Virus record (IMG/VR): IMGVR_UViG_3300037557_000128
Coordinates: 15,349 to 79,348 of that record
Reading direction: 5' to 3' (one strand)
Source: a virus
Length of the DNA stretch: 64,000 nucleotides
Shown: positions 1 to 64,000 of the stretch, piece after piece
How positions within the stretch are numbered: the first letter of the stretch is position 1
Layout: each line of letters begins with the position of its first letter
Made by a program: the position numbers and the translations under genes
The notes under the pieces: generated by a model
What the model saw: only the letters and a program-made list of their open reading frames with translations
Databases searched by the model: none
Told to the model about the DNA's origin: nothing

Positions 1-933
1 TTTACACTCCGACATTATTTCAGTCAAACAGGCGACAAAGTTAATTTCATCGTCCATAGAAAATGCAGCTTTATATTGATAGTCTGCAATAATCAAAACA
101 CACGCAGGAACTGAAGATGGTTCTAGTTCTGTTTCAAGTGCATTGAATAATTTTCTGAATAGTGTAGTAAAATCGTTATCAGAATTCTGACCGACCCACT
201 TTCTCATACCTTTCCAGTTCTTTTCTCTAATCATATTTATGAGAGGTCTAAGTTTCTCTTCATTCAAAGAAGAAAGTAACCCCGAATCAATAACACCACT
301 GACCCCATACCTTTGCATTTCATTTAGAACACGTCTAAAGTCGGGGAAGAATCTCATAATCAATTCTGCAAGGACTGGTTCGTCTGCAGTTATGTTTTCT
401 AGTTCACATATGTTTCTAGTTCTTGCCAACATTTGTTGTGCGAGAACAGGTTTCTCTGAGGGGTTGATTTTGAAATCAATTACAGTTGTTCTAGAGTGTA
501 ATGCAGGAATGATTCTATTCTTATAGTTACAAGTGAATATGAATCTACAATTAGAAGAGAACTCTTCTATGAATCCTCTCAATGCAGGTTGAACACTCTC
601 TGCATTAATATAATCTGCCTCGTCAAGGATAACCACTTTCGGGCCACCACCCAACGACATAGTACTAGCAAAGTTTTTGATTTTGGTTCTGAGTGTATCA
701 ATCAATCGTCCTTCATCAGAACCGTTAATAATAATATAATCTGCACCAAGTTCATTACACAATGCTCTTGCGATTGTAGTTTTACCACAACCTGCTGACC
801 CACTTAAAAGTAAATTAGGGATTTCACCCTGTTTTACAAATTCTTTAAATTGGTCTTTGAAACTTTTAGGTAATATAGTATCGTCAATTGTTTGTGGTCG
901 ATACTTTTCCACATATAAAAATTCTTCAGTCAT
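1..933 (-). CDS. gp44: Clamp loader large subunit (T4 gp44-like), runs off window start; not in ORF track
   Basis: Manual translation from ATG at 933: MTEEFLYVEKYRPQTIDD...GSAGCGKTT (Walker A)...ILDEAD (Walker B)...ALHSR; follows gp45. Confidence 0.93.
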   Translation of the reverse strand, partial: MTEEFLYVEKYRPQTIDDTILPKSFKDQFKEFVKQGEIPNLLLSGSAGCGKTTIARALCNELGADYIIINGSDEGRLIDTLRTKIKNFASTMSLGGGPKVVILDEADYINAESVQPALRGFIEEFSSNCRFIFTCNYKNRIIPALHSRTTVIDFKINPSEKPVLAQQMLARTRNICELENITADEPVLAELIMRFFPDFRRVLNEMQRYGVSGVIDSGLLSSLNEEKLRPLINMIREKNWKGMRKWVGQNSDNDFTTLFRKLFNALETELEPSSVPACVLIIADYQYKAAFSMDDEINFVACLTEIMSECK

Positions 934-969
934 TCATTCCGTCCATAATAAAAAGTCAAAAATCCCCAC

Positions 970-1056
970 CTATTTTTGTGTGTGTATCGCCTGTGTAGAA
1001 TGATGAGAAGGATACACTCCCATGACAAAGTCGAGATAGAACAATTGCCATTTCAT
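970..1056 (-). CDS. Possible 28-aa peptide MKWQLFYLDFVMGVYPSHHSTQAIHTQK
   Basis: ATG..TAG ORF directly behind TATAAATA (1060-1067); no recognisable homology. Confidence 0.3.
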   Translation of the reverse strand: MKWQLFYLDFVMGVYPSHHSTQAIHTQK

Positions 1057-1067
1057 TATTATTTATA

Positions 1068-1733
1068 CTAGGAACCGTATTTTGAATCGGGTTCTAGTGC
1101 AATAAAATACTCTAAATCTATATCTGCATTTTTGAAGTGCGAGATACCTTTAGAGGATACTGATACATCATAATTACCAGTTAGTATTTTAAGATTTTCA
1201 ATCTTAAAGTTCATAGAATACTTAGTTCCATCACCTTCACCCACTACTCGTGAGAAGGTATTAGAAGCTGCATTCTTTTTATCACTTACAGTTAGAGATA
1301 CGGTTGTGCCGTCTGACTCTAACACTAGGTCATTCACACCTAGAACACTTGACGCTTTTTGCAGGTCTCCCAACAATGTTGAGGTAACCTTAAAACTAAT
1401 CTCTGCATCAGGCATTGTTATCATTTTATCGGGTGCAACAACCATTCCTTCAGATGCATAATAGTATGCAAGTTTAGAATTGTTATCTGCAATCGACAAC
1501 GAGGATTCACCAAAGTCAAAATCGGGGTCTTCCATTAAGGAAGTTGCACCCAAGAATTCAGGCAAATTGTATATAGAAAAATTAGTTGGGAACGATTCAC
1601 TTACAGTTGCTACTGCAAGAATATTTTTCATATTGGAAATCGTCTCTAACTTATTTCCTTCTTTAACTCGGATTCCCGAATTAATTGTTGAGAAGTTCTT
1701 TAGAACATCTTTTGTATTATCACTTATTTTCAT
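1068..1733 (-). CDS. gp45: Sliding clamp (T4 gp45-like)
   Basis: MKISDNTKDVLKNFSTINSGI...FKIENLKILTGNYDV...YFIALEPDS; GGAG upstream of ATG 1733; adjacent to gp44. Confidence 0.93.
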   Translation of the reverse strand: MKISDNTKDVLKNFSTINSGIRVKEGNKLETISNMKNILAVATVSESFPTNFSIYNLPEFLGATSLMEDPDFDFGESSLSIADNNSKLAYYYASEGMVVAPDKMITMPDAEISFKVTSTLLGDLQKASSVLGVNDLVLESDGTTVSLTVSDKKNAASNTFSRVVGEGDGTKYSMNFKIENLKILTGNYDVSVSSKGISHFKNADIDLEYFIALEPDSKYGS

Positions 1734-1737
1734 CACG

Positions 1738-2010
1738 TTAATTCTCCAAATCATGAATATATAATTGTATGATAGCATAGTGTAAGACTTTCAATAAATC
1801 TTTTCTATTCTTACCACCCTTTTTTCCATATCGTTGTGCATATTTCAATACATTTCCGAGACAGAATCCTTCACCATGACCAGCGTCGATGATAAATTCA
1901 GTTGCTTGATACTGGTTCAAACTATAATGTTGGTCATAGGTTGAGTCAATATACGATTGGAGCTCCTTAATTAGAGCTCCTTCGTTATATTTGTATTCAG
2001 TTTCAGACAT
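1738..2010 (-). CDS. DUF3310-like protein
   Basis: HY...GFCLGNVLKYAQRYGKKGG...DLLKVLHY pattern; likely start MSETEY at 2010. Confidence 0.7.
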   Translation of the reverse strand: MSETEYKYNEGALIKELQSYIDSTYDQHYSLNQYQATEFIIDAGHGEGFCLGNVLKYAQRYGKKGGKNRKDLLKVLHYAIIQLYIHDLEN

Positions 2011-2011
2011 A

Positions 2012-3280
2012 CTATCCATTATACTCTTCAGACTCTGATTCGTCAATAGGGTTTTCAGTCACAGTATTTTCCTCAAGGTCTATACCGTCATCAACCTTAG
2101 TGTAGAGGTCAAGAATGGACGCTCTAGTCTCAGAATCGAATCTTGAAATGCACATTTCAATGGACTTCATTTTATCACCAAACATTCTGAATGCATTCAC
2201 AATGTGAACCAATCTTCTAGTGGTAACAACATCATCAATCGCACCTTCATAGTAGGATTTTCTGATTATATCTGCCCAGTCCACTAACTTCTCAACGAAG
2301 TCTGAGTCAACCGAACCAGTCAATTCCATTTCTTTCGAAAGAATTGATTTCTCAGTTTTCACTGGTGGATATTCTTGTTGCATTGTAATCGCAAATCTTT
2401 CCAACATGGCTTCGTTCATGATTTGAGTTCCTATGAACTTTCCATCGTCTGAACCTTGACCTTTGGTATTTGCAGTCGCAAGGATTGTAAACCCAGCAGT
2501 AGGTGAAACCCACTCACCAGTTTTCTTGATTAAGTATCCTTTACCCTCAAGAACTGATTGTAAACACATCAATTTGTTTGAACCCAAGTCAACCTCATCA
2601 AGAAGAAGGACAGCGCCTTTCCTCATTGCTTTGATAACTGGGCCTTCTCTAAACATGATGTCGCCACCTTGTAAAGTGTGTCCACCCATTAAATCATCTT
2701 CATCAGTCTCAATGGTAATGTTCACTCTGAACAATTCTCTTTTTAATTGAGCACAAACTTGTTCAACCATTAGGGTTTTACCGTTACCACTCAAACCAGT
2801 TACGAAAACTGGGAAAAAGATTTTGGATTTAATGATTCCTTTAACGTCTTTGAAATGTCCAAAAGGAACATAGTTTGACATTTTTTCAGGAATGATTTTC
2901 ACATTATCCAGTATGTTAAAACTTGAAGTCTTAGCTGCGACTGGCATTTGTGCAGGATTATTCACTGCAGGAACAGGTGCAGGTGCAACTGGCGTTACAG
3001 GAACAATCGGAGTTACGTTTTGTGGTTCATAACCACCGTTGTAACCACTGATTACTGCTTCAAGATTGAAGGTATTCGCACCAACTTTGAAATCATATCT
3101 AGATGATTTACACCAGTAAGGCATTCCACCAATTTTGTCAAAATCTTCCTTAGTGAAGGAAGTTTGATTGGGGAAAGCACCAGTAAGCGCCCCTAGAAAT
3201 TCTTTTCTATCGGGCGTGAAATTGAAATCCTTGTCGCAAATGACAACGGACTCAGACCTATCATAACTTCTATCAGTCAT
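2012..3280 (-). CDS. cobS: CobS-like / MoxR-type AAA+ ATPase
   Basis: GLSGNGKT, LLLDEVD, ATANTKGQG, NEAMLERF, TTRRL motifs. Confidence 0.85.
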   Translation of the reverse strand: MTDRSYDRSESVVICDKDFNFTPDRKEFLGALTGAFPNQTSFTKEDFDKIGGMPYWCKSSRYDFKVGANTFNLEAVISGYNGGYEPQNVTPIVPVTPVAPAPVPAVNNPAQMPVAAKTSSFNILDNVKIIPEKMSNYVPFGHFKDVKGIIKSKIFFPVFVTGLSGNGKTLMVEQVCAQLKRELFRVNITIETDEDDLMGGHTLQGGDIMFREGPVIKAMRKGAVLLLDEVDLGSNKLMCLQSVLEGKGYLIKKTGEWVSPTAGFTILATANTKGQGSDDGKFIGTQIMNEAMLERFAITMQQEYPPVKTEKSILSKEMELTGSVDSDFVEKLVDWADIIRKSYYEGAIDDVVTTRRLVHIVNAFRMFGDKMKSIEMCISRFDSETRASILDLYTKVDDGIDLEENTVTENPIDESESEEYNG

Positions 3281-3567
3281 TACGCTGCCTCCAACATTCC
3301 AAGAGGAACCGAATATCTTCCATTCGGAAGTTCGACAGTCGCCCTTTTGATTTTCACTTTGATAACAGTACCAAGTGTTTTCTTGGTTTTCTGTACCACA
3401 TAAACCTTAGAACCAGCAACTATGGTAGATTTACCAAGTTCGGTTTTAAGGGAATTTACCAAAGAACTAACGGCATTCAATTCCGCTAGAGAACTGAGGG
3501 ATTTCAGTTCTTTTGTCAATTTTGCATTTATCATATTATCTCCTAATTGCAATTTATTTCTCATCAT
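3280..3567 (-). CDS. Hypothetical early protein (SH3-like C-terminus); alternative start at 3534
   Basis: ORF directly behind an early promoter; AGGAG before Met12. Confidence 0.7.
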   Translation of the reverse strand: MMRNKLQLGDNMINAKLTKELKSLSSLAELNAVSSLVNSLKTELGKSTIVAGSKVYVVQKTKKTLGTVIKVKIKRATVELPNGRYSVPLGMLEAA

Positions 3568-3605
3568 GTTTATAGCTTAACAAAAAAGTGTAGTCATTGT
3601 CAAGC
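3568..3605 (-). promoter_or_regulatory. Sigma70-type early promoter
   Basis: gcTTGACA (3598-3603)-18 nt-TAAGCT (3574-3579); one of four similar copies. Confidence 0.85.
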
Positions 3606-3606
3606 T

Positions 3607-3897
3607 TTATTTTATCGGTTGTAGTAAAATTTTGGTGGATTCAATAATAGGTTTGGGATAATTACCCTTCCTATTCTGAAACTTATGTCTTCCATAAACG
3701 TCTTCACCTTCATTAGTCCAAACTCTAAATGCCTTACATTCTACCATTTGTTCAGCACATATTTTCCTATTACTACATTCGAACTTTTCGCATGGTGACG
3801 GCCCAACGTCCGTGATTGCATCAGCAAATGCACTATAGTTTGGGTCATGGTTCTCGTAATACGCTTGGTCTACTCTTAATGGGTCTCTCGTTCTCAT
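3607..3897 (-). CDS. Hypothetical Cys-rich protein
   Basis: PCEKFECSNRKICAEQMVECKAF, four Cys, possible metal site. Confidence 0.7.
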   Translation of the reverse strand: MRTRDPLRVDQAYYENHDPNYSAFADAITDVGPSPCEKFECSNRKICAEQMVECKAFRVWTNEGEDVYGRHKFQNRKGNYPKPIIESTKILLQPIK

Positions 3898-4103
3898 GAT
3901 GTTATCCTATCTAATTCGTCCATAGTTTTAGTTTTATCCAGTAGTGTTACTTCGAAGGTATCCAATACTGTATCATATTCTACTAGGTGTGGAATTTCTA
4001 CACCTTTAGAAGATGCAATATCCACCTTTTGAGTAAATGTCCTGTAGTCTTCACTGGACAATACTGCAGTTATATTTGTCATATTATTATATTCAATTTC
4101 CAT
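3894..4103 (-). CDS. Hypothetical protein
   Basis: 69-aa ORF tightly packed between neighbours (ATGA overlap). Confidence 0.65.
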   Translation of the reverse strand: MEIEYNNMTNITAVLSSEDYRTFTQKVDIASSKGVEIPHLVEYDTVLDTFEVTLLDKTKTMDELDRITS

Positions 4104-4104
4104 T

Positions 4105-6543
4105 TTACGCTATCTCCTTTATAAATTCGTTAGTCAAGAACCTTGAAGTGGTTTTTGACTTTTGGTTTCTTTTGAACGCACCCAAAAGTTTTCTTTTGCT
4201 TGCACCTACTAAGTCATCGTCTAACTCTGAATCACCTGCAACACTAAGTGCAGTAGATGAAGTTAGGAACAACTTGTTATATCCTAGACAATTTACTGCA
4301 ACACCTTCTTTTCTGATTGCTCTCCAAGTGGAGTCAATGTCCATTGTAGGTAAGTTGTATTTCATGTCCCAAAGGTCTTGTTTTCTACCCAAGACAAAGT
4401 ATCCAGTAACAATACAATTAGTCTCTGCAGAAATCCACTCTAGGATATTCTGAGTTTGATTAAATGAACTATTACCACTACAGTCTGAATCGTAGTAAAT
4501 GTAAGACTTGTTATGATATGGGTCAATCAAGTATCTTTTCTTTCTGCTTCTCCAATAACCATCATCACCATCTTGTTGTTCTCTAATTTCTTCATACTCT
4601 GTATCTGATTCTCTAAAACATTGAGACCTATGTGAATACCCGTCCGTGATTACAGTCAAGATTGATTTCTCGATACCGTACTCTGCTGTAAATTCGGGGA
4701 TTAAAACTCTCATTGCAGCTAGTGTATGGTCAAGAGGTGTACCGCCTAAGTGGTATCCTCTAGGTTCCCAGTATCTAGGCATATCATACCAATGACCAGT
4801 ATCGGGGTCGTATTCTAAGTGGTCTATATCACCATACCATTCGTTATGTGCCTCAACTACCTTTTCAAAACTTCTGTACCTTCTACTTTCCCAGTAGTGG
4901 TGACTCCACAAGTGTGAAAAGTTAACGTGTGCTTTTATAAAATCTTTTGAAGACTGTTTATCACTAAACATTTCGACCAATCTAGTTTCACCACTTTTCC
5001 ATTCATCGGGGTCTTCATTGCCAGTCTGATATGCATCAGTAAACAAGTAAACTCTATGTGGTATTTGAACCTTCCTGCAGAAGTCAACAAGAATCATGCA
5101 TTGTTCGATAAGGTCTGAAGCCTCTCTGCAGATTGAACCACTCCAATCCAACATGATTTGTATCCCATGATTTTTACCATCAGGAATCATTGTAACTTTT
5201 CTGAAAATGTCATCAACGATTTGGTATTTTGCAAGTTTGTTCATATCTAACTTACCAGTTTTACCTTCAAACGCTTTAACACTTCTCATTGCAGTTTGTT
5301 TCATTTCAAATTCTTTTGCCATGTGAGCGACAACTTTTTTATTTTTATCTCTTAATTTTCTAGAAGTATGTTGTGCTTTTGCTAACATTGTATCATATTC
5401 TTCTTGGTTTCTATAAGAGTTTTCTAAATTAGGATTCCAATGTAAATCCCAGTCTTTATTAACACTTTTGTAACCAACGACTATGCCTTTAAAATGGTTT
5501 TCTTTTTCAAATTGTTCTTTTAAAAGAAGTGTTGAAGAGTAAATGTTGTCTTCTGAAAGGAATTGTTCTTCGTTGTTATGTGCATGATGTTCAGTGATTG
5601 ATTCTCTCGCACCCTCTTCATCATCATAAGAACCTTCCCATTCCTGAGAATTTCCACCCTCTCTTCCAGTAGTTTTCCTATTTTTATTTGAAGAGTCTTC
5701 ACCTTCTCCACCTTCTGAATCAGCGTCTGATTCTGCTTCATCTTCTGCATTATCATCTTCTGCAGGGTCTCCAGCAGAAGAATCGGTAGGTGGAGTATCG
5801 GGAAGACTATCGTCCTCATCATCATCTTCTATAGGATTATCACCTTCACCAAAATCATCATTATCAGAAGAATCCTCTCCGAAGTCTCCATCATCAGAAT
5901 CCATTTCTTCACCATCTTCATCTTCCATGTCAGGCATATCTAAAGTCTGAGGAATAATTGACTTGTCCATTTCGTCTCTAGTCTCATTTTCTTTAGACCA
6001 TTCGTAAATCGCATTTGCACACTCTTCAACCTCGTCCCAAGTTTTACAGTCTTCTGCCATTTGAAGAAAACTTGCCTCTTCTGAGTTAAGTGTGATTTTT
6101 ACTCTTGAACCAACTTTAGTAATCAAGTTGATTTTATCAATAAGTGATAGACCGTTAACGTCTTTAGATTTAATTCCAAAGAAGTCCAGTCCCATTAATT
6201 CGTTATATGCCTTGAAGAATGACTTCCTAAGGCCAGGATATTTGTTTTTAATTGCTTTCTCAATCCTTACGTCTTCAACAACGTTAAGGTATCCTTTAAG
6301 TGTTCTATTTTTAGTCAATGCAGAATGAACACCTTCATATGGCGTATTCAATGCATGACCAACCTCATGACCCATAAACAAGTCATAAAGTTCATCTGAT
6401 AAATCGTCCTTAAATATAGGGCAACAAAGAATCCTATTTTTCATATCAAAATATGCAGTAGGAACCTTCTTATGAACTATAGTAAGGTTTTCGGTTGCCA
6501 TTAACTTGGCAAGTTGGTCTTTTTGAGTCTTTTTATTTGTCAT
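4105..6543 (-). CDS. Metallopeptidase-vWA (CobT-like) protein
   Basis: N-terminal HEVGH...NVVEDVRIE zincin motif, long D/E-rich linker, vWA MIDAS DWSGS...TPL...ITDG. Confidence 0.8.
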   Translation of the reverse strand: MTNKKTQKDQLAKLMATENLTIVHKKVPTAYFDMKNRILCCPIFKDDLSDELYDLFMGHEVGHALNTPYEGVHSALTKNRTLKGYLNVVEDVRIEKAIKNKYPGLRKSFFKAYNELMGLDFFGIKSKDVNGLSLIDKINLITKVGSRVKITLNSEEASFLQMAEDCKTWDEVEECANAIYEWSKENETRDEMDKSIIPQTLDMPDMEDEDGEEMDSDDGDFGEDSSDNDDFGEGDNPIEDDDEDDSLPDTPPTDSSAGDPAEDDNAEDEAESDADSEGGEGEDSSNKNRKTTGREGGNSQEWEGSYDDEEGARESITEHHAHNNEEQFLSEDNIYSSTLLLKEQFEKENHFKGIVVGYKSVNKDWDLHWNPNLENSYRNQEEYDTMLAKAQHTSRKLRDKNKKVVAHMAKEFEMKQTAMRSVKAFEGKTGKLDMNKLAKYQIVDDIFRKVTMIPDGKNHGIQIMLDWSGSICREASDLIEQCMILVDFCRKVQIPHRVYLFTDAYQTGNEDPDEWKSGETRLVEMFSDKQSSKDFIKAHVNFSHLWSHHYWESRRYRSFEKVVEAHNEWYGDIDHLEYDPDTGHWYDMPRYWEPRGYHLGGTPLDHTLAAMRVLIPEFTAEYGIEKSILTVITDGYSHRSQCFRESDTEYEEIREQQDGDDGYWRSRKKRYLIDPYHNKSYIYYDSDCSGNSSFNQTQNILEWISAETNCIVTGYFVLGRKQDLWDMKYNLPTMDIDSTWRAIRKEGVAVNCLGYNKLFLTSSTALSVAGDSELDDDLVGASKRKLLGAFKRNQKSKTTSRFLTNEFIKEIA

Positions 6544-6581
6544 GGTTATAGCTTAACAAAAAAGCGTATGCATTGTCAAGC
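6544..6581 (-). promoter_or_regulatory. Sigma70-type early promoter (leaderless)
   Basis: TTGACA 6574-6579, 18 nt, TAAGCT 6550-6555, 6 nt, ATG. Confidence 0.85.
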
Positions 6582-6582
6582 A

Positions 6583-6771
6583 TCACCTTTTTAATGTTAT
6601 GAATTTTCTCCTTGATTTTGAGAATAGTGTGGACGGTTTGGAATAGAATATCTCTTCCTTAGTCCCTGTTTTGATATATCCAATATTCTGTTTTTTCTCA
6701 TTGAATATGTAAGTGTGATTGGGTACTTTGTGTTCACCCCAATCCGTGATTTCTTTAAGATAACTATACAT
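6583..6771 (-). CDS. Hypothetical protein
   Basis: MYSYLKEITDW...PNHTYIF...FSKSRRKF; TAATG coupling with upstream gene. Confidence 0.7.
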   Translation of the reverse strand: MYSYLKEITDWGEHKVPNHTYIFNEKKQNIGYIKTGTKEEIFYSKPSTLFSKSRRKFITLKR

Positions 6772-6989
6772 TAAATTGCGAACCAATCGTCAAAATTGTT
6801 GTAGATTTGGTCGGTTAGAATCGTTCTTGCATAATCCACGATGTTTGCACCGTGAGCTGAATCACCAGTGAATTTTGACACTTTGGTCAAGTTTGCTGGA
6901 TTTAGTTTGGATACTACGTCCACATCGGACATAGCTGCGACATCATCAATGATTCCATCTATTATCGCATCGTTTATTGGGTTTGACAT
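6771..6989 (-). CDS. Hypothetical early protein
   Basis: 72-aa ORF with AGGAG RBS behind an early promoter. Confidence 0.7.
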   Translation of the reverse strand: MSNPINDAIIDGIIDDVAAMSDVDVVSKLNPANLTKVSKFTGDSAHGANIVDYARTILTDQIYNNFDDWFAI

Positions 6990-7014
6990 ATTTTCTCCTA
7001 TTTCTTTACTTTAT

Positions 7015-7052
7015 GTTAATAGCTTAACATAAAACAGGAGTCGTTGTCAAGC
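7015..7052 (-). promoter_or_regulatory. Sigma70-type early promoter (leadered)
   Basis: TTGACA 7045-7050, 18 nt, TAAGCT 7021-7026. Confidence 0.85.
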
Positions 7053-7053
7053 T

Positions 7054-7656
7054 TTAATTTTCGTTGCGAATTGAGATTTTGTCTATTTCTAGGTTGTTGG
7101 TGCGTTGATCTGAAGAAATCATATCAGGGTTTTCAGTGAACCACATTGCGATTGTGTGTCTGGCACATCTTCGAACTGGATATACTCCATGAGAATGATA
7201 TAATCCTTGAAATAGGATTCCTTCACACGCAGTAGGTTTGTGTATATAATCTTGGTCGGGAAAATAGGTCTCTCCACTACCATAATTAGAATTAAGTGTT
7301 AATATAAGTGTCCATTCACGACTTGGTTTCTCTTCTTTTTGGTCGTGGTTTATTTCTGCATTTGAGTAAGTGTCTAAGTGTGGCTCTTGAAGACCACCAA
7401 TATCCCACTCATTGAGTGCTGACATTTCGGGATATACTACTTGGTCTGTTTCTTTATAAATTTCTGCGACACTTCGATATGCAATTCTATTGAATATATC
7501 TCTAACCCATTGGGTTTGAATGTGTATTAGGTCTATTGCACGGTAATCTGAACCGTCTCCAATACTACGCTTGTGCTTGTGTGTCTGATGATAATACATC
7601 AGATTGTTCGCTTCCTGACTCGACACTAAGTTCTGAATCGGAATTAGATTGAACAT
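7054..7656 (-). CDS. 2OG-Fe(II) oxygenase (prolyl-4-hydroxylase-like)
   Basis: HLD...YGSGETYF...HGVYPV...RHTIAMW; start uncertain (7656 or 7692). Confidence 0.85.
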   Translation of the reverse strand: MFNLIPIQNLVSSQEANNLMYYHQTHKHKRSIGDGSDYRAIDLIHIQTQWVRDIFNRIAYRSVAEIYKETDQVVYPEMSALNEWDIGGLQEPHLDTYSNAEINHDQKEEKPSREWTLILTLNSNYGSGETYFPDQDYIHKPTACEGILFQGLYHSHGVYPVRRCARHTIAMWFTENPDMISSDQRTNNLEIDKISIRNEN

Positions 7657-8191
7657 TTTGGATGTATTTTGCAAGTGCTTGTCTTTTTTCATACTCTATT
7701 CGTTTCCGTCTTTCTTTTGGACGTGATTTCAATGCACGTTCTAATTTCATTTTTGATGCACGTTGGAGAAATACTATTCCATTCAAATGGTCTATTTCAT
7801 GTTGAACACATCTTGCACCTAATCCGTCAAGTGAAGTTATGTGTTCTTTTCCGTCTGCATCGAAGTATTTCATTTCTACTACTTTACTTCTCTTTATCAT
7901 AAGGTATATATCGGGGAATGATAAACACCCTTCTTTGAGTAGGTCTGTTTCTTGTGAAATTCTAGTGAGTTCAGGATTGAAAAATCCTTGTATGCCGTCT
8001 TGGGTTCTCATTACAAACATTCTGACATCTACCCCAACTTGATTTGCACTTAGTCCAAGACCACCAAATTTTTTCATCGCTTCTGAGAGGTCTTTTTCTA
8101 CTTCTTTTGGGTCGTGAGTTGGGTTTTCAAAATCAAACTCCAACGGTGGGGTTCTTAAAACCTTAGCGGCTTCTTTTACTAATTGATACAT
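7565..8191 (-). CDS. def: Peptide deformylase
   Basis: GLGLSANQVG, EGCLSFP, QHEIDHLNG motifs. Confidence 0.95.
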   Translation of the reverse strand: MYQLVKEAAKVLRTPPLEFDFENPTHDPKEVEKDLSEAMKKFGGLGLSANQVGVDVRMFVMRTQDGIQGFFNPELTRISQETDLLKEGCLSFPDIYLMIKRSKVVEMKYFDADGKEHITSLDGLGARCVQHEIDHLNGIVFLQRASKMKLERALKSRPKERRKRIEYEKRQALAKYIQNVQSNSDSELSVESGSEQSDVLSSDTQAQA

Positions 8192-8193
8192 TA

Positions 8194-9336
8194 TTATCTA
8201 TTTACTACTCCACTATATTGTAATTTTAACATACTAAACTGTGCTAATCTTCCTAGTTTTGCGAGTGCTTTTCCTTCTCTAACTCCTGCATCACTTCTGA
8301 TTGTCATTTTTAATTTTTTCATTTCATCAGGCGTATCTAAATCTATAAACCATTCTTGAACAGAACTTTTATTTAGATATGCTTTAAAACTTGTTACTAG
8401 TGGTAATAGTGATGCAAGGTCATCACCTTTTTGTTCTGCAGTTGACCCAACTGCTTTTACTAATATTAGTGGAACTTTTGCAGGTTTTTGTAGATTAAAG
8501 TTTTCATAAACCCACTTTTTAAACTCTTCTAACTTTAAACTGTTTATTGCTTTACAAACGTGTTCTCTCTGTATTCTTACCATAGCCGCATACAAATTAT
8601 TTGCTTCTGTTTCATTTTGAATATGCAAATCTAAATATAATTGTCTAACATTTGCAGTTATTTTTCGGTCTCCTGATGCATAATTACCTTTGTTTGCAAC
8701 AGTTTCTATGTTTGGTATTTTAGAATAAACTCCGTCCCACAAATCATTCATCATTCCTTTTAGTGCATCTCCCTTTCCCATGTTATTAAGTTGAGTTCTA
8801 ACATAAGAGTTCAATAAAGGTTCTTTAGATGATTTTGTTCCTGCTTTTAATGAGATACCTAATATCTCATTGCCTTTAAAGAATACAAAAATATCTCCTG
8901 CATGACCACTAGGAACTCCACTTGGTTTTGCACGATAACCCCACACAACTTTTGATATTGGTTTTGTTGAACTTAGGTCATAAAGATAGTTTGTAATTCC
9001 TATTGCATTTTCTAGTTTTGTTTTTACAAACCTTTGTTCCATACTAGGAAGTCTTTCTATGAGAGATTCAGCCGCAGGTACATCTGCTGGAGCACAAGCT
9101 TTAGAATACGAACCCTTTTTCAGTTTATAAATGAATTTTTTAAAATCCTCTACACTACTGGGTCTAAATCCTTTGTTAAATGCTATTGCAGGAAATAACT
9201 CTGTTATAGATGCGTTATCTGTAGTCGCACCCATACCCTCAACAAGTTCATTAATTACTTCTTTAGTAGATGTTGTAACATACTCCAACTTGGGTTTGTT
9301 AATTAGGTTGTCTCTGTGTTCTAAAAATGATTTCAT
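8194..9336 (-). CDS. Hypothetical protein, possible PD-(D/E)XK-like nuclease
   Basis: GDIFVFF...GISLK motif; MKSF N-terminus. Confidence 0.5.
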   Translation of the reverse strand: MKSFLEHRDNLINKPKLEYVTTSTKEVINELVEGMGATTDNASITELFPAIAFNKGFRPSSVEDFKKFIYKLKKGSYSKACAPADVPAAESLIERLPSMEQRFVKTKLENAIGITNYLYDLSSTKPISKVVWGYRAKPSGVPSGHAGDIFVFFKGNEILGISLKAGTKSSKEPLLNSYVRTQLNNMGKGDALKGMMNDLWDGVYSKIPNIETVANKGNYASGDRKITANVRQLYLDLHIQNETEANNLYAAMVRIQREHVCKAINSLKLEEFKKWVYENFNLQKPAKVPLILVKAVGSTAEQKGDDLASLLPLVTSFKAYLNKSSVQEWFIDLDTPDEMKKLKMTIRSDAGVREGKALAKLGRLAQFSMLKLQYSGVVNR

Positions 9337-9878
9337 TAGTTCATAAAGACTGCTAGCATTAATCCGCTATCATTTTTGTCTGTTCCAAATGTTGCTGGTT
9401 TTACTCTGTGTGCGTGAACATGGTCAAATAGAACTAAATCGTTTTGAGATAAAGTAACCTCTTCGATTATTGATGCTCCATCTAGGTCATCATCATAAAA
9501 TTCTAATATATTATTTGTTGGACACAACCATAAAATAGCTACATGAGTTGGTTTAAAGTCTGGCTCAAATCCTGTATGAATATCATAATGAACTGCTGGT
9601 TCAGTGGTACTTTTTAGATAGAATTGACAATATGCCACATGATTAGTTACTGTATGACCTTGACCTTCTGTAATAGAAATTACTTCATCTATTGCATCTT
9701 TTATTTCTCCTGAAGAAGGAGTTAAATTTGTTGTTCCAAGATATGTATTAGGAGCTGCCCACTCTAAATCTTCCTTTGTTTCAGGGTGTCCAGTTCTCTC
9801 GTTATAGTCTAAAGCCAACGCTTCAGTTCTTAATGCTGTTGGATTTGAATGTGTATTTGATTTGGTATGTAGTTTCAT
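9336..9878 (-). CDS. Probable 2OG-Fe(II) oxygenase / cupin-fold protein
   Basis: HYDIH...VAILWL...LEFY...LVLFDHVHAHRV. Confidence 0.55.
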   Translation of the reverse strand: MKLHTKSNTHSNPTALRTEALALDYNERTGHPETKEDLEWAAPNTYLGTTNLTPSSGEIKDAIDEVISITEGQGHTVTNHVAYCQFYLKSTTEPAVHYDIHTGFEPDFKPTHVAILWLCPTNNILEFYDDDLDGASIIEEVTLSQNDLVLFDHVHAHRVKPATFGTDKNDSGLMLAVFMN

Positions 9879-9890
9879 AATACTATTTAT

Positions 9891-11606
9891 CTATTCTGCG
9901 AGCCTTGAGAAGTTTTTATATTTCTCGAATCGTAATACATTGTTAAATTTGTCATAGAGTGCTTCTCCTTTATGGCTTATAATAAATGCATTAGTCCTTT
10001 CCGTCAAGGTGTTAAGTAATTTTAAGAAATCGTCTGTTCCTGCAACGTCCAGTGAAGAATCGAACACTTCGTCCAGTATCAGTAGGTTAGTGTTAACTGA
10101 GTTCTTCATTCTTGCGATTGCTCTCCATGTAAACAATAGTGATAAATCAATTCTCATTTTCTCACCTTGCGAGAAGTTATCGTATTTAAATACGTCTCTG
10201 AATCTTGACTTGATTGTTTCTTCGAATGATTCATTCAATTCAAATCCGACATAAAACTCTAATTGTGCGAGATACTTGTTAATCATGTTATTCATGACTG
10301 GAACGTATTGTTTAATAATCTTTTGCTTCACGCCTTGGTCTCGTAGGAGTGTACCTGCAATGTCAAAGTAATGTGCTTGGTCTATCAACGATTCCTTTTT
10401 AGATAATAAAATATTTAACTTCTCTTCATTATCAATCATTTTCTCTGAAGTATCACCGTTATCCGTACCTTCTATTTGAAGGTCTTCAATCTCACTCTGA
10501 AGTTTAGTAATATATTTTTGGTTGGATACAACCTCTGTTTGGATTACTCCGATTTGTTTTTGGAGACTTTCGATTGCAGTGGAGACCTCATTGATTCTGG
10601 CAATGCGTTCCTCAGATTTTCCGATTGTGGTAAGTAGTTGTTCGAGTCCTGCAACCAGTTCACCCTTCTTCGCCTGCTTCTCTGCAACATGATTCTTTTT
10701 GTGTGCTTCATCTATACCCTGCTTACAAGTTGGACAATTGTCATGATTTTCGTAGAATTTTATTTCTTCTAAAACTGTTTTCTTTTTACTTTCTAACTGT
10801 TTGTATAAATCTTTTGCTTCTTTGAAACGATTCTCAATCGTGTCTTGGTCTGATATAGTAGACCGTCTTTCTTCTATATCATTGGTCTTTTCATCGACCT
10901 TTCCTATCAATTCTTCTATGTTTGTCTGAGTTTCTTGTATAGATTCTTCGAATTTCTTAATCTTCTTTTCACGGTTTTCTTGAAGTGCAACCATCTGATT
11001 AGACAATCCACTGATTCTCTCTTCCATAATATTTATCTCATGGTTGGTCTCACGGACTTGTTCTTGATGTGTCGATACTCTCTGTCTTAATATATCCTGC
11101 ATGGTGGAAAAGATACTAATATCCAATAAGTCTTCAACCAGTTTCCTTCTGTCTGTAGCTTTTAACTGCATGAATGGAGTAAAGTTTGCACTTCCTAAAA
11201 TCGCAACCTGCGTGAATGAACGATAGTTCATTTTAAGAATATGTTTCTCTAGGTTTTCTTGGTAGTCTCTGACCGTTGCATTCTGATTAAGTAAATCACC
11301 GTCAAGATAGATTTCAAAAATGTTTGGTTTTGCACCACGAATAACTTTGTAGTTTTTTTGACCAACAGAAAATTCTATTTCTACTAATAATGCTTTCTCG
11401 TTTACACTATTAATAAGTAAATCTTTTTTTAGATTCCTAAATCCACGTCCATACAATCCGAAACATAATGCATCGAGTAGTGTGGATTTACCTGCACCAT
11501 TCTCTCCTAGAATCAATGTGGTTTGGTGCGAGTTTAGTTCTATTTCGGTAAAATTATTTCCCGATGATAGTAAGTTTTTCCATCTAATCTTTTCAAAATT
11601 TATCAT
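9891..11606 (-). CDS. gp46: Recombination endonuclease ATPase subunit (Rad50-like)
   Basis: GENGAGKST, CPTC hook, FSQGE signature, LILDEVFD. Confidence 0.95.
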   Translation of the reverse strand: MINFEKIRWKNLLSSGNNFTEIELNSHQTTLILGENGAGKSTLLDALCFGLYGRGFRNLKKDLLINSVNEKALLVEIEFSVGQKNYKVIRGAKPNIFEIYLDGDLLNQNATVRDYQENLEKHILKMNYRSFTQVAILGSANFTPFMQLKATDRRKLVEDLLDISIFSTMQDILRQRVSTHQEQVRETNHEINIMEERISGLSNQMVALQENREKKIKKFEESIQETQTNIEELIGKVDEKTNDIEERRSTISDQDTIENRFKEAKDLYKQLESKKKTVLEEIKFYENHDNCPTCKQGIDEAHKKNHVAEKQAKKGELVAGLEQLLTTIGKSEERIARINEVSTAIESLQKQIGVIQTEVVSNQKYITKLQSEIEDLQIEGTDNGDTSEKMIDNEEKLNILLSKKESLIDQAHYFDIAGTLLRDQGVKQKIIKQYVPVMNNMINKYLAQLEFYVGFELNESFEETIKSRFRDVFKYDNFSQGEKMRIDLSLLFTWRAIARMKNSVNTNLLILDEVFDSSLDVAGTDDFLKLLNTLTERTNAFIISHKGEALYDKFNNVLRFEKYKNFSRLAE

Positions 11607-12670
11607 AAAAAGGAATGTTCTTCTAATGCTTCATGATATAACGAAGTCATTAAATCGTCTAGGGGCTTTTTCTTACCCTGTATTTCTAATCCCTCAACGT
11701 ATTTGGATAGAATAGTTAACGTGTCTTCAATGTCCTCAATATCATCGTCTCCAAAGAAGTCCATATGTTTGTTGTCGTCTACTACTTGTAAATGTAATGG
11801 ATTTTGTGCGTGTACCTTGTCTAGGTATGCATCAAACCAATAAGGGTTGTCCTTATTAATAACAATAACTTTTACAAATTTACCTGCAATTGCAGAATAG
11901 TCTGCCTTCTGTATTTCTTCAAAAGAAGACTCTGTATCGTCATAAAATGCTTTATGAAACATTGTAATTGGATTATGTACTGGTGTAAGTTCTCTTGTCT
12001 CTGTATCAAAGATATGGAAGTATTTGTTGTCTCCAAAATCACCCCAAGTAAATTCCATTTGACTTCCTAAGTATCTAATGTTTCCTAGTTCTGATTTATG
12101 GTGGAAGTGTCCACTTAGAACTTGCTCAAATCGTTTTACATAAGTGTAATCTAATCCATGTGGACAATTAAATCCAGGCATCATCATTGCACCTTCAAAT
12201 TCAAAATGGCCCCAACATTGAGTAGCTTTAGAATTTAGAATAAATTCAACTGAGTCTGCGTAGTTTTCGGGATTAATCCAAGGCACTAGTGTAATTTCAC
12301 AACCGTCATATTCCTTAGTAATAGGTTCTCCAATCACGTTAATATTGTTATCACCAAATAAAAGAAGTTCGGGTGAGTTAACGTCATTTGTATTCTTATA
12401 ATAAGTATCGTGATTACCCAAGATTAAATCCATTTCAATTCCTCTTTCAATCATAGGGTCAATGAAATGTCTCTTGTTTGCTTGTAGTGATGCAAAATTA
12501 ATAAACTTACGTCTATCAAAATAATCACCTAAGTGAACAATTTGTTTTATGTTGTGTTCGTCAAGATATGGAAAAAATACTTCTTCATAAAAACGTCCCA
12601 TGTAATTAGACATTTCCACCATATCGGCACGGACTCCACAATGTGTGTCGTTTAGTATCGCAATCTTCAA
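11603..12670 (-). CDS. gp47: Recombination endonuclease nuclease subunit (Mre11-like)
   Basis: DTH, GDYFD, GNHD, GHFH phosphoesterase motifs. Confidence 0.95.
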   Translation of the reverse strand: MKIAILNDTHCGVRADMVEMSNYMGRFYEEVFFPYLDEHNIKQIVHLGDYFDRRKFINFASLQANKRHFIDPMIERGIEMDLILGNHDTYYKNTNDVNSPELLLFGDNNINVIGEPITKEYDGCEITLVPWINPENYADSVEFILNSKATQCWGHFEFEGAMMMPGFNCPHGLDYTYVKRFEQVLSGHFHHKSELGNIRYLGSQMEFTWGDFGDNKYFHIFDTETRELTPVHNPITMFHKAFYDDTESSFEEIQKADYSAIAGKFVKVIVINKDNPYWFDAYLDKVHAQNPLHLQVVDDNKHMDFFGDDDIEDIEDTLTILSKYVEGLEIQGKKKPLDDLMTSLYHEALEEHSFL

Positions 12671-12672
12671 AA

Positions 12673-13254
12673 TTAAGTTTCTTTTGTTGGTTTAGAAGTC
12701 ATTTGAGCTTCTAAAGTTCCAGTTTTTTTCTTAGTTGTTTTGGGTTTCTTTTTGGTTTTACGGGGTTCGTAATTGACGTGGTTCATATTCTCCTTTAACC
12801 ATTCTACATTAGTATTGGTTAATGCAGGGTCATATTGACCATCAATGGTTTGGAACGATTCTAAGGAAACGTCCGATTCCATTATTGACTTTTGTTTAAT
12901 GAAAACTTGTTTCTTTTCTTTCTGTATCCTTCTTAAGAAAGCATAGTAACATATCTGAGTCACATATGCGAATGCATTTGATGACTTTTCGATATTGAAG
13001 TTTCCAAGATACTGAATGCAGTTTTCAATTGCATCACAAATCATTTCATCTCTATAAGTGTAGTTGATGAAGTTGGGTCTTGTAGATAATCGAGTCGCAA
13101 TTTTATATACGCACTCTCCTATGTACTCTGACATTCTAGGTGGAGAGTTATCTGCTTCTTTTGCCGCTTTAATTTTGTCTACATACTCGGCAACTGCAGC
13201 TGTGAATTCCTTATTATTAACGTAATGTTCAGGTTTCTTCTTTTCTATTTTCAT
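12673..13254 (-). CDS. gp55: Late-transcription sigma factor
   Basis: HYVNNKEF...RPNFINYTYRDEMICDAIENC...NAFAYVTQICYYAFLRRIQKEKKQ. Confidence 0.95.
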   Translation of the reverse strand: MKIEKKKPEHYVNNKEFTAAVAEYVDKIKAAKEADNSPPRMSEYIGECVYKIATRLSTRPNFINYTYRDEMICDAIENCIQYLGNFNIEKSSNAFAYVTQICYYAFLRRIQKEKKQVFIKQKSIMESDVSLESFQTIDGQYDPALTNTNVEWLKENMNHVNYEPRKTKKKPKTTKKKTGTLEAQMTSKPTKET

Positions 13255-13304
13255 GTCTCTATTATACAGGGAATAGGTTGATTCTGTAAGGTGTTTTATA
13301 AATA
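13255..13304. promoter_or_regulatory. gp55 sigma70-type promoter (minus) with divergent late promoter (plus)
   Basis: Minus: CTTACA 13285-13290, 18 nt, TATAAT 13261-13266, 6 nt, ATG. Plus: TATAAATA 13297-13304. Confidence 0.65.
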
Positions 13305-13388
13305 AAAATAAATTTAATTATTTTCAAAAAACCCCTTTTAAAAATTAAAAAAGTATGAGATAATGCTTATGTCCCAAAGGGATAGAGC

Positions 13389-13526
13389 TTATAAAGGGAT
13401 TGATACTACAATATTAGAATCAACATCTCTTCCCCTCGACAACTTGTCTATCATACCAAATAAGAGCAACCCCATACTAATTGTAAGGGTTACTCCTATT
13501 ATATAGTGTTGCTTTTTTAGGGGCAC
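13389..13526 (-). CDS. Small membrane protein, 45 aa (not in ORF track)
   Basis: GTG start, AAGGA upstream; MPLKKQHYIIGVTLTISMGLLLFGMIDKLSRGRDVDSNIVVSIPL. Confidence 0.5.
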   Translation of the reverse strand: MPLKKQHYIIGVTLTISMGLLLFGMIDKLSRGRDVDSNIVVSIPL

Positions 13527-13706
13527 CTAGAATCCTTGATAGGACAGGTACATCACTAAGAATGGTAAGGCAAAAGGAAGAGTCAAGAGTACTAGAAATT
13601 CGATAATGTCGCATATCTTACAAAGGGAATCTTTCTTTGCAATTGAGTCTACGACTTCTCTAGTTTTTCGCACCATGCTCTTCGCAACTAAGATTGCTGT
13701 GGTCAT
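13527..13706 (-). CDS. Small membrane protein, 59 aa (not in ORF track)
   Basis: AGGA RBS; MTTAILVAKSMVRKTREVVDSIAKKDSLCKICDIIEFLVLLTLPFALPFLVMYLSYQGF; late promoter at 13769-13776. Confidence 0.65.
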   Translation of the reverse strand: MTTAILVAKSMVRKTREVVDSIAKKDSLCKICDIIEFLVLLTLPFALPFLVMYLSYQGF

Positions 13707-13788
13707 GGTTTTCCTATAAACGTAATTTATGTTATATCATTCACAATATCAATGAATGATTTCGCATTTATTTAGACAAGTATAAAGT

Positions 13789-14238
13789 CTAGTGAATTAT
13801 TTTTTTCTCGTCATCTTCGACTGAGAGATAGTCAGGGCCAAGACTGTCTTCTTCTAACATTTCAAATTCCTCTTGACTGAGATTGTCCATCATATCATTG
13901 ATTCGTTCTCTAAGAAACTCTTTTGTACCAGGCAGGGTATTGGTAAGAGGAATGTTTCCTTGTTCAACCATACTCAACCACTTTGAAGAAGCCTCATCAT
14001 AAAAAGGGATAAACTGCTCATTCATATTACTGGTGTGCATAACACTTTCCATTCCAATAGTAAGAATGGGGTCTAGTGAGAGTGGCGCATAAGGAATGAA
14101 CGTTGCAAGGGTATTTGTCGCAGTTACTTTAGTTAACTGACATATCATAGGTAAAGTTATTTCAACAGTGTCATTTGAGTATGATACCATTCCACAAAGT
14201 TCTTGACCTGTTTTAAGTTTAATTACTTCGTATTTCAT
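13789..14238 (-). CDS. Conserved hypothetical protein downstream of uvsW (Sm-like N-terminus)
   Basis: VIKLKTGQELCG N-terminus; usual position after uvsW. Confidence 0.7.
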   Translation of the reverse strand: MKYEVIKLKTGQELCGMVSYSNDTVEITLPMICQLTKVTATNTLATFIPYAPLSLDPILTIGMESVMHTSNMNEQFIPFYDEASSKWLSMVEQGNIPLTNTLPGTKEFLRERINDMMDNLSQEEFEMLEEDSLGPDYLSVEDDEKKIIH

Positions 14239-15647
14239 TTTAGTTCGAATTGCTTAATTTCATATGTAAAACCTTCTTCGTTGTATATATTTATACGGTC
14301 TTTACAGTGGTTGAGAGTATAATTCTTACCCCCTATGTCATCAGCAATATCGAACAGTCTCATACTGTCTTTATCTTTCCCCTTTCTAAGTCCTCTACCA
14401 ATAGATTGTAGATTTCTTATTCTAGATTTGGAAGGAGATGCGAAAATAATGTTATCTATTTTCTTAATGTTTACTCCTGTAGAAAAAGTTCCGTATGACG
14501 CTAGTATGACATTATCATTACTCTTTTCTACAATTGTTCTTACATCTTCTCTGTCGGTCACATCAGTACCACCGAAAACGTAGTGTAGTTTGTCTCCTAG
14601 TCTTTTAAACATTTTACCATGCAATACTTCACCATGTTTCTGAACATACTGGAATAGTACAAGTGTGTTTCCTTTTAGACTATACACTAGGTTACATATA
14701 AACTCATTTCTTGCTTCATTACCTACAAGGTAATCCATTTCCTCTTGGTAAGTAGGTAGTTTAATTTTGGGGTGTTTAAGTATTACTATGTCGATATTCA
14801 AGTTTGCAATGGTTCCCTCTTCCATTAACTCTGCAGTTGTGGTAACTTTCTTAACTGGGCCAAACAATCCTTCTAATTGTAATCTATGAACCTCTGTTCC
14901 GTCCAGTGTACCAGTCGTTCCAAATCGCAATGCAGTGTTCTTCATTTTTTCTAGAATACCTTTCAATACATTTGCTTTAAATAAATGTGCTTCATCACCC
15001 ACAACCATGTCGAATGACTCTAATGTTTTCTTAGGTGCTTTTGCAAATGACTGCCATGTTGTAATTGTAATGGGTGCATCGAATACTGGTTGACCATGAT
15101 AGATTTTACAGATAGGTTCTTTGTATCCATAGTCCACAAAATCTTTACTCAACTGTTCTACCAGTGAAGTTGTCGGAACAATGATTACAGTTTTTTTGTT
15201 GTAGTATCTTGCGAGTAGGTATATGATTAATGATTTGCCACTTGCAGTTGGTGAGAGTAATAGTTGTCTCCCATATTGAATCGCAGTATTAAATGCATCT
15301 ATCTGATATTCTCTAGGTTCAAAGGGAAGGTTCAAATCTGCCAACCATGATTGACTGACCTTCTCTCTTTGTTTAGTTCCAAGAATATCTTCGACACCCT
15401 CAAATTCATAACCCCTCTCCCTGCAGAACTCGTCAACATATGGAAGTAATCCAATATAGATTTTGTGTGTTTTAATAGAGAATAGGTATACCTTACCGTC
15501 CCACATTCTATTCTTATAGGAAGGCATAAATTTTGCGTTGGGTACTTTAAAGGAAAAAAACTCAAACAGTTCTTTTGCGAGTCCATCGTCACAATCAACT
15601 TTAAGAAATACTTCGTTTACCTTAGAAACCTTAACAACATCAGACAT
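14235..15647 (-). CDS. uvsW: SF2 DNA helicase UvsW
   Basis: PTASGKS, DEAH, TTGT, QSIGRGLR. Confidence 0.95.
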   Translation of the reverse strand: MSDVVKVSKVNEVFLKVDCDDGLAKELFEFFSFKVPNAKFMPSYKNRMWDGKVYLFSIKTHKIYIGLLPYVDEFCRERGYEFEGVEDILGTKQREKVSQSWLADLNLPFEPREYQIDAFNTAIQYGRQLLLSPTASGKSLIIYLLARYYNKKTVIIVPTTSLVEQLSKDFVDYGYKEPICKIYHGQPVFDAPITITTWQSFAKAPKKTLESFDMVVGDEAHLFKANVLKGILEKMKNTALRFGTTGTLDGTEVHRLQLEGLFGPVKKVTTTAELMEEGTIANLNIDIVILKHPKIKLPTYQEEMDYLVGNEARNEFICNLVYSLKGNTLVLFQYVQKHGEVLHGKMFKRLGDKLHYVFGGTDVTDREDVRTIVEKSNDNVILASYGTFSTGVNIKKIDNIIFASPSKSRIRNLQSIGRGLRKGKDKDSMRLFDIADDIGGKNYTLNHCKDRINIYNEEGFTYEIKQFELK

Positions 15648-16317
15648 AAGGTTTTCCAGTGAACCAGCATACTAAAGATTTTCTTTGTCCTTTCAATACT
15701 GGTGTAACTTGGTGATATAGAAATGAAGGGAATACCACAACACTTCCGATACTTTTTGAAGAAAAGGATAATGTCTGAATTGCATCTTGCATACTAACTT
15801 GTGGATTTGTTCCATGCATTCTATCAAATTGTTGGTTGGGTTCTAACCACTGAAAGTGTCCACCCTCGTAATCGTCTTGGTCTGATAATTGAACCGTCAT
15901 ACTTAATTTTCTATGCATTCCGTTTCCATAAGGAATTGGCCCTGCATCAGTATGCCATGTATAGAAATCTCCTTTCCTATCAGGTTGTTCATTGTAAACA
16001 GTATATTGAGGATTCTCCATATATTCCCATGTATGATTCCACCTACAATCTTGATTTGCCATGTTTATCGCATCATGTAGTTTATTAGTAAGGTGTGCAG
16101 GCATATCTGAGTCAGTAAACCATTTTATTTTAGAAGAACGAATCGACCAATCTTCCGTACCTTCCTCGTTAGGATTAGGACGGTCTGCATCTTGATTATT
16201 GGGAGCTCCAATCTGCCCAGGCATTTCTTGAATTTTATCAGCTGCGTGTATTAAATCGCCTATTTCTTTAACTGAAAAGAAGTTTGGAGCTTGCCAAACG
16301 TAGTTCTCTAATATCAT
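15640..16317 (-). CDS. 2OG-Fe(II) oxygenase (PKHD/P4H-type)
   Basis: FYTWHTD...RKLSMTVQLS...YEGG...FPSFLYHQVTPV...RKSLVCW. Confidence 0.9.
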   Translation of the reverse strand: MILENYVWQAPNFFSVKEIGDLIHAADKIQEMPGQIGAPNNQDADRPNPNEEGTEDWSIRSSKIKWFTDSDMPAHLTNKLHDAINMANQDCRWNHTWEYMENPQYTVYNEQPDRKGDFYTWHTDAGPIPYGNGMHRKLSMTVQLSDQDDYEGGHFQWLEPNQQFDRMHGTNPQVSMQDAIQTLSFSSKSIGSVVVFPSFLYHQVTPVLKGQRKSLVCWFTGKPYV

Positions 16318-16318
16318 T

Positions 16319-16762
16319 TTAGTTACCCGCCATGAACTTTCTCCAATCGATTGTGTTTCTAATCGTTTGGTGTCTCCATGTAATATTTTGCATACATTCC
16401 TTAAGGAAGTCTACTGTTATCTTCAAGTATTCCATTTTTGCGTTTAATTCCTGAAGGTCTTCATCTGCATTAAAGAAATGGTGCATTTCATTCTTCATAA
16501 CCCTTACACCGTCCAGTGCATCAGGTTTCCAACCATATTCTTTTATAGTGTCATCGTCCATTTTACCATTATACCATAACCACTTATCTCTAAGTAGAGT
16601 ATCGTATTTGAGTTGGTATTGTTTTTGAACCATTAACTTACTGGTTAGTAAGTCTAGGTATTTTGCGTGGAGTTTGGGGACTTCAAGTGATGCAGAATCT
16701 AACTCAATATCATCTATTTCACAATCTTTTGCCCATTCAATTTTCAATTCATCTAAGTTCAT
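16319..16762 (-). CDS. uvsY: Recombination mediator UvsY
   Basis: WAKDCEID...PKLHAKYL...YNGK...IRNTIDWRKFMAG; synteny gp3-uvsY-uvsW. Confidence 0.9.
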   Translation of the reverse strand: MNLDELKIEWAKDCEIDDIELDSASLEVPKLHAKYLDLLTSKLMVQKQYQLKYDTLLRDKWLWYNGKMDDDTIKEYGWKPDALDGVRVMKNEMHHFFNADEDLQELNAKMEYLKITVDFLKECMQNITWRHQTIRNTIDWRKFMAGN

Positions 16763-16800
16763 AATATACCATTATACCACAATATAGTAGTATTTATAAG
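16763..16800 (-). promoter_or_regulatory. Overlapping late and sigma70-type promoters for uvsY
   Basis: TATAAATA 16791-16798; CTTATA-18 nt-(TGg)TATAAT 16771-16776. Confidence 0.6.
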
Positions 16801-16805
16801 GGGTT

Positions 16806-17342
16806 TTAGGACTTGGTTTGTATCTCGTAGAAGTTGAATCTGAACTGAACTTCGCAAGTTACAGGTGCAGTTTCTGCCCCTGATTGCAACTCTAAGGAAC
16901 CAAGTGAAATTGGAAATGCATCATAGAATCTGAAGTATCTATTGGGTATATTCTTGTTAGTATTGGTAACAAGTGTAATCTGAGACGTAGTTTTTAGGTC
17001 ATCTCCGTCCATTGCTGACACACCTAGTGTATTCTTTTTACCGCCAGTTAGTCTTTCATAATCAGATGGACTTGCAACTGGAACAATCTGAGTTATCCAA
17101 TCATACATTTCTTGATAGTTTTTTAAGTCTTCGTCCACTAAAAATGATACATTTAGTGTTTCAAACTCTACTTTATCACCATGAAAATATGCATCAACCC
17201 CAATTCCTGCAGGTTGAACCAGTTCCTGAAACGATAAGCCTGGAATGGATACCGTTTGAACGTAGTATTCAACTGTAGGAACCTTGTCTACTAAAAGACG
17301 AAAATTGTTCTTATTGAGTATTGATTTGTTTATTTCAGCCAT
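16806..17342 (-). CDS. gp3: Tail completion / sheath stabiliser
   Basis: FRLLVDKVPTVEYYVQTVSIPG...FLVDEDLKNYQEMYDWI...FYDAFPISLG. Confidence 0.88.
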   Translation of the reverse strand: MAEINKSILNKNNFRLLVDKVPTVEYYVQTVSIPGLSFQELVQPAGIGVDAYFHGDKVEFETLNVSFLVDEDLKNYQEMYDWITQIVPVASPSDYERLTGGKKNTLGVSAMDGDDLKTTSQITLVTNTNKNIPNRYFRFYDAFPISLGSLELQSGAETAPVTCEVQFRFNFYEIQTKS

Positions 17343-17544
17343 TTAGTTTAACAATCCTTTTAGAAGAAGAGGTATCGAAGTAATCATCACCTCGATACTC
17401 TCTCGTAGATGTTTTTTCACAAAGATAACCGTCCATTTCGTATACAGTAATAGTTGTTCTACTAATTACATTAGTTGTTTCTTCACCATTAGGAAAAGTA
17501 TTCTTTTCCCAAGGCCCCTCTAATACTCTAACATTTTTTTCCAT
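17335..17544 (-). CDS. Hypothetical protein
   Basis: 69-aa ORF, GAGG RBS, late promoter at 17563-17570. Confidence 0.7.
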   Translation of the reverse strand: MEKNVRVLEGPWEKNTFPNGEETTNVISRTTITVYEMDGYLCEKTSTREYRGDDYFDTSSSKRIVKLNG

Positions 17545-17570
17545 GATATCCTCGTGTACTACTATTTAGG

Positions 17571-17786
17571 TTACTTCTCTGTTACAAACTCATTTAACTG
17601 TCTTGCAGTTCTGATAACCTCTTCACCAGTAATTTCTCTTAGTGGTAAAGCTTTCTTATCATTAGGGAAGGTATCGTTGTGTGCGAAGATAGCATCAACT
17701 TCTCTTTGGAAGTTTCCTTCAATTATTCCTTGTGCTTGTGAAAGTAAGTCGGCTCTGATTTCGAACCCTGATTTATTATTTGACAT
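17571..17786 (-). CDS. Conserved small hypothetical protein
   Basis: KSGFEIRADLL...EEVIRTARQLNEFV; AGGAG RBS; late promoter at 17831-17838. Confidence 0.75.
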   Translation of the reverse strand: MSNNKSGFEIRADLLSQAQGIIEGNFQREVDAIFAHNDTFPNDKKALPLREITGEEVIRTARQLNEFVTEK

Positions 17787-17859
17787 ATTTTTCTCCTGTG
17801 TGTATGTGTCATGTACTGTATTGTACCTTGTATTTAGTGCAAAAAAAAGTTGAAAAACC

Positions 17860-17897
17860 GCTTGACAGTGGGGTACGTTTTATGTTAAGCTATAAAC
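17860..17897 (+). promoter_or_regulatory. Sigma70-type early promoter (leaderless)
   Basis: TTGACA 17862-17867, 18 nt, TAAGCT 17886-17891, 6 nt, ATG 17898. Confidence 0.85.
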
Positions 17898-18344
17898 ATG
17901 GAAAAACAAACAATAATCTTTGACGTTGATGGAACTATCGCAGATTGCGAACATAGGAGACATTTCGTTGAAACTCAACCAGCAGACTGGAAGTCATTTA
18001 AAGAACATACTGATATGGATACCCCTGTTCAGTGGGTTTGTGACATTGCAAAAAGACACATTGCCATTGGGGATGATGTTGCATTCTTCTCTGCGAGAAA
18101 CGAATCTCAAAGAGAGATTACCGAATCTCAGATTTCTGCGTGGATTGGTGATGGTCACAAAGGTCTTTTTCTTAGACCCGATGGTGATTTCAGACCTGAT
18201 GAAGAGTTTAAATCCGACCTTGCAGAAAAATTCGAAGAGTTCGGTGGAAAAATCGACATTGTCTTTGACGATAGAAACAAGGTTGTTGATATGTGGAGAG
18301 CGAGAGGAACTACTGTTGTTCAAGTCGCTGATGGAGATTTTTAA
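17898..18344 (+). CDS. HAD-family phosphatase (PseT/PNKP 3'-phosphatase-like, stand-alone)
   Basis: FDVDGT, FSAR, FDDR...VVDMWR...QVADGDF. Confidence 0.85.
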   Translation: MEKQTIIFDVDGTIADCEHRRHFVETQPADWKSFKEHTDMDTPVQWVCDIAKRHIAIGDDVAFFSARNESQREITESQISAWIGDGHKGLFLRPDGDFRPDEEFKSDLAEKFEEFGGKIDIVFDDRNKVVDMWRARGTTVVQVADGDF

Positions 18345-18493
18345 AGTTACGTTGAGAGAAACCGAGGCTCGTTACCTTGCCTGAAAAATGGAGTCAAAAA
18401 CAAATAACGATTGTGAGATAGAAGACCTCAACTAGAGACCCCAGTTAACCTGCTGAAGAGTGAGAAGTGACTGGGGTTTCGCTTATCTGAGAC

Positions 18494-18523
18494 AAAAAAA
18501 AAGGTCTCCGAAGAGACCCTTTT
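18494..18523 (-). terminator. Rho-independent terminator of gp23, probably bidirectional
   Basis: GGTCTC-TTCG-GAGACC followed by a T9 run on minus; TTTT on plus. Confidence 0.9.
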
Positions 18524-18545
18524 AAAGTTAGTTAAAACTTTTGAT

Positions 18546-19841
18546 TTACAGAATGTTAGAAACTGCAAATTTTCTGTAGTATTGGTTTGTTGCCGCTGTA
18601 GCAAGTCCATCAGCTGGTGTAGTACCAACGAAAGGATTTGAAACCATTCCATATCTAGTTTTGAAACCGATTTTTGGTTGGAATGTGTTTTCGCCAACTG
18701 CACGAACCATTTGTAATGGAACGTATGGGCAATAAAACATACCTGCATCATAAGGATTTGTTCCTCTGTAACCAACAGTTAAGTAATCAACACCAGCATA
18801 TGGGTCGATGTATACTTTAACTCTTCCGTTAAGAACACCAGCAAATGTATTGCCTGTGTCATCAACGTTTAGGTTAGTAGAAAGAGCAGGAGCGTAATCT
18901 AATACACCTGCCATTGACAATGCAGAAGCTACGTCTGAAGAACATAGGATAAAGTTACCTTTTCCTCGTCTTGTTTCTTTAGCGATTGCGTTGCTTTCTC
19001 TTTCGATTTGGAATAACAAACCTTTGAATTTCTCAACTGACCAACGTCCGTTAGCGTCAACGTCTAAATTGAACGTACCTGCAACTGCTGCTGCTGATGC
19101 ACCAACTTTTGCTTGTATGTTAACGTTTCTGACAACTTCTCTGTTGATTTCAGCAAGAATTTCTGATGAAAGAATATTTGCTAATTCTGATTCTGCATCA
19201 AGGCCGTGAATTGCTTTAAGGTCTTGTGCAAGTTCGAGTGTGTACTCTGCTTTTAATGCTCTTGACTTAGCAGTAACTGTAGCTTTCTCTATTGAGAAAC
19301 CCATTTGAGCAAAACCGTTGGATGCTTCTACATCACCAAGTGCTTCTGCACTTGCTGTAGACATACCGTCCCCAGTGTCAGATGCATAAGAACCGTTAAA
19401 CGGGTCTTGGTTCTGAGCAGCTAAAGGGCCTGCAGCTGTAGGGTTAACTCCGCCAGAGTAATCACTCTGTACTTCGTCTATTCCCATAGCTTCGGATTTT
19501 GTCAATCTAGTTCCTGATGGATAATCGTTATATCTTGCTTTCATAGCAAAGATTAATCCAGTAGGGCCAGTCATTGGTTGAACTCCACAAATGTCGTATG
19601 CAACGAGATTTGGCATAGCACGTCTTACTAGGGAGATTAAAATCGGATCCCAGTTAGATATGCCTGTTCCAGTAGCATTTAAAGGTGCTGCTTCTTGCAA
19701 GTTCTGCTCTTGTAGAGCTTTCTCTTGGTTTTCTAAGATTACAGCAGTAACAGCTCTCTTGTAGTTATCCTCGATTTTTGGTAAATCGGAATGTTCTAGA
19801 ATAGGTTGCCACTTTTCTTGTAAGTTTTCTGATAAAAACAT
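18546..19841 (-). CDS. gp23: Major capsid protein
   Basis: LQEKWQPILEH...DICGVQPMTGPTGLIFAM...KSRALKAEYTLELAQDLKAIHGLDAE. Confidence 0.98.
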   Translation of the reverse strand: MFLSENLQEKWQPILEHSDLPKIEDNYKRAVTAVILENQEKALQEQNLQEAAPLNATGTGISNWDPILISLVRRAMPNLVAYDICGVQPMTGPTGLIFAMKARYNDYPSGTRLTKSEAMGIDEVQSDYSGGVNPTAAGPLAAQNQDPFNGSYASDTGDGMSTASAEALGDVEASNGFAQMGFSIEKATVTAKSRALKAEYTLELAQDLKAIHGLDAESELANILSSEILAEINREVVRNVNIQAKVGASAAAVAGTFNLDVDANGRWSVEKFKGLLFQIERESNAIAKETRRGKGNFILCSSDVASALSMAGVLDYAPALSTNLNVDDTGNTFAGVLNGRVKVYIDPYAGVDYLTVGYRGTNPYDAGMFYCPYVPLQMVRAVGENTFQPKIGFKTRYGMVSNPFVGTTPADGLATAATNQYYRKFAVSNIL

Positions 19842-19870
19842 TTTATTTTCCTTTAAATTAAAACCTAACC

Positions 19871-21190
19871 TTATAAGGGGTTAAGTTTGGTTATTGCAGA
19901 CGAATACTTATTCATAGTAGGGTCTAATTTCTTCTCAGTTTCTTCAACTTGAAATTCATTTTCACCTTCTTGAACATTAGTTTCCGCCTCAACTTTCTCT
20001 CCGTCTACTTTGAAGTATGCTTCTTTGATTTCAGAAATCTTCTCAGCGAAGTCTTCACCATCTTTGAAATCTACTCCTTCAGCAAGTGAAGAAAGTTTCT
20101 CTTTTTGTGTATCTGTTAAATCTTTCGATGCTTCTGATACAACATTTTGTCTCTTGAGTTGGTCTAACTCTTCAGTGATTGCCATGTTATTAGACACTTC
20201 ACCGTCAAGTTTAGCTTCCATCTCTTCAAGACGATTTGCGAGTTCATCGATAACATCGTACTTATCTTCAGGAACATCAACGTAGTGTTCTACGAATAAT
20301 GTTTTTAAACCTTCGATAAAGTTCTCAGTCATTTCTGACCTCAAACCACGTTCTATTGCTAGTTCGTTTTCTTTCGTCCACTCTTCTGCACAATATGTTA
20401 AGTACTTGTCAACTGCTTCCGAAAGGTCGCCTTTAACTGACTCAACTGTGGTTTTTAACTCTTCTTGATATTTACTATCAAGTTGTTCTTTAACTTCCTG
20501 TACTTTTGATTGTACAGCAGCTTTAAAGATTGTCTTTGCCTTTTCTGAATTTTCTTCAGAAAGGTCTAATGCTTCGGAAATTGCTGATAGGTCGTCATCT
20601 ATCTCAATTTCAACTAGTGAGGATTCAACATCTGCAGAAACTTCTTCTGCAACTGCATCTTCTTCTGCATTTTCTGTAATTTCTTCAGACATAGACTCAA
20701 GGATTTCTCCTACTTTGTCTTCGTCCATAGTCTTCAAAGATTCAACAACTGCTCTCGCAACTTCTGCTTTAGTCAAACTCTCGTCCTCTTCAGATTCAGA
20801 TATTGTAGACAATACTGTTTGAAGTTCTTCCTTAGTCATTTCCTTCATGTTGTTGACGATAGCTTTTATTGATTCCATCTTCGAAGGTTTTGTCTCTTCT
20901 TTGACTTTCTCTTGCTTTTCAGCTTTACCAGCACCTTTCTTCTGAGGGTCGCCTTCATTTGAAGGGACTTTCTTCTCAGCGTCTTTTACTGCTTTAACTG
21001 CTTTGTCAACAGGATTGGTTTCAACTGGGACGACTTCCGCTTTGCCTGCTTCTATTGATTCAGCATCGGATGAACCTTGTTTGACTGGTTTTTTATCACC
21101 TTTCTCAGACTTAGCGTCAGGTTGAGTACCTTCCTCTACAGTCTCAACTACTTCCTCAGTAGTCTCTAGGTTATTTTCTAACTCTGCCAT
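19871..21190 (-). CDS. gp22: Prohead core scaffold protein
   Basis: Acidic coiled-coil; KAKTIFKAAV...EWTKENELAIERGLRSEMTENFIEGLK. Confidence 0.9.
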   Translation of the reverse strand: MAELENNLETTEEVVETVEEGTQPDAKSEKGDKKPVKQGSSDAESIEAGKAEVVPVETNPVDKAVKAVKDAEKKVPSNEGDPQKKGAGKAEKQEKVKEETKPSKMESIKAIVNNMKEMTKEELQTVLSTISESEEDESLTKAEVARAVVESLKTMDEDKVGEILESMSEEITENAEEDAVAEEVSADVESSLVEIEIDDDLSAISEALDLSEENSEKAKTIFKAAVQSKVQEVKEQLDSKYQEELKTTVESVKGDLSEAVDKYLTYCAEEWTKENELAIERGLRSEMTENFIEGLKTLFVEHYVDVPEDKYDVIDELANRLEEMEAKLDGEVSNNMAITEELDQLKRQNVVSEASKDLTDTQKEKLSSLAEGVDFKDGEDFAEKISEIKEAYFKVDGEKVEAETNVQEGENEFQVEETEKKLDPTMNKYSSAITKLNPL

Positions 21191-21241
21191 TTTTTTCTCC
21201 TGTTTTAATACTAATTTGTATTACTTTATTTTATTTATATG

Positions 21242-21889
21242 TTATAGACTCTCAACGAACCTTTTCCATAGATTTAACTTAGTTTCTTCAAGTTGATTTT
21301 TCTTAGCAGAACGTAATTCTTGCCTCATAGTCTCAACTTGAACTCTTGTAAGAATACCATTTTCCATTACCCACTCAACACCTTCCATAATTCCTTCGAC
21401 AAATGCCTCAGGGGCAGAAGGGTCTGCGACTATATCACCTGCAGTTGCAAGTTGAAAATCATTCTTAACATATTGTGCATCTCCCTTTTGTTCTAGTGAA
21501 CCAAGTCCCCTAGAAGATACTCCGAGTTTTGCACCATCGTTTATGAGAGCTTTTACAATCTCTCCGTTTGGAGTACTTAAAACCTTTGCTTTACCCAAAT
21601 AGTTTTTACCTTCCAATTCTAATGATTGGATTAAGTGGGATACTTTATCGAGGTTAATAGTTGGGCCATCAGGGTGTCCGAGCTCACCGAATGCACGGTC
21701 TTTTTCTACGAACTCCTTCTTATATCGGTTAACTTCCTTCTCCATAATTGCTTTAGGATAGACTCTACCGTTACGATTTTTAATATCGGCCTGCATAAAG
21801 ACGCCTTCTATGAAGTAATCTTTTTTACCATTCGCACCCTCTGTAATGATGGGCGATATAGTTTCGTTAAACTCTGCTATTAATTTCAT
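21242..21889 (-). CDS. gp21: Prohead protease
   Basis: NRNGRVYP, GELGHP, GVSSRGLGS, DIVADPSAP. Confidence 0.95.
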   Translation of the reverse strand: MKLIAEFNETISPIITEGANGKKDYFIEGVFMQADIKNRNGRVYPKAIMEKEVNRYKKEFVEKDRAFGELGHPDGPTINLDKVSHLIQSLELEGKNYLGKAKVLSTPNGEIVKALINDGAKLGVSSRGLGSLEQKGDAQYVKNDFQLATAGDIVADPSAPEAFVEGIMEGVEWVMENGILTRVQVETMRQELRSAKKNQLEETKLNLWKRFVESL

Positions 21890-22175
21890 TTACTATTTCC
21901 TCTATATTTACACCAAATTCTTCACCCATATTTTTCATAATTTGTTTGATGTCTTTAAACTCTTTCTTCGCAGTCTTTAGGTCTTTATACGGAGCATCTC
22001 CTGTAAAGTTTTCCCCATTAACAAATGCGTGTACTTTTCCTTCGTACATTGCGTATACTATGTCGACATTCTTACCACTTACATTGACACTGTCTCTATT
22101 GACCTCTTTATGTCCTGTAGGAAGTTTAAACTTTGCCTCGTTTAATTCCTTTACCATAGTGGTAAAACTCTTCAT
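21867..22175 (-). CDS. Prohead core protein (gp68-like position)
   Basis: MKSF...LNEA N-terminus; lies between portal and protease. Confidence 0.55.
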   Translation of the reverse strand: MKSFTTMVKELNEAKFKLPTGHKEVNRDSVNVSGKNVDIVYAMYEGKVHAFVNGENFTGDAPYKDLKTAKKEFKDIKQIMKNMGEEFGVNIEEIVNEINSRV

Positions 22176-22176
22176 A

Positions 22177-22353
22177 TTAACCTTCTGCTACTTCTTCTTT
22201 CTCAACGGTTGACCATGTAGTCGAAGTTTCAACTCTTTTGAAGTCTACTGCTTGTGCAGCCTTTTCCTTGACACCTTGACCGATTAGGTCTTTTGCACTC
22301 TGCAATTCACCCTTCTCTATCGTATCAACTATTTCTCTCGCAATTTTACTCAT
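22177..22353 (-). CDS. Small prohead core protein (gp67-like), 58 aa, not in ORF track
   Basis: MSKIAREIVDTIEKGELQSAKDLIGQGVKEKAAQAVDFKRVE...; TAATG coupling to portal. Confidence 0.7.
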   Translation of the reverse strand: MSKIAREIVDTIEKGELQSAKDLIGQGVKEKAAQAVDFKRVETSTTWSTVEKEEVAEG

Positions 22354-23906
22354 TATTTGTCTCCAATTTCGTTTGAGTCGTAAAACCCGTCTCCGCCACC
22401 AGTGTCTGCACCGTCAGCCTTTTCTTGTTCGATTTGGGAATCAATTTCCTTGATTTCCTCTTCTGTTTGTCGCAAAATATACTTTCTAACGTACTCTTGA
22501 CTGAAGTATTTTCCAACATATTCACTAGCAGTTTGAAGTGCATCTAATCTTTCTCTAAGAATCTCTTGTTCTTTCAATTCTGTAAAGTGGTTGTCTGCAG
22601 TATAGTCATATTGTAAAAAGTCTTTAAACTTGTCAAACTCTTCTGCACTTACAACCTCTTTAAGAACTAACTGAGTTCTTAATAAATCTGTAAAACACCT
22701 CGCAAACTTCTTCTGAAGTCTGTTAGTGAACTTATTAAACTTAAGTTCGTCTCTAGAAATCTCCGAAGAACGACCCATATTGAATCCGTTATCCGACTCC
22801 ATTCTAGAACTTGGAACATTTAATGACTGATATAACTTCTTCTTGAAGTATTCTACATCGTCAATTTCTGCGAGGTTTTGTCCACCAGGCAAGGTTGTAA
22901 TTTCCGTTCCTCTACCACCTTCTCTTCTTGGCAACCAAAAATCTTCCAACATACTCATATGTTTTCTATCATCTTTGATTTCACCAGTATCTGCATTGTA
23001 AACAAGTTTATTTCTATACTTGTTCATTACATCTGCAAGATATTGTTCTGCTTTTGCCTTTGGAAGGTTACCTACGTCAATGTAGAAAATCCTTCTTTCA
23101 GGTGCTCTAGACAATCTATAGATTACTAGTGCATCTTCCATCATTGATAACTGATTTGCAGTCTTCAATGCTTTGTGCAAATACCCAATAACTGCATTCT
23201 TGTTAAAATCTAACAATCCTGAAGTAGTATAAGTCACTGCCTCAGGTGCAATTCTGACTGTTGTACCTTCATTAGTACCAGTCTTGTCGAAACCTTTATC
23301 GTTGAAAATGTAAAATTCTTCCGTCTTCGTGACAATGTCTACACCTTCTTTCTTATCTTTCTTAGTCTCAACATTTCTGACCTTCTTAATCTTAAGAGGG
23401 TCAACCTGTCTGATGTCAACAATACCAGCTTTGGTTCTGTTGCTATCAACTACCTTATGGAAGTAAATCCTTCCATCGATGTACCATTTTCGGAATATTT
23501 CATGAGAGTTCTGATTGAACTTCATCATTGCTAGGATGCTGTAAAACTCGTCTTGCATCTTATTTTTGATGCTATCAGAGAGCTTCACATCTCTGAGGTC
23601 GAGTGTTACTATCCTATCGGCACTATCCGAAGTGATACACTCATTCACTATATCTTCAATAGCCGCATCGCATTCGGGTACTAGGGAAGTTTCTCTGTAT
23701 CTTCGAATAAGTTCAACCTCATTCTTGATACCACCTTCCATATCTACATAGGCACCATAAGCACCACCTGCAATATACCCTGCTTGTTGTGCGACAATGG
23801 GTGTACCATCATCGTCAACTTGAGGAACAAAACTCTTCTGAGAACTGACCTCTGAGGCTCTTAACTCGTCTTTTTTACGAGTGATTTCAAATCCAAATAT
23901 ATCCAT
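22353..23906 (-). CDS. gp20: Portal protein
   Basis: YRLSRAPERRIFYIDVGNLPK...EDFWLPRREGGRGTEITTLPGG. Confidence 0.97.
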   Translation of the reverse strand: MDIFGFEITRKKDELRASEVSSQKSFVPQVDDDGTPIVAQQAGYIAGGAYGAYVDMEGGIKNEVELIRRYRETSLVPECDAAIEDIVNECITSDSADRIVTLDLRDVKLSDSIKNKMQDEFYSILAMMKFNQNSHEIFRKWYIDGRIYFHKVVDSNRTKAGIVDIRQVDPLKIKKVRNVETKKDKKEGVDIVTKTEEFYIFNDKGFDKTGTNEGTTVRIAPEAVTYTTSGLLDFNKNAVIGYLHKALKTANQLSMMEDALVIYRLSRAPERRIFYIDVGNLPKAKAEQYLADVMNKYRNKLVYNADTGEIKDDRKHMSMLEDFWLPRREGGRGTEITTLPGGQNLAEIDDVEYFKKKLYQSLNVPSSRMESDNGFNMGRSSEISRDELKFNKFTNRLQKKFARCFTDLLRTQLVLKEVVSAEEFDKFKDFLQYDYTADNHFTELKEQEILRERLDALQTASEYVGKYFSQEYVRKYILRQTEEEIKEIDSQIEQEKADGADTGGGDGFYDSNEIGDK

Positions 23907-23958
23907 ACTATTATTTATACCACCTAAACATAGTGATATTCACTGTACTGTATCGTAC

Positions 23959-24456
23959 TTAAATTACTCTTTCCCAGTGAGAATATGTAAATGTAACTGC
24001 AAATTCTTCTAAAGCGTTTTCGGTTTCGTAACTTAATGCGATTGAACCGATTTCTTTAGGGAAGCAGTTAAAAAATTCATATCTCGCAAGGACTGAGTCG
24101 TCTTTACCTAACTGTTCGACAAAGGCTCTACTTAATAAGTAGTCTGTTGTCGCCAAACCTGTTGATGTTCCGTGACCTTGTATTTCTTGTTGCCACTGTT
24201 CTAATGCAGTTCTAGCGGAGAATTCATTATCATTGATAATTGTCACTTCCCAATCTGCATAAGTTCTGTCACCAGCAAGTTTAAGTGTAGTTCCTTTAAA
24301 CGGTACTAACACTTCACCGAGTGTAGCAGCAGGTATTGTTGCACCTTTTGCTAGAAACTCGATTTTGTTTCCTGCACGAGGAAGAAAGACTCGGAATCTG
24401 TTTGCCCTTGGGCCACCACCGATTAATTGTGCTTTAAATTGGTCTATTGTTGACAT
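23959..24456 (-). CDS. gp19: Tail tube protein
   Basis: GGGPRANRFRV...LAGDRTYADWEVTIIND...EEFAVTFTY. Confidence 0.93.
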   Translation of the reverse strand: MSTIDQFKAQLIGGGPRANRFRVFLPRAGNKIEFLAKGATIPAATLGEVLVPFKGTTLKLAGDRTYADWEVTIINDNEFSARTALEQWQQEIQGHGTSTGLATTDYLLSRAFVEQLGKDDSVLARYEFFNCFPKEIGSIALSYETENALEEFAVTFTYSHWERVI

Positions 24457-24470
24457 TTATCTTACTCCTG

Positions 24471-26462
24471 TTAAACTGCTGAATAGATTTCTTCAAACTG
24501 AACACCACTTCTAGCAGCGACAAAGTTCAAAGTTATATAGTTGATTGAACGAGCAGGTTTAACGAAGATAGAACATACAAATTCGTTTCTATCCATAACT
24601 GAATCAGTGTTGTTTGTTTCATCACAAACTACTGAGAAGTCAATCAAACCTCTTCTGTTCTTCACATCTCTTAAGAAAGGTTCTATCGCAGCTCTGAACT
24701 GTGCTCTTGTGAATGCATCGTTGTATTCAAAGAGTTGTGCTTGTGCAGCTGTTGATATTGCTTTCTCTAGGACTATGAATAACCTTCTTACATTAATTCT
24801 ATCAAATGCAGAAGGACTTGTTAATGCAGTCTTATCCCCAAATAGGACTGTGCCTTGGCCTGGGAATGTTGTGACTGGGTTAATTCTTGCACGATAAAGG
24901 TCATCTCTTGAACCCTGTTTAGGGTTGTATGCAACCTTAGTGATTCCAAGATATTGTCCTCTTGAGAAACCTGCAGGGGAAACCCACGCATCTCTCATAA
25001 GGTCAGCTCTTGCCATAATACCTGCTGTGTGTCCGTTTGCAGGAATCCAACAGTACCTATCGTTAAATCTATCGTATTGGTAGACCCAAGTTGAGTCTAG
25101 TACTGCAAATGAACTTGAAGTTGCAGTGTTGCAGTCTGCTAATACGTTTGTTGTTTGTGTTGATTCATTAGAAACATTAACCACTGATGCACGTCTTGGA
25201 CTTGCGATTACCATACAATCTTTTCTCTTTTCTGCAATTAAGATTGCTTGGTTAACTTGTGTTGTCCAATCTGCAAGAATATCTTGGTCTGTTCCTGAAC
25301 CGTTATCAGTTCTTGTTGAACCAACGATTAGGAAACTTATATCGACTGAATTTGCATCTTCGAAATGGTCTGCCCATGCAGTTTGTTTTTCTCCTGCAGT
25401 AGCACTTCTTCCGTCAACTCCACCACTTAGTGTTGAATTTTCAGGGCCTGAAGGTCTACCGAAGGCTGCTCCTGCAGAACCAGCGTGTGTTTTCTCACCA
25501 GTTGCACTTGCGTGTGTTCCTGTTGAGTGACTTGCCCAGTATACATAGTCTGATTTTACTTCTAATACGTCTTTGTAGTAGTTTGAAGCACCGTGAGCGT
25601 CTTTACCGTCTGAAGCACATGATAAGAAACCAAATGTTTCTAATACAGTGTTTGCAGTACCTGTAAATGTTCCGTCTTCGTCTATAACTACAACGTGAAT
25701 TTCGTCATCGGAACCACCAGCAGCTGTTGATGTTCCTGATTTGCCTGGAGCTTTACTGAATAAACCGTAGTGTTCCCAATATCTATCGATATTAGCACCG
25801 TTTGCAACTGCAGTTGTTAATCCAACTCCAGCAGGTTGATCCAATGCTTCGATAGTGATTGTTGTTGCTGAAGGAAGAGCTAACACTCTATATTGAGTGG
25901 TGTGCGTTTGTGGAAACGTGATTATATCTCTTAATGTGAATACGTTCGAGGCTGTAACTGTAATTAAAGTTTGTCCAACTGCTTCTGCACCACCTGTAGT
26001 GGTTACTGTATTGTTGAAGTATGCATCACTAGATGCACAAGTCGAAACTTTTAATGAATTACCTTTAGTCCCTGCGTATTTTGAAATGAATTTTCCAACA
26101 GTTCCTGCCTGTCCACCTGCTTTATATGTGTTAACATAGTCATCATGATGTTTAAGTAAAGATGCCCCACCACTTGCGTTAGCAGATTTTAAACCATTTG
26201 AGTTTATTCTTACTACTCTGAGTGATGAACCGTACTTTAGGAAAGATTCCGCTGTGTAAAAATTCTCTGCACCTGCATCTGTATTTACAGGTTGACCAAA
26301 TGTGTCTACTAAGCCCTTTGAATCTGAAACTGTTATTACTTCATCAACAGGGCCCCATTGAAATGAACCAGCGAATGCACCCGTAGTTGTAGAAACTGCT
26401 GGTACAACATTCGTTAAGTCAATCTCGTTGACCTGTACGCCTGGTGATACTTGAAATGCCAT
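24471..26462 (-). CDS. gp18: Tail sheath protein
   Basis: SPGVQVNEIDLT...WVSPAGFSRG...FDRINVRRLF...KPARSINYI. Confidence 0.97.
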   Translation of the reverse strand: MAFQVSPGVQVNEIDLTNVVPAVSTTTGAFAGSFQWGPVDEVITVSDSKGLVDTFGQPVNTDAGAENFYTAESFLKYGSSLRVVRINSNGLKSANASGGASLLKHHDDYVNTYKAGGQAGTVGKFISKYAGTKGNSLKVSTCASSDAYFNNTVTTTGGAEAVGQTLITVTASNVFTLRDIITFPQTHTTQYRVLALPSATTITIEALDQPAGVGLTTAVANGANIDRYWEHYGLFSKAPGKSGTSTAAGGSDDEIHVVVIDEDGTFTGTANTVLETFGFLSCASDGKDAHGASNYYKDVLEVKSDYVYWASHSTGTHASATGEKTHAGSAGAAFGRPSGPENSTLSGGVDGRSATAGEKQTAWADHFEDANSVDISFLIVGSTRTDNGSGTDQDILADWTTQVNQAILIAEKRKDCMVIASPRRASVVNVSNESTQTTNVLADCNTATSSSFAVLDSTWVYQYDRFNDRYCWIPANGHTAGIMARADLMRDAWVSPAGFSRGQYLGITKVAYNPKQGSRDDLYRARINPVTTFPGQGTVLFGDKTALTSPSAFDRINVRRLFIVLEKAISTAAQAQLFEYNDAFTRAQFRAAIEPFLRDVKNRRGLIDFSVVCDETNNTDSVMDRNEFVCSIFVKPARSINYITLNFVAARSGVQFEEIYSAV

Positions 26463-26552
26463 ACTTTTCTCCTGTTAATGTAAAAAGTTATTGTTTACTG
26501 TTTTATTTATAACAATACAGTATCTAACACACCGATTTACATTCTCTATTAT

Positions 26553-28145
26553 TTATGTTCCTTTAACATACCACCTATCTCCTTCGTCATCAACGAATGA
26601 TGTGGCTTCGGGTGTCTGATTTCCAGCTCCAAAGATACCTGCAGGTAGTAGGTCGTTTTCTATTAATTTTTGCTGTTCTGCGTACAAAAGGTCTTTAATT
26701 TGATGGTTGGTTAGGTGGTGAAAATATTCAGTGGTAACAAACCAACTGAATAGTACACAATTCATTACTAAATCATCATGATACCCTTTTGCCGCTTCAA
26801 ACGACATACCTTTATTTATGAATGTCATAAGTTCAGTAATGGTGTTTCTATCGCATAATGAGAGTCTATTTTCTTCTAACAACTCTTTTAACGTAGAACA
26901 CCCTATTCTTTTAATTTTCTTGTTCATGGTTACACCAATATCTTCAGTTTTGGTCATACCTTGAACAAAAACATTATCATATTCTATATCGAAGTGTAGT
27001 TGTGTTGCCACCATACCACCTTCTGCATTGTTCTCAATAATTACTAATGCATTGTTATACGCACTTGCATACTTATTTATAATATCAGGTAACAGCATGG
27101 GACTTATCATACTGTTTCTATACGTTGCAACCTGTTCAAAAGGTTGTGTTGAAATGTCAAATATTGTAAAGGTAGAATAGTCCATACCCCTTCCCTTTGC
27201 AACGTCAACCGTACAGACGTATGTGTGGTCTTCTGCAGGTTGTTTATACATGGAGAAGTCTTCCTTACCCCATTCTGCATCTAATGCTCTCATACCCAAC
27301 AAACAATTAGAACTAATAAGTGTATTACCCGTTCCTAAGAATGAGTTCCCATACTCTTGTTCGAACTGAGTTTCCGAAGTGTTTGCAATAGTTTGTTTCT
27401 TCCACTTTGCATCTCGGCCTGGAACATCGTCCCAATTAATTGTAAATTGTTTATATTCTGATTGTTCATGGACGGCACTTTCGTATATCTTATAGAACAT
27501 ATTACCCACACCATTCGCAGTAGAAGTAATAATAACCTTTGATTCTTTACCTGATGTTACCACTGGATATGTCGCAGTATAGAATTCCTCTGCATTTTCT
27601 ACGAATGCAAACTCATCGAGGTATAGTAAGTTAATTGAAAGACCACGAATCGAACTTGAAGACGTGGCGGCTGCAACCAGTTTACTATCATTCGCAAACT
27701 CTATGTTACCTTTGTTTAGAATCTTAACCCCAGGCTGTAAAAAGAATGGAACAGACTCTAACATCGTTACGATACGAGCAACCATTTCTCTTGCGATTGC
27801 ACCTTTGTTCGCAAGGATAGCAACAGTAACTTCAGGGTGAAACAGTAAGTACCATATTAGATATGCACAAGAAGTGATTGATTTACCCGACTGTCTACTC
27901 GCAAGAACTACATTGAATCTATTATCATTAAAGTGTTGTATTAGTTTATCTTGATACCCACGAAGTTTAAAAGGAATCATACCTTCGTCAAGAGATATGA
28001 TTTGGGTGTAGTTCTCAATAAAGTGTACTGGGTCTTTGGAACACTTAATGTATTCACTCAACTCTTCTTCTGTATACTGAATATCTACTCCAGCCTTTTT
28101 AATTAAGGTATTACCAAGATACCCCTCATTTTTCGCATCAGTCAT
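26553..28145 (-). CDS. gp17: Terminase large subunit
   Basis: RQSGKS, YLDEFAF, ITSTANG, VDVAKG, HDDLVM; no intein or intron. Confidence 0.97.
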   Translation of the reverse strand: MTDAKNEGYLGNTLIKKAGVDIQYTEEELSEYIKCSKDPVHFIENYTQIISLDEGMIPFKLRGYQDKLIQHFNDNRFNVVLASRQSGKSITSCAYLIWYLLFHPEVTVAILANKGAIAREMVARIVTMLESVPFFLQPGVKILNKGNIEFANDSKLVAAATSSSSIRGLSINLLYLDEFAFVENAEEFYTATYPVVTSGKESKVIITSTANGVGNMFYKIYESAVHEQSEYKQFTINWDDVPGRDAKWKKQTIANTSETQFEQEYGNSFLGTGNTLISSNCLLGMRALDAEWGKEDFSMYKQPAEDHTYVCTVDVAKGRGMDYSTFTIFDISTQPFEQVATYRNSMISPMLLPDIINKYASAYNNALVIIENNAEGGMVATQLHFDIEYDNVFVQGMTKTEDIGVTMNKKIKRIGCSTLKELLEENRLSLCDRNTITELMTFINKGMSFEAAKGYHDDLVMNCVLFSWFVTTEYFHHLTNHQIKDLLYAEQQKLIENDLLPAGIFGAGNQTPEATSFVDDEGDRWYVKGT

Positions 28146-28546
28146 TATTCTTTATTTTTCTTCAAGTATTTTTGCAAGTCCGAAGTACTTCCCACATATA
28201 GGTGATTGTGTTGTGTTTTTAGATTTGGGTTTTCGTTTTCTAGTTCTTTTACTTTCTTTTGTAAGTCTAGAAGTTTCTCTGCAGTATCACCAACTGTCTT
28301 TATAAGTTGTCCTGCGACCTCATATGCACGAGGGTGTTCTGTTTCCTTACATAGGTCTAATATACCGTCTATTGCATCTTGTCCCCGTTCTACGAGGTTA
28401 TAGAGGGTCTCACGACCATATTTGTAGTCGTTATCAACCGACTCTGCACGTTGAAGTGCAGGTAGTTTAACTACTTTAGCTTCTTTTTGTATATCGGTAG
28501 AAATATCTAGGATTTCATCCAATTTAGAATCAATATCTTTTGCCAT
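28145..28546 (-). CDS. gp16: Terminase small subunit
   Basis: DYKYGRETLY...HPRAYEVAGQLIK...VGSTSDLQK. Confidence 0.92.
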   Translation of the reverse strand: MAKDIDSKLDEILDISTDIQKEAKVVKLPALQRAESVDNDYKYGRETLYNLVERGQDAIDGILDLCKETEHPRAYEVAGQLIKTVGDTAEKLLDLQKKVKELENENPNLKTQHNHLYVGSTSDLQKYLKKNKE

Positions 28547-28549
28547 AAT

Positions 28550-29599
28550 TTAACTCGCATCTTCTGTCTGATTGTCTGAGTATGTTTTACCCGTTCCGTC
28601 ATCATAGAAATTCACTGTTTCTGCAACTACGAAAGTATCTTCAGGGTCAACAGACCCAACAAACTTAAGTGTAGTTGGTCTTGTAAGTGTTATTGCACTT
28701 GACAATACAATTGTCAATTTATTATTTGCAATACTACTAACTGTAGGATTCGTTGCATTACCTGTATCGAACACTTCGTCTCCAACACTTATAGAACTAT
28801 TTATTGCACTAGCAAAAGTAACTGTTGTACTTGAACTTTGTGCGCTTGCAACTTCTCCGAATGCAGGTTCATAGTGTTTAACTTCTTTCACTAGTCCTGA
28901 TTCTGTTATCTGCGTGGTTGAGAAACCTTTAGTTACATCAGGATTAATGTATGTTCTTTCGATAACGTTCTTAATAATCTTACCGTTGTAGATTGGCCCG
29001 AAGAAGTATAGTTTCATATCAAAGGTAAGTGTATGTTCTATAACCCTTCTTTCTGTAAAGTCTCCCTCATAGGTATCTGTCATTTCTACACCTGTAAGTG
29101 TAATTGGTACATCTCTAACCTCACTCATGTCGTCTATTATCTTCATAGACACTGTATATTCAGGCTGGAAATAAGGAAGTATCTGTTCTACAATTTGAAG
29201 TCCGTCATTAGCTTGTTTTGCAAGAACACTAAGTGTAAAACTTATTGTATAAGGCGCTGGTGCGTATTGAAATCCCCGATTAGATTTATCTGCGTTTAGT
29301 CCACCTTTTTCTGTTCGGATTAGTTTATTTTGTTGTCTATCTGCATCATACTGGAATCCAGTGATTTCAAATGCAAGTCTAGGTAGACTGATTGCACTTC
29401 TATTGTTATCACTTAGATTTGCTTCTTCATTAAGTCTCGCTAACCATTTTGCTTTTGGCCCATATGATATAGGAACTATCTGTTGTGCAAGAACCGTACC
29501 GTCTGCTTTAGTCTTTTTAATCGTAATATTATTAAAGAGTGTACCAAAAATAGATACACTTCTCTTAATAGTTTCATGATAGAAATGCGTTCCAAACAT
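28550..29599 (-). CDS. gp15: Tail terminator / sheath stabiliser
   Basis: FYHETIKR...FGTLFNNI...VPISYGPK...LQIVEQILPYFQP. Confidence 0.92.
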   Translation of the reverse strand: MFGTHFYHETIKRSVSIFGTLFNNITIKKTKADGTVLAQQIVPISYGPKAKWLARLNEEANLSDNNRSAISLPRLAFEITGFQYDADRQQNKLIRTEKGGLNADKSNRGFQYAPAPYTISFTLSVLAKQANDGLQIVEQILPYFQPEYTVSMKIIDDMSEVRDVPITLTGVEMTDTYEGDFTERRVIEHTLTFDMKLYFFGPIYNGKIIKNVIERTYINPDVTKGFSTTQITESGLVKEVKHYEPAFGEVASAQSSSTTVTFASAINSSISVGDEVFDTGNATNPTVSSIANNKLTIVLSSAITLTRPTTLKFVGSVDPEDTFVVAETVNFYDDGTGKTYSDNQTEDAS

Positions 29600-29814
29600 T
29601 ATGCATTCGCCTCTATGTAATCTTTTACTTGTTTAACTGTATGAAGTTGTTCTGCATCTTCGTCATAGATTTCTATACCATACTCCTCTTCTAATTGCAT
29701 AACAATTTCAACAATGTTAAGTGAGTCTGCACCCAAGTCTTTAACCAAGTTTGAATTGTCTTGAACTAAGCCTTGGTCGCAACCAAGTACTTCTGAAATT
29801 ATTTTTTCTACCAT
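29599..29814 (-). CDS. acpP: Acyl carrier protein
   Basis: DLGADSLNIVEIVMQLEEEYGIEI...TVKQVKDYI; phosphopantetheine Ser motif. Confidence 0.92.
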   Translation of the reverse strand: MVEKIISEVLGCDQGLVQDNSNLVKDLGADSLNIVEIVMQLEEEYGIEIYDEDAEQLHTVKQVKDYIEANA

Positions 29815-30671
29815 TATGTTACCTCACCGAATGGGTTTGTCTCTGAGAAATCTAAATAATTGTCTGCCTTAGTCTCAAAGTCTAAGTTATCTGCAGCTCC
29901 GTCATTACTCATAGTCATTACATCTACAATACTTGAGATTGTATGTGATGCACTTCCGTCTGCACCGACAAGTACATCTCCGACAACAAGTGTCTTAGTG
30001 TTATCTCTAATTTTAAGTTGTCTAGTTGTTGGGTTCCAAGAAATAACTTCTCCTACTACAACTGAACTCAATTTAACATTCTCGTTTGCGACATAGTTAC
30101 CTGAACCACCACCAGCCATTGTCATATCAATATGATATGCTTGTTCGTCTTCGATAAGGTCAATATCTGTAACATTAGTATCAAAGTCTTCTCCACTGTA
30201 CTCAAACAATTCGCATTGTAATTTAAATACAAATAGTTTACCGACTTGATAGAATGGATTCTCGTGTTCTACAAATTTAATTTCAAACATTGAACCTGAC
30301 ATAGGGAAGTGTATTAAATCCCCTTCGTTTGGTCTTAATGATGTTGCGAGGTTAGAATCCAAAGATATAAACCTTTCCCAACTTCTTAATGAGATTACAA
30401 AGGTTGCAGTATCCCTAACTGAGACACCAAACTTAGACATTAAGTCTCCTTCACCTTCAAACCCCTCAGAATTTTCAATATACATTTCAACCGAATATGC
30501 ATCACCAAATTTTGACTGAACGTCTTCATTTAATATGGTGTCTTCTTCTATTATTTGTCTAGGTAGATAATGTGTTTCATGTCCATACATTCGTAAAGAC
30601 TCGACAACCAAATCTTCATAAAGATGTTGTTCGGTGTTAACTGCATGGTTGAAAAATACGTTAGTCGGCAT
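29814..30671 (-). CDS. gp14: Neck protein
   Basis: EQHLYEDLVVESLRMYG...RPNEGDLIHFP...FYQVGK. Confidence 0.92.
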   Translation of the reverse strand: MPTNVFFNHAVNTEQHLYEDLVVESLRMYGHETHYLPRQIIEEDTILNEDVQSKFGDAYSVEMYIENSEGFEGEGDLMSKFGVSVRDTATFVISLRSWERFISLDSNLATSLRPNEGDLIHFPMSGSMFEIKFVEHENPFYQVGKLFVFKLQCELFEYSGEDFDTNVTDIDLIEDEQAYHIDMTMAGGGSGNYVANENVKLSSVVVGEVISWNPTTRQLKIRDNTKTLVVGDVLVGADGSASHTISSIVDVMTMSNDGAADNLDFETKADNYLDFSETNPFGEVT

Positions 30672-30675
30672 GACT

Positions 30676-31491
30676 CTATCCCATCATGTCCATAACAGGC
30701 ATTTCGTAATTTAACCTTGACTCTTCCTCTAGTTTTGTGATTTCTTCTTGTGCTTCAGTCATCATACGTTCTGCATCTAGAGTTACACCGCCTGGTAGTG
30801 CAATACCACCAAACTTAGAAAGGTTTTGACCCCATTGATATTTAACTTTTTGGGTTGCATATTTCTTTAACCACATATCGTTATAGACATCAGTCATATC
30901 ATTTGGGTCTATCTTTCTGTAACATTCTATGATAATCCACTCATCTGCAGTCAATTTTGATGCATTATAGTCAATATACAATCTATTAGAATGCATATTA
31001 TATCTTATTGGTATTTGACCTACCAACATTTGATTTAATAATGCAAGGTGTGATTGTACTTGTGAGTAGTACATTACACTTGTAGAAGTTAAATCCCACA
31101 AGTCATTTAGTCTAAGTTGATACTGAATATCAAACATATTAGATTGTGTTCCCGAACTAAATGGGAATAGGTTAATTACTGAAAGAACGTGTTCGGGTAG
31201 TGTTAAATAGTTCTTACCTTCTCCGTAAGTTTGGTTTGCGATTGCTTGAGTTCCAGTTGTTGCAGCTGCGTGTGATTCATTAGTTTTAAATGAATCAATT
31301 TCTGCTTGAGTAATTTGGTGTTTTAGATAGGTTTTGATACTCCCATCGTAATGAAATTCACGAAAATACTGCAGTGCTTCATCGACTCTATCGTCTAATT
31401 GGTCGTCATCGATGTTAATTTCAACAACAGGAGCTCCTAATGCTCTCTTGATGTAATCTTTAAATGTTGCCTTTGAATTAGGTGCTGCCAT
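30676..31491 (-). CDS. gp13: Neck protein
   Basis: LGAPVVEINIDDDQLDDR...WLKKYAT...QWGQNLSKF...LPGGVTL. Confidence 0.93.
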   Translation of the reverse strand: MAAPNSKATFKDYIKRALGAPVVEINIDDDQLDDRVDEALQYFREFHYDGSIKTYLKHQITQAEIDSFKTNESHAAATTGTQAIANQTYGEGKNYLTLPEHVLSVINLFPFSSGTQSNMFDIQYQLRLNDLWDLTSTSVMYYSQVQSHLALLNQMLVGQIPIRYNMHSNRLYIDYNASKLTADEWIIIECYRKIDPNDMTDVYNDMWLKKYATQKVKYQWGQNLSKFGGIALPGGVTLDAERMMTEAQEEITKLEEESRLNYEMPVMDMMG

Positions 31492-31545
31492 AATAGTTTC
31501 CAGTAGTAATAATCTTAACTATTACTATTTATAACGTTTGGGAAC

Positions 31546-31806
31546 CTATTCTTGGAAGTATGTCTTAGATTGTAGTCTATCTATCTTTTCGTCTATTCTT
31601 TCCATAGAATCAATTAAACGTTGGAAGTCTTTCTCAATTTGGTCTCTAGTAACATAATCTTTGGCAACTTCTTCTCTTGTCCTATTGATTAATATAGATA
31701 TTCTTTGTTGTTCAGCTACAATATTCCTCACCAAAAAACCGATGGGGGCTAGAATAAGCGTTAAGATTACATTCCAAATAATGTGAGCGTCTATGATGAT
31801 TTCCAT
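31546..31806 (-). CDS. Small protein with N-terminal TM helix and coiled coil
   Basis: IIWNVILTLILAPIGFLV then heptads ...RIDEKIDRL. Confidence 0.7.
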   Translation of the reverse strand: MEIIIDAHIIWNVILTLILAPIGFLVRNIVAEQQRISILINRTREEVAKDYVTRDQIEKDFQRLIDSMERIDEKIDRLQSKTYFQE

Positions 31807-31827
31807 AGTACTATTTAGATAATCAAA

Positions 31828-32538
31828 CTATCTAATTGCGTTCCCTTTATCATCTATATCAAATAAAAACTCATCGGGGTTATAGTTATCAGCTTCAAGA
31901 CCTTTACAAAATATTGCATCATCGTTTAGATATTTTAAGGTACAATTAAAAGATATACTATATCTCTCTTTGTTTGTTGGGTTGGGTTCTACCATGTGCA
32001 TGAGACCACTTGGGAATAATATACACTCACCAGTATAGGGTTCAAAATATGAAGAAGTTGGTGTTCTAAGACTATGTGGAAAATCTGCAGCCACCTTTTG
32101 ATGCGTATCAATCATTGATATACGACCCTCGTCACCGTCTCCATGAATATAGAATACACCACTATACCAACAACCATTATGTAAATGTGGTGCGTTCCAA
32201 GCACCATTATTGTTAATGTTTGCCCATGAATTGTTTATATCTAACTTACACTCTGAAGGTTTAAGTCCATGAAAAGGCATTACTTCGTCAATAAAAAATT
32301 GTTCTATTCTATTCATGCATTTCTGAAAAGTTGGGCTTCTTTCGCACCCATCTTTTGATTGCCAACCTGTATATTGATTAGAGAGTTGTCTTCCTTTTGG
32401 GTCTCTTCTTCTCATGGCGTCCATTTCGTTTCGCAACATTAGACAATATTCTTTTGAAAATCCCTTATCTTCAGGTAAGCCTTCTTGCGTGAAGTTCCTA
32501 TGGAATACATAAGTTGGGAATAGTAATCTAACTGCCAT
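31828..32538 (-). CDS. Putative 2OG-Fe(II) oxygenase (TIGR02466-like)
   Basis: WANIN...HLH...SGVFYI...LFPSGLMHMVEPN...RYSISFN; likely start MAVRLLFP. Confidence 0.85.
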   Translation of the reverse strand: MAVRLLFPTYVFHRNFTQEGLPEDKGFSKEYCLMLRNEMDAMRRRDPKGRQLSNQYTGWQSKDGCERSPTFQKCMNRIEQFFIDEVMPFHGLKPSECKLDINNSWANINNNGAWNAPHLHNGCWYSGVFYIHGDGDEGRISMIDTHQKVAADFPHSLRTPTSSYFEPYTGECILFPSGLMHMVEPNPTNKERYSISFNCTLKYLNDDAIFCKGLEADNYNPDEFLFDIDDKGNAIR

Positions 32539-33805
32539 TTGGGTCTCTGTTGAACTTCCATACAGTTGTTTCTTCAACTTCTTTTAGAAATTCTATTGGA
32601 ATATTGTGGTCTGATATAACCGTTCCTCTATCACTGATGTTTCCTACACCATACTCACTAATATAATATTTGTTGTCTTTTATAGACAAATTATTAGGAT
32701 AAGCAACATTATACTTATCATGCAGATATATAGGGTACTCATTTTTATCACTATCACTTGTAATTAAATACTTTCTACAATCTTTGTTTTCCCAAGCCTT
32801 TTCAAACAGTGATACATCTTCAAACATACCTTTTAGATATTCATCACCAGTCATAAATGTAGGTGTACTATTAAATATATCAGGTCTTACATTCAGTTCT
32901 AAGAAATACCATTCTCCTTTAGAAGTGTAGGCACCACAAAAACTTCCTTCCCAACTTCCACCCATTTTAGCGATATGTTCTAAATATTTTTCAGACTCTT
33001 TTCTGACTATCTTATCTACGGAAGGACTTAATGGTTTCACATATGTGTCGAAATACCATACTTGTGGGATTACACCTTTATTCAACCCCTCACCTATTAT
33101 CTCTTGGGTATGAGTTATAGAATATTCTCCATTTGAAACTACAAAGAATACATTTGTTTCTATCATATCATGCAAATATTCTTCTATGAAATAATCTGCA
33201 TTTATACATCTCGGCCATTCAGGGTTGGTATTCAAATCTTTAAGGGGTTTTATGTCTTCCTCACTATTAATCACTATTGCAGGATACCAAATATGAGAGG
33301 CTTTCTCTACACATGGAAAGGAAAGTCCCTCACAATAATCTTCATCTAAATATTTTCCGTGTTTAACAATATTAGGAACCCTTACCCCAAGTTGCTTAGC
33401 TGTATCTTTTGCAAATAACTTGTCTGTTTCTAGACGACCTGATTTTTCTGTTGGGCCTATGTACTTAACTTTATCTTTAAAATAGGTATGTAAAAAAGAT
33501 ATATCAGGAATACAGACTTGAAGAATATCAATGTTGTACTTATCAATAAGTCCTTCTATAAATGCACATGATTCTATCTTTCTTTTTTCACTTATTTGAA
33601 TGGGTATATCTTCCACTCTTTCTGGCGAATACTTACCAAGACCAGTTACCCTACGATTTTCTTCTTCAGTTAAAGGGGTTATACCAAGAGAAGATTCGTA
33701 TTCATTTACATACGTCCAATTACTGTAAACTGTATGGCCAGAATTTACTAATTCTATCAAAGTATGAAAATGACAACGAGGAAGATTTAAATTTAGTATA
33801 TTCAC
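32528..33805 (-). CDS. Divergent ATP-grasp ligase (PurD-related fold)
   Basis: IGP...LETDKLFAKD, PCVEKA, FIEEYL, FLELNVR; GTG start coupled to upstream TGA. Confidence 0.75.
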   Translation of the reverse strand: MNILNLNLPRCHFHTLIELVNSGHTVYSNWTYVNEYESSLGITPLTEEENRRVTGLGKYSPERVEDIPIQISEKRKIESCAFIEGLIDKYNIDILQVCIPDISFLHTYFKDKVKYIGPTEKSGRLETDKLFAKDTAKQLGVRVPNIVKHGKYLDEDYCEGLSFPCVEKASHIWYPAIVINSEEDIKPLKDLNTNPEWPRCINADYFIEEYLHDMIETNVFFVVSNGEYSITHTQEIIGEGLNKGVIPQVWYFDTYVKPLSPSVDKIVRKESEKYLEHIAKMGGSWEGSFCGAYTSKGEWYFLELNVRPDIFNSTPTFMTGDEYLKGMFEDVSLFEKAWENKDCRKYLITSDSDKNEYPIYLHDKYNVAYPNNLSIKDNKYYISEYGVGNISDRGTVISDHNIPIEFLKEVEETTVWKFNRDPNGS

Positions 33806-34713
33806 TCTTGTCCGTCCCAATTTAAATCCGTTCTTTTTAGTTGTTCTTCTTTAAAGTCTTTCTTCATTTCACCAGTATTAGGGTCAAAAGGACATTCTGT
33901 TAAATCTTCTTTGAAATCCTTATGTTTTGGTTCCCAAACTTTCCCTCTTTTATAAGGGCCTGCCATATGAGTGGATTCATCTCCAAAACCTATCCTAGAT
34001 AACTCAGTCACCGTCATACGTTTATCAGGGTGTTCTGTAGTGTATTTTGATTGATTAGTTACATAAGACTCATGGTCTTTAACAGTATATGTCGCAACCC
34101 ATTCTTCTCTTTTGTATGGAATGATTTGACAAATAGGTGTACCCTTTGTTATAACAAATGAATGGTCTACTTTGGGGTATAGAATAATTTGTGAATTGTC
34201 TTTATTTGTATTAAACTTATCAGTATCAATAATACCTTGCCATGTCGCAAAGTAATCATTCTGAAATAAGAAAGGGTCTAAGTAGAAACAAGAATAGCCT
34301 GGTGGTGTAGTTATACACCATGCATTAGACATTTTGAATGCATCTTTGACTGGTGCATCCATAGTAGACATATAGTTAAATGCATCATGCATTTGTATAC
34401 TAGGGTGTGTTGCAGATGAATATTTCTCCATTTCAACATGGACTGTATCTTCAGTGTGATAAGATTTAGAATCAGAATCTTCATTTGTTACACCGTTTCT
34501 TATTAATATATCTCTATTTGCAAGAATAAGATACCCTGAAGATAACCAATCTTGCATTGCAGGACAAGACCTTATAGTCTTATTAACTACACCGTTTACA
34601 ACTTCTGCGACCTTTCCTTTTTTCCACCAATCAGGTGTAACAGACTTTGCAAGAACTGGTTTAAAATTCTTTAAAGTTTCTTTATCGTATGTATGAAAGT
34701 CTATCATCGGCAT
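33802..34713 (-). CDS. DUF6065-like protein (possible dUTPase-like fold)
   Basis: TIRSCPAMQDWLSSGY...TPPGYS...GIIDTD...ITKGTPICQIIPYKRE. Confidence 0.6.
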   Translation of the reverse strand: MPMIDFHTYDKETLKNFKPVLAKSVTPDWWKKGKVAEVVNGVVNKTIRSCPAMQDWLSSGYLILANRDILIRNGVTNEDSDSKSYHTEDTVHVEMEKYSSATHPSIQMHDAFNYMSTMDAPVKDAFKMSNAWCITTPPGYSCFYLDPFLFQNDYFATWQGIIDTDKFNTNKDNSQIILYPKVDHSFVITKGTPICQIIPYKREEWVATYTVKDHESYVTNQSKYTTEHPDKRMTVTELSRIGFGDESTHMAGPYKRGKVWEPKHKDFKEDLTECPFDPNTGEMKKDFKEEQLKRTDLNWDGQE

Positions 34714-35392
34714 GATAATTTTCCCCCTCTTCTTCTAATCTGACCTCGTCTCCACGAACCACTAATGAACGTCTATCCATGTACCTCGAACTTGGGTCGG
34801 GTGCATCTGCACCATGTGGTATTCTTCCGTCAAACATAATAAGTCTATTTGGTTTAAAATCAATCTCACCTATTTGGTGATTCTTAATATGTTCATCTCT
34901 ACCGTCTAAACCCTGTTGAGGTTTATCATATAATCTTAATGTTCCACCCCACGCAGGATTCCAATATCTATTTGGGTAATATAGAAATGAAAGATTCCAA
35001 CTGTCTTCTTCTGCACAATCTTGATGTGTAGTTCCCTGTAATCCTTGAGTCTGACTATTTAGGCCTGCGTATTGAAACCTTACCCATTTAAAACCAAACT
35101 CAGTTTGAAGTCTTCTATCTAAGTAATTTGTAAACCAAGTGTCTTCGATTCTGACATCTTTATCGATTTTATGAAAGTTTCTAAAAAATGTTGCACCCCA
35201 AAAACTATGGTGTGGTAAACCAGTTGAAGAACCACTACTGACTTGATTTGTCTTACTCCATATGTTATCAAGAGAGATTCTTTCATCATAATGATGATGT
35301 AATGGTTGAGCCAACCAATCATCTAATACATAAACTTTTGTTAAGGGTAAAGTCTGTATTTTGAAAGGTTCATCTAAATGAACAATCTCCAT
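34682..35392 (-). CDS. 2OG-Fe(II) oxygenase (prolyl-hydroxylase-like)
   Basis: THQD...WGGTLRLY...PNRLIMFDGRIPHGA...RRSLV. Confidence 0.85.
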   Translation of the reverse strand: MEIVHLDEPFKIQTLPLTKVYVLDDWLAQPLHHHYDERISLDNIWSKTNQVSSGSSTGLPHHSFWGATFFRNFHKIDKDVRIEDTWFTNYLDRRLQTEFGFKWVRFQYAGLNSQTQGLQGTTHQDCAEEDSWNLSFLYYPNRYWNPAWGGTLRLYDKPQQGLDGRDEHIKNHQIGEIDFKPNRLIMFDGRIPHGADAPDPSSRYMDRRSLVVRGDEVRLEEEGENYHADDRLSYIR

Positions 35393-35393
35393 A

Positions 35394-35963
35394 CTAACTC
35401 TGTTGGTGGTCTGGCAGTTTAGTTGGTGCTGGTATATGCATTGAATACTCGTCCAATTCCTTTAAAGTATCTTCACGAGTTGCTTTAATTTCTGCACATA
35501 TTTGGTCTAATACACTGTATAGTGCATCACCATATTCCATAACCCTTCTTGCATTAGACCTAAATGGGTGGTTAGAACCCTCTCTACCTGCAAAAGTAAC
35601 CTCACCTAAATCACTAAAACCATGCATATCAATAGTTTCTTTTAGATAATCTCCAACCTGTTCATTTAACCTTGACATAAGTTGATTGTTTAAATTAGTT
35701 CCCAAAGGTGGTTCTGAATTTGCAATATACTGTTCAACCATTTCTTTTTCTGCATCAGATAGGTCTAGTTTTTCTTGCATATCAAAATTTTGTTCTCTGT
35801 CCCACTTCATGATTTTGATTTCTATATCATCATACACCAACATATCATATTCAAACCCTAATTCAGGTTTGTCGACATTTTGAAATTCGTATTCCAATCC
35901 GTTAGGTTTTCTGACAAAGAGGTTGCTATCTTCCGTGAATATTAAAGCGTTTTTTACATTCAT
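35394..35963 (-). CDS. Hypothetical protein, possibly tail-fibre assembly chaperone-like
   Basis: C-terminal HGFSDLGEVTF...PFRSNARRVMEYGDALY loosely resembles phage fibre-assembly proteins. Confidence 0.45.
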   Translation of the reverse strand: MNVKNALIFTEDSNLFVRKPNGLEYEFQNVDKPELGFEYDMLVYDDIEIKIMKWDREQNFDMQEKLDLSDAEKEMVEQYIANSEPPLGTNLNNQLMSRLNEQVGDYLKETIDMHGFSDLGEVTFAGREGSNHPFRSNARRVMEYGDALYSVLDQICAEIKATREDTLKELDEYSMHIPAPTKLPDHQQS

Positions 35964-35997
35964 AATAATTTTCCTATAATCTCTCTATTATACCATA

Positions 35998-37518
35998 TTA
36001 TTGCGTGGAGTCATAGAGGTTTTTGTACTTGTTGTATACTTCAAGATTATTTATAGAGTCAAAATTCATATCATTTATCCAAGGCCCGCCCCTAGTGTAA
36101 TGAATCCCAGTGTAATCCCACTTCTCTTCAGGGTTGTCATAACCTTCGACAAATATATATTTTTGAGGTATTTCAGATATTGCATTAGTCCATTCGAACT
36201 GATGTAGTTGTTTTCCTGTCCAAGTGTTCACAACTTCAGGTGTTAACTTCTTACAGTCCTCATGACTGTTGTTGAAAAACATCATTGAAGACCACAATTT
36301 ACATGGATAATCTATGTTTACTTCTCCATTGAACTTAGACTCGTCATGTTTATATTGTGGGTATTTGATACACGCAACTGCATCATCAGGATTTAGATAA
36401 TAGAACATAGGTAGTAATGACTTCTTAAATATAAAATCGTTATCCACAAATAGACTAAACCCTTCATAGTTCTCTAAGTGTGGTATAAGAAATCTACTGT
36501 ATGTAAATTCAGTACTTTGATTTGCGTACTCCCTATTATAATCGGGAAGTTTAGAAATGTCAAGCAATTTAATGGTTGGACTAAATCTAGTGTACTCTTG
36601 AAACTCACCCAGTGAATGTGCATCTGAGATTGTTTGTGTGATTGACTTTTCACACACTTTCTCTAAATCATTCATTGTACTATCATAACCGATATAAACG
36701 GTTAGTGGTTTACCTGCAGAAAGTTTATGAACCTTTTTATTAAACTTAAAGACATCATCTCTAAATCCAAGTTCTGCTAAATCTGTTTGCCATTCTATCA
36801 CACCCCGACATAGTTGGAATGCAATATTTTTATGTCTTCCTCTTTTGTCTAGTTTATCGCCCCAATACTCTAATACTTCATCAAGTGTTGTACTTGGAAA
36901 ATCTGAGAGTTGTCCAGTCTTATCCCATATCATACACTCCATATCGTCATTTTCCATTTCTTCAAATACGCAAGAACGAACAGAGCCTGGGTGGATTGTT
37001 AATTGAATTAGGTCATCAACTGGATTTGTTGTATAACCTTGAATTGGTGCCCAAAGTCCTTCTTCTTGAATACTTTGAGTTAACCAGTGTGCTTTTGCAC
37101 TATGGTAATAACAAGAACCTACTACTTCTTTTACTCTTGGGTCTTCTTTATGAGACGGTCTAACATTTACAACAGTATCTAAAATGTTAACTTCTTCATC
37201 TTCTTTTTGGAATCCGAATCCTGCGTGATTTCCCACCATGTTTAAACTAGAATAACCATGAGGAAGATACCTATGATAATAATTAGACTTATCTAATAGA
37301 CCATTAAAACTCATGAATCTTTTTTCTTTTCTTAATTGAAGTGTATCACCCCATTTAAAGATTTTAAGTGGTGGAAGAATTTCTTCAAACAACCACTGTA
37401 TGATTTTATATGATTCTTTATCTGTTTCACCAATATTAAGGGAACCTAAATGTAAGGCGTCCATAGTTTCTTTGGTGATAAGAGATTGAGCTTGCTCTAG
37501 TGTAGTAATTTTTTCCAT
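35998..37518 (-). CDS. Fusion of ParB/Srx-like domain and GT-A glycosyltransferase (GT8/CDI-like)
   Basis: C-half VYIGYDS, STEFTYSRFLIP, FVDND (DxD), WSSMMFFN, HYTRGGPW; N-half SIQEEGLWAPI...HPGSVR. Confidence 0.8.
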   Translation of the reverse strand: MEKITTLEQAQSLITKETMDALHLGSLNIGETDKESYKIIQWLFEEILPPLKIFKWGDTLQLRKEKRFMSFNGLLDKSNYYHRYLPHGYSSLNMVGNHAGFGFQKEDEEVNILDTVVNVRPSHKEDPRVKEVVGSCYYHSAKAHWLTQSIQEEGLWAPIQGYTTNPVDDLIQLTIHPGSVRSCVFEEMENDDMECMIWDKTGQLSDFPSTTLDEVLEYWGDKLDKRGRHKNIAFQLCRGVIEWQTDLAELGFRDDVFKFNKKVHKLSAGKPLTVYIGYDSTMNDLEKVCEKSITQTISDAHSLGEFQEYTRFSPTIKLLDISKLPDYNREYANQSTEFTYSRFLIPHLENYEGFSLFVDNDFIFKKSLLPMFYYLNPDDAVACIKYPQYKHDESKFNGEVNIDYPCKLWSSMMFFNNSHEDCKKLTPEVVNTWTGKQLHQFEWTNAISEIPQKYIFVEGYDNPEEKWDYTGIHYTRGGPWINDMNFDSINNLEVYNKYKNLYDSTQ

Positions 37519-37551
37519 AATATAATCCTTTTCAATATTTAGTTACAAGAA

Positions 37552-38412
37552 TTAACTTGTAACTGGTGTAGCAGGCCATTGTTGAGATAGTGTACTATCC
37601 CACCTAATGACTGGTGTTCTACCTTGTCGGGCATAAGTTCCAGGCGTCCTATGTTGATATGTGAACGGTGTCTGACCTTGTCTTGCATATGTGCCAGGCG
37701 TTCTATGTTGATAAGTCGTTGGTGTTTGACCTTGTCTAGCATATGTACTTGGTGTTCTATGTTGATAGGTAAATGGTGTTTGACCTTGTCTCGCATATGT
37801 GCCAGGCGTTCTATGTTGATATGTAGTAGGTGTTTGACCTTGTCTAGCATATGTGCCAGGCTGTCTGTTTTGATATGTAGTAGGTGTCTGACCTTGTCTA
37901 GCATACGTTCCTGGCTGCCTATTACTATATGTAAATGGAGTCTGTCCTTGTCTCGCATATGTTGTAGGTTGACTAGCAATATATGGATATGGATTTTGTC
38001 TATTCGCAATATAAGGTTGTTGTCCAGCTACAGGATTCCTATAGGTAAATGGACTCCTATTATTATATGTGAACGGACTCTGACTATTACTAGGTTGTCT
38101 TGCGTTCGCAGGATACCTTGCGTTATATGTGAATGGACTCTGACTATTACTAGGAGACTGTCCATTAGCAGGATACCTTGCGTTATATGTGAACGGTTGT
38201 CTCGCATTACTAGGAGACTGAGCATTCGCAGGATACCTTGCGTTATAGGTATACGGAGTCCTTGCGTTATAGGTAAATGGACTCTGACTATTACTAGGAG
38301 ACTGTCCATTAGCAGGATACCTTGCGTTATAAGTTCCAGGCTGCCTAGCTGAAGCAATGGCAGGTTGCTGGGTATTAGCGATTACTGGTTGTTGTGCTTG
38401 TCCGATTGCCAT
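37552..38412 (-). CDS. Pro/Tyr/Gln/Arg-rich repeat protein 'B' (partner of 38412-39863)
   Basis: 286 aa, almost all repeats; no K, E or C and one D; coupled to upstream stop. Confidence 0.85.
   Translation of the reverse strand: MAIGQAQQPVIANTQQPAIASARQPGTYNARYPANGQSPSNSQSPFTYNARTPYTYNARYPANAQSPSNARQPFTYNARYPANGQSPSNSQSPFTYNARYPANARQPSNSQSPFTYNNRSPFTYRNPVAGQQPYIANRQNPYPYIASQPTTYARQGQTPFTYSNRQPGTYARQGQTPTTYQNRQPGTYARQGQTPTTYQHRTPGTYARQGQTPFTYQHRTPSTYARQGQTPTTYQHRTPGTYARQGQTPFTYQHRTPGTYARQGRTPVIRWDSTLSQQWPATPVTS
37612..37968 (-). repeat. 54-bp coding tandem repeats (PGTYARQGQTPxTYQHRT, about 6.5 copies)
   Basis: Recurrent gcatatgtgccaggcgttctatgttgat / gtttgaccttgtc. Confidence 0.9.
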
Positions 38413-39863
38413 TATCTTTTATTCCCCCCGCCGTTATGAACTAACACACCTTCTGTAAAGTATGTTTTAGTGTGTTCAACGGAAGTTAAATGATAGACTG
38501 TAGCAGTTCCATTTTCTGTTATGGAGTTAACTGTTACCCCTGATTGACCAACTGTAAAGACTTCGTCTCCTACTGCGAGTTCTCCACTTAGTTCTATTCC
38601 CCAATCAACGTCTTTTAACTCAATATCACACTCTTCCTGATTCGCATATTTCCAACCTGAATCAGTGTGTATTGGGTGTCCACCTGTTACACCTAGTGTT
38701 TTTCCATTTGATAATTCTACGTTCCAAACTTTTATGTTTTCTCTTGGAACCATGACCTCAGTAACATTCTGAGGCATAAGTTTACCATGACTAAAGTCAA
38801 ATGTCATTACTGCATCTCCAACATTAACGTTTTCTATGTTCATATGATTGTTATCAGCCATCAAAATTTGTGTTCCAGCAATGAAACACCCACCACCACC
38901 GCCACCATACGGATAAGTGTATGGATTACGATATGCATACGAAACTGGTGTCCTCTGTTGAAAGGTAAATGGATTCTGACTGTTTGCTATATAAGGAACT
39001 CTGTATGTAAATGGGTTTCTATATGTTCCAGGCTGTCTTGCATTAGCAATGTATGGTTGTCTTGCGTTTGCGATATAAGGAACCCTGTATGTAAATGGGT
39101 TTCTATATGTGAATGGATTTCTTGCATTAGCAATATAAGGAACCCTATATGTAAATGGGTTTCTGTATGTTCCAGGCTGTCTTGCGTTTGCGATATAAGG
39201 AACTCTGTATGTAAATGGGTGTCTGTATGTTCCAGGCTGTCTTGCGTTTGCGATATAAGGTTGCTGTGCGCTTACAGGACTTCTATAGGTAAATGGATTC
39301 CTGTTTTGATATGTACTAGGTGTCTGACCTTGTCTTGCATATGTTGTAGGTTGACTAGCAATATACGGATAAGGTTGTTGTGCATTAGCAATATATGGTG
39401 TTTGATTGCTCGCAATATACGGATAAGGATTTTGTCTATTCGCAATATATGGAGTCTGATTACTTGCTATATACGGGTAAGGGTTTTGTCTATTCGCAAT
39501 ACTTGGGGTCTGATTGCTTGCTATATACGGGTAAGGTTGTTGAGCGTTCGCAATACTTGGAGCTTGAGCATTTGCTATATAAGGGTACGGATTTTGTCTA
39601 TTCGCAATACTTGGGGTCTGACTATTAGCAATGTATGGATAAGGTTGTTGTGCGTTCGCAATACTTGGAGTCTGACTATTAGCAATGTATGGATAAGGTT
39701 GTTGAACTGAAGTCTGACCCGAAGCGTTATTCCAAGTGGAAGGCCCAGTCTTTACATAAACCTGTTCTGCAGCTTTCCAAGTCGTTCCACCCGTCTTTAC
39801 CCACGCACCTTGTGTGGCATTCCAACCTGTAGGTGTTTTGACGTGTTGTTTTCCTGTTGCCAT
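38412..39863 (-). CDS. Repeat protein 'A' with N-terminal VKTxxxW domain and C-terminal Hint domain
   Basis: WVKTGGTTWK/VYVKTGPSTW; repeats aa 56-318; G6 linker; CFIAGTQI...VLVHN. Confidence 0.88.
   Translation of the reverse strand: MATGKQHVKTPTGWNATQGAWVKTGGTTWKAAEQVYVKTGPSTWNNASGQTSVQQPYPYIANSQTPSIANAQQPYPYIANSQTPSIANRQNPYPYIANAQAPSIANAQQPYPYIASNQTPSIANRQNPYPYIASNQTPYIANRQNPYPYIASNQTPYIANAQQPYPYIASQPTTYARQGQTPSTYQNRNPFTYRSPVSAQQPYIANARQPGTYRHPFTYRVPYIANARQPGTYRNPFTYRVPYIANARNPFTYRNPFTYRVPYIANARQPYIANARQPGTYRNPFTYRVPYIANSQNPFTFQQRTPVSYAYRNPYTYPYGGGGGGCFIAGTQILMADNNHMNIENVNVGDAVMTFDFSHGKLMPQNVTEVMVPRENIKVWNVELSNGKTLGVTGGHPIHTDSGWKYANQEECDIELKDVDWGIELSGELAVGDEVFTVGQSGVTVNSITENGTATVYHLTSVEHTKTYFTEGVLVHNGGGNKR
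38433..38888 (-). other. Hint (intein-like) autoprocessing domain, no homing endonuclease
   Basis: Cys1 block CFIAGTQILMAD...IENVNVGD, TGGHPI (TxxH), VYHLT...YFTEGVLVHN. Confidence 0.85.
39375..39698 (-). repeat. 54-bp coding tandem repeats (PYPYIANSQTPSIANAQQ, 6 copies)
   Basis: Recurrent ttcgcaatacttgg..tctga / ggataaggttgttg. Confidence 0.9.
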
Positions 39864-39916
39864 CTATACTGCCTTATAAGTTTTTAAATTATTAATATGG
39901 TATTTATACCCCACTA

Positions 39917-41875
39917 TTAGGAGTATAATACCCACAAATCACCAACTGCACCTGCACCACCTGTAGGAGCAGAAGTAGATTGATGAATATTTCTTGCAGT
40001 TCCACCAGCATTTGTTGCGTTAGTGATTGTAATCGCACCTGAAGCGATTGTACCTACTGAAATATTTGGAGAACCACTTAATCCAGCAGCTGTTCCTGAA
40101 GTATTCTGAGTACCTGATGCATTAACACCTGGCAAGTTGATATTTGCACTACCATTAAATGATACACCACCAATTGTTCTTGCACTAGCAAGAATAGTCG
40201 CTGTAGCAGCATTACCTGTTGTTGAACCTGAACTACCTGAAGTATTTCCTGTTACGTTACCAGTTACATTACCAACGAGGTTTCCTTCAAATGTTCCTGC
40301 AACTATTTTTTCTGAACCAACTGACCATTCGTCTTCTGATTCATCCCATATAAAGGATTTAGTTGCACTTCCACCTCTTAATACTGAGAAACCAGTATCT
40401 TCTGAAGGTGAACCTGAAGTGAAGTTTGAGTTAAGAACAATAATGTTATCTGCAAGGTTAATTGTTTCTGAATTAACTGTAGTTGTTGTTCCTGAAACTG
40501 TTAGCGTTCCTGCAATTGTTACATTATCGTTAAGTGCAACAACACCAGTTCCGTTTGCAGTCAAAGTTAAGTTAGTATTTGCACTTCTTGATTCGATTGC
40601 ATCTACGTCAATTGAGTTTGAGAATGCAATTGCGTTTCCGTCTGAAGATGAAATGTTAGAACCTGCAGTAACTTGTACTGGGCCTTTCAATTCAATCTGA
40701 CCAGTTCCTGTTGGGTCTAATTCAACATCACCTGAACCTGAAGTTGATACTTTTACGTTTTGGTTAGAGTCTGCAGAAATTGTAATTGTTCCTGAATCGT
40801 CTTCAACCACTTTCTGACCGTTAACATATAATGAACCTGGCCCAACAAAGACATCTCTCCACTGTTTACTTGCAGAACCTAAATCGTAAGTATCGTCTGT
40901 GGTCGGTAGGATATGACCACCGATTGTAGAAGCCGCAGTTGTTGTAACACCTGCGAATGAGGGTTTAGCTGAAGTTGCAATGTCCTGACCAATGGATAGT
41001 GAATGTGTTGTACCTTCTCCACTTGTTGCAGCTGATGAAGTAACACCAGTTCCACCAGTTATTGTTCCTACATAATTTCCTGTTGTGTCTGTTCCTAATG
41101 CAACACTATTGGCTGCTATAGTTAATGCAGTTGATAAGTTAGCAGAACCATCAAAACTACCTGTACCTGTTACATCTCCTGTAAATGCTAAAGTTCTTGC
41201 AGTTGTTAAAGTAGCTGCAGAACCTGTAGTACTTTGGTTAAGTGTTCCGACTGTAAAATCAAGCGTTCCGTCTCCGTCCTGATATGCAACTGTAACTCCG
41301 CTCTCTGTATTTGACGATACCATTGCACCGACAATGTCTTGAACTCTCTCTGCGTTTACTGTGACATCACCACTTGAGACTGTAAAGTCTGTTCCGTCAA
41401 ATGTTGCGATACCAGCATTAGTTTCTGTCGCAAGTTCTCCTGCGATTGTTAGTGTAGTTCCAGTTGCAGAAGTGTCAATACCTGCACCACCAGCAATAGT
41501 AAACGATTCAGTATCTAAATCAACATCAATACTTCCACTATCTGATGCAATATCTAAATCTTGTGCGTTAAGTGATGTTGTAACTGCATCTACATATGCT
41601 TTAATTGATTGTTGAGAGGCGAGTGCCGTTGCACTGTTTGACGCCATATTGTCTTCATCGGTAATTGGTACATCAATAACGATTGTATCTGCACCGTCAT
41701 TGTATGTTGCAGTTGCACCACCTGTTGCACTGATTATTCCACCAATCTTATCTGCGATTGCTTCGTTTACTGCAGTTCCAACTCCACCAGCGACCAAGTC
41801 ACCTGATGAGTTAATTACCTCTACACCACCAACGGATAGACCGTTCTTTACGTTAAAATTCTTTTCTCCTGCCAT
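39917..41875 (-). CDS. Tail/appendage fibre protein
   Basis: G/S/T-rich fibre repeats; N-terminal FNVKNGLSVG; C-terminal STSAPTGGAGAVGDLWVLYS. Confidence 0.8.
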   Translation of the reverse strand: MAGEKNFNVKNGLSVGGVEVINSSGDLVAGGVGTAVNEAIADKIGGIISATGGATATYNDGADTIVIDVPITDEDNMASNSATALASQQSIKAYVDAVTTSLNAQDLDIASDSGSIDVDLDTESFTIAGGAGIDTSATGTTLTIAGELATETNAGIATFDGTDFTVSSGDVTVNAERVQDIVGAMVSSNTESGVTVAYQDGDGTLDFTVGTLNQSTTGSAATLTTARTLAFTGDVTGTGSFDGSANLSTALTIAANSVALGTDTTGNYVGTITGGTGVTSSAATSGEGTTHSLSIGQDIATSAKPSFAGVTTTAASTIGGHILPTTDDTYDLGSASKQWRDVFVGPGSLYVNGQKVVEDDSGTITISADSNQNVKVSTSGSGDVELDPTGTGQIELKGPVQVTAGSNISSSDGNAIAFSNSIDVDAIESRSANTNLTLTANGTGVVALNDNVTIAGTLTVSGTTTTVNSETINLADNIIVLNSNFTSGSPSEDTGFSVLRGGSATKSFIWDESEDEWSVGSEKIVAGTFEGNLVGNVTGNVTGNTSGSSGSTTGNAATATILASARTIGGVSFNGSANINLPGVNASGTQNTSGTAAGLSGSPNISVGTIASGAITITNATNAGGTARNIHQSTSAPTGGAGAVGDLWVLYS

Positions 41876-42108
41876 TAGATTGTGCCTCCGTCAATTGCCA
41901 CATTATTGATAGTCTTTGCGGCCGAAGCATTTGCTAAATGGGTATCGACTTTTCCAGTCGTGAAGTATAAATTTGTGGAACCTTCTGATAAGTCATCTGA
42001 GTCTAGTGTTGATAAAGCGGCAGCTGCTAACTTACCTGAACTATCAATTACATCAGCTGTTCCTACTTTTAGCCCGTATTCTATAACGAATTTGTTTTGA
42101 GTTGCCAT
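41875..42108 (-). CDS. Small virion structural/adaptor protein
   Basis: FVIEYGLKVG N-terminus; LSEGSTNLYFT; ends IDGGTI. Confidence 0.7.
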   Translation of the reverse strand: MATQNKFVIEYGLKVGTADVIDSSGKLAAAALSTLDSDDLSEGSTNLYFTTGKVDTHLANASAAKTINNVAIDGGTI

Positions 42109-42208
42109 GAAATTTTCCTATTATATGTGGGTTTATTATAAAACTATACCATTATTTAGTTAAATATTGTCTTGCCAAACCATGATTAATAAAACTTTCT
42201 TAATTATT

Positions 42209-43042
42209 TTATACTGCAATCTCTATTTTCTTAAATTTGAACACTGTAGAATTAGTACTTGCAGGTGTTACCCTGAGTCTAAGTGTCCCAATGTTAATAT
42301 CTACAGTAAATGTTGCAAGAGGAGAAGAACCTGTATGCATTTCTCCGTATTGAACATGGTATCCTGTAGTTCCATTATGTAAAGTTTGTATTTCGATAAC
42401 GTGGTATTCACCCGAAGTCGAATCACTTGCTTGAATTTGGTATTTTGTGCTTCTGTAACTTGCGATTGCCCATGAATCCAAAGTTGCTTGAGACGTTGAT
42501 GTTGTTGTTAGTGTTCCTTCTGTAAGACCACCTGCATCTCCAAATGATAATGCACCACTACCATTTGTTTTTATAAATTGTCCATTTGTTCCATCACTGG
42601 TTGGAAAGGTTATGGAATTACCTGTAAGACCATTTGTTGCAGTTATTGTTGTTGCAGTTAAATCACCAACAAGTAAATCTGCAAGAGCATAATTACTTCC
42701 ACTTAAATCAACTGTAGTTGTGGGTTCTACTTCTAACCCGTCAAATAACTTCCATGTTGAATCTGTTGCATCTCTGAATAAACCCGTGTATTCAGAAACA
42801 CCACTTTCACCACTTAAGCCGTCATTATAGTTTCCATAAAAACCAATATCAATTAAATCTGCAGAAGTGTTTCCACTCGCAAGTTCCATCATGGAATCCA
42901 CAACTGAACTTGTTGTAGAATCGATTATTGTTTGTGTACCTTGTACCGTTAGATTCCCACCAATTGTAAGATTACCATCAATCTCAGTGTGGGTTAACGA
43001 TTTAATACCTAAGTCTGCGTAAAATTTGGATTGAGTAGCCAT
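42209..43042 (-). CDS. Virion fibre/structural protein
   Basis: GNLTIGGNLTVQG, FPTSDGTNGQFIKTNGSG, C-terminal KYQIQA...QYG...LRLRVTP domain. Confidence 0.75.
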   Translation of the reverse strand: MATQSKFYADLGIKSLTHTEIDGNLTIGGNLTVQGTQTIIDSTTSSVVDSMMELASGNTSADLIDIGFYGNYNDGLSGESGVSEYTGLFRDATDSTWKLFDGLEVEPTTTVDLSGSNYALADLLVGDLTATTITATNGLTGNSITFPTSDGTNGQFIKTNGSGALSFGDAGGLTEGTLTTTSTSQATLDSWAIASYRSTKYQIQASDSTSGEYHVIEIQTLHNGTTGYHVQYGEMHTGSSPLATFTVDINIGTLRLRVTPASTNSTVFKFKKIEIAV

Positions 43043-43071
43043 AGTACTATTTATACTTTAAAAGTATGCAG

Positions 43072-43102
43072 AAAAGAAAAGGGACTCCGAAGAGCCCCTT
43101 TA
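43072..43102 (-). terminator. Rho-independent terminator
   Basis: GGGGCTC-TTCG-GAGTCCC followed by TTTTCTTTT. Confidence 0.88.
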
Positions 43103-43121
43103 AATCATGATTTATTGAAGA

Positions 43122-43532
43122 TTAAGCATCTACCAATGTTCTATCAAATTTGATGACCGTTGAGGTATTACTCGCAGGCGTGACCAATAAACGAACATTT
43201 GAACCACTAATATCAGCATCAATTGTTGCAAGGTTGGTATCTTTTAAAGTACCATATGCAGTTAATGTGACTACTGAACCGTCTTGCACCAACATTATTT
43301 CAGTTGAGTGAAAGTTTGTACCTTGACTCATTGCAATAATGTATCTTGCAGCTCGATAATCTGTTTTCGAAAATGTATCTAAACTGAATTGTGCTGTTGA
43401 CGTTTTAGTTTGGTTACCAACCTTCTTACTTTTAGAGTTAATATGTTTAGTAGTAGTTATAACATCTGTTGCGACATCAAACTGAATACCACGAATTAAC
43501 TCAGCGATTTTAAAACTATTTGTCTTAGCCAT
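43122..43532 (-). CDS. Virion structural protein
   Basis: Same C-terminal domain as neighbours: ARYIIAM...EIMLVQDG...YG...VRLLVTP. Confidence 0.75.
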   Translation of the reverse strand: MAKTNSFKIAELIRGIQFDVATDVITTTKHINSKSKKVGNQTKTSTAQFSLDTFSKTDYRAARYIIAMSQGTNFHSTEIMLVQDGSVVTLTAYGTLKDTNLATIDADISGSNVRLLVTPASNTSTVIKFDRTLVDA

Positions 43533-43544
43533 TTGTTAATTCTC

Positions 43545-44366
43545 CTATGTTAATCTAATTTGGAAGGTTTTGAATGTTGTATTTGTATTCGCAGGTGTTG
43601 TTAGCAATCTCATGTTTCCACTATTGATATCCGAAGATAAAGTAAATAGTGAAGACGCTGAGTATGCATCACCGTATTGAGTGAAATACGCATTCGTACC
43701 GTTGTTTATTAATAATACTTCAGCAGCGTGTGTTCCTGTTGAATGGGTTGCAGATATGACATATTTAATTGACTTATTTGCTACTCCGTTCGAACTTAAC
43801 ACTTGATTTGCAGTTGTCGCTGTTAGAGCAGAAGTAGTATAATACCCCTGAACTAAGTTTGAAACTGAAGTCTGCGCTACAACCTGTACGATGTCTCCTG
43901 ACACAGCATTTGCTTGTAGTGTAATTACACTAGTTGAAGTTGTGACATAGTCACTTCCTGCTACTAGTTTTACACCATTTAAGTAAACTCCTTCCAGTCC
44001 AACAGTGTATGCTAAAGTAGCACTGTTGTCATCGGCACCTGAGAACACTGTTTGTGTCCCAGTACAAGTATAGATAAAGGTTGTTAATCCTGATGAAGCT
44101 GCATCAGTAAAACCTATAGTACCTGAACCGTTTGTTGAAAGGATTTGTCCACTTGTTCCATCTGCTGTCGGAAACGTTAAGGCATCATTGATAGTAAAAG
44201 TTTTAGGATTACTCCCAACTTCCACAATGGCTGCTGAACCGTCATTTTTTTCAGTGTAAAACCTACCGTGATAGGTATTTACTGCTAACTCACCAAGTGA
44301 TAAATCACTCGTAGTTGGCAGGGCGTTCTGTGTAGAACTCCTTTTGAATTGAATAACTGTTGCCAT
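43545..44366 (-). CDS. Virion fibre protein with Mtd_N-like N-terminus
   Basis: MATVIQFKRS...P...LSLGELAVN; VYLNGVKL; C-terminal KYVISA...QYG domain. Confidence 0.75.
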   Translation of the reverse strand: MATVIQFKRSSTQNALPTTSDLSLGELAVNTYHGRFYTEKNDGSAAIVEVGSNPKTFTINDALTFPTADGTSGQILSTNGSGTIGFTDAASSGLTTFIYTCTGTQTVFSGADDNSATLAYTVGLEGVYLNGVKLVAGSDYVTTSTSVITLQANAVSGDIVQVVAQTSVSNLVQGYYTTSALTATTANQVLSSNGVANKSIKYVISATHSTGTHAAEVLLINNGTNAYFTQYGDAYSASSLFTLSSDINSGNMRLLTTPANTNTTFKTFQIRLT

Positions 44367-44390
44367 TTTTGACTCCTATTAATGAGTACC

Positions 44391-46031
44391 TTAGAAAGTA
44401 CCGCCGTCTAAAGCTGTTATTGCGACTGCACCTGAAGTTACCGTGAAGTTTGCAGAAGCAAAACTTGCGATACCTTTATTAGCAGTAGTTGCATCCTCTC
44501 CTGAAAGAGTAGCAGTACCACCTGAGTACGCAACGTCCATACCTTCTCCAACTGCGATAATTACAGAACCTAGATTTGAAGCACTGGATACTTCAGTTGC
44601 AATTGTAATTGCACCTGCACCGTTAGTGATGTCGATTCCGTCACCAGCAGTAAGTGTTGCTTTATCAAAAACTCCACCCGATGTATCACCAATTAGTACC
44701 TGTCCGTCTGTAGGAGCTCCACCTGCATAAGATGAGATAGAACCCGTGATTGCAGCTGAACTGATTTCTAATGCACCAAATACAGCAGGCATCGCTGTTC
44801 CTGAGAACACTGATGAAGTATCTGTTGCACTTGTAAGAGCGACAAATTTACCTGTTGAATCGTCCATACCAAAGAAACCAATTTTAGCACCACTAGAGTT
44901 GTACTTAAATTTGATACCTCTGTCTAAGTTATCATCACTTGAATCAGAACCGATTTCGAATACTGGGTCTGCGATATTAACTGTAGTAGAGTTAACTGTT
45001 GTTGTAGTTCCATTAACTGCCAAGTTACCTGTAACTGTTAAGTTTCCTGAAGTAGTCAACGTTGCCGTTGTAATATCATCAGTTACCATGTTTCCACTTA
45101 CTGTTAAGTTTCCACCAACTGTTACGTTGTTAGGTAGACCTACTGTAATAGTTTGTCCACTTGCACTTGTTTCAATTTCGTTCGCTGTACCAGCGATTGT
45201 TAATGATTGAGAGTCTAAATCTACTGCACCTGTTCCTGAATCACCAGCGACATCTAAGTCTTCTAGTGTTGCAGTTGCTTGGATTTTGTCCAAGATAGCT
45301 GCAGAAGTCATAACGGTTGTATCGTTATCTGCGAATGCTTCACCTGAAGTCTGAACTAAAGCGCCTGCTAAAGAACCGAATACAACTGCAGAAGCTGCTA
45401 ATTCGTCAGCACCGACAGCGTCGTCTGCTAACATAGCATTCTCTACTGCACCAGCAGCGATTGTTAGAACACCAGTGTCTGCCATAGTAGCATCACCTGA
45501 CATTATATTATCTATCCATTTAGACGTTCCTGTATCGTATAACATCATTGAACCGTCAGCTGGTGTTGTTAGATTAGTATCTGTTGCACCTGCGACTGTT
45601 GATGTTGTTGATAGGAATGAAAGGGTTCCTGAGCCGTTGGTTCCGATAACTTGGTTAGCTGAACCATCAGCAGAAGGCAATGTCCAAGTTACACTTGAAC
45701 CTAAAGTATCAGCAGCTTTTAACGCAACAAAATTTGTTCCGTTATCTGAATCTTCTAAAAGTTGAAGACTCGCACCTGCAGTTGCACTATTACCAACTTT
45801 AAAGTTGGCAGGAGTTGCACTTGAACCAGCAAGCATATCTGTATAATACTTACCACCAATCGCTTGGATTAATGGAGTAGAGTTATCAGAATCTACTGAC
45901 TCAATGTATAGTTTTGCCCCAGCACCACTATTCGACCTATCCTGTACATATGCTAATTCGCCTTCTGCTAGATTACTCGTAGCTGGCGCACTAGAACCTG
46001 TACTTCGTTTGATTTGAATTACTGTTGCCAT
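44391..46031 (-). CDS. Tail fibre protein with Mtd_N-like N-terminus
   Basis: MATVIQIKRS...LAEGELAY; GNLTVTGNLAVNG repeats; ends LDGGTF. Confidence 0.8.
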   Translation of the reverse strand: MATVIQIKRSTGSSAPATSNLAEGELAYVQDRSNSGAGAKLYIESVDSDNSTPLIQAIGGKYYTDMLAGSSATPANFKVGNSATAGASLQLLEDSDNGTNFVALKAADTLGSSVTWTLPSADGSANQVIGTNGSGTLSFLSTTSTVAGATDTNLTTPADGSMMLYDTGTSKWIDNIMSGDATMADTGVLTIAAGAVENAMLADDAVGADELAASAVVFGSLAGALVQTSGEAFADNDTTVMTSAAILDKIQATATLEDLDVAGDSGTGAVDLDSQSLTIAGTANEIETSASGQTITVGLPNNVTVGGNLTVSGNMVTDDITTATLTTSGNLTVTGNLAVNGTTTTVNSTTVNIADPVFEIGSDSSDDNLDRGIKFKYNSSGAKIGFFGMDDSTGKFVALTSATDTSSVFSGTAMPAVFGALEISSAAITGSISSYAGGAPTDGQVLIGDTSGGVFDKATLTAGDGIDITNGAGAITIATEVSSASNLGSVIIAVGEGMDVAYSGGTATLSGEDATTANKGIASFASANFTVTSGAVAITALDGGTF

Positions 46032-46174
46032 TTTTATATTTCCTATAAAATTAAATTATTGTTGTGACCTTGCACTATTCAGGTCGTGATTACATTATAA
46101 ATTTAACAGTCCACTCACTATGTGGGTCGATACCTCACTGGTTGGTATCCTTGATGTTTGTACTAGTATTTAGA
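46032..46174 (-). promoter_or_regulatory. Late promoter plus three-hairpin 5' leader
   Basis: TCTAAATA 46167-46174; three stems whose loops all contain AGTG. Confidence 0.55.
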
Positions 46175-46191
46175 CAATTGAAATGCCTACA

Positions 46192-46575
46192 TTAGAATCT
46201 TTTGTACCATGCGAAGCCATTATGTGTTACCACAAATGCCTGAGTACCATTCAACCACTTGAGAGCTTTCTCTCTATCAACATCATCTCTATCTAACAGA
46301 TTGTAGATAATTGCATTGCCCACGAGTTTAAGAGCAATTAGATCATGCTTCTCAGGTCTTTTACCTAATATTGGATTCTTTTCTACGAGTGGACAGTGTG
46401 GTCGTTTCTGACAATCTATCATTCTTATTGTCTGAATTGTGTCGATTGTAGATAAGGCTATATAAGAATGCCAAAGCTTTCTTTCTTTTTCAGTCCAGTC
46501 TTTTGATTTTGCGTTTAAAGGTTCGCAGCTACCAGCTGCAGACACAAGAAGCAATATTGTAAATATCCATTTCAC
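46192..46575 (-). CDS. Exported/membrane protein (DUF5658-like)
   Basis: Signal-like MKWIFTILLLVSAAGSC; IDTIQT...EKNPILG. Confidence 0.6.
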   Translation of the reverse strand: MKWIFTILLLVSAAGSCEPLNAKSKDWTEKERKLWHSYIALSTIDTIQTIRMIDCQKRPHCPLVEKNPILGKRPEKHDLIALKLVGNAIIYNLLDRDDVDREKALKWLNGTQAFVVTHNGFAWYKRF

Positions 46576-46591
46576 TCATTTTCTTCCTATC

Positions 46592-46834
46592 TTAAAAAGT
46601 ACCGCCGTCAAGGTTAGTAGTGGTTTCCCACTTATCAGTTGTTGCATTATATGTCAAAAGTCCGTCATCTGTTTCAGAAGCGTTTACATCTGCTAACTCC
46701 TGAATAGATTTCGCAGCTAAACTAACAGTCGTATTTGCGTTACCAATTGCGACTTGTTTTGCACGAACATTTCCTGCCCCAACAACGTTTCCGCCTATAG
46801 TTGCGACTCTACTTAATGTTCCTTTAATTGCCAT
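46592..46834 (-). CDS. Small fibre adaptor protein
   Basis: IQELADVN...DDGLLTYNATTDKW; ends LDGGTF. Confidence 0.7.
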   Translation of the reverse strand: MAIKGTLSRVATIGGNVVGAGNVRAKQVAIGNANTTVSLAAKSIQELADVNASETDDGLLTYNATTDKWETTTNLDGGTF

Positions 46835-46838
46835 AATA

Positions 46839-47177
46839 TTACCTCGTTACGCCTGGTGTTACAATTGCTTGTCCCTCTACTACTCTAGTAGATATACTTG
46901 AAGCGTCTGTTACTATCAAGTCATATACATATCTGCCTGGCGATAATGCCTTAGTTATTGTATCTGTTAAGGACAAAGTTACCTGACCATCTGTTGTTGG
47001 ATTTGATATAGCTGTGGTGAAAGTTGCACTAAGTGTTGAAGACTCATAGGTCTTTCTTATTTGTGCAGCCGCAGTATATCCCGCTAAATTTAACTGATTA
47101 CCATTTACATCAGATACATCTACAGTTATTGAGAAATCTGCGCCTTGGTCTATAAAAATATTTGCAATAATGGCCAT
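46839..47177 (-). CDS. Conserved virion protein (BppU/Ig-like fibre anchor)
   Basis: IDQGADF...LAGYTAAAQIRK...GRYVYD...RVVEG...VTPGVTR. Confidence 0.75.
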   Translation of the reverse strand: MAIIANIFIDQGADFSITVDVSDVNGNQLNLAGYTAAAQIRKTYESSTLSATFTTAISNPTTDGQVTLSLTDTITKALSPGRYVYDLIVTDASSISTRVVEGQAIVTPGVTR

Positions 47178-47195
47178 ATTACTATTTAGTCCAAA

Positions 47196-47912
47196 TTATG
47201 TTTGATACTGTGCCGAAGGAACAGATTGGTGAATTTGTTTTACAGTAGGTGTTCCATCGTTCACATAAACTTTATCCAACTTCCTTAAAGTTCCACCATC
47301 ATTCACGAATACCCCTTTAACTTTTGCAAGAGGCCCAATAGTTCTAGTTGTTGGATAAGTTACCTGATATGCATACGGTTGTTGGAATGTGTACTGTGTC
47401 GTATAGGGAACCTGATAAATGTTTGGTTGTCTTGCTTGTGCGATATAAGGTTGTTGTCCACTTACAGGACTTCTATAAGTTGCAGGCTGTCTGTTTTGAT
47501 ATGTAAACGGAGTCTGACTATTTACAGGACTTCTATAAGTTCCAGGCTGTCTTGACTGATATGTTCCAGGCTGTCTTGCCTGTGCAATATATGGATACGT
47601 TACTTGCCCTTGTCTAGAATATGTAAATGGTAATCGTCCCTGTCTTACATATATGCCTGGCTGTCTCGCTTGACCAATAGACGGTTGTTGTCCAGCTACA
47701 GGACTTCTATAAGTTCCAGGCTGCCTTGCTTGTGCGATATAAGGTGTCTGACTATTTACAGGACTTCTATAAGTTCCAGGCTGTCTCGCATTACCAATAG
47801 ACGGTTGTTGACCACTTACAGGGTTTCTGTAAGTGTTAGGTTGTCTCGCATTACCAATAGAAGGTTGCTGTCCAATTGCAGGGTATGGATATGGTTGTTG
47901 TCCTATAGGCAT
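47196..47912 (-). CDS. Repeat protein 'D' with C-terminal VxVND domain (partner of 48666-49628)
   Basis: Repeats aa 7-187; C-terminus KVKGVFVNDGGTLRKLDKVYVNDG; own late promoter at 47958-47965. Confidence 0.85.
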   Translation of the reverse strand: MPIGQQPYPYPAIGQQPSIGNARQPNTYRNPVSGQQPSIGNARQPGTYRSPVNSQTPYIAQARQPGTYRSPVAGQQPSIGQARQPGIYVRQGRLPFTYSRQGQVTYPYIAQARQPGTYQSRQPGTYRSPVNSQTPFTYQNRQPATYRSPVSGQQPYIAQARQPNIYQVPYTTQYTFQQPYAYQVTYPTTRTIGPLAKVKGVFVNDGGTLRKLDKVYVNDGTPTVKQIHQSVPSAQYQT

Positions 47913-48664
47913 TACGCTACCCCCAAATAGTCTACTTGTTTTGCTTGTTTGACTTCATATTTATAGTTATTACTCCAATTATTTGGGTGCGACTCTTTTA
48001 AACTCTTAATATGATTTTTCGGGAATACATAACATACGTCCATGTTCCAAGCTATAATACTTTTACGTTCATTCGTTTCCATTTTAGGGGCACGGTGTAA
48101 TAACCAAGAAGGGAATATAAGCATATCTCCTTCCTCAGCTTTAGGTTGTATAATTTCTTGCGTTTCAGGATTCAAAAATTCTGTAATATACTTTTGATTT
48201 GGTACTTCTATAAAATATACTGCTGACCATTGACACCATTGATGATTATCCCAACTGATATAATCTGATTGAAACATTTGGTGATACCACATATGCATAA
48301 TATTAAATTTATATTCTAAACCAGTAATTTCTGGCTGTATATGAAACCTTGCGTGGTCATGAAATTTATTCTCTACAGCATCTAAGAACATTTTCTTATA
48401 TTCTATATGAGGATACCCCTTTACATTCATATCCCATTCATCAATATCTCCACTACCACCAGTATAATCATTAATTGAGTCTTGGTATTGCCAACCTGTT
48501 GGTAAGATAGGGGAAGAAGGGTGGTTATGCCCATCAAATTTAGTAATTCCTAAATTATAATCTTGATTACCAATTTGAGTAGGTAAAGCGTCAAAGAAAT
48601 CTAAAAGACTCTTATTAAGTTCTTTATGATTATCAATCGTATATTTGTATATTAAATTATTCAT
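47912..48664 (-). CDS. Putative 2OG-Fe(II) oxygenase (TIGR02466-like)
   Basis: MWYHQM...WDNH...WSAVYFI...EEGDMLIFPSWLLHRAP...RKSIIAWN. Confidence 0.8.
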   Translation of the reverse strand: MNNLIYKYTIDNHKELNKSLLDFFDALPTQIGNQDYNLGITKFDGHNHPSSPILPTGWQYQDSINDYTGGSGDIDEWDMNVKGYPHIEYKKMFLDAVENKFHDHARFHIQPEITGLEYKFNIMHMWYHQMFQSDYISWDNHQWCQWSAVYFIEVPNQKYITEFLNPETQEIIQPKAEEGDMLIFPSWLLHRAPKMETNERKSIIAWNMDVCYVFPKNHIKSLKESHPNNWSNNYKYEVKQAKQVDYLGVA

Positions 48665-48665
48665 G

Positions 48666-49628
48666 TTAACCTAGTAAAGCAAAGTACAAAGATGCACCAT
48701 TACTATTCGGAATATAAATCGGGCTGCCTACAATGGCACCTTGAGATGCCCCAGTATGATGAATACCGCCAGTAACAGTAAAATCTGTGGTTCTTGTTAA
48801 TGTAGTATAATTTGAAGAACTTGACCCGATCCGACAAGTTGTCCAGTTAGTGTTAAGACTACTCCAAGATAATTTTAATCCACCACCGTCACGATGAGAA
48901 TAAACAGTTAAACCATCTCCATCTAGACTCAAAGCTGGAGACATATTTGTTGCTTGAAAATAAACACTAATCTTTCCGCCAGGTTCATATCTAGTAACAT
49001 CTCCATTCGAAGTGAATGTGTAAATGTAAGGTTGTGTCCCTGTTGCTTGATAGGTAAATGGCGACCTGTGATTATATGTAAATGGAGTCTGACTATTTAC
49101 AGGACTTCTATAAGTGAACGGAGTCCTGTGATTATATGTAAATGGAGTCTGACTATTTACAGGATTTCTATAAGTTCCAGGCTGTCTTGCCTGATAGTTA
49201 AACGGAGTCTGACTATTTACAGGATTTCTATAAGTGAACGGAGTCCTGTGTTGATAGGTAAATGGAGTCTGACTATTCGCATTGTAAGGATACGGTTGTT
49301 GGTCGCTAGCAGCATACGGATACGTTGCTTGAGCTTGTCGTGCATATGTAAATGGAGTCTGACTATTAGCAATATATGGAGACTGACTGTTTACAGGATT
49401 TCTGTAAGTGTTAGGTTGTCTTGCGTTTGCGATATAAGGTGTCTGACTATTTACAGGATTTCTATAAGTGAACGGTGACCTGTGAGCGTAAGTGAACGGA
49501 GACTGCTGACTTGCATTTCCTTGTGCATCATATTGTGCAGTAATAGGAGCAGTTCCAATCGCAGGTTGTCTCGCAATATACTGTTGTTGAAAACTAGTAC
49601 CAGTGTTTATAAATATTTCTTTAGACAT
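48666..49628 (-). CDS. Repeat protein 'C' with ~115-aa globular C-terminal domain
   Basis: Repeats aa 22-200 (TYRNPVNSQTP etc.); non-repetitive C-terminus. Confidence 0.85.
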   Translation of the reverse strand: MSKEIFINTGTSFQQQYIARQPAIGTAPITAQYDAQGNASQQSPFTYAHRSPFTYRNPVNSQTPYIANARQPNTYRNPVNSQSPYIANSQTPFTYARQAQATYPYAASDQQPYPYNANSQTPFTYQHRTPFTYRNPVNSQTPFNYQARQPGTYRNPVNSQTPFTYNHRTPFTYRSPVNSQTPFTYNHRSPFTYQATGTQPYIYTFTSNGDVTRYEPGGKISVYFQATNMSPALSLDGDGLTVYSHRDGGGLKLSWSSLNTNWTTCRIGSSSSNYTTLTRTTDFTVTGGIHHTGASQGAIVGSPIYIPNSNGASLYFALLG

Positions 49629-49637
49629 AACATAATC

Positions 49638-50873
49638 TTATATGACGAACCATAAGTGTCCTGTCGCAGTACTACCAACACCGCCTGGTGCTGAATTTAC
49701 AGTTTCGTAATCGAGTTCAATTTTTCCACTGTCAATAGTTAGTCCGTTTGCATGGTCTGTTTTTATTACTCCACTAGAACTGTTATAATCTATACCGTCT
49801 CCACCTGACAATGCGCCTCTAGCATCTGCTTGTGTAAATGTTGCAGCTGGGTTTGAGTTTGTCCATGAACCGCCTCCTACAGTAGTCCAAGATAATACTT
49901 GTCCCGAAGAGGGTGTTGCACTTGCACTTACGTTTGCTAAATTCTGAAGACTGTGTCCAGTTATAGCTGCAGTTGTCGAAGAAGTTGTCGCATTACCTGT
50001 TAAGGCACCAACGAATGTTGTTGAGGTTACACTGGTCAGACCTGTAAAAGTTGTCGCAGTAGCACCCAAAGCAACTGTAGTTGAACCTATAGTAACGTCA
50101 TCGTTTGCTAATCCGCTGTTTGGTATATTTTGAAAAGTGTTATTCGAACCACTCAGTGTTTTATTGGTCACTGTTTGAGTAGAGTTTAAGTAAACACCAT
50201 TTGTTACCGTGTCTGCATTACCGTTTAAGTCTCCAACAAATCGTCCACTTCCACTTGTAGTGACACTCTTATTGTTTGCAAATAACATATCACCTTCTGA
50301 GTATGTCTTACCTGCAAGTTGAATAGTGTATCCACTTTGTAGTTCTACTGTTTGGTTGGGAGAACCATCTCCATTTAAAATAATACCTGCATCATTAAGG
50401 TTATAAATTGTTTCAGCAGCTGTTTCTGTCCAGTGTCCACCACCACCAGCAGTACCATCAGAAGTCCCTAAGTATGAACCAGTAAATGCATAGACAATAA
50501 CAATATCACCTGCACTCGCAGCTGCAGTCAAAACCATATTTGTATAATTTCCTGCAGTATCAGCACCAGTAATGTTAAAGTTTGTTCCTTCTATTAAATG
50601 AACACCATTTTTAAATACTTGAAGTCTATCTTTTCTTAATTTAAGGTGGTTTCCTGCACTATCAGCACCAGTAAATGTTGTTTGAGCTGCAGTTGCAGTA
50701 TAAACAAACTCTTGAAAGAAGAATGCTTTATCTTCTAAACTATTAAGTGCATCAATTACTGTTGCAGTATTAGTTGTTCGTAGGCCAGTCTTGTCCCCTA
50801 CATCTATTGCAAGTTCGTTGTACTTCTTTCTGAAGTCTTCTATTGTACTGAATTGGTCTACTGTTTTAGCCAT
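49638..50873 (-). CDS. Fibre/whisker protein
   Basis: STIEDFRKKYNEL N-terminus, VFKNGVHL domain, TVTNKTL, C-terminal NSAPGGVGSTATGHLWFVI. Confidence 0.75.
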   Translation of the reverse strand: MAKTVDQFSTIEDFRKKYNELAIDVGDKTGLRTTNTATVIDALNSLEDKAFFFQEFVYTATAAQTTFTGADSAGNHLKLRKDRLQVFKNGVHLIEGTNFNITGADTAGNYTNMVLTAAASAGDIVIVYAFTGSYLGTSDGTAGGGGHWTETAAETIYNLNDAGIILNGDGSPNQTVELQSGYTIQLAGKTYSEGDMLFANNKSVTTSGSGRFVGDLNGNADTVTNGVYLNSTQTVTNKTLSGSNNTFQNIPNSGLANDDVTIGSTTVALGATATTFTGLTSVTSTTFVGALTGNATTSSTTAAITGHSLQNLANVSASATPSSGQVLSWTTVGGGSWTNSNPAATFTQADARGALSGGDGIDYNSSSGVIKTDHANGLTIDSGKIELDYETVNSAPGGVGSTATGHLWFVI

Positions 50874-51090
50874 TTACCTTCTCTATTAATGTATGTAATA
50901 AATTTTTAATTTCACTTACTTCATCCTTTAATGTATTTATCTCGTTCTTCTGAACCTTAAATGTTTCTCTTCTTCTTTTATGTAGTTCATAAGAACTCAT
51001 ATCGTTACTTACTATTGCAGTTGAACTCTCATCTCTAAGTAAATTTGAGTGTCCCTCTACTTGAATATACCGAGTCTTAACTGTTGCCAT
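50866..51090 (-). CDS. Conserved small coiled-coil protein
   Basis: VEGHSNLLRDESSTAIVSND...EINTLKDEVSEIKNLL; start MATVKT. Confidence 0.75.
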   Translation of the reverse strand: MATVKTRYIQVEGHSNLLRDESSTAIVSNDMSSYELHKRRRETFKVQKNEINTLKDEVSEIKNLLHTLIEKVNG

Positions 51091-54000
51091 TATGCAATCG
51101 CAATACACCTAAGTGCAGATACCATTGGTACTACTGATGTATTTGTTCCTTGTCCTACTATTTTAATTGAGAATGCACTGAACTCGTTTAAGTCGTCTGT
51201 AGTGAACTCATATTCTTTAAAGTTTCTCGCATCTGCTTCTGTTGTTGTATCAGGAGCACCTGTAGTGTTGAAATACTTCCAACCCAAATCATCAAACGGT
51301 GTTTCGTCATCATTATTAAGAACTTTATATAAAACTTTTAATTCTGTTGTTGGTGGTCTAAAGAAGTCTGCTGTTACTCTCAGTCCTTGTGCAGGAGTCT
51401 TTAAAGACACTTTTCTAGTGATGTATGTCATAACATTACTATCACCGTCAGGTTGCGTAGAATCGATATATGTGGTTCCTGTAGGTACATCTGAAGAACT
51501 ATCAATATTATTGATTCTGTTCATAATACCTAAACCACCAATTGTTGCAACATCTATAACAGGTGATATATTAGGATTATTGGAATATAATTGCAGTCCA
51601 ACTTCAAATGATTTAACACCACTCATGTTGTTCGTTTCATTAATTGGTGATGCAATCACACTTGGGTGCGAGAACCATGAGTTATCATTTAACGTAATGG
51701 GTTTTGATGTAGTGCCTTTAGTGTAAACTGTTCCACTTATAGAACCTTCAGGTGAATACATTGGAGTAGTTTTAACTGTTGCACTTATCTTAGTTCCTTG
51801 TGCAGAAATATTAGGTATCATTGTGTGTAGTGTATCAAAGTAAAAATCTCTTGTTGCTGTAACACCACCAACAACTATTTGTTGATTGTAAGTGGCACTG
51901 TCAGAATCATCATCTTTAGCCCATTCCCTTTCTCCACCACCTACTGTTGATGCAGTTGCAGTGTAACCAGTTTTAAAGTTGTATGCAGACAATGAAGGAG
52001 TTACGCAGAATGTATCTATTCCGATATTCTTCAATGCATTGAATGATGCGTTTATAGCGTCAACTGGCATTCCACCTAGTGTATCACCAACTGAATTTAT
52101 TGCAACAGCTAAATCACAAGCACCATTATAGTTTGTACATACTGCGTTGTTATCAGTTGTTTTGTATCCTGAGCCAGGATTTGTGATTTTTGTTACAATA
52201 GATGAACCTGAACTTGATACTACAATTTCAACCGTCATACCCGAACCTGATCCACCTGTAACTGCAGGAGTATATGTTCCGTCTGCAGGAGTTCCGCCAC
52301 TGTTTGTTGCAGTTATTGTTAATACTGAACCTGTAGTGTCCCCTTTTACATTTGCAATTGTAGTGCTTGAACTAGTGTGATACATACCGTGTGAGTAAGC
52401 ATAAACTTTAACATAGTCTTGACCTGAGAATGTTTGTATTGGATTATCTTGTATTATCTGAGTAGGTATGGCCGCATTGTCAAAAGAGACATAAGGAATC
52501 TTAGTTGTATCAAATACACATCGTTTCAAATGGAATTTTAAGTCGTCTGTTTGTTCTGCAGTCCATGTACTGTTATTTTGTGATTTAAACAATGAACCTG
52601 CGTATGGTTGTTCTGCGATTGTTTGTCCTGTTGCAAGGTCTTTCTCACCCATTCTTGATACAAAACAGTTGTACGAATCTGAGTTAGTGTAAACTACGAA
52701 ACAATACTCGACCCCATCGTCCAAGTATACAGGTGATTCGAAAGTAAATGTTGTTGCAGTTGAACCATCTGTTGAAGTGTTGACATCAGCAGGATTCTTT
52801 GTTATAGTAGAGAATGGTACTACTACATTTGCAGGATAACCATTATGCATTGTTCTGATTTCTACAGAAACAGGCAAGGTGTCATCTTTAGTTTGGAAGT
52901 ATAAGTCTACTGAAGACATAAACATACCACCAGTTGAATCTATTAAGAATGATTGTGCAAGTGGGTCTCTCCAACCTCTCATTTCTCTGAAATCCATCCA
53001 TCTATCAGGTTCCCATAAATCCATTTCATCAAGAGCTCTGCCTGGGCCACTAGGTGGGGCAGGCGGGAACCCACCACCTGTAACTGGATCAGGTTCCGTT
53101 GTATCAACTGGAATTGGTGGTGCATCTTCGTCTACTGGGTTTACGTTTATTGATTCCCCTCTTGAAATTATGTCTCTTTGTTCATTCATTTGTTCGTAAA
53201 CAACTCTACCATTTCTTGTAGAAGTAATTTCGGTTTGAGACGATTGCAATAGTCCTTGTGCTTGATAAACTTCAGCACAAGCAGATGCAGGGTTAGGTAA
53301 GTTATAAAAACTTGAAGTTACTCTCATTTCTCTCATACCAGTTGCAAAGCTTTGCGTAGGATTATTAGGTAATTCAAAGTATGCTCTTATTCTACCTGCT
53401 CCATCTGTTTTACAATGTGAACCAACTGAGGTTCCATTGTCTTGTGAATATGTTGTACTGAAAGGTCTAACATATGCATTTACATCTATACTATCAAAGA
53501 AGAAGTAATGGTTTGTGTTTGGTTTTAAGTTTTCACCGTCAAGTGTAATTGTTCTTGCTCTACAGAAAGGAATAAGAGTAACACTTACTATTCTATCCCC
53601 TCTAGTTTCAACAAAGTCCTCTACGACACTTGTTGTTACACCTGTTCTTGTTTGTGTTTCTACAGTTTCAGTAATCTCTCTAGTTACTTCTTCACCTGCT
53701 TGCCACTCACCACCTTGTGTTGGGTCTCCTGACCAAGAACCATTTGAAGTTGACTGAACTTCAGTTGATACTACAGTAGGTTCTCCGACCCATGTTGTTT
53801 GCCATGCGTTCCAAACTGTTCCTAATGAATTTTCTACTGTAGACTTAATTGCATCAAAGTTACCTTCTCTGTTAATTCTTACTTCAGGAAGTTGTGTAGT
53901 GTCATGCCATATATCTGTTGCAGGCGATAACTTAAGTGAACCCATGAATGAGAATACACTATAAGGGTTAACATTACTTATTCTAGAAGCTTTATCTGCG

Positions 54001-57000
54001 TGTACAAAGGTTGATTCTGTATATGGTAGTGTAATTAAATCACCAGTCTTCTGATAACTGGTAGAAGAAGAAGTGTTTAACTCAATGTCAAAGAATGATT
54101 GATAAGATTGTGGTCTCATTGCACCCGCTTTAACATCTATCGCACATTCGTAATCAGGGTGGGTTACATCACCAACCCTATGTCCTCTGAAGTTATCCAC
54201 TAGGAAACCTGATTTAAATCTATCAAATCCGTCTCCATCTAAAATCTGTTTTGTTTGAGTGTCTCTTTCTAGTAAAGATAGAGAAGTAACTCTTTCTAGG
54301 TTAGTAACCCTGTTATTAATTCTACCAATATCACTCATGGTAAATCTACGGTGGTCTTTAGACCTAATTCTTATGTTCTTTAAATTCTTTGTGAAAGGTG
54401 GAATGTAAAGGTCAAACATTTCAATACTGTCATCGACTGATTTTGGTTTAGTTGGTGATAATGCAGGTGTTCCTTCCGATATTTGGAACTTACCTGATTT
54501 ATGTAAGAACACTTTATCATATCTACCAACGTAGAATGATATATCACCCACCACACTTGACCCTGATACTGGCATATCGTTTGTGTTTGTATTAGTCTCA
54601 GCAATACCTGTTCTTGCACCTAAGAAACTTCTACCTGTAGTATACCCGAATGGTGAGTAAACAGCACCGTTAGTGCTATGTGATAGGTCTACTGGGTTTG
54701 TTACGTCTTGTGCGTTGTTAGAACCAAAAGTAGTTGTTCCAATAATTTGTCCTACAACTGGTCTAAAGTCAACACAATCTGAAAGTTCAAATGTTCCATC
54801 AGGTTCTAAACCACCTAAGTCCACTCTACTTGGTGAATATACTGGTATATCTTTATATTCTATCGCATTATATGAAGATACATCAAAGTAATCTCCTGCA
54901 CCTGAAGGTGTGAAATAATCAAATACTATTAGAATTTTATTATTTGGTTTTGGAGCTCCAGTCTTTAATGTTAATTTCCCAATGTCATAGTATCCGTCTC
55001 TTTGACCATTGTCAAAGAAGTATCTTGACATAATATTTTGTCCACCTGCAGTTACATTACTTAATGTTGCAATTGCATTTGAAGTCTGACCAACCACATT
55101 TTCAGTATTTACTAATGTTCCTGAGATATAGTAGAAGTATGTTGTTCCACCAGTTGCAATAATAATTGCGTGTGCGTTAGAAGTTTGACCTATAACAGTT
55201 TCATAGTTTACAAAAGAACCTGAAGAAACTGTAAATGTTGCACTTGGTGGTAATGGTGTAGTTGCACCACCTGTTGCTTCATAAATTCCTCGAATCTTAT
55301 GTACGTCTGCAACACCTAGTGATATTTCTTCATCGTCATATGCAGTTCCGTAGTATCCATTGGCAACCCTATTACTTTCTACTCCAAGACATCTTGCACT
55401 TCTTAATGTCTTACTTCTTGAAACTGGGTCTACAACATTTGCAGTATATGTAATCTTAAGAACTGCATCATTATTGTTTACGTTTATATTACTAACTGCT
55501 AATGTTTGACCTGAACCACCACCTGAACCACTTACGTTTGTGGTCATATCTTCTATGTTTAGAAGGTCTCCTTTAGAGAAACTTCCACCAGCTTTCTCTT
55601 CTGCAACTGCGATTGTAAAGTTATCAGTATTTAAAGCAGCAAAAGTTCCGTTACTAATTGAAATTGAGAAAGCACCTGAACCAATCTCTACAGTTGTTTG
55701 TCTTCTTATTTGTATTGATTCACCATTGTGGGTTTTAACCCAATCTCTTGGCCATGATGCAATTGCAGCTGTTTGGTCTTGATTGAATACTCTTACCCTT
55801 CTTCGTGTACAATTTGCGTTGGTAAGGTTATTACCAGTTCCACCAATAGTAGCGGCTATATCACTTGTTATTGATGCAACCACTCTTTCAACAGGCGGAA
55901 CTGCCCCATCCATAATGATGTCGCCTTCTTTAAGTTGTGTAGTAAATTTTGTTCCGAAACCTGTAAGAGCAGTATTACCAGTAATAGTACAACTACCTGT
56001 TAGTGTATTGTCTTGGTCTGCATAAATGTCTGCAGTAAAGATTTCTCTTGCACCATTAAGAGGTGTTTGTGTAACTGACCTTGCACGGTCAATATTATAT
56101 GTTCTAACTGCAGTAACGTTTGCGATTACAGCAGTATCGTTTTTTCCGACTGCTGATATAGCATCTGCAGCTGTAAATGTTCCTACAACGTCATGAACTA
56201 ATATAGATGCAGCTCCAGCGGAAGCTGCAACTGCGACTATCCCTGTTGCACCTGAAATAGAACCTACAACCTTATCACCTACAGCAAAAGCTGCAGTTGC
56301 AGTTGTACCTGTAATCTTTGTAAACATCTTAATATCGAAAAGGTACAGTTGGTGTCTAGATGCATCAGTATAAATTCCTGAAGAAGATGTACCAGTATCT
56401 AAATCGATATTTCTTACTCTTGCAAGTCCAATCTGACCTGAAGTAGGTTTAGTTCCACCTACAGGACTGGTCACTGGAATTGTAGAATCCCATATCTCTA
56501 TTGGTTTAAATGGTTCAGTACTATCTTCTCCACCCTCATTTCCAAACTCAGGAAGTGAGTGTGCATTTTTAATCTTAATGTAATTACCTATTCTAACAGG
56601 AGTATTTGCGTTGTCTAAGCTTGTTGCATCTCTTGCTTTCTTAAATGCAATTGTTGATGTTCCAACTTTATCAATCTCATATCCTTTAACATATGCTTTA
56701 CCTGGCGACACTTGCATAACAAATCTATCTTCAGTTCCACCATTTACTTTAGTGTAGAAACCTCTGTTTGTAGTGTCGTCTAAGTGTTCTCTTAAACTAT
56801 GCGTGAATTGTTGTGTAACGAAATCACCACTCGCATCGAATGTTCTTCGTGCCATTGTGTTTTCGATTGCACCGTAAATTGGTTTGTTGATTGCGATTTC
56901 AATAATACCTTTATTGACTCGAATCAATTCAACGAAATCTGTATCGTCTGTAGTAGTAAGTGAGTACTTACTTAATGCTAACTCTATTTTTAATCTATCT

Positions 57001-57770
57001 GCACCTGAAGAGTTCTCGTTTGAAGTACCTTGTGAATTATCTAATAGAGAAGTATCAGATACTTCACTGATTAGTGATTCTTTAATAGTAAGACCTATTC
57101 TATATGAAGGAGCTCCTGAATATTTTTCTAAGATAAGTTCTTGTGCTGGAACCTTGATAAAGAATCCTCTTATGAATATAATACCTTCTTTGATATTTGC
57201 AACAGAACCTAAACCATTTGGGTTGTCTGCATCTGTTTTTGCTTTAACTTCGAACTCATTTTTATTTGCTGTAACAACACTAGGTGTTCCAGTTGCACCC
57301 AAAGTAACCTCTTGTATTTCTTCTACAGGTGTAAATGTGAATGAGTTTTTAGTATCTGTTCCTTGTCTTACATATTTTACAAAAAGAGTAAGTGCATCAT
57401 CTGAAGTTTCTGCAGACGTTGTCATAACTTGTGCAACAACACCTGAAGTTTTTCCTTGATAATATTTTCCTACTGATGCAGTTCTATATGTTTCTGAGTT
57501 TGCATCACCTTCGGCATTTGGGTTTGCAGATTTAACCTTTACATAATAGAGTTCTAAATCAAGTCCTGATTGACAACCTTGAACAATAGACCCTTCTTTG
57601 AATATATGGTCTCCAAATCTTTCGATTTGGTTTTGAAGGATAGATTGGGATTGTATTAATTCACGAGACTGTAACGGTCTACCTGAACGATATAATACCT
57701 TATGGAAGTTCTTGTCTTCCGAAAAATCGTCATAATAGGGGGATACATTTAAATCTGTCTTTTCAGTCAT
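51090..57770 (-). CDS. Giant VrlC/DUF4815-like baseplate-associated protein
   Basis: LNVSPYYDDF...QSILQNQIERFG; RFKSGFLVDNF; DPLAQSF; 2226 aa; follows gp8. Confidence 0.85.
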   Translation of the reverse strand: MTEKTDLNVSPYYDDFSEDKNFHKVLYRSGRPLQSRELIQSQSILQNQIERFGDHIFKEGSIVQGCQSGLDLELYYVKVKSANPNAEGDANSETYRTASVGKYYQGKTSGVVAQVMTTSAETSDDALTLFVKYVRQGTDTKNSFTFTPVEEIQEVTLGATGTPSVVTANKNEFEVKAKTDADNPNGLGSVANIKEGIIFIRGFFIKVPAQELILEKYSGAPSYRIGLTIKESLISEVSDTSLLDNSQGTSNENSSGADRLKIELALSKYSLTTTDDTDFVELIRVNKGIIEIAINKPIYGAIENTMARRTFDASGDFVTQQFTHSLREHLDDTTNRGFYTKVNGGTEDRFVMQVSPGKAYVKGYEIDKVGTSTIAFKKARDATSLDNANTPVRIGNYIKIKNAHSLPEFGNEGGEDSTEPFKPIEIWDSTIPVTSPVGGTKPTSGQIGLARVRNIDLDTGTSSSGIYTDASRHQLYLFDIKMFTKITGTTATAAFAVGDKVVGSISGATGIVAVAASAGAASILVHDVVGTFTAADAISAVGKNDTAVIANVTAVRTYNIDRARSVTQTPLNGAREIFTADIYADQDNTLTGSCTITGNTALTGFGTKFTTQLKEGDIIMDGAVPPVERVVASITSDIAATIGGTGNNLTNANCTRRRVRVFNQDQTAAIASWPRDWVKTHNGESIQIRRQTTVEIGSGAFSISISNGTFAALNTDNFTIAVAEEKAGGSFSKGDLLNIEDMTTNVSGSGGGSGQTLAVSNINVNNNDAVLKITYTANVVDPVSRSKTLRSARCLGVESNRVANGYYGTAYDDEEISLGVADVHKIRGIYEATGGATTPLPPSATFTVSSGSFVNYETVIGQTSNAHAIIIATGGTTYFYYISGTLVNTENVVGQTSNAIATLSNVTAGGQNIMSRYFFDNGQRDGYYDIGKLTLKTGAPKPNNKILIVFDYFTPSGAGDYFDVSSYNAIEYKDIPVYSPSRVDLGGLEPDGTFELSDCVDFRPVVGQIIGTTTFGSNNAQDVTNPVDLSHSTNGAVYSPFGYTTGRSFLGARTGIAETNTNTNDMPVSGSSVVGDISFYVGRYDKVFLHKSGKFQISEGTPALSPTKPKSVDDSIEMFDLYIPPFTKNLKNIRIRSKDHRRFTMSDIGRINNRVTNLERVTSLSLLERDTQTKQILDGDGFDRFKSGFLVDNFRGHRVGDVTHPDYECAIDVKAGAMRPQSYQSFFDIELNTSSSTSYQKTGDLITLPYTESTFVHADKASRISNVNPYSVFSFMGSLKLSPATDIWHDTTQLPEVRINREGNFDAIKSTVENSLGTVWNAWQTTWVGEPTVVSTEVQSTSNGSWSGDPTQGGEWQAGEEVTREITETVETQTRTGVTTSVVEDFVETRGDRIVSVTLIPFCRARTITLDGENLKPNTNHYFFFDSIDVNAYVRPFSTTYSQDNGTSVGSHCKTDGAGRIRAYFELPNNPTQSFATGMREMRVTSSFYNLPNPASACAEVYQAQGLLQSSQTEITSTRNGRVVYEQMNEQRDIISRGESINVNPVDEDAPPIPVDTTEPDPVTGGGFPPAPPSGPGRALDEMDLWEPDRWMDFREMRGWRDPLAQSFLIDSTGGMFMSSVDLYFQTKDDTLPVSVEIRTMHNGYPANVVVPFSTITKNPADVNTSTDGSTATTFTFESPVYLDDGVEYCFVVYTNSDSYNCFVSRMGEKDLATGQTIAEQPYAGSLFKSQNNSTWTAEQTDDLKFHLKRCVFDTTKIPYVSFDNAAIPTQIIQDNPIQTFSGQDYVKVYAYSHGMYHTSSSTTIANVKGDTTGSVLTITATNSGGTPADGTYTPAVTGGSGSGMTVEIVVSSSGSSIVTKITNPGSGYKTTDNNAVCTNYNGACDLAVAINSVGDTLGGMPVDAINASFNALKNIGIDTFCVTPSLSAYNFKTGYTATASTVGGGEREWAKDDDSDSATYNQQIVVGGVTATRDFYFDTLHTMIPNISAQGTKISATVKTTPMYSPEGSISGTVYTKGTTSKPITLNDNSWFSHPSVIASPINETNNMSGVKSFEVGLQLYSNNPNISPVIDVATIGGLGIMNRINNIDSSSDVPTGTTYIDSTQPDGDSNVMTYITRKVSLKTPAQGLRVTADFFRPPTTELKVLYKVLNNDDETPFDDLGWKYFNTTGAPDTTTEADARNFKEYEFTTDDLNEFSAFSIKIVGQGTNTSVVPMVSALRCIAIA

Positions 57771-57818
57771 ATTCCTTAACTCTAAATTTTAGTTAACAGG
57801 GGATTTACTCCCCTATAA

Positions 57819-59291
57819 TTACATTTCAATGATTAACTTAATGTCTTCGATTTGGTCTGCCGCTCTTGTTACTGCACCCCTATTCTCGATATACATTATC
57901 TGTCCTGAATTTTTTACTAATTCAGGGAAGGCTGCATTCACACTTGATACAGTTCCTTTGTTTGAACTTCCCAAGAAAACATTATTTGTAGCTGCAAAGT
58001 TACTAAATCCACCTGCACTATCAGCGATAGGTATATGAGAAACTACATTTCCAGTAATAGAAACTATTCGAGAATTTTTAACACCTGATGCATCTGCGTT
58101 TGCACTTCTAATAACATCGTCAACCGATAAGCCTGATGCATCTGATACAGTCATTTGGTGATAAGCTGCTAGTGAAGTTGCAGTCGCAACTGTTGTTCCA
58201 GTTGAGAATGGGTCTTGAAGTAAACCAATTCGTCTGAAGTCGTTATCAGTTGGGAAATCTCCACCACCTTCACCGAACTCTAATCTTGAGTTTACGATAA
58301 CGTGGTTTCCACCCATTTCTTGTATTGGGTCTGCACCGTGTCCGTATTGAGGTGATATTACAACTTTAACTGTTGCACCATTACCACCACCAATTCCTGA
58401 TAATCCTGTCGTAGTTGTTGCAATTATTATTTGTGCTTCTGTATATCCTGTTCCAAAAGCTGCATTTGTTCCTGTAAATGTAACGTGGGTTACTTTACCA
58501 CCTGCGATAACAACAGTTGCTTTACCACCTGAACCATTACCGACTACTGCAACTTCGTTATAAGTGTTGTTATTGTAACCTGAACCTTCATTGGTAACAA
58601 TTGCGTGGTGACAACCACCATTTACTGCACCATTCTCAACGTCCCATTGTGAAGAACCGTCATTTGTTGCAGTTGTTCCTAATGCACCACTAGCACCGTC
58701 TACTGTAGCCAATGCACCGATTGTTTTAACTGGGATAAAGTCATTAGTTACGAATTTAATTGTATCTGAGGCAGTTACAGTATACATATATTTCCAAAGG
58801 TAACCATACATGGTAGCACCAGTGTCTGAGGTTTCAACTAATGCAGTTGCACTGGTTCCTGTTGGTTTAACAGTTGATGCTACAGTTGTACCACCAGTTG
58901 CTCTTCCTGTTCGAATACATTTATAAACATGATACTCATCAGTCATTACATAGAATCTTGATGCGTATAAAGATGTTGCAGAAGTAGAACTAGATGTGTT
59001 AGATGCACTAATGTCATGTGCATACTCATCATACTTAACTCCTGAAGTCCAATCGTATCTTGTTAATCCATGTGACACATCAGCAGTACCAACTTTTTTC
59101 AATGCAGTCATGTCTGCCCATGCATCAACTTCCTCTGAAGTTCCGTTAACTGGTGTTGGTGGTGAAGTGTCTGTCGGCCACGAATGTGAACGTCCTATAA
59201 ACACATATGTTGAAGAAGCACTTTCTCCAAAATCTTCTTTGAATTGTTTAGCGTTATGTACTCTAAACTTTTCGGTAATAATTGCTGCCAT
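57819..59291 (-). CDS. gp8: Baseplate wedge subunit
   Basis: AIITEKFR...RYDWTSG...YHVYKCI...GYLWKYMY...YIENR...QIEDIKLIIEM. Confidence 0.9.
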   Translation of the reverse strand: MAAIITEKFRVHNAKQFKEDFGESASSTYVFIGRSHSWPTDTSPPTPVNGTSEEVDAWADMTALKKVGTADVSHGLTRYDWTSGVKYDEYAHDISASNTSSSTSATSLYASRFYVMTDEYHVYKCIRTGRATGGTTVASTVKPTGTSATALVETSDTGATMYGYLWKYMYTVTASDTIKFVTNDFIPVKTIGALATVDGASGALGTTATNDGSSQWDVENGAVNGGCHHAIVTNEGSGYNNNTYNEVAVVGNGSGGKATVVIAGGKVTHVTFTGTNAAFGTGYTEAQIIIATTTTGLSGIGGGNGATVKVVISPQYGHGADPIQEMGGNHVIVNSRLEFGEGGGDFPTDNDFRRIGLLQDPFSTGTTVATATSLAAYHQMTVSDASGLSVDDVIRSANADASGVKNSRIVSITGNVVSHIPIADSAGGFSNFAATNNVFLGSSNKGTVSSVNAAFPELVKNSGQIMYIENRGAVTRAADQIEDIKLIIEM

Positions 59292-59309
59292 TTTTCTAAT
59301 CTCCTCAGA

Positions 59310-59346
59310 TATTTATAATACTATTTATGCATTATTGTTATTTATA
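59310..59346 (-). promoter_or_regulatory. Three tandem late promoters before gp8
   Basis: TATAAATA 59339-59346, CATAAATA 59322-59329, TATAAATA 59310-59317. Confidence 0.65.
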
Positions 59347-59349
59347 ACA

Positions 59350-62300
59350 TTAGGCAGACTTAATGTATGCGCTATATGTAATATTTGTTCTTTTTCTTTC
59401 TTGGTTTTCAAATTCAGGGATAAACATATTCGGATAATACTCTGTTAAATCCTGCATTCTCAATCCTTCAGGTTTTGAATCCTCTCTCATTAGGAACGAA
59501 CTACCTGCACTATTGTAATCCGATTCACCGAAAGGTATTCCGTCTTCTAATGCAATGTCATCTCCATGTGTTCCTGAATTGCTTGCAGTTCCATTTTCCT
59601 GTTTAAATAGATATGCAATGTTATAAGTCTGTTGACCTGTAATAGTATTTAGTGAACGAAAAGTACTTCCAAAAGGAACATATGAAGTTATTCCAACCTC
59701 TGACATATCCTCTTGAATAAAGACTTGTTCTGTTTCAGATACTACTCTATCTCCGTCTTCATAATATAAACCACCACTTTCTAATTCTATACTTCTTTCT
59801 GTTGTGAAGTGTGTTATTTCTAAAGTTGTGGTTGCATCTTCTAAACATATTAAATCACTTCCGTCTTCACCTAAAATTCTTTCACCAAACTCTCCTTGAT
59901 GATATACATTTTCTGCAAGTCTGTCGTCCATTCTTAAATAATTTGGTACAGGTTCGTCTAATATCAAACCACCGTCTTCTAATATTAAGTCTTCTTCAAC
60001 TGGTGTGTTTATCTGAATAACCTTGCCTTGGTCTCTAGGTCGTTGTTCATTTTCTATGACCAACCAATCATAATCTTTATTTGCAATGTTCAATACTGAC
60101 ATCACGTTGTCTAGTCTTGGTGAACTCTGAGCTCCATATACAGTTGCAAAGGAATTAATAACATTAATGTTCCAATGACGACTTCTCATCATAGAGTCGT
60201 ACATTTCTGTTCCTTCACCAGTCTGAATACCGTCAACCATTGCGAATGATGATACTGCGTTACCTGTTCTTGGGTCGGTGTTATATGCAGGTTGTCCTGC
60301 CTCTCTTAATAAAGCGAATACGTCAAGTGCTGTTATAAAATCTTCGCAGTCAACAGTACTTCCGTCTTCCATTAAGAGACCATGATTATCTTCTAATAAT
60401 ATGTTTTCTGCAATTGTGTATATCTTAGTAGTAGTTCTCTTATATGTAATCGCTCCTTGTTCGGGTGCTTCTTCTAATACTATATTATGTCTCATGTCAT
60501 AATGCGACAATTCAGAAGTTGGGTTTCCGTCCTCGTCTAATACATATGTTTCATGAGAACTTTCTAACATTATTTCTGAGACATCGTCTCTCAGTAAACT
60601 TTCTTCACCTTCTAAAGAAAAATTATATGATGGTTCTGCATTAATAACAATAACAGGTCTGAATGTAGAAGTCATTGCACTGTCTATATTTTTTTGAATC
60701 GCAACTTCACCAAATACAATATGGCCTGCAGGGTGAAGTAAGTCTTTTACAATACCTCTCCATTTGTTAATTGACTCTCCGACCTTGACAACGTATGAGT
60801 GAGTTTGATATAGTAGACCGTCTTGGATTCTTGATGCGTTTGCGTTAAGTGTTCCATAATCTCCGACTATTTGTTCTTCGATTATACCTTCACCTGCGTA
60901 CAATCCTCTACCGTCAAAGTTATTTCCCTTTATAGTATAGAATGAATCAGCTGCGTTGAATGTAACTTTCTCGTTGTCATAGAACTGACCGTCTAAATCT
61001 CTATAAGTTAGAATGTGTCTATCTGCATCATATGAAACAACTTTTGCAGTAGTTCCTGATAGGGTTCCAGTAATAACCAAATCCCTTAATAGATTGGCAC
61101 TAGGTGTCTTAATGAGTATATTAAAATATGAACTCGAAGAAACTAAACCATCATAATTAAAGTGATTGCCTTGGTCTGTAATGTTTATTGAACCAACACC
61201 ACCAATATCATCTGAGTATGCGAATAGTTTTGCACCTGTTCCTGAAGATACATTATGTTGAACAATTGTTCCTGTAACTGCTGATGGATTAGCAGTAATA
61301 ACTTCACCGACAGCAAAAACACCAGTGTGGGTTGGAAGTCTTTTAATTATAAGTCTATTGTTTTCTGTATCAATACTAGAGATAGTTCCTTTTGCAGTAC
61401 TCGTACCACCTGTAACAACTTCCCCTGCTGTAAATCCTGAAACATCACTTAAGTAAATATAACCGCCTGGAAAAACTTTTGGTATCTCTGTAAATCTTCC
61501 ACCGTCTCTCATTAAGATACTTCTTATTCTTCCGTCATCTGAATTATAGTCAACAACACTTCCGTCTTCGTATGTAACTCTGTTGTATTCAGTATAAAGT
61601 TCTACTAATTGACCAGCTGTCAATGCAGTTTGGAATGTGACTCTATCATTTTGCCAAGTGTAATCTGTAGTAGGTGTTTTTAATACTCCGTCAACATATA
61701 CATCTACTGAGTTGTCATTGAATATAATGTAATGACTATTATCGTCTTTGACTCCTGGCCCACCAATAAGTGTTTTACCTGAAGACGGGTTATTAATCAT
61801 AGCTGCAGTCACAGTAATTTCATAATGTCCAAATACAGACCCACCTTCTAGTAACATTTCATCACCAGTAGAACCAATAATTGCCTCTGCGTTACCACCG
61901 ACTCCGTCTTCGAAGACAATCATATCTCCTGCTTCGTAATTTATGCCTGGCGTTTCAATCATAATCTCTTTGATTGAACCTTCAGTTAAACCATTAACTT
62001 TTGATTTTGTTTCTACTGTATCTGTATCTAATTTAGAACCAGTAATATTGATTAAGTGGTTTAATGAGTATAATGAACCATAAGGATTTGGATTTGTTTC
62101 TAATAATAATCCTGCACCGTCTTCTAAAAGCAAATCACCGTCATCATCATGTTGTAGATAAGTTGAAGAACCTGTAATCACGTCTGATATGATACCGTTG
62201 ACTGTTCCAGTTAGGGTTGTTATACCGTCACGGTCAAGTATTTTAATTGTTGAACCTTCAGTAAAAGTTCCAACATGATTGTTCATAATCTCTAAACTGT

Positions 62301-63195
62301 ATAGTCCAACAGTTGCATTATCAACAAAAACGTTTTCTATAACTGCTTGTGCTTCTATTGTAATTCCAGTAGATGCGTCATATTGGGTTATCTTATCGTT
62401 TGCTTCAGGAATACCATTTGGTATGTTAACTCTCATTCTTCTCTGTTGAGAGTATCCTGATTCACTCACATGAATTGTTTCATCAATAGGGTGTCTTATT
62501 GTTGCATCTTGTTGATACAATATTCTCATTAAGAATTGTACTGATTCTGCAGTACCTTTTTTCTTATAGAGGTCTTTAATATTTTTTATTGTTAATCGTT
62601 TATTTTTTACAGATGCCAAATCGATTGAAGGCATAAAGTCTTGTTGGAAGTAATCTAAGAAATCTTCTGTAGTTTTATCAATATCAGAATAGTCTAGTAG
62701 TCTATTACTTGCAAGAATACTATTTTCTTTATAAGATTTAACTACTGCAGTTTGGTTAGATTTTCTTCCTGTAACCGTCTCACTTGATGCGAAACCATTA
62801 CCTGAAATAGATTTGAGGTATAGTGTATTGCCGTTGATTACCTCAATTTTCGCAACGGACTTACTTGTATTACCGACAAGATACTCTCCTACTTCTAAAG
62901 GGTCTGCATCAGCATCAGGGTTATTCGAGGTTCTCTCGTATAAGATTTTTGATGAATCTTCATCGGGCGAAGGCGATACGGTAGCGCTCTCATAGAGAGC
63001 ACTACCAGTACCATCTTCTAGTTGTAAACTGTCTATATCGCTTTGACTTGAAAGTACTAATACTTCCGCCTCAAGAAACTCAAAATATGCTTTTAGGAAT
63101 GCTTCAAATGCAGGTGATTCTTCTCGTAAATACTCAGGGAGCAACGATGGAATCCTGTATGAGAGTCTATCCTTAAGATATTTGTCATGCGACAT
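59350..63195 (-). CDS. gp7: Baseplate wedge initiator (gp7-like)
   Basis: LPEYLRE...FLKAYFEFLE; IKDLYKKKGT...FLMRILY; IQDGLLYQTHSYVVK...LLHPAG. Confidence 0.8.
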   Translation of the reverse strand: MSHDKYLKDRLSYRIPSLLPEYLREESPAFEAFLKAYFEFLEAEVLVLSSQSDIDSLQLEDGTGSALYESATVSPSPDEDSSKILYERTSNNPDADADPLEVGEYLVGNTSKSVAKIEVINGNTLYLKSISGNGFASSETVTGRKSNQTAVVKSYKENSILASNRLLDYSDIDKTTEDFLDYFQQDFMPSIDLASVKNKRLTIKNIKDLYKKKGTAESVQFLMRILYQQDATIRHPIDETIHVSESGYSQQRRMRVNIPNGIPEANDKITQYDASTGITIEAQAVIENVFVDNATVGLYSLEIMNNHVGTFTEGSTIKILDRDGITTLTGTVNGIISDVITGSSTYLQHDDDGDLLLEDGAGLLLETNPNPYGSLYSLNHLINITGSKLDTDTVETKSKVNGLTEGSIKEIMIETPGINYEAGDMIVFEDGVGGNAEAIIGSTGDEMLLEGGSVFGHYEITVTAAMINNPSSGKTLIGGPGVKDDNSHYIIFNDNSVDVYVDGVLKTPTTDYTWQNDRVTFQTALTAGQLVELYTEYNRVTYEDGSVVDYNSDDGRIRSILMRDGGRFTEIPKVFPGGYIYLSDVSGFTAGEVVTGGTSTAKGTISSIDTENNRLIIKRLPTHTGVFAVGEVITANPSAVTGTIVQHNVSSGTGAKLFAYSDDIGGVGSINITDQGNHFNYDGLVSSSSYFNILIKTPSANLLRDLVITGTLSGTTAKVVSYDADRHILTYRDLDGQFYDNEKVTFNAADSFYTIKGNNFDGRGLYAGEGIIEEQIVGDYGTLNANASRIQDGLLYQTHSYVVKVGESINKWRGIVKDLLHPAGHIVFGEVAIQKNIDSAMTSTFRPVIVINAEPSYNFSLEGEESLLRDDVSEIMLESSHETYVLDEDGNPTSELSHYDMRHNIVLEEAPEQGAITYKRTTTKIYTIAENILLEDNHGLLMEDGSTVDCEDFITALDVFALLREAGQPAYNTDPRTGNAVSSFAMVDGIQTGEGTEMYDSMMRSRHWNINVINSFATVYGAQSSPRLDNVMSVLNIANKDYDWLVIENEQRPRDQGKVIQINTPVEEDLILEDGGLILDEPVPNYLRMDDRLAENVYHQGEFGERILGEDGSDLICLEDATTTLEITHFTTERSIELESGGLYYEDGDRVVSETEQVFIQEDMSEVGITSYVPFGSTFRSLNTITGQQTYNIAYLFKQENGTASNSGTHGDDIALEDGIPFGESDYNSAGSSFLMREDSKPEGLRMQDLTEYYPNMFIPEFENQERKRTNITYSAYIKSA

Positions 63196-63212
63196 ATTAG
63201 TTTCCTATACTA

Positions 63213-63680
63213 TTAACTGATTGTTGAACCAGTGTTGGAAAGTATAAACCATTTGCTTCCGTTCCAATACAGAATCGCAGTTTCACCGATAGCATTGAAC
63301 AATATTGTATCAAAACTAGCTGAAGCTGGACTTGTAATAGTAACAGTCGCAGTATGACCACTTCCATGTACTGAAGAACAATACATGACTTTCAATTGAC
63401 CAGTATCTGTACCGTTATCAAGTGTAGGTGTGATGTTACCTGAAGCTGCTGAGAGACTGAAATCAGTCGCAAAGGAACTTGCAAGGTTAGTCGCACTTGT
63501 TGATACAACAGTAATATCGTCAACTGCTAAGTGAGTTGGGATATTTTCAAATATCTGACCAATGGTCATTTTTTTGTTTACAGGTGTGCCGCCTGGATTG
63601 TCCACAATGTGTAACAAATCATCTGCACCGATGTCAGCGTCTGCTACTTGTGTTAATGCACTTATTTTCTTATCTGCCAT
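63213..63680 (-). CDS. Virion structural protein (KISxL N-terminus)
   Basis: MADKKISAL...DDLLHIVD...NKKMT; C-terminal LYWNGSKWFIL. Confidence 0.7.
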   Translation of the reverse strand: MADKKISALTQVADADIGADDLLHIVDNPGGTPVNKKMTIGQIFENIPTHLAVDDITVVSTSATNLASSFATDFSLSAASGNITPTLDNGTDTGQLKVMYCSSVHGSGHTATVTITSPASASFDTILFNAIGETAILYWNGSKWFILSNTGSTIS

Positions 63681-63763
63681 TTTTGTTTTCTCCTATAAAA
63701 ACCAAGTTAATGGGATGCTACTCTGAGCATGGAACCTACCATCTCAGACCACCTTATACATAA

Positions 63764-64000
63764 TTAATATGTAGAGGAAGACGTAGATTTAAAACCTACA
63801 CCTGCACTACTTTCACCACTTGCGATGGTGTCTACTTCACCGACAACCTTAACATCGGAAGTCGAAATATCAATTAAGATACCTCGTGTCGCAACAACAT
63901 CGTTTCCGTTAGGTATCATGGTGAAGTCAATCGTTGAGTCAACATTAACGGTAGACGTTATGTTAATCGCATTGATTGTAATTAGTCCTGTCGAATAGTC
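63764..64000 (-). CDS. gp6: Baseplate wedge gp6, 3' end only
   Basis: Manual translation ...DYSTGLITINA...IPNGNDVVATRGILIDI...SSTY*; position upstream of gp7/gp8. Confidence 0.75.
   Translation of the reverse strand, partial: DYSTGLITINAINITSTVNVDSTIDFTMIPNGNDVVATRGILIDISTSDVKVVGEVDTIASGESSAGVGFKSTSSSTY

What the first reader, a model, noticed from the sequence alone, without database searches (positions are those of the whole stretch)
37552..39863. Two adjacent proteins are 'reverse complements' of each other over 258 residues (pair 1)
Seen in sequence: I cut both proteins at every proline. Protein A (38412-39863, P56-P314) read C-to-N gives spacings 8,8,8,6,6,8,8,6,6,8,6,6,8,6,6,8,6,6,8 | 10,6,2 | (8,8,2)x6. 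Protein B (37552-38412, P9-P267) read N-to-C gives 8,8,8,6,6,8,8,6,6,8,6,6,8,6,6,8,6,6,8 | 2,6,10 | (8,10)x6. The first 19 segments match exactly, including the irregular extra 8, and the remaining blocks each sum to 18; both totals are 258 aa. In all 19 matched segments the residue at Pro+3 is Tyr/Phe in one chain and Ala/Gly/Ser in the other (FTYRV vs ANGQS, YIANARQ vs FTYNARY, VSAQQ vs FTYRN). A's six 'IA' 18-mers face B's six 'TY' 18-mers. The genes are not DNA reverse complements. Inference: A and B zip into an antiparallel knob-into-hole heteroduplex filament, roughly 85-90 nm if fully extended, using a pairing code between polypeptides. I know of no described phage appendage built this way.
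Basis: partly seen in the sequence, partly recalled or inferred. Interest (0 to 1): 0.97.

Follow-up and report, generated by a model that had tools for sequence, protein, structure and literature searches.

The report
Mirror-coded two-protein phage fibre zipper
Two neighbouring late genes of an uncultured marine T4-like phage encode proline-punctuated repeat proteins that match unit for unit when one is read backwards, and 49 natural variants of very different length keep this rule, so the two chains almost certainly zip together head-to-tail into a fibre held in register by a big-against-small pairing code that I could not find described.

Summary
A (38412-39863, minus strand) read C-to-N and B (37552-38412, minus strand) read N-to-C have the same proline spacing over 258 residues. 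All 19 irregular segments pair Tyr/Phe in one chain with Ala/Gly/Ser in the other.

It is not chance. No shuffle out of 20,000 reaches the observed match, even when repeat units are kept intact. It is not a DNA inversion either.

In 49 non-redundant homologous gene pairs from marine viromes (B 206-559 aa) the spacing strings differ widely, yet each A mirrors its own B. Repeat spans correlate at r = 0.92. Among 782 mirrored 8-residue segments, big:small and small:big both occur (289 and 480), big:big never.

A second pair in the window (C/D) follows the same rule, and relatives exist as single-chain C-D fusions with self-mirrored arms.

Best reading: an antiparallel, in-register two-chain beta zipper forms a fibre shaft. 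Its proximal end is conserved and its distal end variable. Binding itself and the 3D form (extended ribbon or coiled) are not shown; structure predictions failed.

This scan has already met the same design on at least five other genomes. No paper describing it was found.

The parts
39901..39908 (-). T4-type late promoter motif TATAAATA, 38 nt upstream of the start of A
   Evidence: Read directly; a consensus match only.
38412..39863 (-). Gene A, 483 aa: N-terminal domain, repeat tract, poly-Gly, Hint domain, short tail
   Evidence: ORF; proline map; Pfam Hint/Vint.
39699..39863 (-). A residues 1-55: conserved N-terminal domain (WN.TQG.WVKT..., VYVKT motifs). Proposed proximal, virion-side end.
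   Evidence: Most columns are invariant among 16 homologues; found by tblastn in 70 of 70 loci.
39375..39698 (-). A residues 56-163: six 18-residue 'small' units (PY-PYIANSQT-PSIANAQQ type). They face B's six 'big' 18-mers.
39318..39374 (-). A residues 164-182: dyad motif PYPYIASQPTTYARQGQTP, identical to B 141-159
   Evidence: 19 of 19 residues identical. In the 43-codon window around it: 23 codons identical, 10 synonymous and 10 non-synonymous differences.
38910..39317 (-). A residues 183-318: 19 irregular 8/6-residue segments (PYIANARQ, PGTYRN, PFTYRV types). Variable, proposed distal half.
38889..38906 (-). A residues 320-325: GGGGGG immediately before the Hint cysteine
   Evidence: An oligo-Gly flank is present in nearly all homologues, with or without Hint.
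38433..38888 (-). A residues 326-477: Hint (bacterial intein-like) domain, from C326 through T393-x-x-H396 to H476-N477. It is followed by G478, so there is no +1 nucleophile.
   Evidence: Pfam Vint 30.3 bits against a cut-off of 27; catalytic residues conserved; flanks listed.
37552..38412 (-). Gene B, 286 aa. Its ATG overlaps the TAA stop of A by one base (TAATG).
37993..38388 (-). B residues 9-140: 19 irregular 8/6-residue segments (PFTYNARY, PANGQS, PSNSQS types) that mirror A 182-314
37936..37992 (-). B residues 141-159: dyad motif, identical to A 164-182
37612..37935 (-). B residues 160-267: six 18-residue 'big' units (PGTYARQGQT-PTTYQHRT type)
   Evidence: This is the most conserved part of B.
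37555..37611 (-). B residues 268-286: conserved tail (V-I-R-W-D ... Q-Q-W-P-A-T-P-V-T-S). In the mirror overlay it lies next to A's N-terminal domain.
48666..49628 (-). Gene C (320 aa): first chain of a second mirror pair, with a C-terminal non-repeat domain of about 120 aa
47196..47912 (-). Gene D (238 aa): second chain of pair 2, with a C-terminal VFVNDG/VYVNDG domain
   Evidence: 22 prolines coincide with C in mirror overlay, against 14-15 for the non-cognate combinations A-D and B-C.
33802..37518 (-). Conserved cassette downstream of B: a 506-aa protein with a GT8-like C-terminal half, a 189-aa unknown, a 2OG-Fe(II) oxygenase (236 aa) and a 303-aa unknown
   Evidence: Pfam/PHROG hits. Same order directly after B in 68-69 of 70 loci. 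No link to A/B other than position is shown.
39917..41875 (-). Upstream fibre gene (652 aa), always directly before A
   Evidence: PHROG tail-fibre families; present in 70 of 70 loci.

Best explanation
A and B are the two strands of one fibre shaft. They associate antiparallel and in register along about 258 residues through beta-type backbone pairing on one continuous edge.

Every chain is cut by proline into segments of even length (2, 4, 6, 8 or 10 residues). All prolines therefore sit on the same edge of the strand, the one not used for pairing, where they would also block sideways, amyloid-like growth.

Each segment is either 'big' (Phe/Tyr at Pro+1 and Pro+3, e.g. PFTYNARY, PFTYRN, PGTYARQGQT) or 'small' (Ala/Gly/Ser there, e.g. 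PYIANARQ, PVNAQQ, PANGQS). A big segment must lie opposite a small one of the same length. The irregular order of lengths and types then acts as a bar code that fixes one register and one partner.

Proposed polarity:
- The conserved ends (A's N-terminal domain and first 18-mers; B's last 18-mers and Trp-containing tail) lie together and most likely dock the fibre on the virion.
- The variable ends (A's C-terminus, B's N-terminus) form the distal tip. In relatives the tip carries an oligo-Gly tail, a self-removing Hint domain, or a globular domain of about 170 aa followed by small ORFs that might be assembly factors.

What is shown: the mirror rule, its co-variation, the complementarity, the conserved and variable ends, and late co-transcription signals.
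What is inferred: physical binding, beta conformation, and the fibre role.

Favoured geometry is an extended or twisted two-stranded ribbon, possibly bundled. That would be about 85 nm if straight.
For: 1. Window pair. There is an exact mirror of 19 irregular segments plus 18-residue blocks, with 33 of 35 prolines coincident. None of 20,000 segment shuffles or 20,000 unit-preserving shuffles reaches this.

2. Co-variation. In 49 non-redundant A/B pairs from IMG/VR the spacing strings are very different: runs of 866, 88, 864, 6666, and 882 against 8X. Yet A reversed equals B forward.
- 89% of B prolines coincide in one ungapped mirror overlay, against 58% forward and 53% for non-cognate A x B.
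- The cognate A is the unique best partner in 34 of 49 pairs; the ties are near-duplicates.
- Repeat spans run from 144 to 545 residues with r = 0.92 and a median difference of 9 residues.
- Close relatives differ by compensated changes. L047 against L050 gains one 18-mer in both chains. L027 against L036 exchanges an 18-mer for a 20-mer at mirrored places. L016 against L035 has 882882 inserted in A and X8X8 in B.

3. Pairing code. Among 1,378 exactly mirrored segments:
- 8-mers: big:small 289, small:big 480, small:small 13, big:big 0.
- 6-mers: 193, 288, 13 and 79. The 79 big:big cases are PxGY-type segments.
Both polarities occur in both chains, i.e. swap co-variation.

4. Residue level. At the register 2 residues off the Pro-Pro overlay, aromatic-small pairs number 2,981 against 906 expected, aromatic-aromatic pairs 5 against 375 expected, and mutual information is 1.55 bits. 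No parallel register and no non-cognate mirror overlay exceeds 0.5 bits or avoids aromatic clashes.

5. Pair C/D in the same window obeys the rule and does not cross-match A/B. Several C/D homologue pairs do the same: 39 of 44 and 32 of 40 prolines.

6. Natural single-chain fusions exist with a C-like N-terminus, a D-like C-terminus and self-mirrored arms around a middle domain of about 110 aa. I confirmed at least 18, e.g. P0024, P0011, P0030 and P0076. They show the same -2 register optimum. A fusion of this form is only compatible with a hairpin, i.e. antiparallel arms.

7. Context. There is a TATAAATA motif before A and a TAATG overlap between A and B. The genes lie among fibre genes in the region between VrlC and the neck genes, which PMC7029224 calls the host recognition cluster. 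The ends that face each other are the conserved ones.
Against: - No experiment or confident model shows that A binds B.
- Both repeat tracts are strongly cationic (+21 and +25, with no Asp or Glu), so two bare chains would repel each other unless they are modified or bound to a counter-charge.
- Both faces of the putative strand are conserved (Ile/Thr at Pro+2, Asn/Gln at Pro+4, Arg/Gln at Pro+6). That is more than a free two-stranded ribbon needs and hints at a higher-order assembly.
- The ESM Atlas's own low-confidence model of B alone (pLDDT 0.55) resembles a beta-solenoid.
- The mirror is not perfect everywhere. L018 has one uncompensated 20-residue unit in A, and many C/D-type pairs need gaps.
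Confidence: 0.72

Rival explanations
1. A and B still pair antiparallel, but as a coiled structure: a two-start beta-solenoid in which rungs of A and B alternate. Each rung would be one 18- or 20-residue unit, with prolines at the corners. The result would be a short rod of roughly 13 nm rather than a long ribbon.
For: - The dominant periods of 18 and 20 residues are typical rung lengths.
- The ESM Atlas model of B alone aligns to DUF4097 beta-strand-repeat proteins with TM 0.63 by query, at pLDDT 0.55.
- Both faces of the strand are conserved.
- A mirrored order of rungs would also be required in this model.
Against: - Homologues carry orders that give no constant rung: ten 8-mers in a row, 864864, 6666, single extra 8s. 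Each of these is still mirrored exactly in the partner. That is natural for a linear zipper and awkward for stacked rungs.
- If all odd positions point inward, a 20-residue triangular rung would have to hold about 1,170-1,400 cubic angstrom of side chains in a cross-section that offers roughly 950. This is my own rough estimate.
- Pfam finds no DUF4097 or other solenoid family.
- AlphaFold2 gives B no secondary structure at all.
Confidence: 0.15
2. A and B do not touch each other. Each is an independent fibre or a flexible, enzymatically decorated adhesin. The mirror arises because both lie along a common third component in opposite orientations.
For: - A conserved cassette of a glycosyltransferase-like protein and a 2OG oxygenase follows B in 68-69 of 70 loci.
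- The composition (Pro, Tyr, Arg, Gln, Asn) recalls adhesive and wall proteins.
- Neither chain is predicted to fold alone.
Against: - It does not explain residue-level size complementarity between the two chains, with both polarities and big:big excluded.
- It does not explain the single-chain fusions whose two arms mirror each other.
- No third protein with a matching pattern is seen among the conserved neighbours.
Confidence: 0.08
3. The mirror is an artefact of repeat periodicity, of concerted evolution, or of a DNA inversion / sense-antisense origin of the two genes.
For: - A periodic array such as (8,6,6)n looks the same when reversed.
- Both genes have long open antisense frames.
Against: - Unit-preserving shuffles never reach the observed match.
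- The irregularities are what is mirrored, in 49 different patterns.
- There is no inverted DNA repeat.
- The reverse complement of a Pro codon, CCN, is NGG, which never encodes Pro, so an inversion cannot put Pro opposite Pro.
Confidence: 0.02

Closest known systems
[quoted passage not shown]
   Same: It is a phage fibre shaft made of long strands that run out to the tip and back, so outward and return strands are antiparallel. The single-chain C-D fusions found here have this out-and-back topology.
   Different: - gp37 is one chain in a homotrimer, stabilised by iron bound to His motifs (my own knowledge).
- Here the outward and return strands are two separate gene products.
- Here the strands are punctuated by proline at even spacings and matched by a big/small code.
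- There is no HxH motif (1 and 4 His in the two tracts) and no sequence similarity.
Heterodimeric coiled-coil zippers (knobs-into-holes, with partner and register set by a sequence code)
   Same: Two chains recognise each other along their whole length by a periodic complementarity code. Paralogous pairs in one particle stay orthogonal: A/B against C/D.
   Different: Coiled coils are alpha-helical with heptad periodicity. Proline every 2-10 residues excludes helices here, and the period is 2, as in beta strands.
Cross-strand aromatic-glycine pairs ('aromatic rescue of glycine') and proline as negative design on beta-sheet edges (Merkel and Regan 1998; Richardson and Richardson 2002; cited from my own knowledge, not read here)
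   Same: Tyr/Phe opposite Gly/Ala/Ser, and proline confined to one edge of the strand, are the two local rules that the A/B pair uses throughout.
   Different: These are known as local features of globular sheets and designed hairpins, not as a genome-encoded code running over hundreds of residues between two proteins.
Bacterial intein-like (BIL) / Hint domains
   Same: A 326-477 has the N-terminal Cys, the TxxH block and the C-terminal His-Asn.
   Different: There is no +1 Cys/Ser/Thr in any homologue. The domain sits in the oligo-Gly tail of a fibre protein and is present in only 21 of 70 loci. Its role here is untested; it could be self-removal, an assembly aid or ligation.

Membership tests
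T4 gp37-type fibre needle | Detectable sequence or profile similarity to gp37 / fibre-tip families | tested here: not met
   No Pfam family for B and only Hint families for A. The profile of B's family finds nothing in the PDB at E up to 1.
T4 gp37-type fibre needle | One chain runs to the tip and back (hairpin) within a homotrimer | tested here: not met
   A and B are separate genes. Only the related C-D fusions are single chains. The oligomeric state cannot be tested here.
T4 gp37-type fibre needle | Periodic His motifs that bind iron along the needle | tested here: not met
   1 His in A 56-318 and 4 His in B 9-267, with no HxH.
Hint / bacterial intein-like domain | N-terminal Cys/Ser nucleophile, TxxH block, C-terminal His-Asn | tested here: met
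   C326, H396, H476 and N477 are invariant and T393 is at least 90% conserved in 16 homologues. Pfam Vint scores 30.3 bits against a cut-off of 27.
Canonical splicing intein | Cys/Ser/Thr at +1 of the C-extein | tested here: not met
   The +1 residue is G, M, F, A, R or L in all Hint-bearing homologues listed.
Beta-solenoid (e.g. DUF4097-like adhesin repeats) | Constant rung length so that corners stack | tested here: not met
   Segment orders in homologues are irregular: runs of 8s, 864, 6666, single extra 8s.
Beta-solenoid (e.g. DUF4097-like adhesin repeats) | Fold similarity of a confident model | tested here: inconclusive
   The ESM Atlas model has pLDDT 0.55 and TM 0.63 by query. The AlphaFold2 model has pLDDT 38 and no strands.
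Collagen / polyproline-II rods (extensin-like) | Period of 3 residues (Gly-X-Y) or contiguous Pro runs | tested here: not met
   All spacings inside the tracts are even (2, 6, 8, 10). Pro is 13-16% and never contiguous.
Sense-antisense ('complementary') peptide pair | The two genes are reverse complements at DNA level | tested here: not met
   Only one 22-nt, 77% inverted match in 2.3 kb.

The most novel reading that the evidence does not exclude
Nature has evolved a programmable pairing code between two polypeptides that is a beta-strand analogue of base pairing. Length-matched, proline-framed segments pair only big-with-small, in either polarity. An arbitrary bar code of segments thereby specifies one antiparallel register over hundreds of residues, and lets several orthogonal zippers (A/B and C/D) assemble side by side in one virion. 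A further, more speculative layer: the Hint thioester at the distal Gly tail could join A covalently to another chain.
Probability: 0.55. Interest if true: 0.95.

Novelty: categorically new. Interest (0 to 1): 0.88.

Why it matters
If the two chains do zip as the co-variation says, this is a natural design rule for long, register-specific, heteromeric beta structures. Protein designers have such rules for helices (coiled coils) but hardly any for strands.

It would also explain how an abundant group of uncultured marine T4-like phages builds fibres of tunable length: about 140 to 545 residues per strand in the sampled relatives. Length and specificity could then evolve by paired repeat gain and loss in two genes.

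The rule gives a directly testable prediction: compensatory Tyr/Ala swaps.

It is also an annotation handle. Several hundred metagenomic protein clusters now labelled 'hypothetical' belong to this design (266 and 388 hits).

Tried and rejected
- Complex prediction of A 1-325 with B 1-285, each with a 16-row alignment: no verdict, score 0.00, partner's own fold uncertain. This is neither for nor against binding.
- AlphaFold2 of the natural fusion P0024 with a 16-row alignment: mean pLDDT 32, unusable. Its only long strands are 13-36 and 418-441. Their end positions sum to the value expected for the -2 mirror register, but no coordinates were available to check that they pair, so I give this no weight.
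- AlphaFold2 of B alone: pLDDT 38, no secondary structure.
- A deeper alignment for the fusion family was sought with a profile search of 1.84 billion representatives. It gave only 191 clusters at E up to 0.001, few of them full length, so I did not refold.
- Cultured relatives. DNA and protein searches of 50,697 phage records with A, and with A plus B, found nothing. Low-complexity masking probably hides the repeats. The GT8-like neighbour finds only partial, distant hits. The VrlC-like baseplate protein is 36% identical to those of Methylophilales phage Melnitz and Pelagibacter phage Mosig. The host is unknown.
- Literature. Five full-text searches and the pelagimyophage genome paper gave no description of mirrored repeat pairs.
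- A DNA inversion or sense-antisense origin is rejected.
- The Pfam 'Cementoin' hit on C (25.5 bits, below the cut-off) is a low-complexity artefact.
Full report
WHAT IS THERE

The window is part of a 79-kb IMG/VR virus record that CheckV estimates as 44% complete. All genes around the finding lie on the minus strand, in a block of fibre-like genes next to a 2,226-aa VrlC-like baseplate protein. The best cultured relatives of that protein are Methylophilales phage Melnitz and Pelagibacter phage Mosig, at 36% identity. This region corresponds to the 'host recognition cluster' between VrlC and the neck genes of marine T4-like phages (PMC7029224).

Gene A (38412-39863, 483 aa) has these parts:
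- a conserved 55-residue N-terminal domain;
- a proline-punctuated repeat tract (P56-P318);
- six glycines;
- a 152-residue Hint domain, from C326 through T393-x-x-H396 to H476-N477 (Pfam Vint 30.3 bits, cut-off 27);
- the tail GGGNKR.

Gene B (37552-38412, 286 aa) starts with the last base of A's stop codon (TAATG). A T4-type TATAAATA motif lies 38 nt before A. B is almost entirely repeat tract (P9-P267) plus a conserved 20-residue Trp-containing tail.

Both tracts span 258 residues. The 19 irregular segments of A read backwards equal those of B read forwards. Every one of these 19 pairs sets Tyr/Phe at Pro+3 against Ala/Gly/Ser.

In one ungapped mirror overlay, 33 of the 35 prolines of B's tract coincide with prolines of A. 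A parallel overlay gives 19. Shuffling B's segments gives at most 25 in 20,000 trials, and shuffling intact repeat units gives at most 32.

The genes are not DNA reverse complements. An inversion could not put Pro opposite Pro in any case, because the complement of CCN is NGG.

One correction of detail concerns the central '2,6,10' block. It is the same 19-residue motif in the same orientation in both proteins, so in the mirror overlay it faces itself and forms a local two-fold point.

THE DECISIVE TEST: DO HOMOLOGOUS PAIRS CO-VARY?

Searching IMG/VR with A and with B returned 160 loci. In 70 loci an A-like gene is followed by a B-like gene, which gives 49 non-redundant pairs.

Their spacing strings are very diverse. 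B ranges from 206 to 559 aa, with blocks of 866, 88, 864, 6666, and 882 against 8X in many orders. In each pair A reversed reproduces B forward.
- On average 89% of B's prolines coincide in a single ungapped mirror overlay, against 58% forward and 53% for non-cognate combinations.
- The cognate A is the unique best partner in 34 of 49 cases. The remaining ties are near-duplicates.
- Repeat spans correlate with r = 0.92 over 144-545 residues.
- Close relatives differ by compensated events, for example L047/L050, L027/L036 and L016/L035.

One uncompensated 20-residue unit occurs (L018), inside a uniform array where it would merely overhang at the distal end.

THE CODE

Segments fall into a small grammar. 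'Big' types are P-F-T-Y-(Q/N)-x-R-x, P-F-T-Y-R-(N/V) and P-G-T-Y-A-R-Q-G-Q-T. 'Small' types are P-Y-I-A-N-A-(Q/R)-Q and P-V-N-A-Q-Q.

Counts among 1,378 exactly mirrored segments:

| Segment length | big:small | small:big | small:small | big:big |
|---|---|---|---|---|
| 8 residues | 289 | 480 | 13 | 0 |
| 6 residues | 193 | 288 | 13 | 79 |

The 79 big:big 6-mers are all of a Gly-containing PxGY type. Both polarities occur in both chains, which is the protein analogue of compensatory base-pair changes.

At residue level the signal peaks at a register 2 residues off the Pro-on-Pro overlay. There, aromatic-small pairs number 2,981 against 906 expected, aromatic-aromatic pairs 5 against 375 expected, and mutual information is 1.55 bits. 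No parallel register and no non-cognate mirror overlay exceeds 0.5 bits or avoids aromatic clashes.

GENERALITY

A second pair in the window, C (48666-49628) and D (47196-47912), is separated by a 2OG-Fe(II) oxygenase gene. It mirrors itself (22 coincident prolines) but not A or B (14-15). One phage therefore carries two orthogonal pairs. Several C/D homologue pairs show the same mirror (39 of 44 and 32 of 40 prolines); others need gaps.

Relatives also exist as single chains with a C-like N-terminus, a D-like C-terminus and two self-mirrored arms around a middle domain of about 110 residues (for example P0024, P0011, P0030 and P0076). These show the same -2 register optimum. Such a fusion fits a hairpin and cannot fit a parallel arrangement.

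POLARITY OF THE FIBRE

The parts that face each other at one end are A's N-terminal domain with its first 18-mers, and B's last 18-mers with its tail. These are the conserved parts. The other end is variable in length and pattern.

A's C-terminus comes in three forms:
- oligo-Gly plus a tail of 8-12 residues;
- the same with a Hint domain inserted (21 of 70 loci);
- a non-Hint domain of about 170 residues, followed by one or two ORFs of 86-100 aa before B.

I read the conserved end as proximal (virion-side) and the variable end as the distal tip. This is an inference. The Hint-less tails look like what would remain if the Hint domain excised itself. No homologue has a +1 nucleophile, so the chemistry would be of the bacterial intein-like kind, not canonical splicing.

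GEOMETRY

All spacings inside the tracts are even. Prolines therefore sit on one edge of an alternating (beta) strand, and aromatics at odd offsets sit on one face.

I favour an extended or twisted two-stranded ribbon, about 85 nm if straight and possibly bundled. The reason is that arbitrary irregular segment orders are tolerated as long as the partner mirrors them.

A two-start solenoid is the main rival. The 18- and 20-residue periods fit it, and so does the ESM Atlas's low-confidence solenoid-like model of B. The irregular orders in homologues and a rough volume estimate argue against it.

Two points caution against a bare two-stranded ribbon: the strong positive charge of both tracts (+21 and +25, no acidic residues), and the conservation of both faces. 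They suggest either higher-order packing, or modification by the glycosyltransferase-like/oxygenase cassette that follows B in 68-69 of 70 loci. No modification is shown.

WHAT IS KNOWN

Pfam, PHROGs and a PDB profile search give nothing for the repeat tracts. Homologues in a 5.8-billion-protein collection are all unnamed or 'hypothetical'. Full-text searches found no description.

The nearest structural idea is the out-and-back six-stranded needle of T4 gp37 (PMC7291167). The nearest concept is the coiled-coil zipper code. Neither is a family that A and B belong to.

This scan has already reported the same design on at least five other genomes. Those notes agree with my result but are not independent evidence. 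Everything above was recomputed here.

VERDICT

Binding, stoichiometry and three-dimensional form remain to be shown.

Noticed in passing
window 38433-38888 (-), and loci L001-L080: The Hint domain of A sits inside an oligo-Gly tail. It is present in only 21 of 70 homologous loci and never has a Cys/Ser/Thr at +1. Hint-less homologues end in oligo-Gly plus 8-12 residues, much like the product expected after self-excision. Whether it only removes itself, aids assembly or ligates A to something is open.
   Followed up: partly
window 33802-37518 (-): A cassette follows B in the same order in 68-69 of 70 loci: a 506-aa protein with a GT8-like C-terminal half, a 189-aa unknown, a 2OG-Fe(II) oxygenase and a 303-aa unknown. 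It may decorate the fibre, but nothing beyond position links them.
   Followed up: partly
window 47196-49628 (-): The second mirror pair C/D has another 2OG-Fe(II) oxygenase gene (47912-48664, PF13759, phrog_81) inserted between the two partners. C/D does not cross-match A/B.
   Followed up: partly
proteins P0024, P0011, P0030, P0076 and others (metagenomic): These are single-chain versions of the C/D design. The two mirrored arms are joined by a non-repeat middle domain of about 110 residues, presumably the distal tip.
   Followed up: partly
loci L016, L024, L027, L040 (between the A-like and B-like genes): Where A carries a non-Hint C-terminal domain of about 170 aa, one or two acidic ORFs of 85-100 aa lie between A and B. 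They might be fibre assembly factors; I did not analyse them.
   Followed up: no
window 37612-38388 and 38910-39698 (-): Both repeat tracts lack Asp, Glu, Lys, Leu, Met, Trp and Cys entirely and carry net charges of +21 and +25 from Arg alone. Some homologues replace this with Asp/Glu-containing units (PNIRDAQE, TYDHRS).
   Followed up: no
locus L018 against L016: L018's A has one more 20-residue unit than L016's, while the B proteins are the same length. This is an uncompensated change inside a uniform array, so some overhang is tolerated or the variant is recent.
   Followed up: no
window 39901-39908 (-): TATAAATA, the T4 late-promoter consensus, lies 38 nt before the start of A. A and B overlap by one base (TAATG at 38412).
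   Followed up: no

What the first reader, a model, noticed from the sequence alone, without database searches (positions are those of the whole stretch)
37935..39375. Each pair shares a self-complementary central 'dyad' segment
Seen in sequence: A and B both contain the identical peptide PYPYIASQPTTYARQGQTP (DNA core gcatatgttgtaggttgactagcaatata near 37965 and 39337), at exactly the point where the two copies would face each other in the antiparallel alignment. C and D likewise share FTYxRQxQxTYPYxAxxxQ at their crossover. The unit TYRxP-VxSQxP (6Y+6S) is self-complementary too. Inference: the heterodimers descend from a self-pairing 'palindromic' ancestor by duplication and mirrored repeat expansion, and the dyad may nucleate zipping.
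Basis: partly seen in the sequence, partly recalled or inferred. Interest (0 to 1): 0.72.

Follow-up and report, generated by a model that had tools for sequence, protein, structure and literature searches.

The report
Palindromic module in mirror-coded phage fibre
Two neighbouring repeat proteins of an uncultured marine T4-like phage read as "reverse complements" of each other, and the 19-residue peptide they share is a self-complementary ("palindromic") word of that pairing code, so it is real and under selection, but it is a by-product of the code and not a conserved assembly centre.

Summary
A (37552-38412) and B (38412-39863) share the 19-mer PYPYIASQPTTYARQGQTP. It is their longest common peptide (0.2% of segment shuffles reach 19). 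When B is laid forward over A reversed, proline on proline, the two copies face each other exactly. C and D share a 21-residue analogue (14/21 identical) that is also exactly self-facing.

The antiparallel frame is real. In 53 B/A and 24 D/C non-redundant pairs from viral metagenomes, segment lengths mirror each other. An aromatic segment faces an equal-length non-aromatic one in 93% and 87% of blocks, against 46% and 43% in the parallel orientation. Repeat lengths co-vary (r = 0.98 for B/A).

In such a code, any word made of a segment followed by its own complement must appear in both chains at facing positions. The dyad is that corollary. It occurs in only 5 of 53 pairs and 3 of 57 further B-like proteins. 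Other palindromic words are much commoner, and the unique register survives its in-silico deletion.

Natural single-chain D-C hairpin forms exist, so gene fission or fusion explains the pairs better than a homodimeric ancestor. The nucleation idea is untested and gets no support from conservation. No structure is known, and both AlphaFold2 runs failed. Earlier notes of this scan reported the same mirror code in other genomes.

The parts
38412..39863 (-). Gene B (483 aa): conserved 55-aa N-terminal domain, repeat region aa 56-319, GGGGGG-Cys, C-terminal Hint domain
37552..38412 (-). Gene A (286 aa): repeat region from Met1 to aa 267, then the conserved C-terminal tail VIRW...WPATP. Its start overlaps B's stop by one base
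39318..39374 (-). B copy of the 19-mer dyad (aa 164-182): YP + YIASQP (non-aromatic half) followed by TTYARQGQTP (aromatic half)
37936..37992 (-). A copy of the 19-mer dyad (aa 141-159). It differs from the B copy at 6 synonymous bases
39234..39317 (-). B copy of the 28-aa palindromic module 8Y-6Y-6s-8s ('ABba'), directly after the dyad (aa 183-210)
37990..38073 (-). A copy of the same 28-aa palindromic module (aa 114-141), directly before the dyad; 19/28 identical to the B copy and self-facing
38412..38906 (-). Poly-Gly, Cys326 and the Hint domain of B (Pfam Vint 30.3 bits, above the 27-bit cut-off). It ends in HN followed by GGG, with no +1 nucleophile. In the duplex alignment A's Met1 lies opposite B's last repeat, just before the poly-Gly
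48666..49628 (-). Gene D (320 aa): repeat region plus a C-terminal globular domain; first chain of the second pair
47196..47912 (-). Gene C (238 aa): repeat region plus a small C-terminal beta domain; second chain of the second pair
49293..49355 (-). D copy of the second-pair dyad (aa 92-112; aromatic half first, then TYPYxA)
47568..47630 (-). C copy of the second-pair dyad (aa 95-115); 14/21 identical to the D copy and exactly self-facing
47912..48664 (-). 2OG-Fe(II) oxygenase gene lying between D and C in this genome. In the other D/C loci I retrieved the two genes are directly adjacent

Best explanation
A/B and D/C are two-gene fibre proteins whose chains most likely lie antiparallel and pair segment by segment. 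Each chain is a string of proline-delimited segments of 2, 6, 8 or 10 residues. A segment with an aromatic residue at Pro+3 (FTYRxP, FTYNxRxP, GTYARQGQTP) faces an equal-length segment without one (VxxQxP or ANxQSP, YIANxxxP, YP+YIANSQTP) in the partner chain read backwards, so each protein is the 'reverse complement' of the other. In such a code, a word made of a segment followed by its own complement is its own reverse complement. It must therefore appear with the same sequence in both chains at facing positions. The 19-mer is one such word: non-aromatic half YPYIASQP, then aromatic half TTYARQGQTP. It closes the virion-proximal X:X' block, where the non-aromatic role passes from B to A. It has the length of one X:X' unit (18 residues) and uses the same residue pairings as the arms (Tyr opposite Gly, Ile opposite Gln, Ala opposite Arg). 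Selection keeps the peptide because both halves are interface. It is a lineage-specific palindromic module, one of several, and not a general nucleation site or a relic of a homodimer. Shown here: the mirror code, its covariation across pairs, the exact facing, and the synonymous-only divergence. Inferred: that the chains physically pair (probably as a two-stranded beta ribbon, with all prolines in non-hydrogen-bonded positions), and what the fibre does.
For: Mirror architecture: B forward equals A reversed in segment lengths, in the window and in 59 retrieved pairs of very different architecture. 88% of A's prolines coincide with B's in the cognate antiparallel register, against 57% parallel and 53% non-cognate. 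Repeat-region lengths correlate at r = 0.98 over 182-544 aa. Pairing code: of 2146 facing blocks, the single-segment ones split into 1598 aromatic:non-aromatic, 92 aromatic:aromatic and 56 non-aromatic:non-aromatic. Complementary blocks are 92.8% (B/A) and 87.4% (D/C) in the cognate antiparallel register, 46.2% and 43.3% parallel, and 69.8% and 56.6% non-cognate. The window pair scores 31 complementary, 0 same-type and 1 other block, the last being the dyad. Mutual information between facing segments is highest for N-end versus C-end position pairs and lowest on the parallel diagonal. The pattern is not antisense DNA: genes A and B share 0 inverted 11-mers and 86 direct ones. Single-chain D-C proteins have an N arm that mirrors and complements the C arm. 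In a low-confidence AF2 model of one of them the only long strands are 13-36 and 418-441, whose positions sum to the predicted register 454. The dyad as corollary: it is exactly self-facing, and other self-facing near-identical 18-mers occur in nearly every pair. The palindromic 'Bb' unit is present in 37 of 53 B/A and 13 of 24 D/C pairs, while the X/X' dyad is present in 5 of 53 and 1 of 24. Selection: 14 DNA copies of the 19-mer differ at up to 14 of 57 bases, and every difference is synonymous.
Against: There is no structural or biochemical evidence that A and B touch. AF2 gave mean pLDDT of 38 and 34, and no multimer prediction was available. Block composition and covariation can be inflated by repeat relatedness. 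The anti-diagonal mutual-information pattern could arise from the mirror architecture itself without residue contact. Unlike every other block, the dyad has two internal prolines that do not face prolines, so it could be structurally special. It is also perfectly conserved wherever it occurs, which leaves room for a clade-specific role. One pair (L026 against L024) has an extra 20-residue unit in B without a matching change in A, so the matching is not absolute.
Confidence: 0.75

Rival explanations
1. One reading: the dyad is the relic of a self-pairing palindromic homodimer that was duplicated and then expanded in mirror fashion, and it now nucleates zipping of the heterodimer.
For: The segment is self-complementary, exactly self-facing and kept by purifying selection. 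It is the only block without internal Pro-Pro coincidences. In some relatives whole blocks carry the same self-complementary repeat in both chains (L074, L081), so homotypic pairing is conceivable. It sits at the junction of two blocks with different periods.
Against: It is absent from the junction in 48 of 53 B/A pairs, 23 of 24 D/C pairs and 54 of 57 further B-like proteins, and these pairs are mirror-matched just the same. L009 and L010 carry two copies per chain, so it is not a unique centre. The register remains unique without it. No unpaired, fully self-complementary single gene was found; the single-chain forms are hairpins around a non-repeat domain.
Confidence: 0.12
2. The shared 19-mer is a trace of recent gene conversion or recombination between paralogous repeat genes and has no structural meaning.
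For: A and B share many direct k-mers (86 11-mers), and the two copies share a 29-nt identical core.
Against: The two window copies differ at 6 synonymous sites. Copies in the same gene of different phages are closer (1 base to L010) than the A and B copies within one genome. Copies in L019 differ at 12 bases and still encode the same peptide. Conversion also would not place the peptide at exactly facing positions.
Confidence: 0.03
3. The chains do not pair. A, B, C and D are independent extended or disordered proline-rich proteins (extensin-like substrates of the neighbouring oxygenases and glycosyltransferase), or each forms its own beta-solenoid, and the mirror pattern has some other cause.
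For: The composition is low-complexity (Q, N, Y, P, R, T, S). AF2 sees no fold. 2OG oxygenases and a glycosyltransferase-like gene are adjacent. Periods of 18-20 residues resemble solenoid coils.
Against: No other cause was found for mirror-image co-variation of two genes across 77 pairs with freely permuted block order. Antisense origin is excluded. Free block order (runs of 8s, 8-8-8-8-6-6, changes of period) does not fit a solenoid of constant coil length. The single-chain forms keep the mirror relation between their two arms.
Confidence: 0.1

Closest known systems
[quoted passage not shown]
   Same: It is a phage fibre made of long extended strands that run out and back antiparallel, so outgoing and returning stretches must match in length. 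It lies in the host-recognition module of a T4-like phage.
   Different: In gp37 both strands belong to one chain of a homotrimer, and iron bound by His-x-His motifs holds them (my own knowledge of the published gp37 tip structure). Here the two directions are usually two gene products, there are no HxH repeats or sequence similarity, and the chains obey an aromatic/non-aromatic segment code with proline punctuation.
Antiparallel coiled-coil arms of SMC/Rad50-type proteins (my own knowledge)
   Same: Two long arms pair antiparallel, must match in length, and fold back around a distal domain. The single-chain D-C forms have the same topology.
   Different: Those arms are alpha-helical heptad repeats. 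The sequences here are proline-punctuated with a two-residue periodicity that is incompatible with helices, and most are split into two genes.
Hint / bacterial intein-like (BIL) autoprocessing domains
   Same: B ends in Gly6-Cys followed by a Hint fold (Pfam Vint above threshold; an intein-like chain of PDB 8w20 at E 4.5e-6).
   Different: This concerns only B's C-terminal domain, not the dyad. There is no +1 Cys/Ser/Thr after the terminal HN, so canonical splicing is unlikely. The domain is present in only 25 of 57 B-like proteins.
Palindromic (self-complementary) sites in double-stranded nucleic acids (analogy only)
   Same: A word that equals its own reverse complement must occur on both strands at the same place and creates a local two-fold axis. 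This is exactly the logic of the 19-mer, the 28-mer and the C/D 21-mer.
   Different: The units are peptide segments of 6-10 residues with a two-class (aromatic/non-aromatic), length-matched code, not bases, and the pairing is inferred, not demonstrated.

Membership tests
Mirror-coded two-gene repeat fibre family (uncharacterised; defined here and in earlier notes of this scan) | Two adjacent same-strand genes whose Pro-to-Pro segment lengths are mirror images | tested here: met
   Window B/A: 33 of 37 A prolines coincide in the antiparallel register. D/C: 22 of 31. The same holds in 53 and 24 non-redundant pairs.
Mirror-coded two-gene repeat fibre family (uncharacterised; defined here and in earlier notes of this scan) | An aromatic (Pro+3 = Y/F) segment faces an equal-length non-aromatic segment | tested here: met
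   Window B/A has 31 complementary and 0 same-type blocks; D/C has 19 and 0. Family-wide the figures are 92.8% and 87.4%.
Mirror-coded two-gene repeat fibre family (uncharacterised; defined here and in earlier notes of this scan) | Physical antiparallel association of the two chains | not testable with these tools
   Only single-chain AF2 was available. Both runs had low confidence.
Hint / Hedgehog-intein superfamily (B C-terminal domain) | Profile match above the curated threshold | tested here: met
   PF14623 Vint scores 30.3 bits against a 27-bit cut-off. The other Hint-type models score below their cut-offs.
Hint / Hedgehog-intein superfamily (B C-terminal domain) | Nucleophilic Cys at position 1, preceded by the cleavage-site residue, and a TxxH block | tested here: met
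   GGGGGG-C326 and VTGGHP can be read directly in the translation.
Canonical splicing intein | C-terminal HN followed by a Cys/Ser/Thr +1 nucleophile and a C-extein | tested here: not met
   The protein ends ...VHN-GGGNKR-stop. There is no +1 nucleophile.
T4 gp37-type needle / tail-fibre tip | Sequence or profile similarity and HxH metal-binding repeats | tested here: not met
   Pfam, PHROGs and PDB searches give no hit for the repeats. The repeat regions contain no HxH motifs.
Collagen-like / extensin-like proline-rich repeats | Gly every third residue (collagen) or Ser-Pro(3-5) blocks (extensin) | tested here: not met
   Pro spacing is 2, 6, 8 or 10, never a multiple-of-3 lattice, and no GXY or SPPPP runs occur.
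Curlin / CsgA amyloid repeats | Match to the curlin repeat profile | tested here: not met
   Pfam gives no curlin hit for A, B, C or D. The only hit is a sub-threshold Cementoin match in D (25.5 bits against a 27-bit cut-off).

The most novel reading that the evidence does not exclude
Proteins here may use a true 'reverse-complement' pairing code, and palindromic words such as the 19-mer may play the part that palindromes play in nucleic acids. They could pair either between chains or as a short hairpin within one chain. An insertion of such a word in one gene would then be tolerated until the partner gene acquires the mirror copy, which would let the two arrays expand in step (compare one against two copies of the dyad plus 28-mer unit in the window and in L009/L010). 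In the Hint-bearing clade the compact dyad, the only block whose internal prolines are out of register, might also act as a register lock or a hinge.
Probability: 0.15. Interest if true: 0.85.

Novelty: categorically new. Interest (0 to 1): 0.66.

Why it matters
The dyad is a small detail, but it is a clean, checkable consequence of an unusual design: two gene products that encode each other's mirror image through a segment-level pairing code. The code holds in dozens of marine phage gene pairs whose repeat regions range from about 180 to 540 residues. I found no match for this design in Pfam, PHROGs or the PDB, none in 50,697 cultured-phage records, and no occurrence of its four signature motifs in the full-text paper library.

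If the chains really zip together, three things follow:
- It would be a new way to build a thin, length-programmable fibre in the host-recognition island of abundant ocean phages.
- It would be a natural example of designable beta-type heterodimer specificity.
- It would be a case where two genes must co-evolve repeat for repeat.

Showing that the shared peptide is a 'palindrome' of the code, and not a nucleation centre, corrects the evolutionary story. The better-supported origin is fission or fusion with single-chain hairpins. It also tells experimenters which deletions would be informative.

Tried and rejected
- AlphaFold2 on the natural single-chain form L180 (single sequence, mean pLDDT 38) and on P0111 with a 28-sequence alignment (mean pLDDT 34). 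Neither model is usable. Only the coincidence of the two long strands with the predicted register is noted.
- Search for cultured relatives. blastn and tblastn of the locus, of B and of B's N-terminal domain against 50,697 phage records found nothing beyond Hint-domain hits. An HMMER search of Melnitz, Mosig, HTVC008M, S-SKS1 and S-H38 with A found nothing.
- Pfam, PHROGs and PDB gave no family for the repeats.
- A full-text search for four signature motifs returned 0 papers. A keyword search on Hint domains and myovirus tail fibres was uninformative.
- Antisense or inverted-duplication origin of the mirror pattern is rejected: 0 inverted k-mers are shared.
- Recent gene conversion as the source of the identity is rejected by the synonymous divergence.
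- A long B-(Hint)-A fusion was sought among proteins of 847-2415 aa. Only two Hint-domain matches appeared, and no B-N-terminus plus A-tail protein occurs among the 203 proteins held at that point. This is weak negative evidence.
- A fully self-complementary unpaired gene (homodimer type) was sought by self-mirror scoring of all collected proteins. None was found apart from the D-C hairpin fusions.
- A beta-solenoid reading of the 18-20-residue periods was considered and set aside, because block order varies freely.
Full report
CONTEXT

The window is part of a 79-kb IMG/VR virus record. Its major capsid protein is 67% identical to that of Methylophilales phage Melnitz and 64% identical to those of the Pelagibacter phages HTVC008M and Mosig. 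This places it among marine T4-like myoviruses of the pelagimyophage type. The genes in question lie among fibre-like genes, in what the pelagimyophage literature calls the hypervariable host-recognition cluster (PMC7029224).

Four minus-strand genes encode Tyr/Pro/Gln/Asn/Arg/Ser/Thr-rich repeat proteins:
- B (38412-39863, 483 aa) is followed, with a one-base overlap, by A (37552-38412, 286 aa).
- D (48666-49628, 320 aa) and C (47196-47912, 238 aa) are separated here by a 2OG-Fe(II) oxygenase gene.
- B ends in Gly6-Cys plus a Hint domain.

THE OBSERVATION

The 19-mer PYPYIASQPTTYARQGQTP occurs once in A (aa 141-159) and once in B (aa 164-182), at window 37936-37992 and 39318-39374. It is the longest peptide the two proteins share. 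When A's proline-delimited segments are shuffled, a match of 19 or more arises in 0.2% of 2000 trials. The two DNA copies differ at 6 of 57 bases, all synonymous.

C and D share a 21-residue analogue with the halves in the opposite order (PFTYxRQxQxTYPYxAxxxQP, 14/21 identical).

THE FRAME THE OBSERVATION DEPENDS ON

I cut each protein after every proline. In B the segment lengths after the dyad read 8 6 6 8 6 6 8 6 6 8 6 6 8 8 6 6 8 8 8. In A the lengths before the dyad, read backwards, are exactly the same, including the irregular end. B's six '2 8 8' units before the dyad match A's six '8 10' units after it, again read backwards.

This is not peculiar to the window. The search for related loci returned 256 relatives of B in viral contigs, and nearly every retrieved locus has a B-like gene followed by an A-like gene. 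In 59 retrieved pairs (53 non-redundant, counting the window pair), with B of 272-739 aa and A of 164-559 aa and very different block orders, B forward equals A reversed.

Quantitatively:
- 88% of A's prolines coincide with a B proline in one ungapped antiparallel register. The figure is 57% in the best parallel register and 53% for non-cognate partners.
- Repeat-region lengths correlate at r = 0.98.
- The D/C family behaves likewise: 24 non-redundant pairs, with 59%, 43% and 40% coincidence respectively.

THE PAIRING CODE

Between coincident prolines I obtained 2146 facing blocks. A segment with Tyr or Phe at Pro+3 almost always faces an equal-length segment without it:
- 8-mers FTYNxRxP against YIANxxxP: 975 blocks.
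- 6-mers FTYRxP against VxxQxP or ANxQSP: 589 blocks.
- 10-mers GTYARQGQTP against YP+YIANSQTP: 327 blocks.
- Like-with-like among single-segment blocks: 148.

Complementary blocks make up 92.8% (B/A) and 87.4% (D/C) in the cognate antiparallel register. In the parallel register they make up 46.2% and 43.3%, and with non-cognate partners 69.8% and 56.6%. The window pairs score 31:0 and 19:0.

Mutual information between facing segments is concentrated in pairs that join the N-terminal end of one segment to the C-terminal end of the other, and it is lowest on the parallel diagonal. This could partly reflect the architecture itself, so I count it as consistent and not as independent evidence.

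The mirror relation is not a DNA artefact: genes A and B share 86 direct 11-mers and no inverted ones.

The correct register is unique. It gives 33 proline coincidences and 240 complementary residues, against 23 and 134 for the next-best register.

SINGLE-CHAIN FORMS

At the D/C position, some phages carry one protein of 445-610 aa. It has D's N-terminus, C's C-terminal domain and a non-repeat centre of about 100 residues. Its N arm mirrors and complements its C arm. Examples are L180:3766-5361, L085:119-1594, L087:141-1607, L023:529-2124, P0099, P0111 and P0084. About 26 clusters cover the full length of P0099, and 13 of them show clear complementarity.

A single chain can only satisfy this pattern by folding back on itself, which supports the antiparallel reading. 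AF2 could not model these proteins (mean pLDDT 38 and 34). In the second model the only long strands are residues 13-36 and 418-441, and the positions at their ends add up to 454, the register predicted from the prolines. I treat this as weak support only.

WHAT THE DYAD IS

With the register fixed by prolines alone, the two copies of the 19-mer face each other with zero offset, and so do the C/D copies. In the Pro-on-Pro register the local two-fold axis runs through the first Thr of the central TT pair, so the identical stretch runs symmetrically from Pro to Pro.

The residue pairs in the dyad are Tyr-Gly, Ile-Gln, Ala-Arg and Ser-Ala. They are the same as between B's YPYIASNQTP units and A's GTYARQGQTP units in the arms. 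The 19-mer is therefore half a non-aromatic unit followed by its cognate aromatic unit, which makes it its own reverse complement.

Under a reverse-complement rule such a word has to be present in both chains at facing positions.

The dyad is also not unique:
- Right beside it lies a 28-residue palindromic module (8Y-6Y-6s-8s; B 183-210, A 114-141; 19/28 identical).
- Nearly every pair has one or more self-facing near-identical 18-mers, such as RSPFTYRNPVxxQQPYIA, QPYIANARQPFTYNARTP and ARQPNNARQPFTFQNPFT.
- Writing each duplex as a string of block types, the window reads XaXaXaXaXaXa-D-ABba-BBa-BBa-BBa-aBBa-AA. The palindromic core 'Bb' occurs in 37 of 53 B/A pairs and 13 of 24 D/C pairs, often several times.

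IS THE DYAD CONSERVED AT THE CROSSOVER?

Mostly it is not.
- A self-facing X/X' junction is present in 5 of 53 B/A pairs (the window, L009, L010, L019, L067). L009 and L010 carry two copies per chain. It is present in 1 of 24 D/C pairs, the window.
- Among 57 further B-like proteins from the protein database, 3 have it, and all 3 carry a Hint domain.
- Close relatives (L011, L012, L015, L017; 57-67% identity) go straight from the X block to the 28-mer module.
- Where the dyad occurs, the peptide is invariant although its 14 DNA copies differ at up to 14 of 57 positions. Copies in the same gene of different phages are closer (1 base) than the A and B copies within one genome (6 bases). This rules out recent gene conversion and shows purifying selection.
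- Removing the 18-mer from both chains in silico leaves the register just as unique. Its length equals one X:X' unit.

ORIGIN

I found no unpaired, fully self-complementary gene and no long B-A fusion. Three facts fit interconversion between a single-chain hairpin and a split two-gene form better than duplication of a palindromic homodimer:
- The gene order is first chain, then second chain.
- The genes are coupled by an overlapping stop and start.
- B's C-terminus (poly-Gly) lies opposite A's Met1 in the duplex.

The direction of change, fission or fusion, is undetermined.

MECHANISM

This part is inference. All prolines of a chain share one residue parity, and the prolines of the two chains coincide. 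This arrangement is expected if both chains are extended strands of a two-stranded antiparallel ribbon with the prolines in non-hydrogen-bonded positions on the outer edges. The other face would carry Tyr or Phe opposite small residues.

Free permutation of block order argues against a solenoid with a fixed coil length. At about 3.3 Å per residue, 260 paired residues would give a fibre of roughly 85 nm.

The conserved end (B's N-terminal domain plus A's C-terminal tail, present in all pairs) is probably the attachment end. The variable end (B's C-terminal Hint domain, another domain or none; D's globular domain) is probably distal. None of this has been shown.

COMPARISON WITH KNOWN SYSTEMS

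The repeats match nothing in Pfam, PHROGs or the PDB. They are absent from 50,697 cultured-phage records and from five related reference phages. Their signature motifs occur in no paper of the library. All database relatives are unnamed metagenomic proteins.

The nearest functional analogue is the six-stranded antiparallel needle of T4 gp37 (PMC7291167). In topology, the nearest analogue is the antiparallel coiled-coil arms of SMC/Rad50 proteins (my own knowledge). Membership in the gp37 needle, collagen-like/extensin-like and curlin families was tested and not met; no profile test was run for SMC/Rad50.

Earlier notes of this scan on other genomes reached the same 'mirror-coded fibre' reading, and two of them noted a peptide shared between the two genes with synonymous divergence. 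I read these notes after my own tests, and they are not independent evidence.

VERDICT

It is partly unsupported: the dyad is not a conserved crossover element, it is not needed for a unique register at the sequence level, and a homodimer ancestor is not indicated.

The underlying two-gene reverse-complement architecture appears to be undescribed, and it is the real point of interest.

Noticed in passing
window 38412-38906 (B aa 320-483) and A Met1 at 38410-38412: In the Pro-registered duplex, A's first residue lies opposite B's last repeat, immediately before Gly6-Cys326 of the Hint domain. The Hint domain ends in HN-GGG with no +1 nucleophile. This geometry would allow the Hint thioester to be resolved by A's N-terminal amine, joining the two chains into a closed hairpin, or by plain cleavage. 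Only 25 of 57 B-like proteins carry the poly-Gly-Cys start.
   Followed up: partly
L180:3766-5361, L085:119-1594, L087:141-1607, L023:529-2124; P0099, P0111, P0084 and about 20 further clusters: Natural single-chain versions of the D/C pair: D-like N-terminus, C-like C-terminal domain, mirror-complementary arms and a non-repeat centre of about 100 residues. A divergent subgroup (P0132-P0200) keeps both termini but does not follow the aromatic/non-aromatic classification.
   Followed up: partly
L024 versus L026 (B 719 versus 739 aa, A 543 aa in both): Two near-identical loci differ by one extra 6-6-8 unit (20 residues) in B with no matching change in A. This is either a tolerated bulge, a population variant caught before compensation, or an assembly error in a repeat.
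   Followed up: no
window 47912-48664; also 34682-35392 and 35998-37518: A 2OG-Fe(II) oxygenase gene sits between D and C in this genome, whereas in the other D/C loci I retrieved D and C are directly adjacent. Another oxygenase-like gene and a GT8-like glycosyltransferase fusion lie just downstream of A. Whether they modify the repeats (Pro, Asn or Arg hydroxylation, glycosylation) is open.
   Followed up: no
window 39699-39863 (B aa 1-55) and 47196-47345 (C C-terminal ~50 aa): Both conserved end domains carry short beta-hairpin-like motifs of the type W..V.VK.G..W / VKGVFVNDGGT..K...VYVNDG. AF2 predicts a small beta domain for the C-type end in the single-chain form (residues 489-520 of L180, pLDDT about 77). 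These are likely the attachment ends of the two fibres.
   Followed up: partly
Such clusters are a published feature of pelagimyophages (PMC7029224), which supports placing this phage in that group. No link to the repeat proteins was tested.
   Followed up: partly
L014, L016, L018 (FTYQVSxPATYPANGQ) and L040, L042 (RQPFTGQNPFT): These are further sequence classes of compact self-facing modules whose internal prolines do not coincide, analogous to the 19-mer but unrelated in sequence. Palindromic words seem to have arisen repeatedly.
   Followed up: no

What the first reader, a model, noticed from the sequence alone, without database searches (positions are those of the whole stretch)
38412..38910. 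Hint domain flanked by oligo-glycine at the predicted distal tip of filament A
Seen in sequence: ...PY-GGGGGG-[CFIAGT...TGGH...VLVHN]-GGGNKR-stop. Cys1, the block-B His and the terminal His-Asn are intact, but the +1 residue is Gly and the C-extein is only 6 aa, so canonical splicing is not possible. Established: Hint domains form an N-extein thioester that can be resolved by external nucleophiles (Hedgehog, bacterial intein-like domains). Inference: the tip is cleaved, or ligated to the released GGGNKR by aminolysis, or covalently coupled to another molecule such as chain B's nearby N-terminus, a product of the neighbouring enzymes or a host surface amine. In pair 2 the equivalent position carries a globular domain, so the tips look like swappable modules.
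Basis: partly seen in the sequence, partly recalled or inferred. Interest (0 to 1): 0.78.

Follow-up and report, generated by a model that had tools for sequence, protein, structure and literature searches.

The report
Self-removing intein-like cap on phage fibre
A repeat-rich fibre-like protein of an uncultured marine T4-like phage ends in an intact intein-like (Hint) domain that most likely removes itself after translation. Sister phages carry the same gene without the domain, and there the glycine run and the short tail are simply joined.

Summary
Gene 38412-39863 (- strand, 483 aa) reads conserved head, Pro/Tyr/Asn/Gln/Arg repeats, G6, a 152-aa Hint domain (Cys326 to Asn477), GGGNKR, stop.

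The domain is a confident Hint fold. Its nearest solved relatives are the Tetrahymena BIL2 domain and the C. thermocellum BIL domain. By sequence features it matches type-A bacterial intein-like (BIL) domains: Cys1, TxxH, terminal His-Asn, no +1 nucleophile, no endonuclease, and a hypervariable host protein.

Gly-1, Cys1, the block-B His and His-Asn are invariant in 34 relatives whose full-length identity to this protein falls to 46%. dN/dS is 0.14-0.28.

New here: I collected 110 proteins with the same head. About 62 carry the Hint, 22 run from the glycine run straight into a short tail, and about 24 end in a globular domain. Orthologous Hint-plus and Hint-less alleles sit in collinear loci.

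So the Hint behaves like an intein-type insertion, and the Hint-less alleles look like its spliced product. Self-excision is the best reading, probably with re-ligation of the tail. Coupling to chain B, to enzyme products or to the host gains no support.

All 32 distinct Hint-type tails contain a Lys, which is unexplained. No processing has been shown.

This scan has met C-terminal Hint caps on phage fibres before, in other genomes.

The parts
38412..39863 (-). Gene A: 483-aa head + repeat + G6 + Hint + tail protein
   Evidence: ORF list and translation. 17 metagenomic relatives are 68-84% identical over residues 319-483 (the Hint and its flanks).
39699..39863 (-). Conserved N-terminal head (residues 1-55), the only Lys-bearing part apart from the Hint and the tail
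   Evidence: 67-100% identical across 62 Hint-type relatives. Many columns are invariant in A3. Small beta strands of low confidence in the full-length model.
38907..39698 (-). Pro/Tyr/Asn/Gln/Arg/Thr repeat region (residues 56-319), with no Lys, Asp, Glu or Cys
   Evidence: Composition count. No confident structure in the monomer model.
38889..38906 (-). Six-glycine run (residues 320-325), the end of the N-extein; Gly-1 is the predicted thioester carbonyl
   Evidence: Gly325 is invariant in 34 relatives. A glycine run is present in nearly all Hint-type and Hint-less short alleles.
38433..38888 (-). Hint domain, Cys326 to Asn477 (152 aa), with block B T393-G-G-H396 and terminal H476-N477
   Evidence: Pfam. 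AlphaFold2 pLDDT 92.8. Foldseek top hits 6Y75/6TMM BIL2 and 2LWY BIL. Catalytic residues invariant. dN/dS 0.14-0.28.
38412..38432 (-). C-extein GGGNKR plus the stop codon; the stop overlaps the start of gene B (TAATG)
   Evidence: In the Hint-type relatives the tail is 4-15 aa (one 27-aa tail in L072) and always contains Lys. The TAATG junction is conserved in related loci.
37552..38412 (-). Gene B: 286-aa Lys-free repeat protein, translationally coupled to A. Context only; not shown to take part in the Hint chemistry.
   Evidence: Every Hint-type allele and nearly every Hint-less short allele is followed by a B-like gene. Among globular-tipped alleles only L083, which in fact carries a degenerate Hint, is.

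Best explanation
The last 158 residues of protein A are a type-A BIL-like (intein-like) Hint domain plus a 6-residue C-extein. The domain sits exactly between the terminal glycine run and the short basic tail of a phage fibre-like repeat protein.

Proposed steps after translation:
1. Cys326 attacks the Gly325 carbonyl (N-S acyl shift, assisted by the block-B Thr393/His396), giving a thioester.
2. Asn477 cyclises with the help of His476 and cuts the Hint from the tail.
3. An amine of the tail resolves the unhindered Gly thioester. This is either the alpha-amine of Gly478 or the epsilon-amine of Lys482.

The Hint is thereby excised, leaving a fibre that ends ...GGGGGG + GGGNKR. That is the same kind of end that Hint-less sister alleles encode directly.

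Shown here: the fold, the intact and conserved catalytic residues, the lack of a +1 nucleophile, the position of the insertion, and the existence of Hint-less alleles.

Inferred: every chemical step, and re-ligation as opposed to simple loss of the tail.

Unresolved: whether the domain is a tolerated intein-like passenger or serves the phage, for example as a temporary cap that delays assembly.
For: Fold and nearest relatives:
- Pfam Hint-clan hits and an AlphaFold2 pLDDT of 92.8.
- The best solved matches are Tetrahymena BIL2 6Y75/6TMM (TM 0.74-0.84) and C. thermocellum BIL 2LWY, ahead of mini-inteins and Hedgehog 1AT0.

Conservation:
- Gly325, Cys326, His396, His476 and Asn477 are invariant in 34 relatives whose full-length identity to this protein falls to 46%; across the 62 Hint-type relatives pairwise Hint identity goes down to 23%.
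- dN/dS over the domain is 0.14-0.28.
- +1 is never C/S/T in 32 distinct tails. Every tail is at least 4 aa long and contains Lys.

Literature:
- Type-A BILs keep His-Asn, lack the +1 nucleophile and mostly cleave. They can splice through Asn cyclisation followed by aminolysis of the thioester (PMC4031507; PMC7664689).

Comparative evidence:
- Of 110 proteins with the same head, 22 lack the Hint and read repeats, glycine run, short tail.
- L080 (...VYFYGGGGGGGG-FFPQQLK) closely matches P0207 and P0184 (...VYFYGGGG-[Hint]-ISTK and ...VYFYGPSGGG-[Hint]-FSEK) over the upstream 40 aa.
- L073 (...GGGGG-FQSNPFAHFDQR) matches P0206 (...GGGGGG-[Hint]-FGNNNFPDQNQK).
- The flanking genes are collinear.
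- On the head tree, presence of the Hint needs at least 3 well-supported changes.
Against: - No experiment shows any processing in this family.
- In vitro, type-A BILs give mainly cleavage products, not spliced ones.
- A freed 6-residue peptide has little to hold it in place for aminolysis.
- Many relatives have a bulky +1 residue (Phe, Met, Leu, Ile).
- One relative (L083) keeps Cys1 and block B but has Asp-Ser in place of His-Asn. Re-ligation through Asn cyclisation cannot be universal.
- The head tree has only 62 columns and is poorly resolved.
- Conservation of catalytic residues would also be expected for a purely parasitic intein.
Confidence: 0.45

Rival explanations
1. Cleavage-only cap. 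The Hint forms the thioester, which is hydrolysed. The fibre then ends in ...GGGGGG-COOH, and the Hint with its tail is discarded. This would be a functional analogue of the self-cleaving C-terminal intramolecular chaperone domains of other phage fibres and tailspikes. The tail would be needed only so that the Hint folds, or it is a relic.
For: - Cleavage dominates for BIL domains in vitro.
- L083 has lost His-Asn but keeps Cys1 and block B.
- 34 of 136 representative relatives carry such a domain within 15 aa of the C-terminus, some with a one-residue tail.
- The Hint is the only confidently folded part of the A monomer.
Against: - His-Asn is kept in about 63 of 64 Hint-type A proteins, although N-terminal cleavage does not need it.
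- Tails are never shorter than 4 aa and always contain Lys.
- Hint-less alleles carry a comparable tail joined to the glycine run.
Confidence: 0.3
2. Conjugating tip. The Gly325 thioester is resolved by an outside amine: the N-terminus of B, a Lys in the head of another A or of another virion protein, a product of the neighbouring enzymes, or a host-surface amine. The fibre end would then be covalently coupled to that molecule.
For: - The closest solved relative, Tetrahymena BIL2, is reported to form an isopeptide bond (Lys epsilon-amine to the C-terminus). It is also reported to conjugate its N-extein to other proteins (PMC8616854).
- Like BIL2, this domain has Gly-Gly before Cys1 and a Tyr-His motif near the C-terminus (alignment).
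- A and B are translationally coupled.
- B has no Lys, so its N-terminus is its only primary amine.
Against: - 22 Hint-less alleles keep the same head, repeats, glycine run, tail, downstream B-like gene and neighbours. So the A/B pair and its neighbourhood persist without any thioester.
- Most B-like proteins start Met-Pro. If the Met is removed this would leave a secondary amine, which is a poor nucleophile.
- A thioester-competent precursor would have to survive in the virion.
Confidence: 0.12
3. Retained tip. The Hint does not process itself. It stays on the fibre as a structural or receptor-binding end domain.
For: - It occupies the position where other family members carry a globular domain.
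- It is the only folded domain predicted at that end.
Against: - The invariant positions are exactly the catalytic ones (Gly-1, Cys1, block-B His, His-Asn). The rest of the domain diverges to 23-40% identity.
- No surface patch is conserved independently of the active site.
- Hint-less alleles do without it.
Confidence: 0.06

Closest known systems
Type-A bacterial intein-like (BIL) domains, e.g. C. thermocellum BIL, PDB 2LWY (Amitai 2003 and Dassa 2004, as summarised in PMC4031507 and PMC7765530)
   Same: - Hint fold, Cys1, block-B TxxH and C-terminal His-Asn.
- No +1 nucleophile and no homing endonuclease.
- Sits in a hypervariable, non-essential surface-type protein.
- Predicted N-terminal thioester plus Asn cyclisation, with splicing possible by aminolysis.
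   Different: - The host is a phage fibre-like repeat protein, not a bacterial secreted protein.
- The domain lies at the extreme C-terminus with a C-extein of only 4-15 aa.
- Flanked by a glycine run. A Lys is found in every tail rather than at +1.
- Natural Hint-less alleles exist.
BIL2 domain of the Tetrahymena thermophila BUBL1 polyubiquitin-like locus (PDB 6Y75, 6TMM)
   Same: - Best structural match (TM 0.74-0.84).
- Second-best match by sequence among solved structures, after 8W20.
- Gly-Gly before Cys1, a Tyr-His motif in block F, and terminal His-Asn.
- Its reported use of a Lys amine is a precedent for the conserved tail Lys here.
   Different: - It is eukaryotic and lies between two ubiquitin-like domains.
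- Conjugation is its reported function. Here Hint-less alleles show that the A/B locus and its neighbours persist without it.
- Only about 22% identical.
Class 1 mini-inteins (e.g. Ssp DnaB, gp41-1, Mtu RecA)
   Same: - Same fold and the same blocks A, B, F and G.
- Presence/absence polymorphism at a fixed site in a host gene.
- The host protein without the insert looks like the spliced product.
   Different: - No Cys/Ser/Thr at +1, so there can be no branched ester intermediate.
- Inserted in a low-complexity linker at the end of a variable protein, not in a conserved active site.
Hedgehog/Hog autoprocessing domains
   Same: - A Gly-Cys-Phe junction.
- A C-terminal Hint that releases the N-terminal part through a thioester resolved by an outside nucleophile.
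   Different: - Hedgehog lacks the terminal His-Asn and has a sterol-recognition region.
- Here His-Asn is invariant and only 6 residues follow.
- The structural match is weaker (1AT0 at rank 33).
Self-cleaving C-terminal intramolecular chaperone domains of phage tailspikes and fibres (Peptidase_S74 type; from my own knowledge, not tested here)
   Same: A C-terminal domain on a phage fibre that is removed autocatalytically after it has done its job.
   Different: Unrelated fold and chemistry (a Ser-Lys dyad against a Cys thioester with Asn cyclisation).

Membership tests
Hint superfamily | Hint fold (horseshoe beta structure with the N- and C-termini adjacent) | tested here: met
   AlphaFold2 pLDDT 92.8, pTM 0.88. 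Foldseek probability 1.00 to BIL domains, inteins and Hedgehog. Pfam Vint above its cut-off and five other Hint-clan families below theirs.
Type-A BIL domain | N-terminal Cys/Ser nucleophile and block-B Thr-x-x-His | tested here: met
   Cys326 and His396 are invariant and Thr393 is at least 90% conserved in 34 relatives.
Type-A BIL domain | C-terminal His-Asn | tested here: met
   His476-Asn477 are invariant. His-Asn ends 225 of 240 complete domains in the wider family.
Type-A BIL domain | No nucleophilic residue at +1 | tested here: met
   +1 is Gly here. +1 is G/F/M/I/L/K/R in 32 distinct tails, with no C/S/T.
Type-A BIL domain | Located in variable regions of non-conserved proteins; no homing endonuclease | tested here: met
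   The gene lies in the hypervariable host-recognition cluster of pelagimyophage-type genomes (PMC7029224). The domain is 152 aa with no insert.
Type-A BIL domain | Autocatalytic N- and C-terminal cleavage, with or without splicing | not testable with these tools
   Needs expression and mass spectrometry.
Canonical (class 1) intein | Cys/Ser/Thr at +1 for transesterification | tested here: not met
   Gly478. None among 32 distinct tails.
Canonical (class 1) intein | Insert-free alleles of the host gene exist with the flanks contiguous | tested here: met
   22 Hint-less alleles. Pairs L080/P0207 and L073/P0206. Collinear flanks.
Hedgehog/Hog domain | Sterol-recognition region after the Hint; no terminal His-Asn | tested here: not met
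   Only 6 residues follow the Hint, and His-Asn is invariant.
PT-HINT of polymorphic toxins | A toxin domain downstream of the Hint | tested here: not met
   The PT-HINT hit is below its cut-off (23.2 against 27.7 bits). There is no downstream domain.

The most novel reading that the evidence does not exclude
The Lys found in every Hint-type tail (32 of 32 distinct tails), and at +1 in 59% of domains in the wider family, may be the working nucleophile that replaces the intein's +1 Cys/Ser/Thr.

On this reading the Hint performs a lysine-mediated isopeptide splice. It would give a branched fibre end (Gly325 carbonyl on Lys482 N-epsilon), or it would hand the fibre's glycine end to Lys amines of other virion proteins, as reported for Tetrahymena BIL2.

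That would make this a natural ATP-free protein-ligation device on phage fibres.
Probability: 0.2. Interest if true: 0.8.

Novelty: new variant of a known kind. Interest (0 to 1): 0.6.

Why it matters
Non-intein Hint domains are very common in marine phage and bacterial metagenomes: 4832 representative relatives of this domain alone. Yet I found no paper that treats them as ends of phage fibres.

This locus offers something rare for the class. Natural, orthologous Hint-plus and Hint-less alleles of the same gene sit in collinear genomes. Together they predict the processed product and give ready-made controls.

If the tail is re-ligated, this would be a natural case of protein splicing without a side-chain nucleophile, or through lysine, on a very small C-extein. 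That bears on intein evolution and on traceless protein-ligation tools.

If the domain only cleaves, it is a second, unrelated solution to the self-removing caps that other phage fibres use.

Tried and rejected
- **Cultured phages.** megablast of 10 kb and tblastn of the whole protein against 50,697 phage records found nothing. tblastn of the Hint alone found only helicase inteins at about 29% identity.
- **Literature.** Searches for Hint domains with tail fibres, for pelagimyophage papers and for intein-like structural proteins gave nothing on the subject.
- **Read-through or frameshift fusing A to B.** This would make the Hint internal. I rejected it by eye: the B frame has a stop three codons before its ATG, and in related loci the A-B gap varies from 0 to +47 nt.
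- **Homology of pair 2's globular tip to A-family globular tips.** BLASTP aligned only the repeats.
- **Curli-subunit reading of A and B.** I did not pursue it, because I saw no signal-peptide-like N-terminus in either protein by eye.
- **Gene context of Hint-less proteins.** I used the search for related loci instead.
- **Distances in the model.** I could not measure how far the tail Lys lies from Cys1.

Full report
**What is there.**
All genes in the window run on the - strand. The window belongs to a 79-kb IMG/VR viral contig that CheckV rates 44% complete. Its major capsid protein is 67% identical to that of Methylophilales phage Melnitz and 64% identical to that of Pelagibacter phage HTVC008M. 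This is therefore an uncultured T4-like marine myovirus of the pelagimyophage type.

The gene in question is 38412-39863 (-). It lies just downstream of a protein with tail-fibre PHROG hits (39917-41875). The region corresponds to the hypervariable 'host recognition cluster' described for pelagimyophages, which lies between VrlC and the neck gene (PMC7029224).

The 483-aa product has five parts:
- a conserved 55-aa head;
- 264 residues of Pro/Tyr/Asn/Gln/Arg/Thr repeats with no Lys, Asp, Glu or Cys;
- six glycines;
- a 152-aa Hint domain from Cys326 to Asn477;
- the tail GGGNKR.

The stop codon overlaps the start of the next gene as TAATG. That gene encodes B, a 286-aa Lys-free repeat protein.

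**It is a real and apparently active Hint domain.**
Six Hint-clan Pfam families match. Only Vint is above its cut-off.

The AlphaFold2 model of residues 319-483 has pLDDT 92.8. In a model of the whole protein the Hint is the only confident part.

The best Foldseek matches among solved structures, in order, are:
- the BIL2 domain of the Tetrahymena BUBL1 locus (6Y75/6TMM; TM 0.74-0.84);
- the C. thermocellum bacterial intein-like domain (2LWY);
- mini-inteins;
- Hedgehog 1AT0, only at rank 33.

Across 34 relatives whose full-length identity to this protein falls to 46%, the invariant Hint columns include Gly-1, Cys1, the block-B His and the terminal His-Asn (the others are Phe327, Ile343, Pro397 and Trp404). 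The block-B Thr is at least 90% conserved. Pairwise dN/dS over the domain is 0.14-0.28.

**Which kind of Hint.**
The domain has every sequence feature given for type-A BIL domains: Cys1, TxxH, C-terminal His-Asn, no +1 nucleophile, no endonuclease, and a variable host protein.

The wider family is very large, with 4832 representatives at E<=0.001. In 240 complete domains from the best 136 proteins:
- residue 1 is Cys in 237;
- the end is His-Asn in 225;
- +1 is Lys in 142 and Cys/Ser/Thr in only 23.

In addition, 76 of those proteins carry tandem copies, up to seven. 34 have a copy within 15 residues of the C-terminus. Glycine runs on both flanks are common. The oligo-glycine frame is thus a family habit, not a peculiarity of this gene.

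According to the literature, type-A BILs mostly cleave. They can also splice: Asn cyclisation frees the C-flank, whose amino group then attacks the N-terminal thioester (PMC4031507). Tetrahymena BIL2 is reported to form an isopeptide bond between a Lys epsilon-amine and the C-terminus, and to conjugate its N-extein to other proteins (PMC8616854).

**The new evidence: natural alleles with and without the Hint.**
The head domain retrieves a family. I collected 110 distinct members, in three types:
- About 62-64 end glycine run, Hint, short tail.
- 22 have no Hint and run from the repeats through a glycine run straight into a 4-12-aa tail. Examples are ...VYFYGGGGGGGG-FFPQQLK and ...FGGGGG-FQSNPFAHFDQR.
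- About 24 end in a globular domain.

Close pairs show that the Hint sits exactly between the glycine run and the tail:
- L080 (Hint-less) closely matches P0207 and P0184 over the 40 residues upstream. Those two read ...VYFYGGGG-[Hint]-ISTK and ...VYFYGPSGGG-[Hint]-FSEK.
- L073 pairs with P0206, which reads ...GGGGGG-[Hint]-FGNNNFPDQNQK. Both tails are 12 residues long and start with Phe.

The surrounding genes are collinear at 66-73% nucleotide identity.

On a tree of the head (only 62 columns, poorly resolved), the Hint label needs 11 changes, at least 3 of them forced by well-supported branches. The window's protein lies in an all-Hint clade of 21 rows. Hint divergence tracks head divergence (Pearson 0.69). 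Inheritance is therefore mostly vertical, with repeated loss or gain.

**What this implies.**
The Hint-less alleles are what a spliced product would look like. They keep the downstream B-like gene and the neighbouring enzymes. So the A/B pair and its neighbourhood persist without a thioester.

It favours self-excision. Several observations favour re-ligation of the tail over mere cleavage:
- His-Asn is kept although N-terminal cleavage does not need it.
- No tail is shorter than 4 residues.
- All 32 distinct tails contain Lys, and in 28 it lies within the last two residues.

Other observations argue against re-ligation:
- BILs cleave more than they splice in vitro.
- A free hexapeptide would diffuse away.
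- Many relatives have a bulky +1 residue.
- One relative (L083) has Asp-Ser in place of His-Asn while keeping Cys1 and block B.

A Lys epsilon-amine attack before Asn cyclisation would avoid the diffusion problem. It would also explain the universal Lys. I rate this as the most novel reading still open.

**Limits.**
- Nothing here shows that A is in the virion.
- Nothing shows that its C-terminus is distal.
- Nothing shows that any processing occurs.
- Whether the Hint benefits the phage or is merely tolerated is open. Its retention in the window's whole clade hints at some use, because the glycine linker should make loss easy. That is inference.

**Earlier notes of this scan** describe C-terminal Hint caps on phage fibres in several other genomes. 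They name the same closest relatives. I re-derived the BIL assignment independently. The Hint-plus/Hint-less allele comparison is not mentioned in the summaries of those notes that I saw.

Noticed in passing
window 37552-38412 and loci L021-L089: Every Hint-type A allele and nearly every Hint-less glycine-run allele is followed within 0 to +52 nt by a B-like repeat protein, usually Lys-free. The junction is often TAATG. Among globular-tipped alleles only L083, which in fact carries a degenerate Hint, is followed by one. The A end and B seem functionally linked.
   Followed up: partly
L083:5001-6266: An A-family protein whose Hint keeps Gly-Cys-Phe and block B (TEDHP) but ends ...NGHLVDS instead of ...LVHN. 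It looks like a variant capable of N-terminal cleavage only.
   Followed up: partly
window 31828-37518 and 47912-48664: Three 2OG-Fe(II) oxygenase genes and a gene with a weak, below-cut-off glycosyltransferase-8 match (19.8 against 24.3 bits) lie next to the two pairs of repeat-protein genes. The repeats are rich in Pro, Asn, Arg and Tyr, so they may be hydroxylated or glycosylated.
   Followed up: no
P0024, P0030, P0033 and others (metagenomic proteins): Proteins made of up to seven tandem Hint domains joined by 1-3 residues (HN-K-G-G-CF) are among the best relatives of this domain. P0088 alternates Hint domains with ubiquitin-like segments, as in the Tetrahymena BUBL loci.
   Followed up: no
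P0173, P0174: Two globular-tipped A-family proteins still end in a glycine run plus three residues (...SGGGGSPV...SGSGGGGPL). The glycine-run end recurs even behind a globular domain.
   Followed up: no
window 47196-47912: By eye, the last ~45 residues of the second pair's short chain (...VKGVFVNDGGTLRKLDKVYVNDG...) resemble the N-terminal head of A (...WVKTGGTTWKAAEQVYVKTG...). The head-like module would then sit at the opposite end of that chain.
   Followed up: no
window 48666-49628: There is a below-cut-off Pfam match to Cementoin, the trappin transglutaminase-substrate repeat (25.5 against 27 bits), in a Gln-rich repeat protein. Many A-family tails end in Lys, so Gln-Lys cross-linking is a thought. 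It is only a thought.
   Followed up: no
BFVD entry A0A6J5QMR4: A protein from an uncultured phage annotated as 'collagen triple helix repeat' matches the Hint model. Hint domains also accompany collagen-like phage fibres.
   Followed up: no
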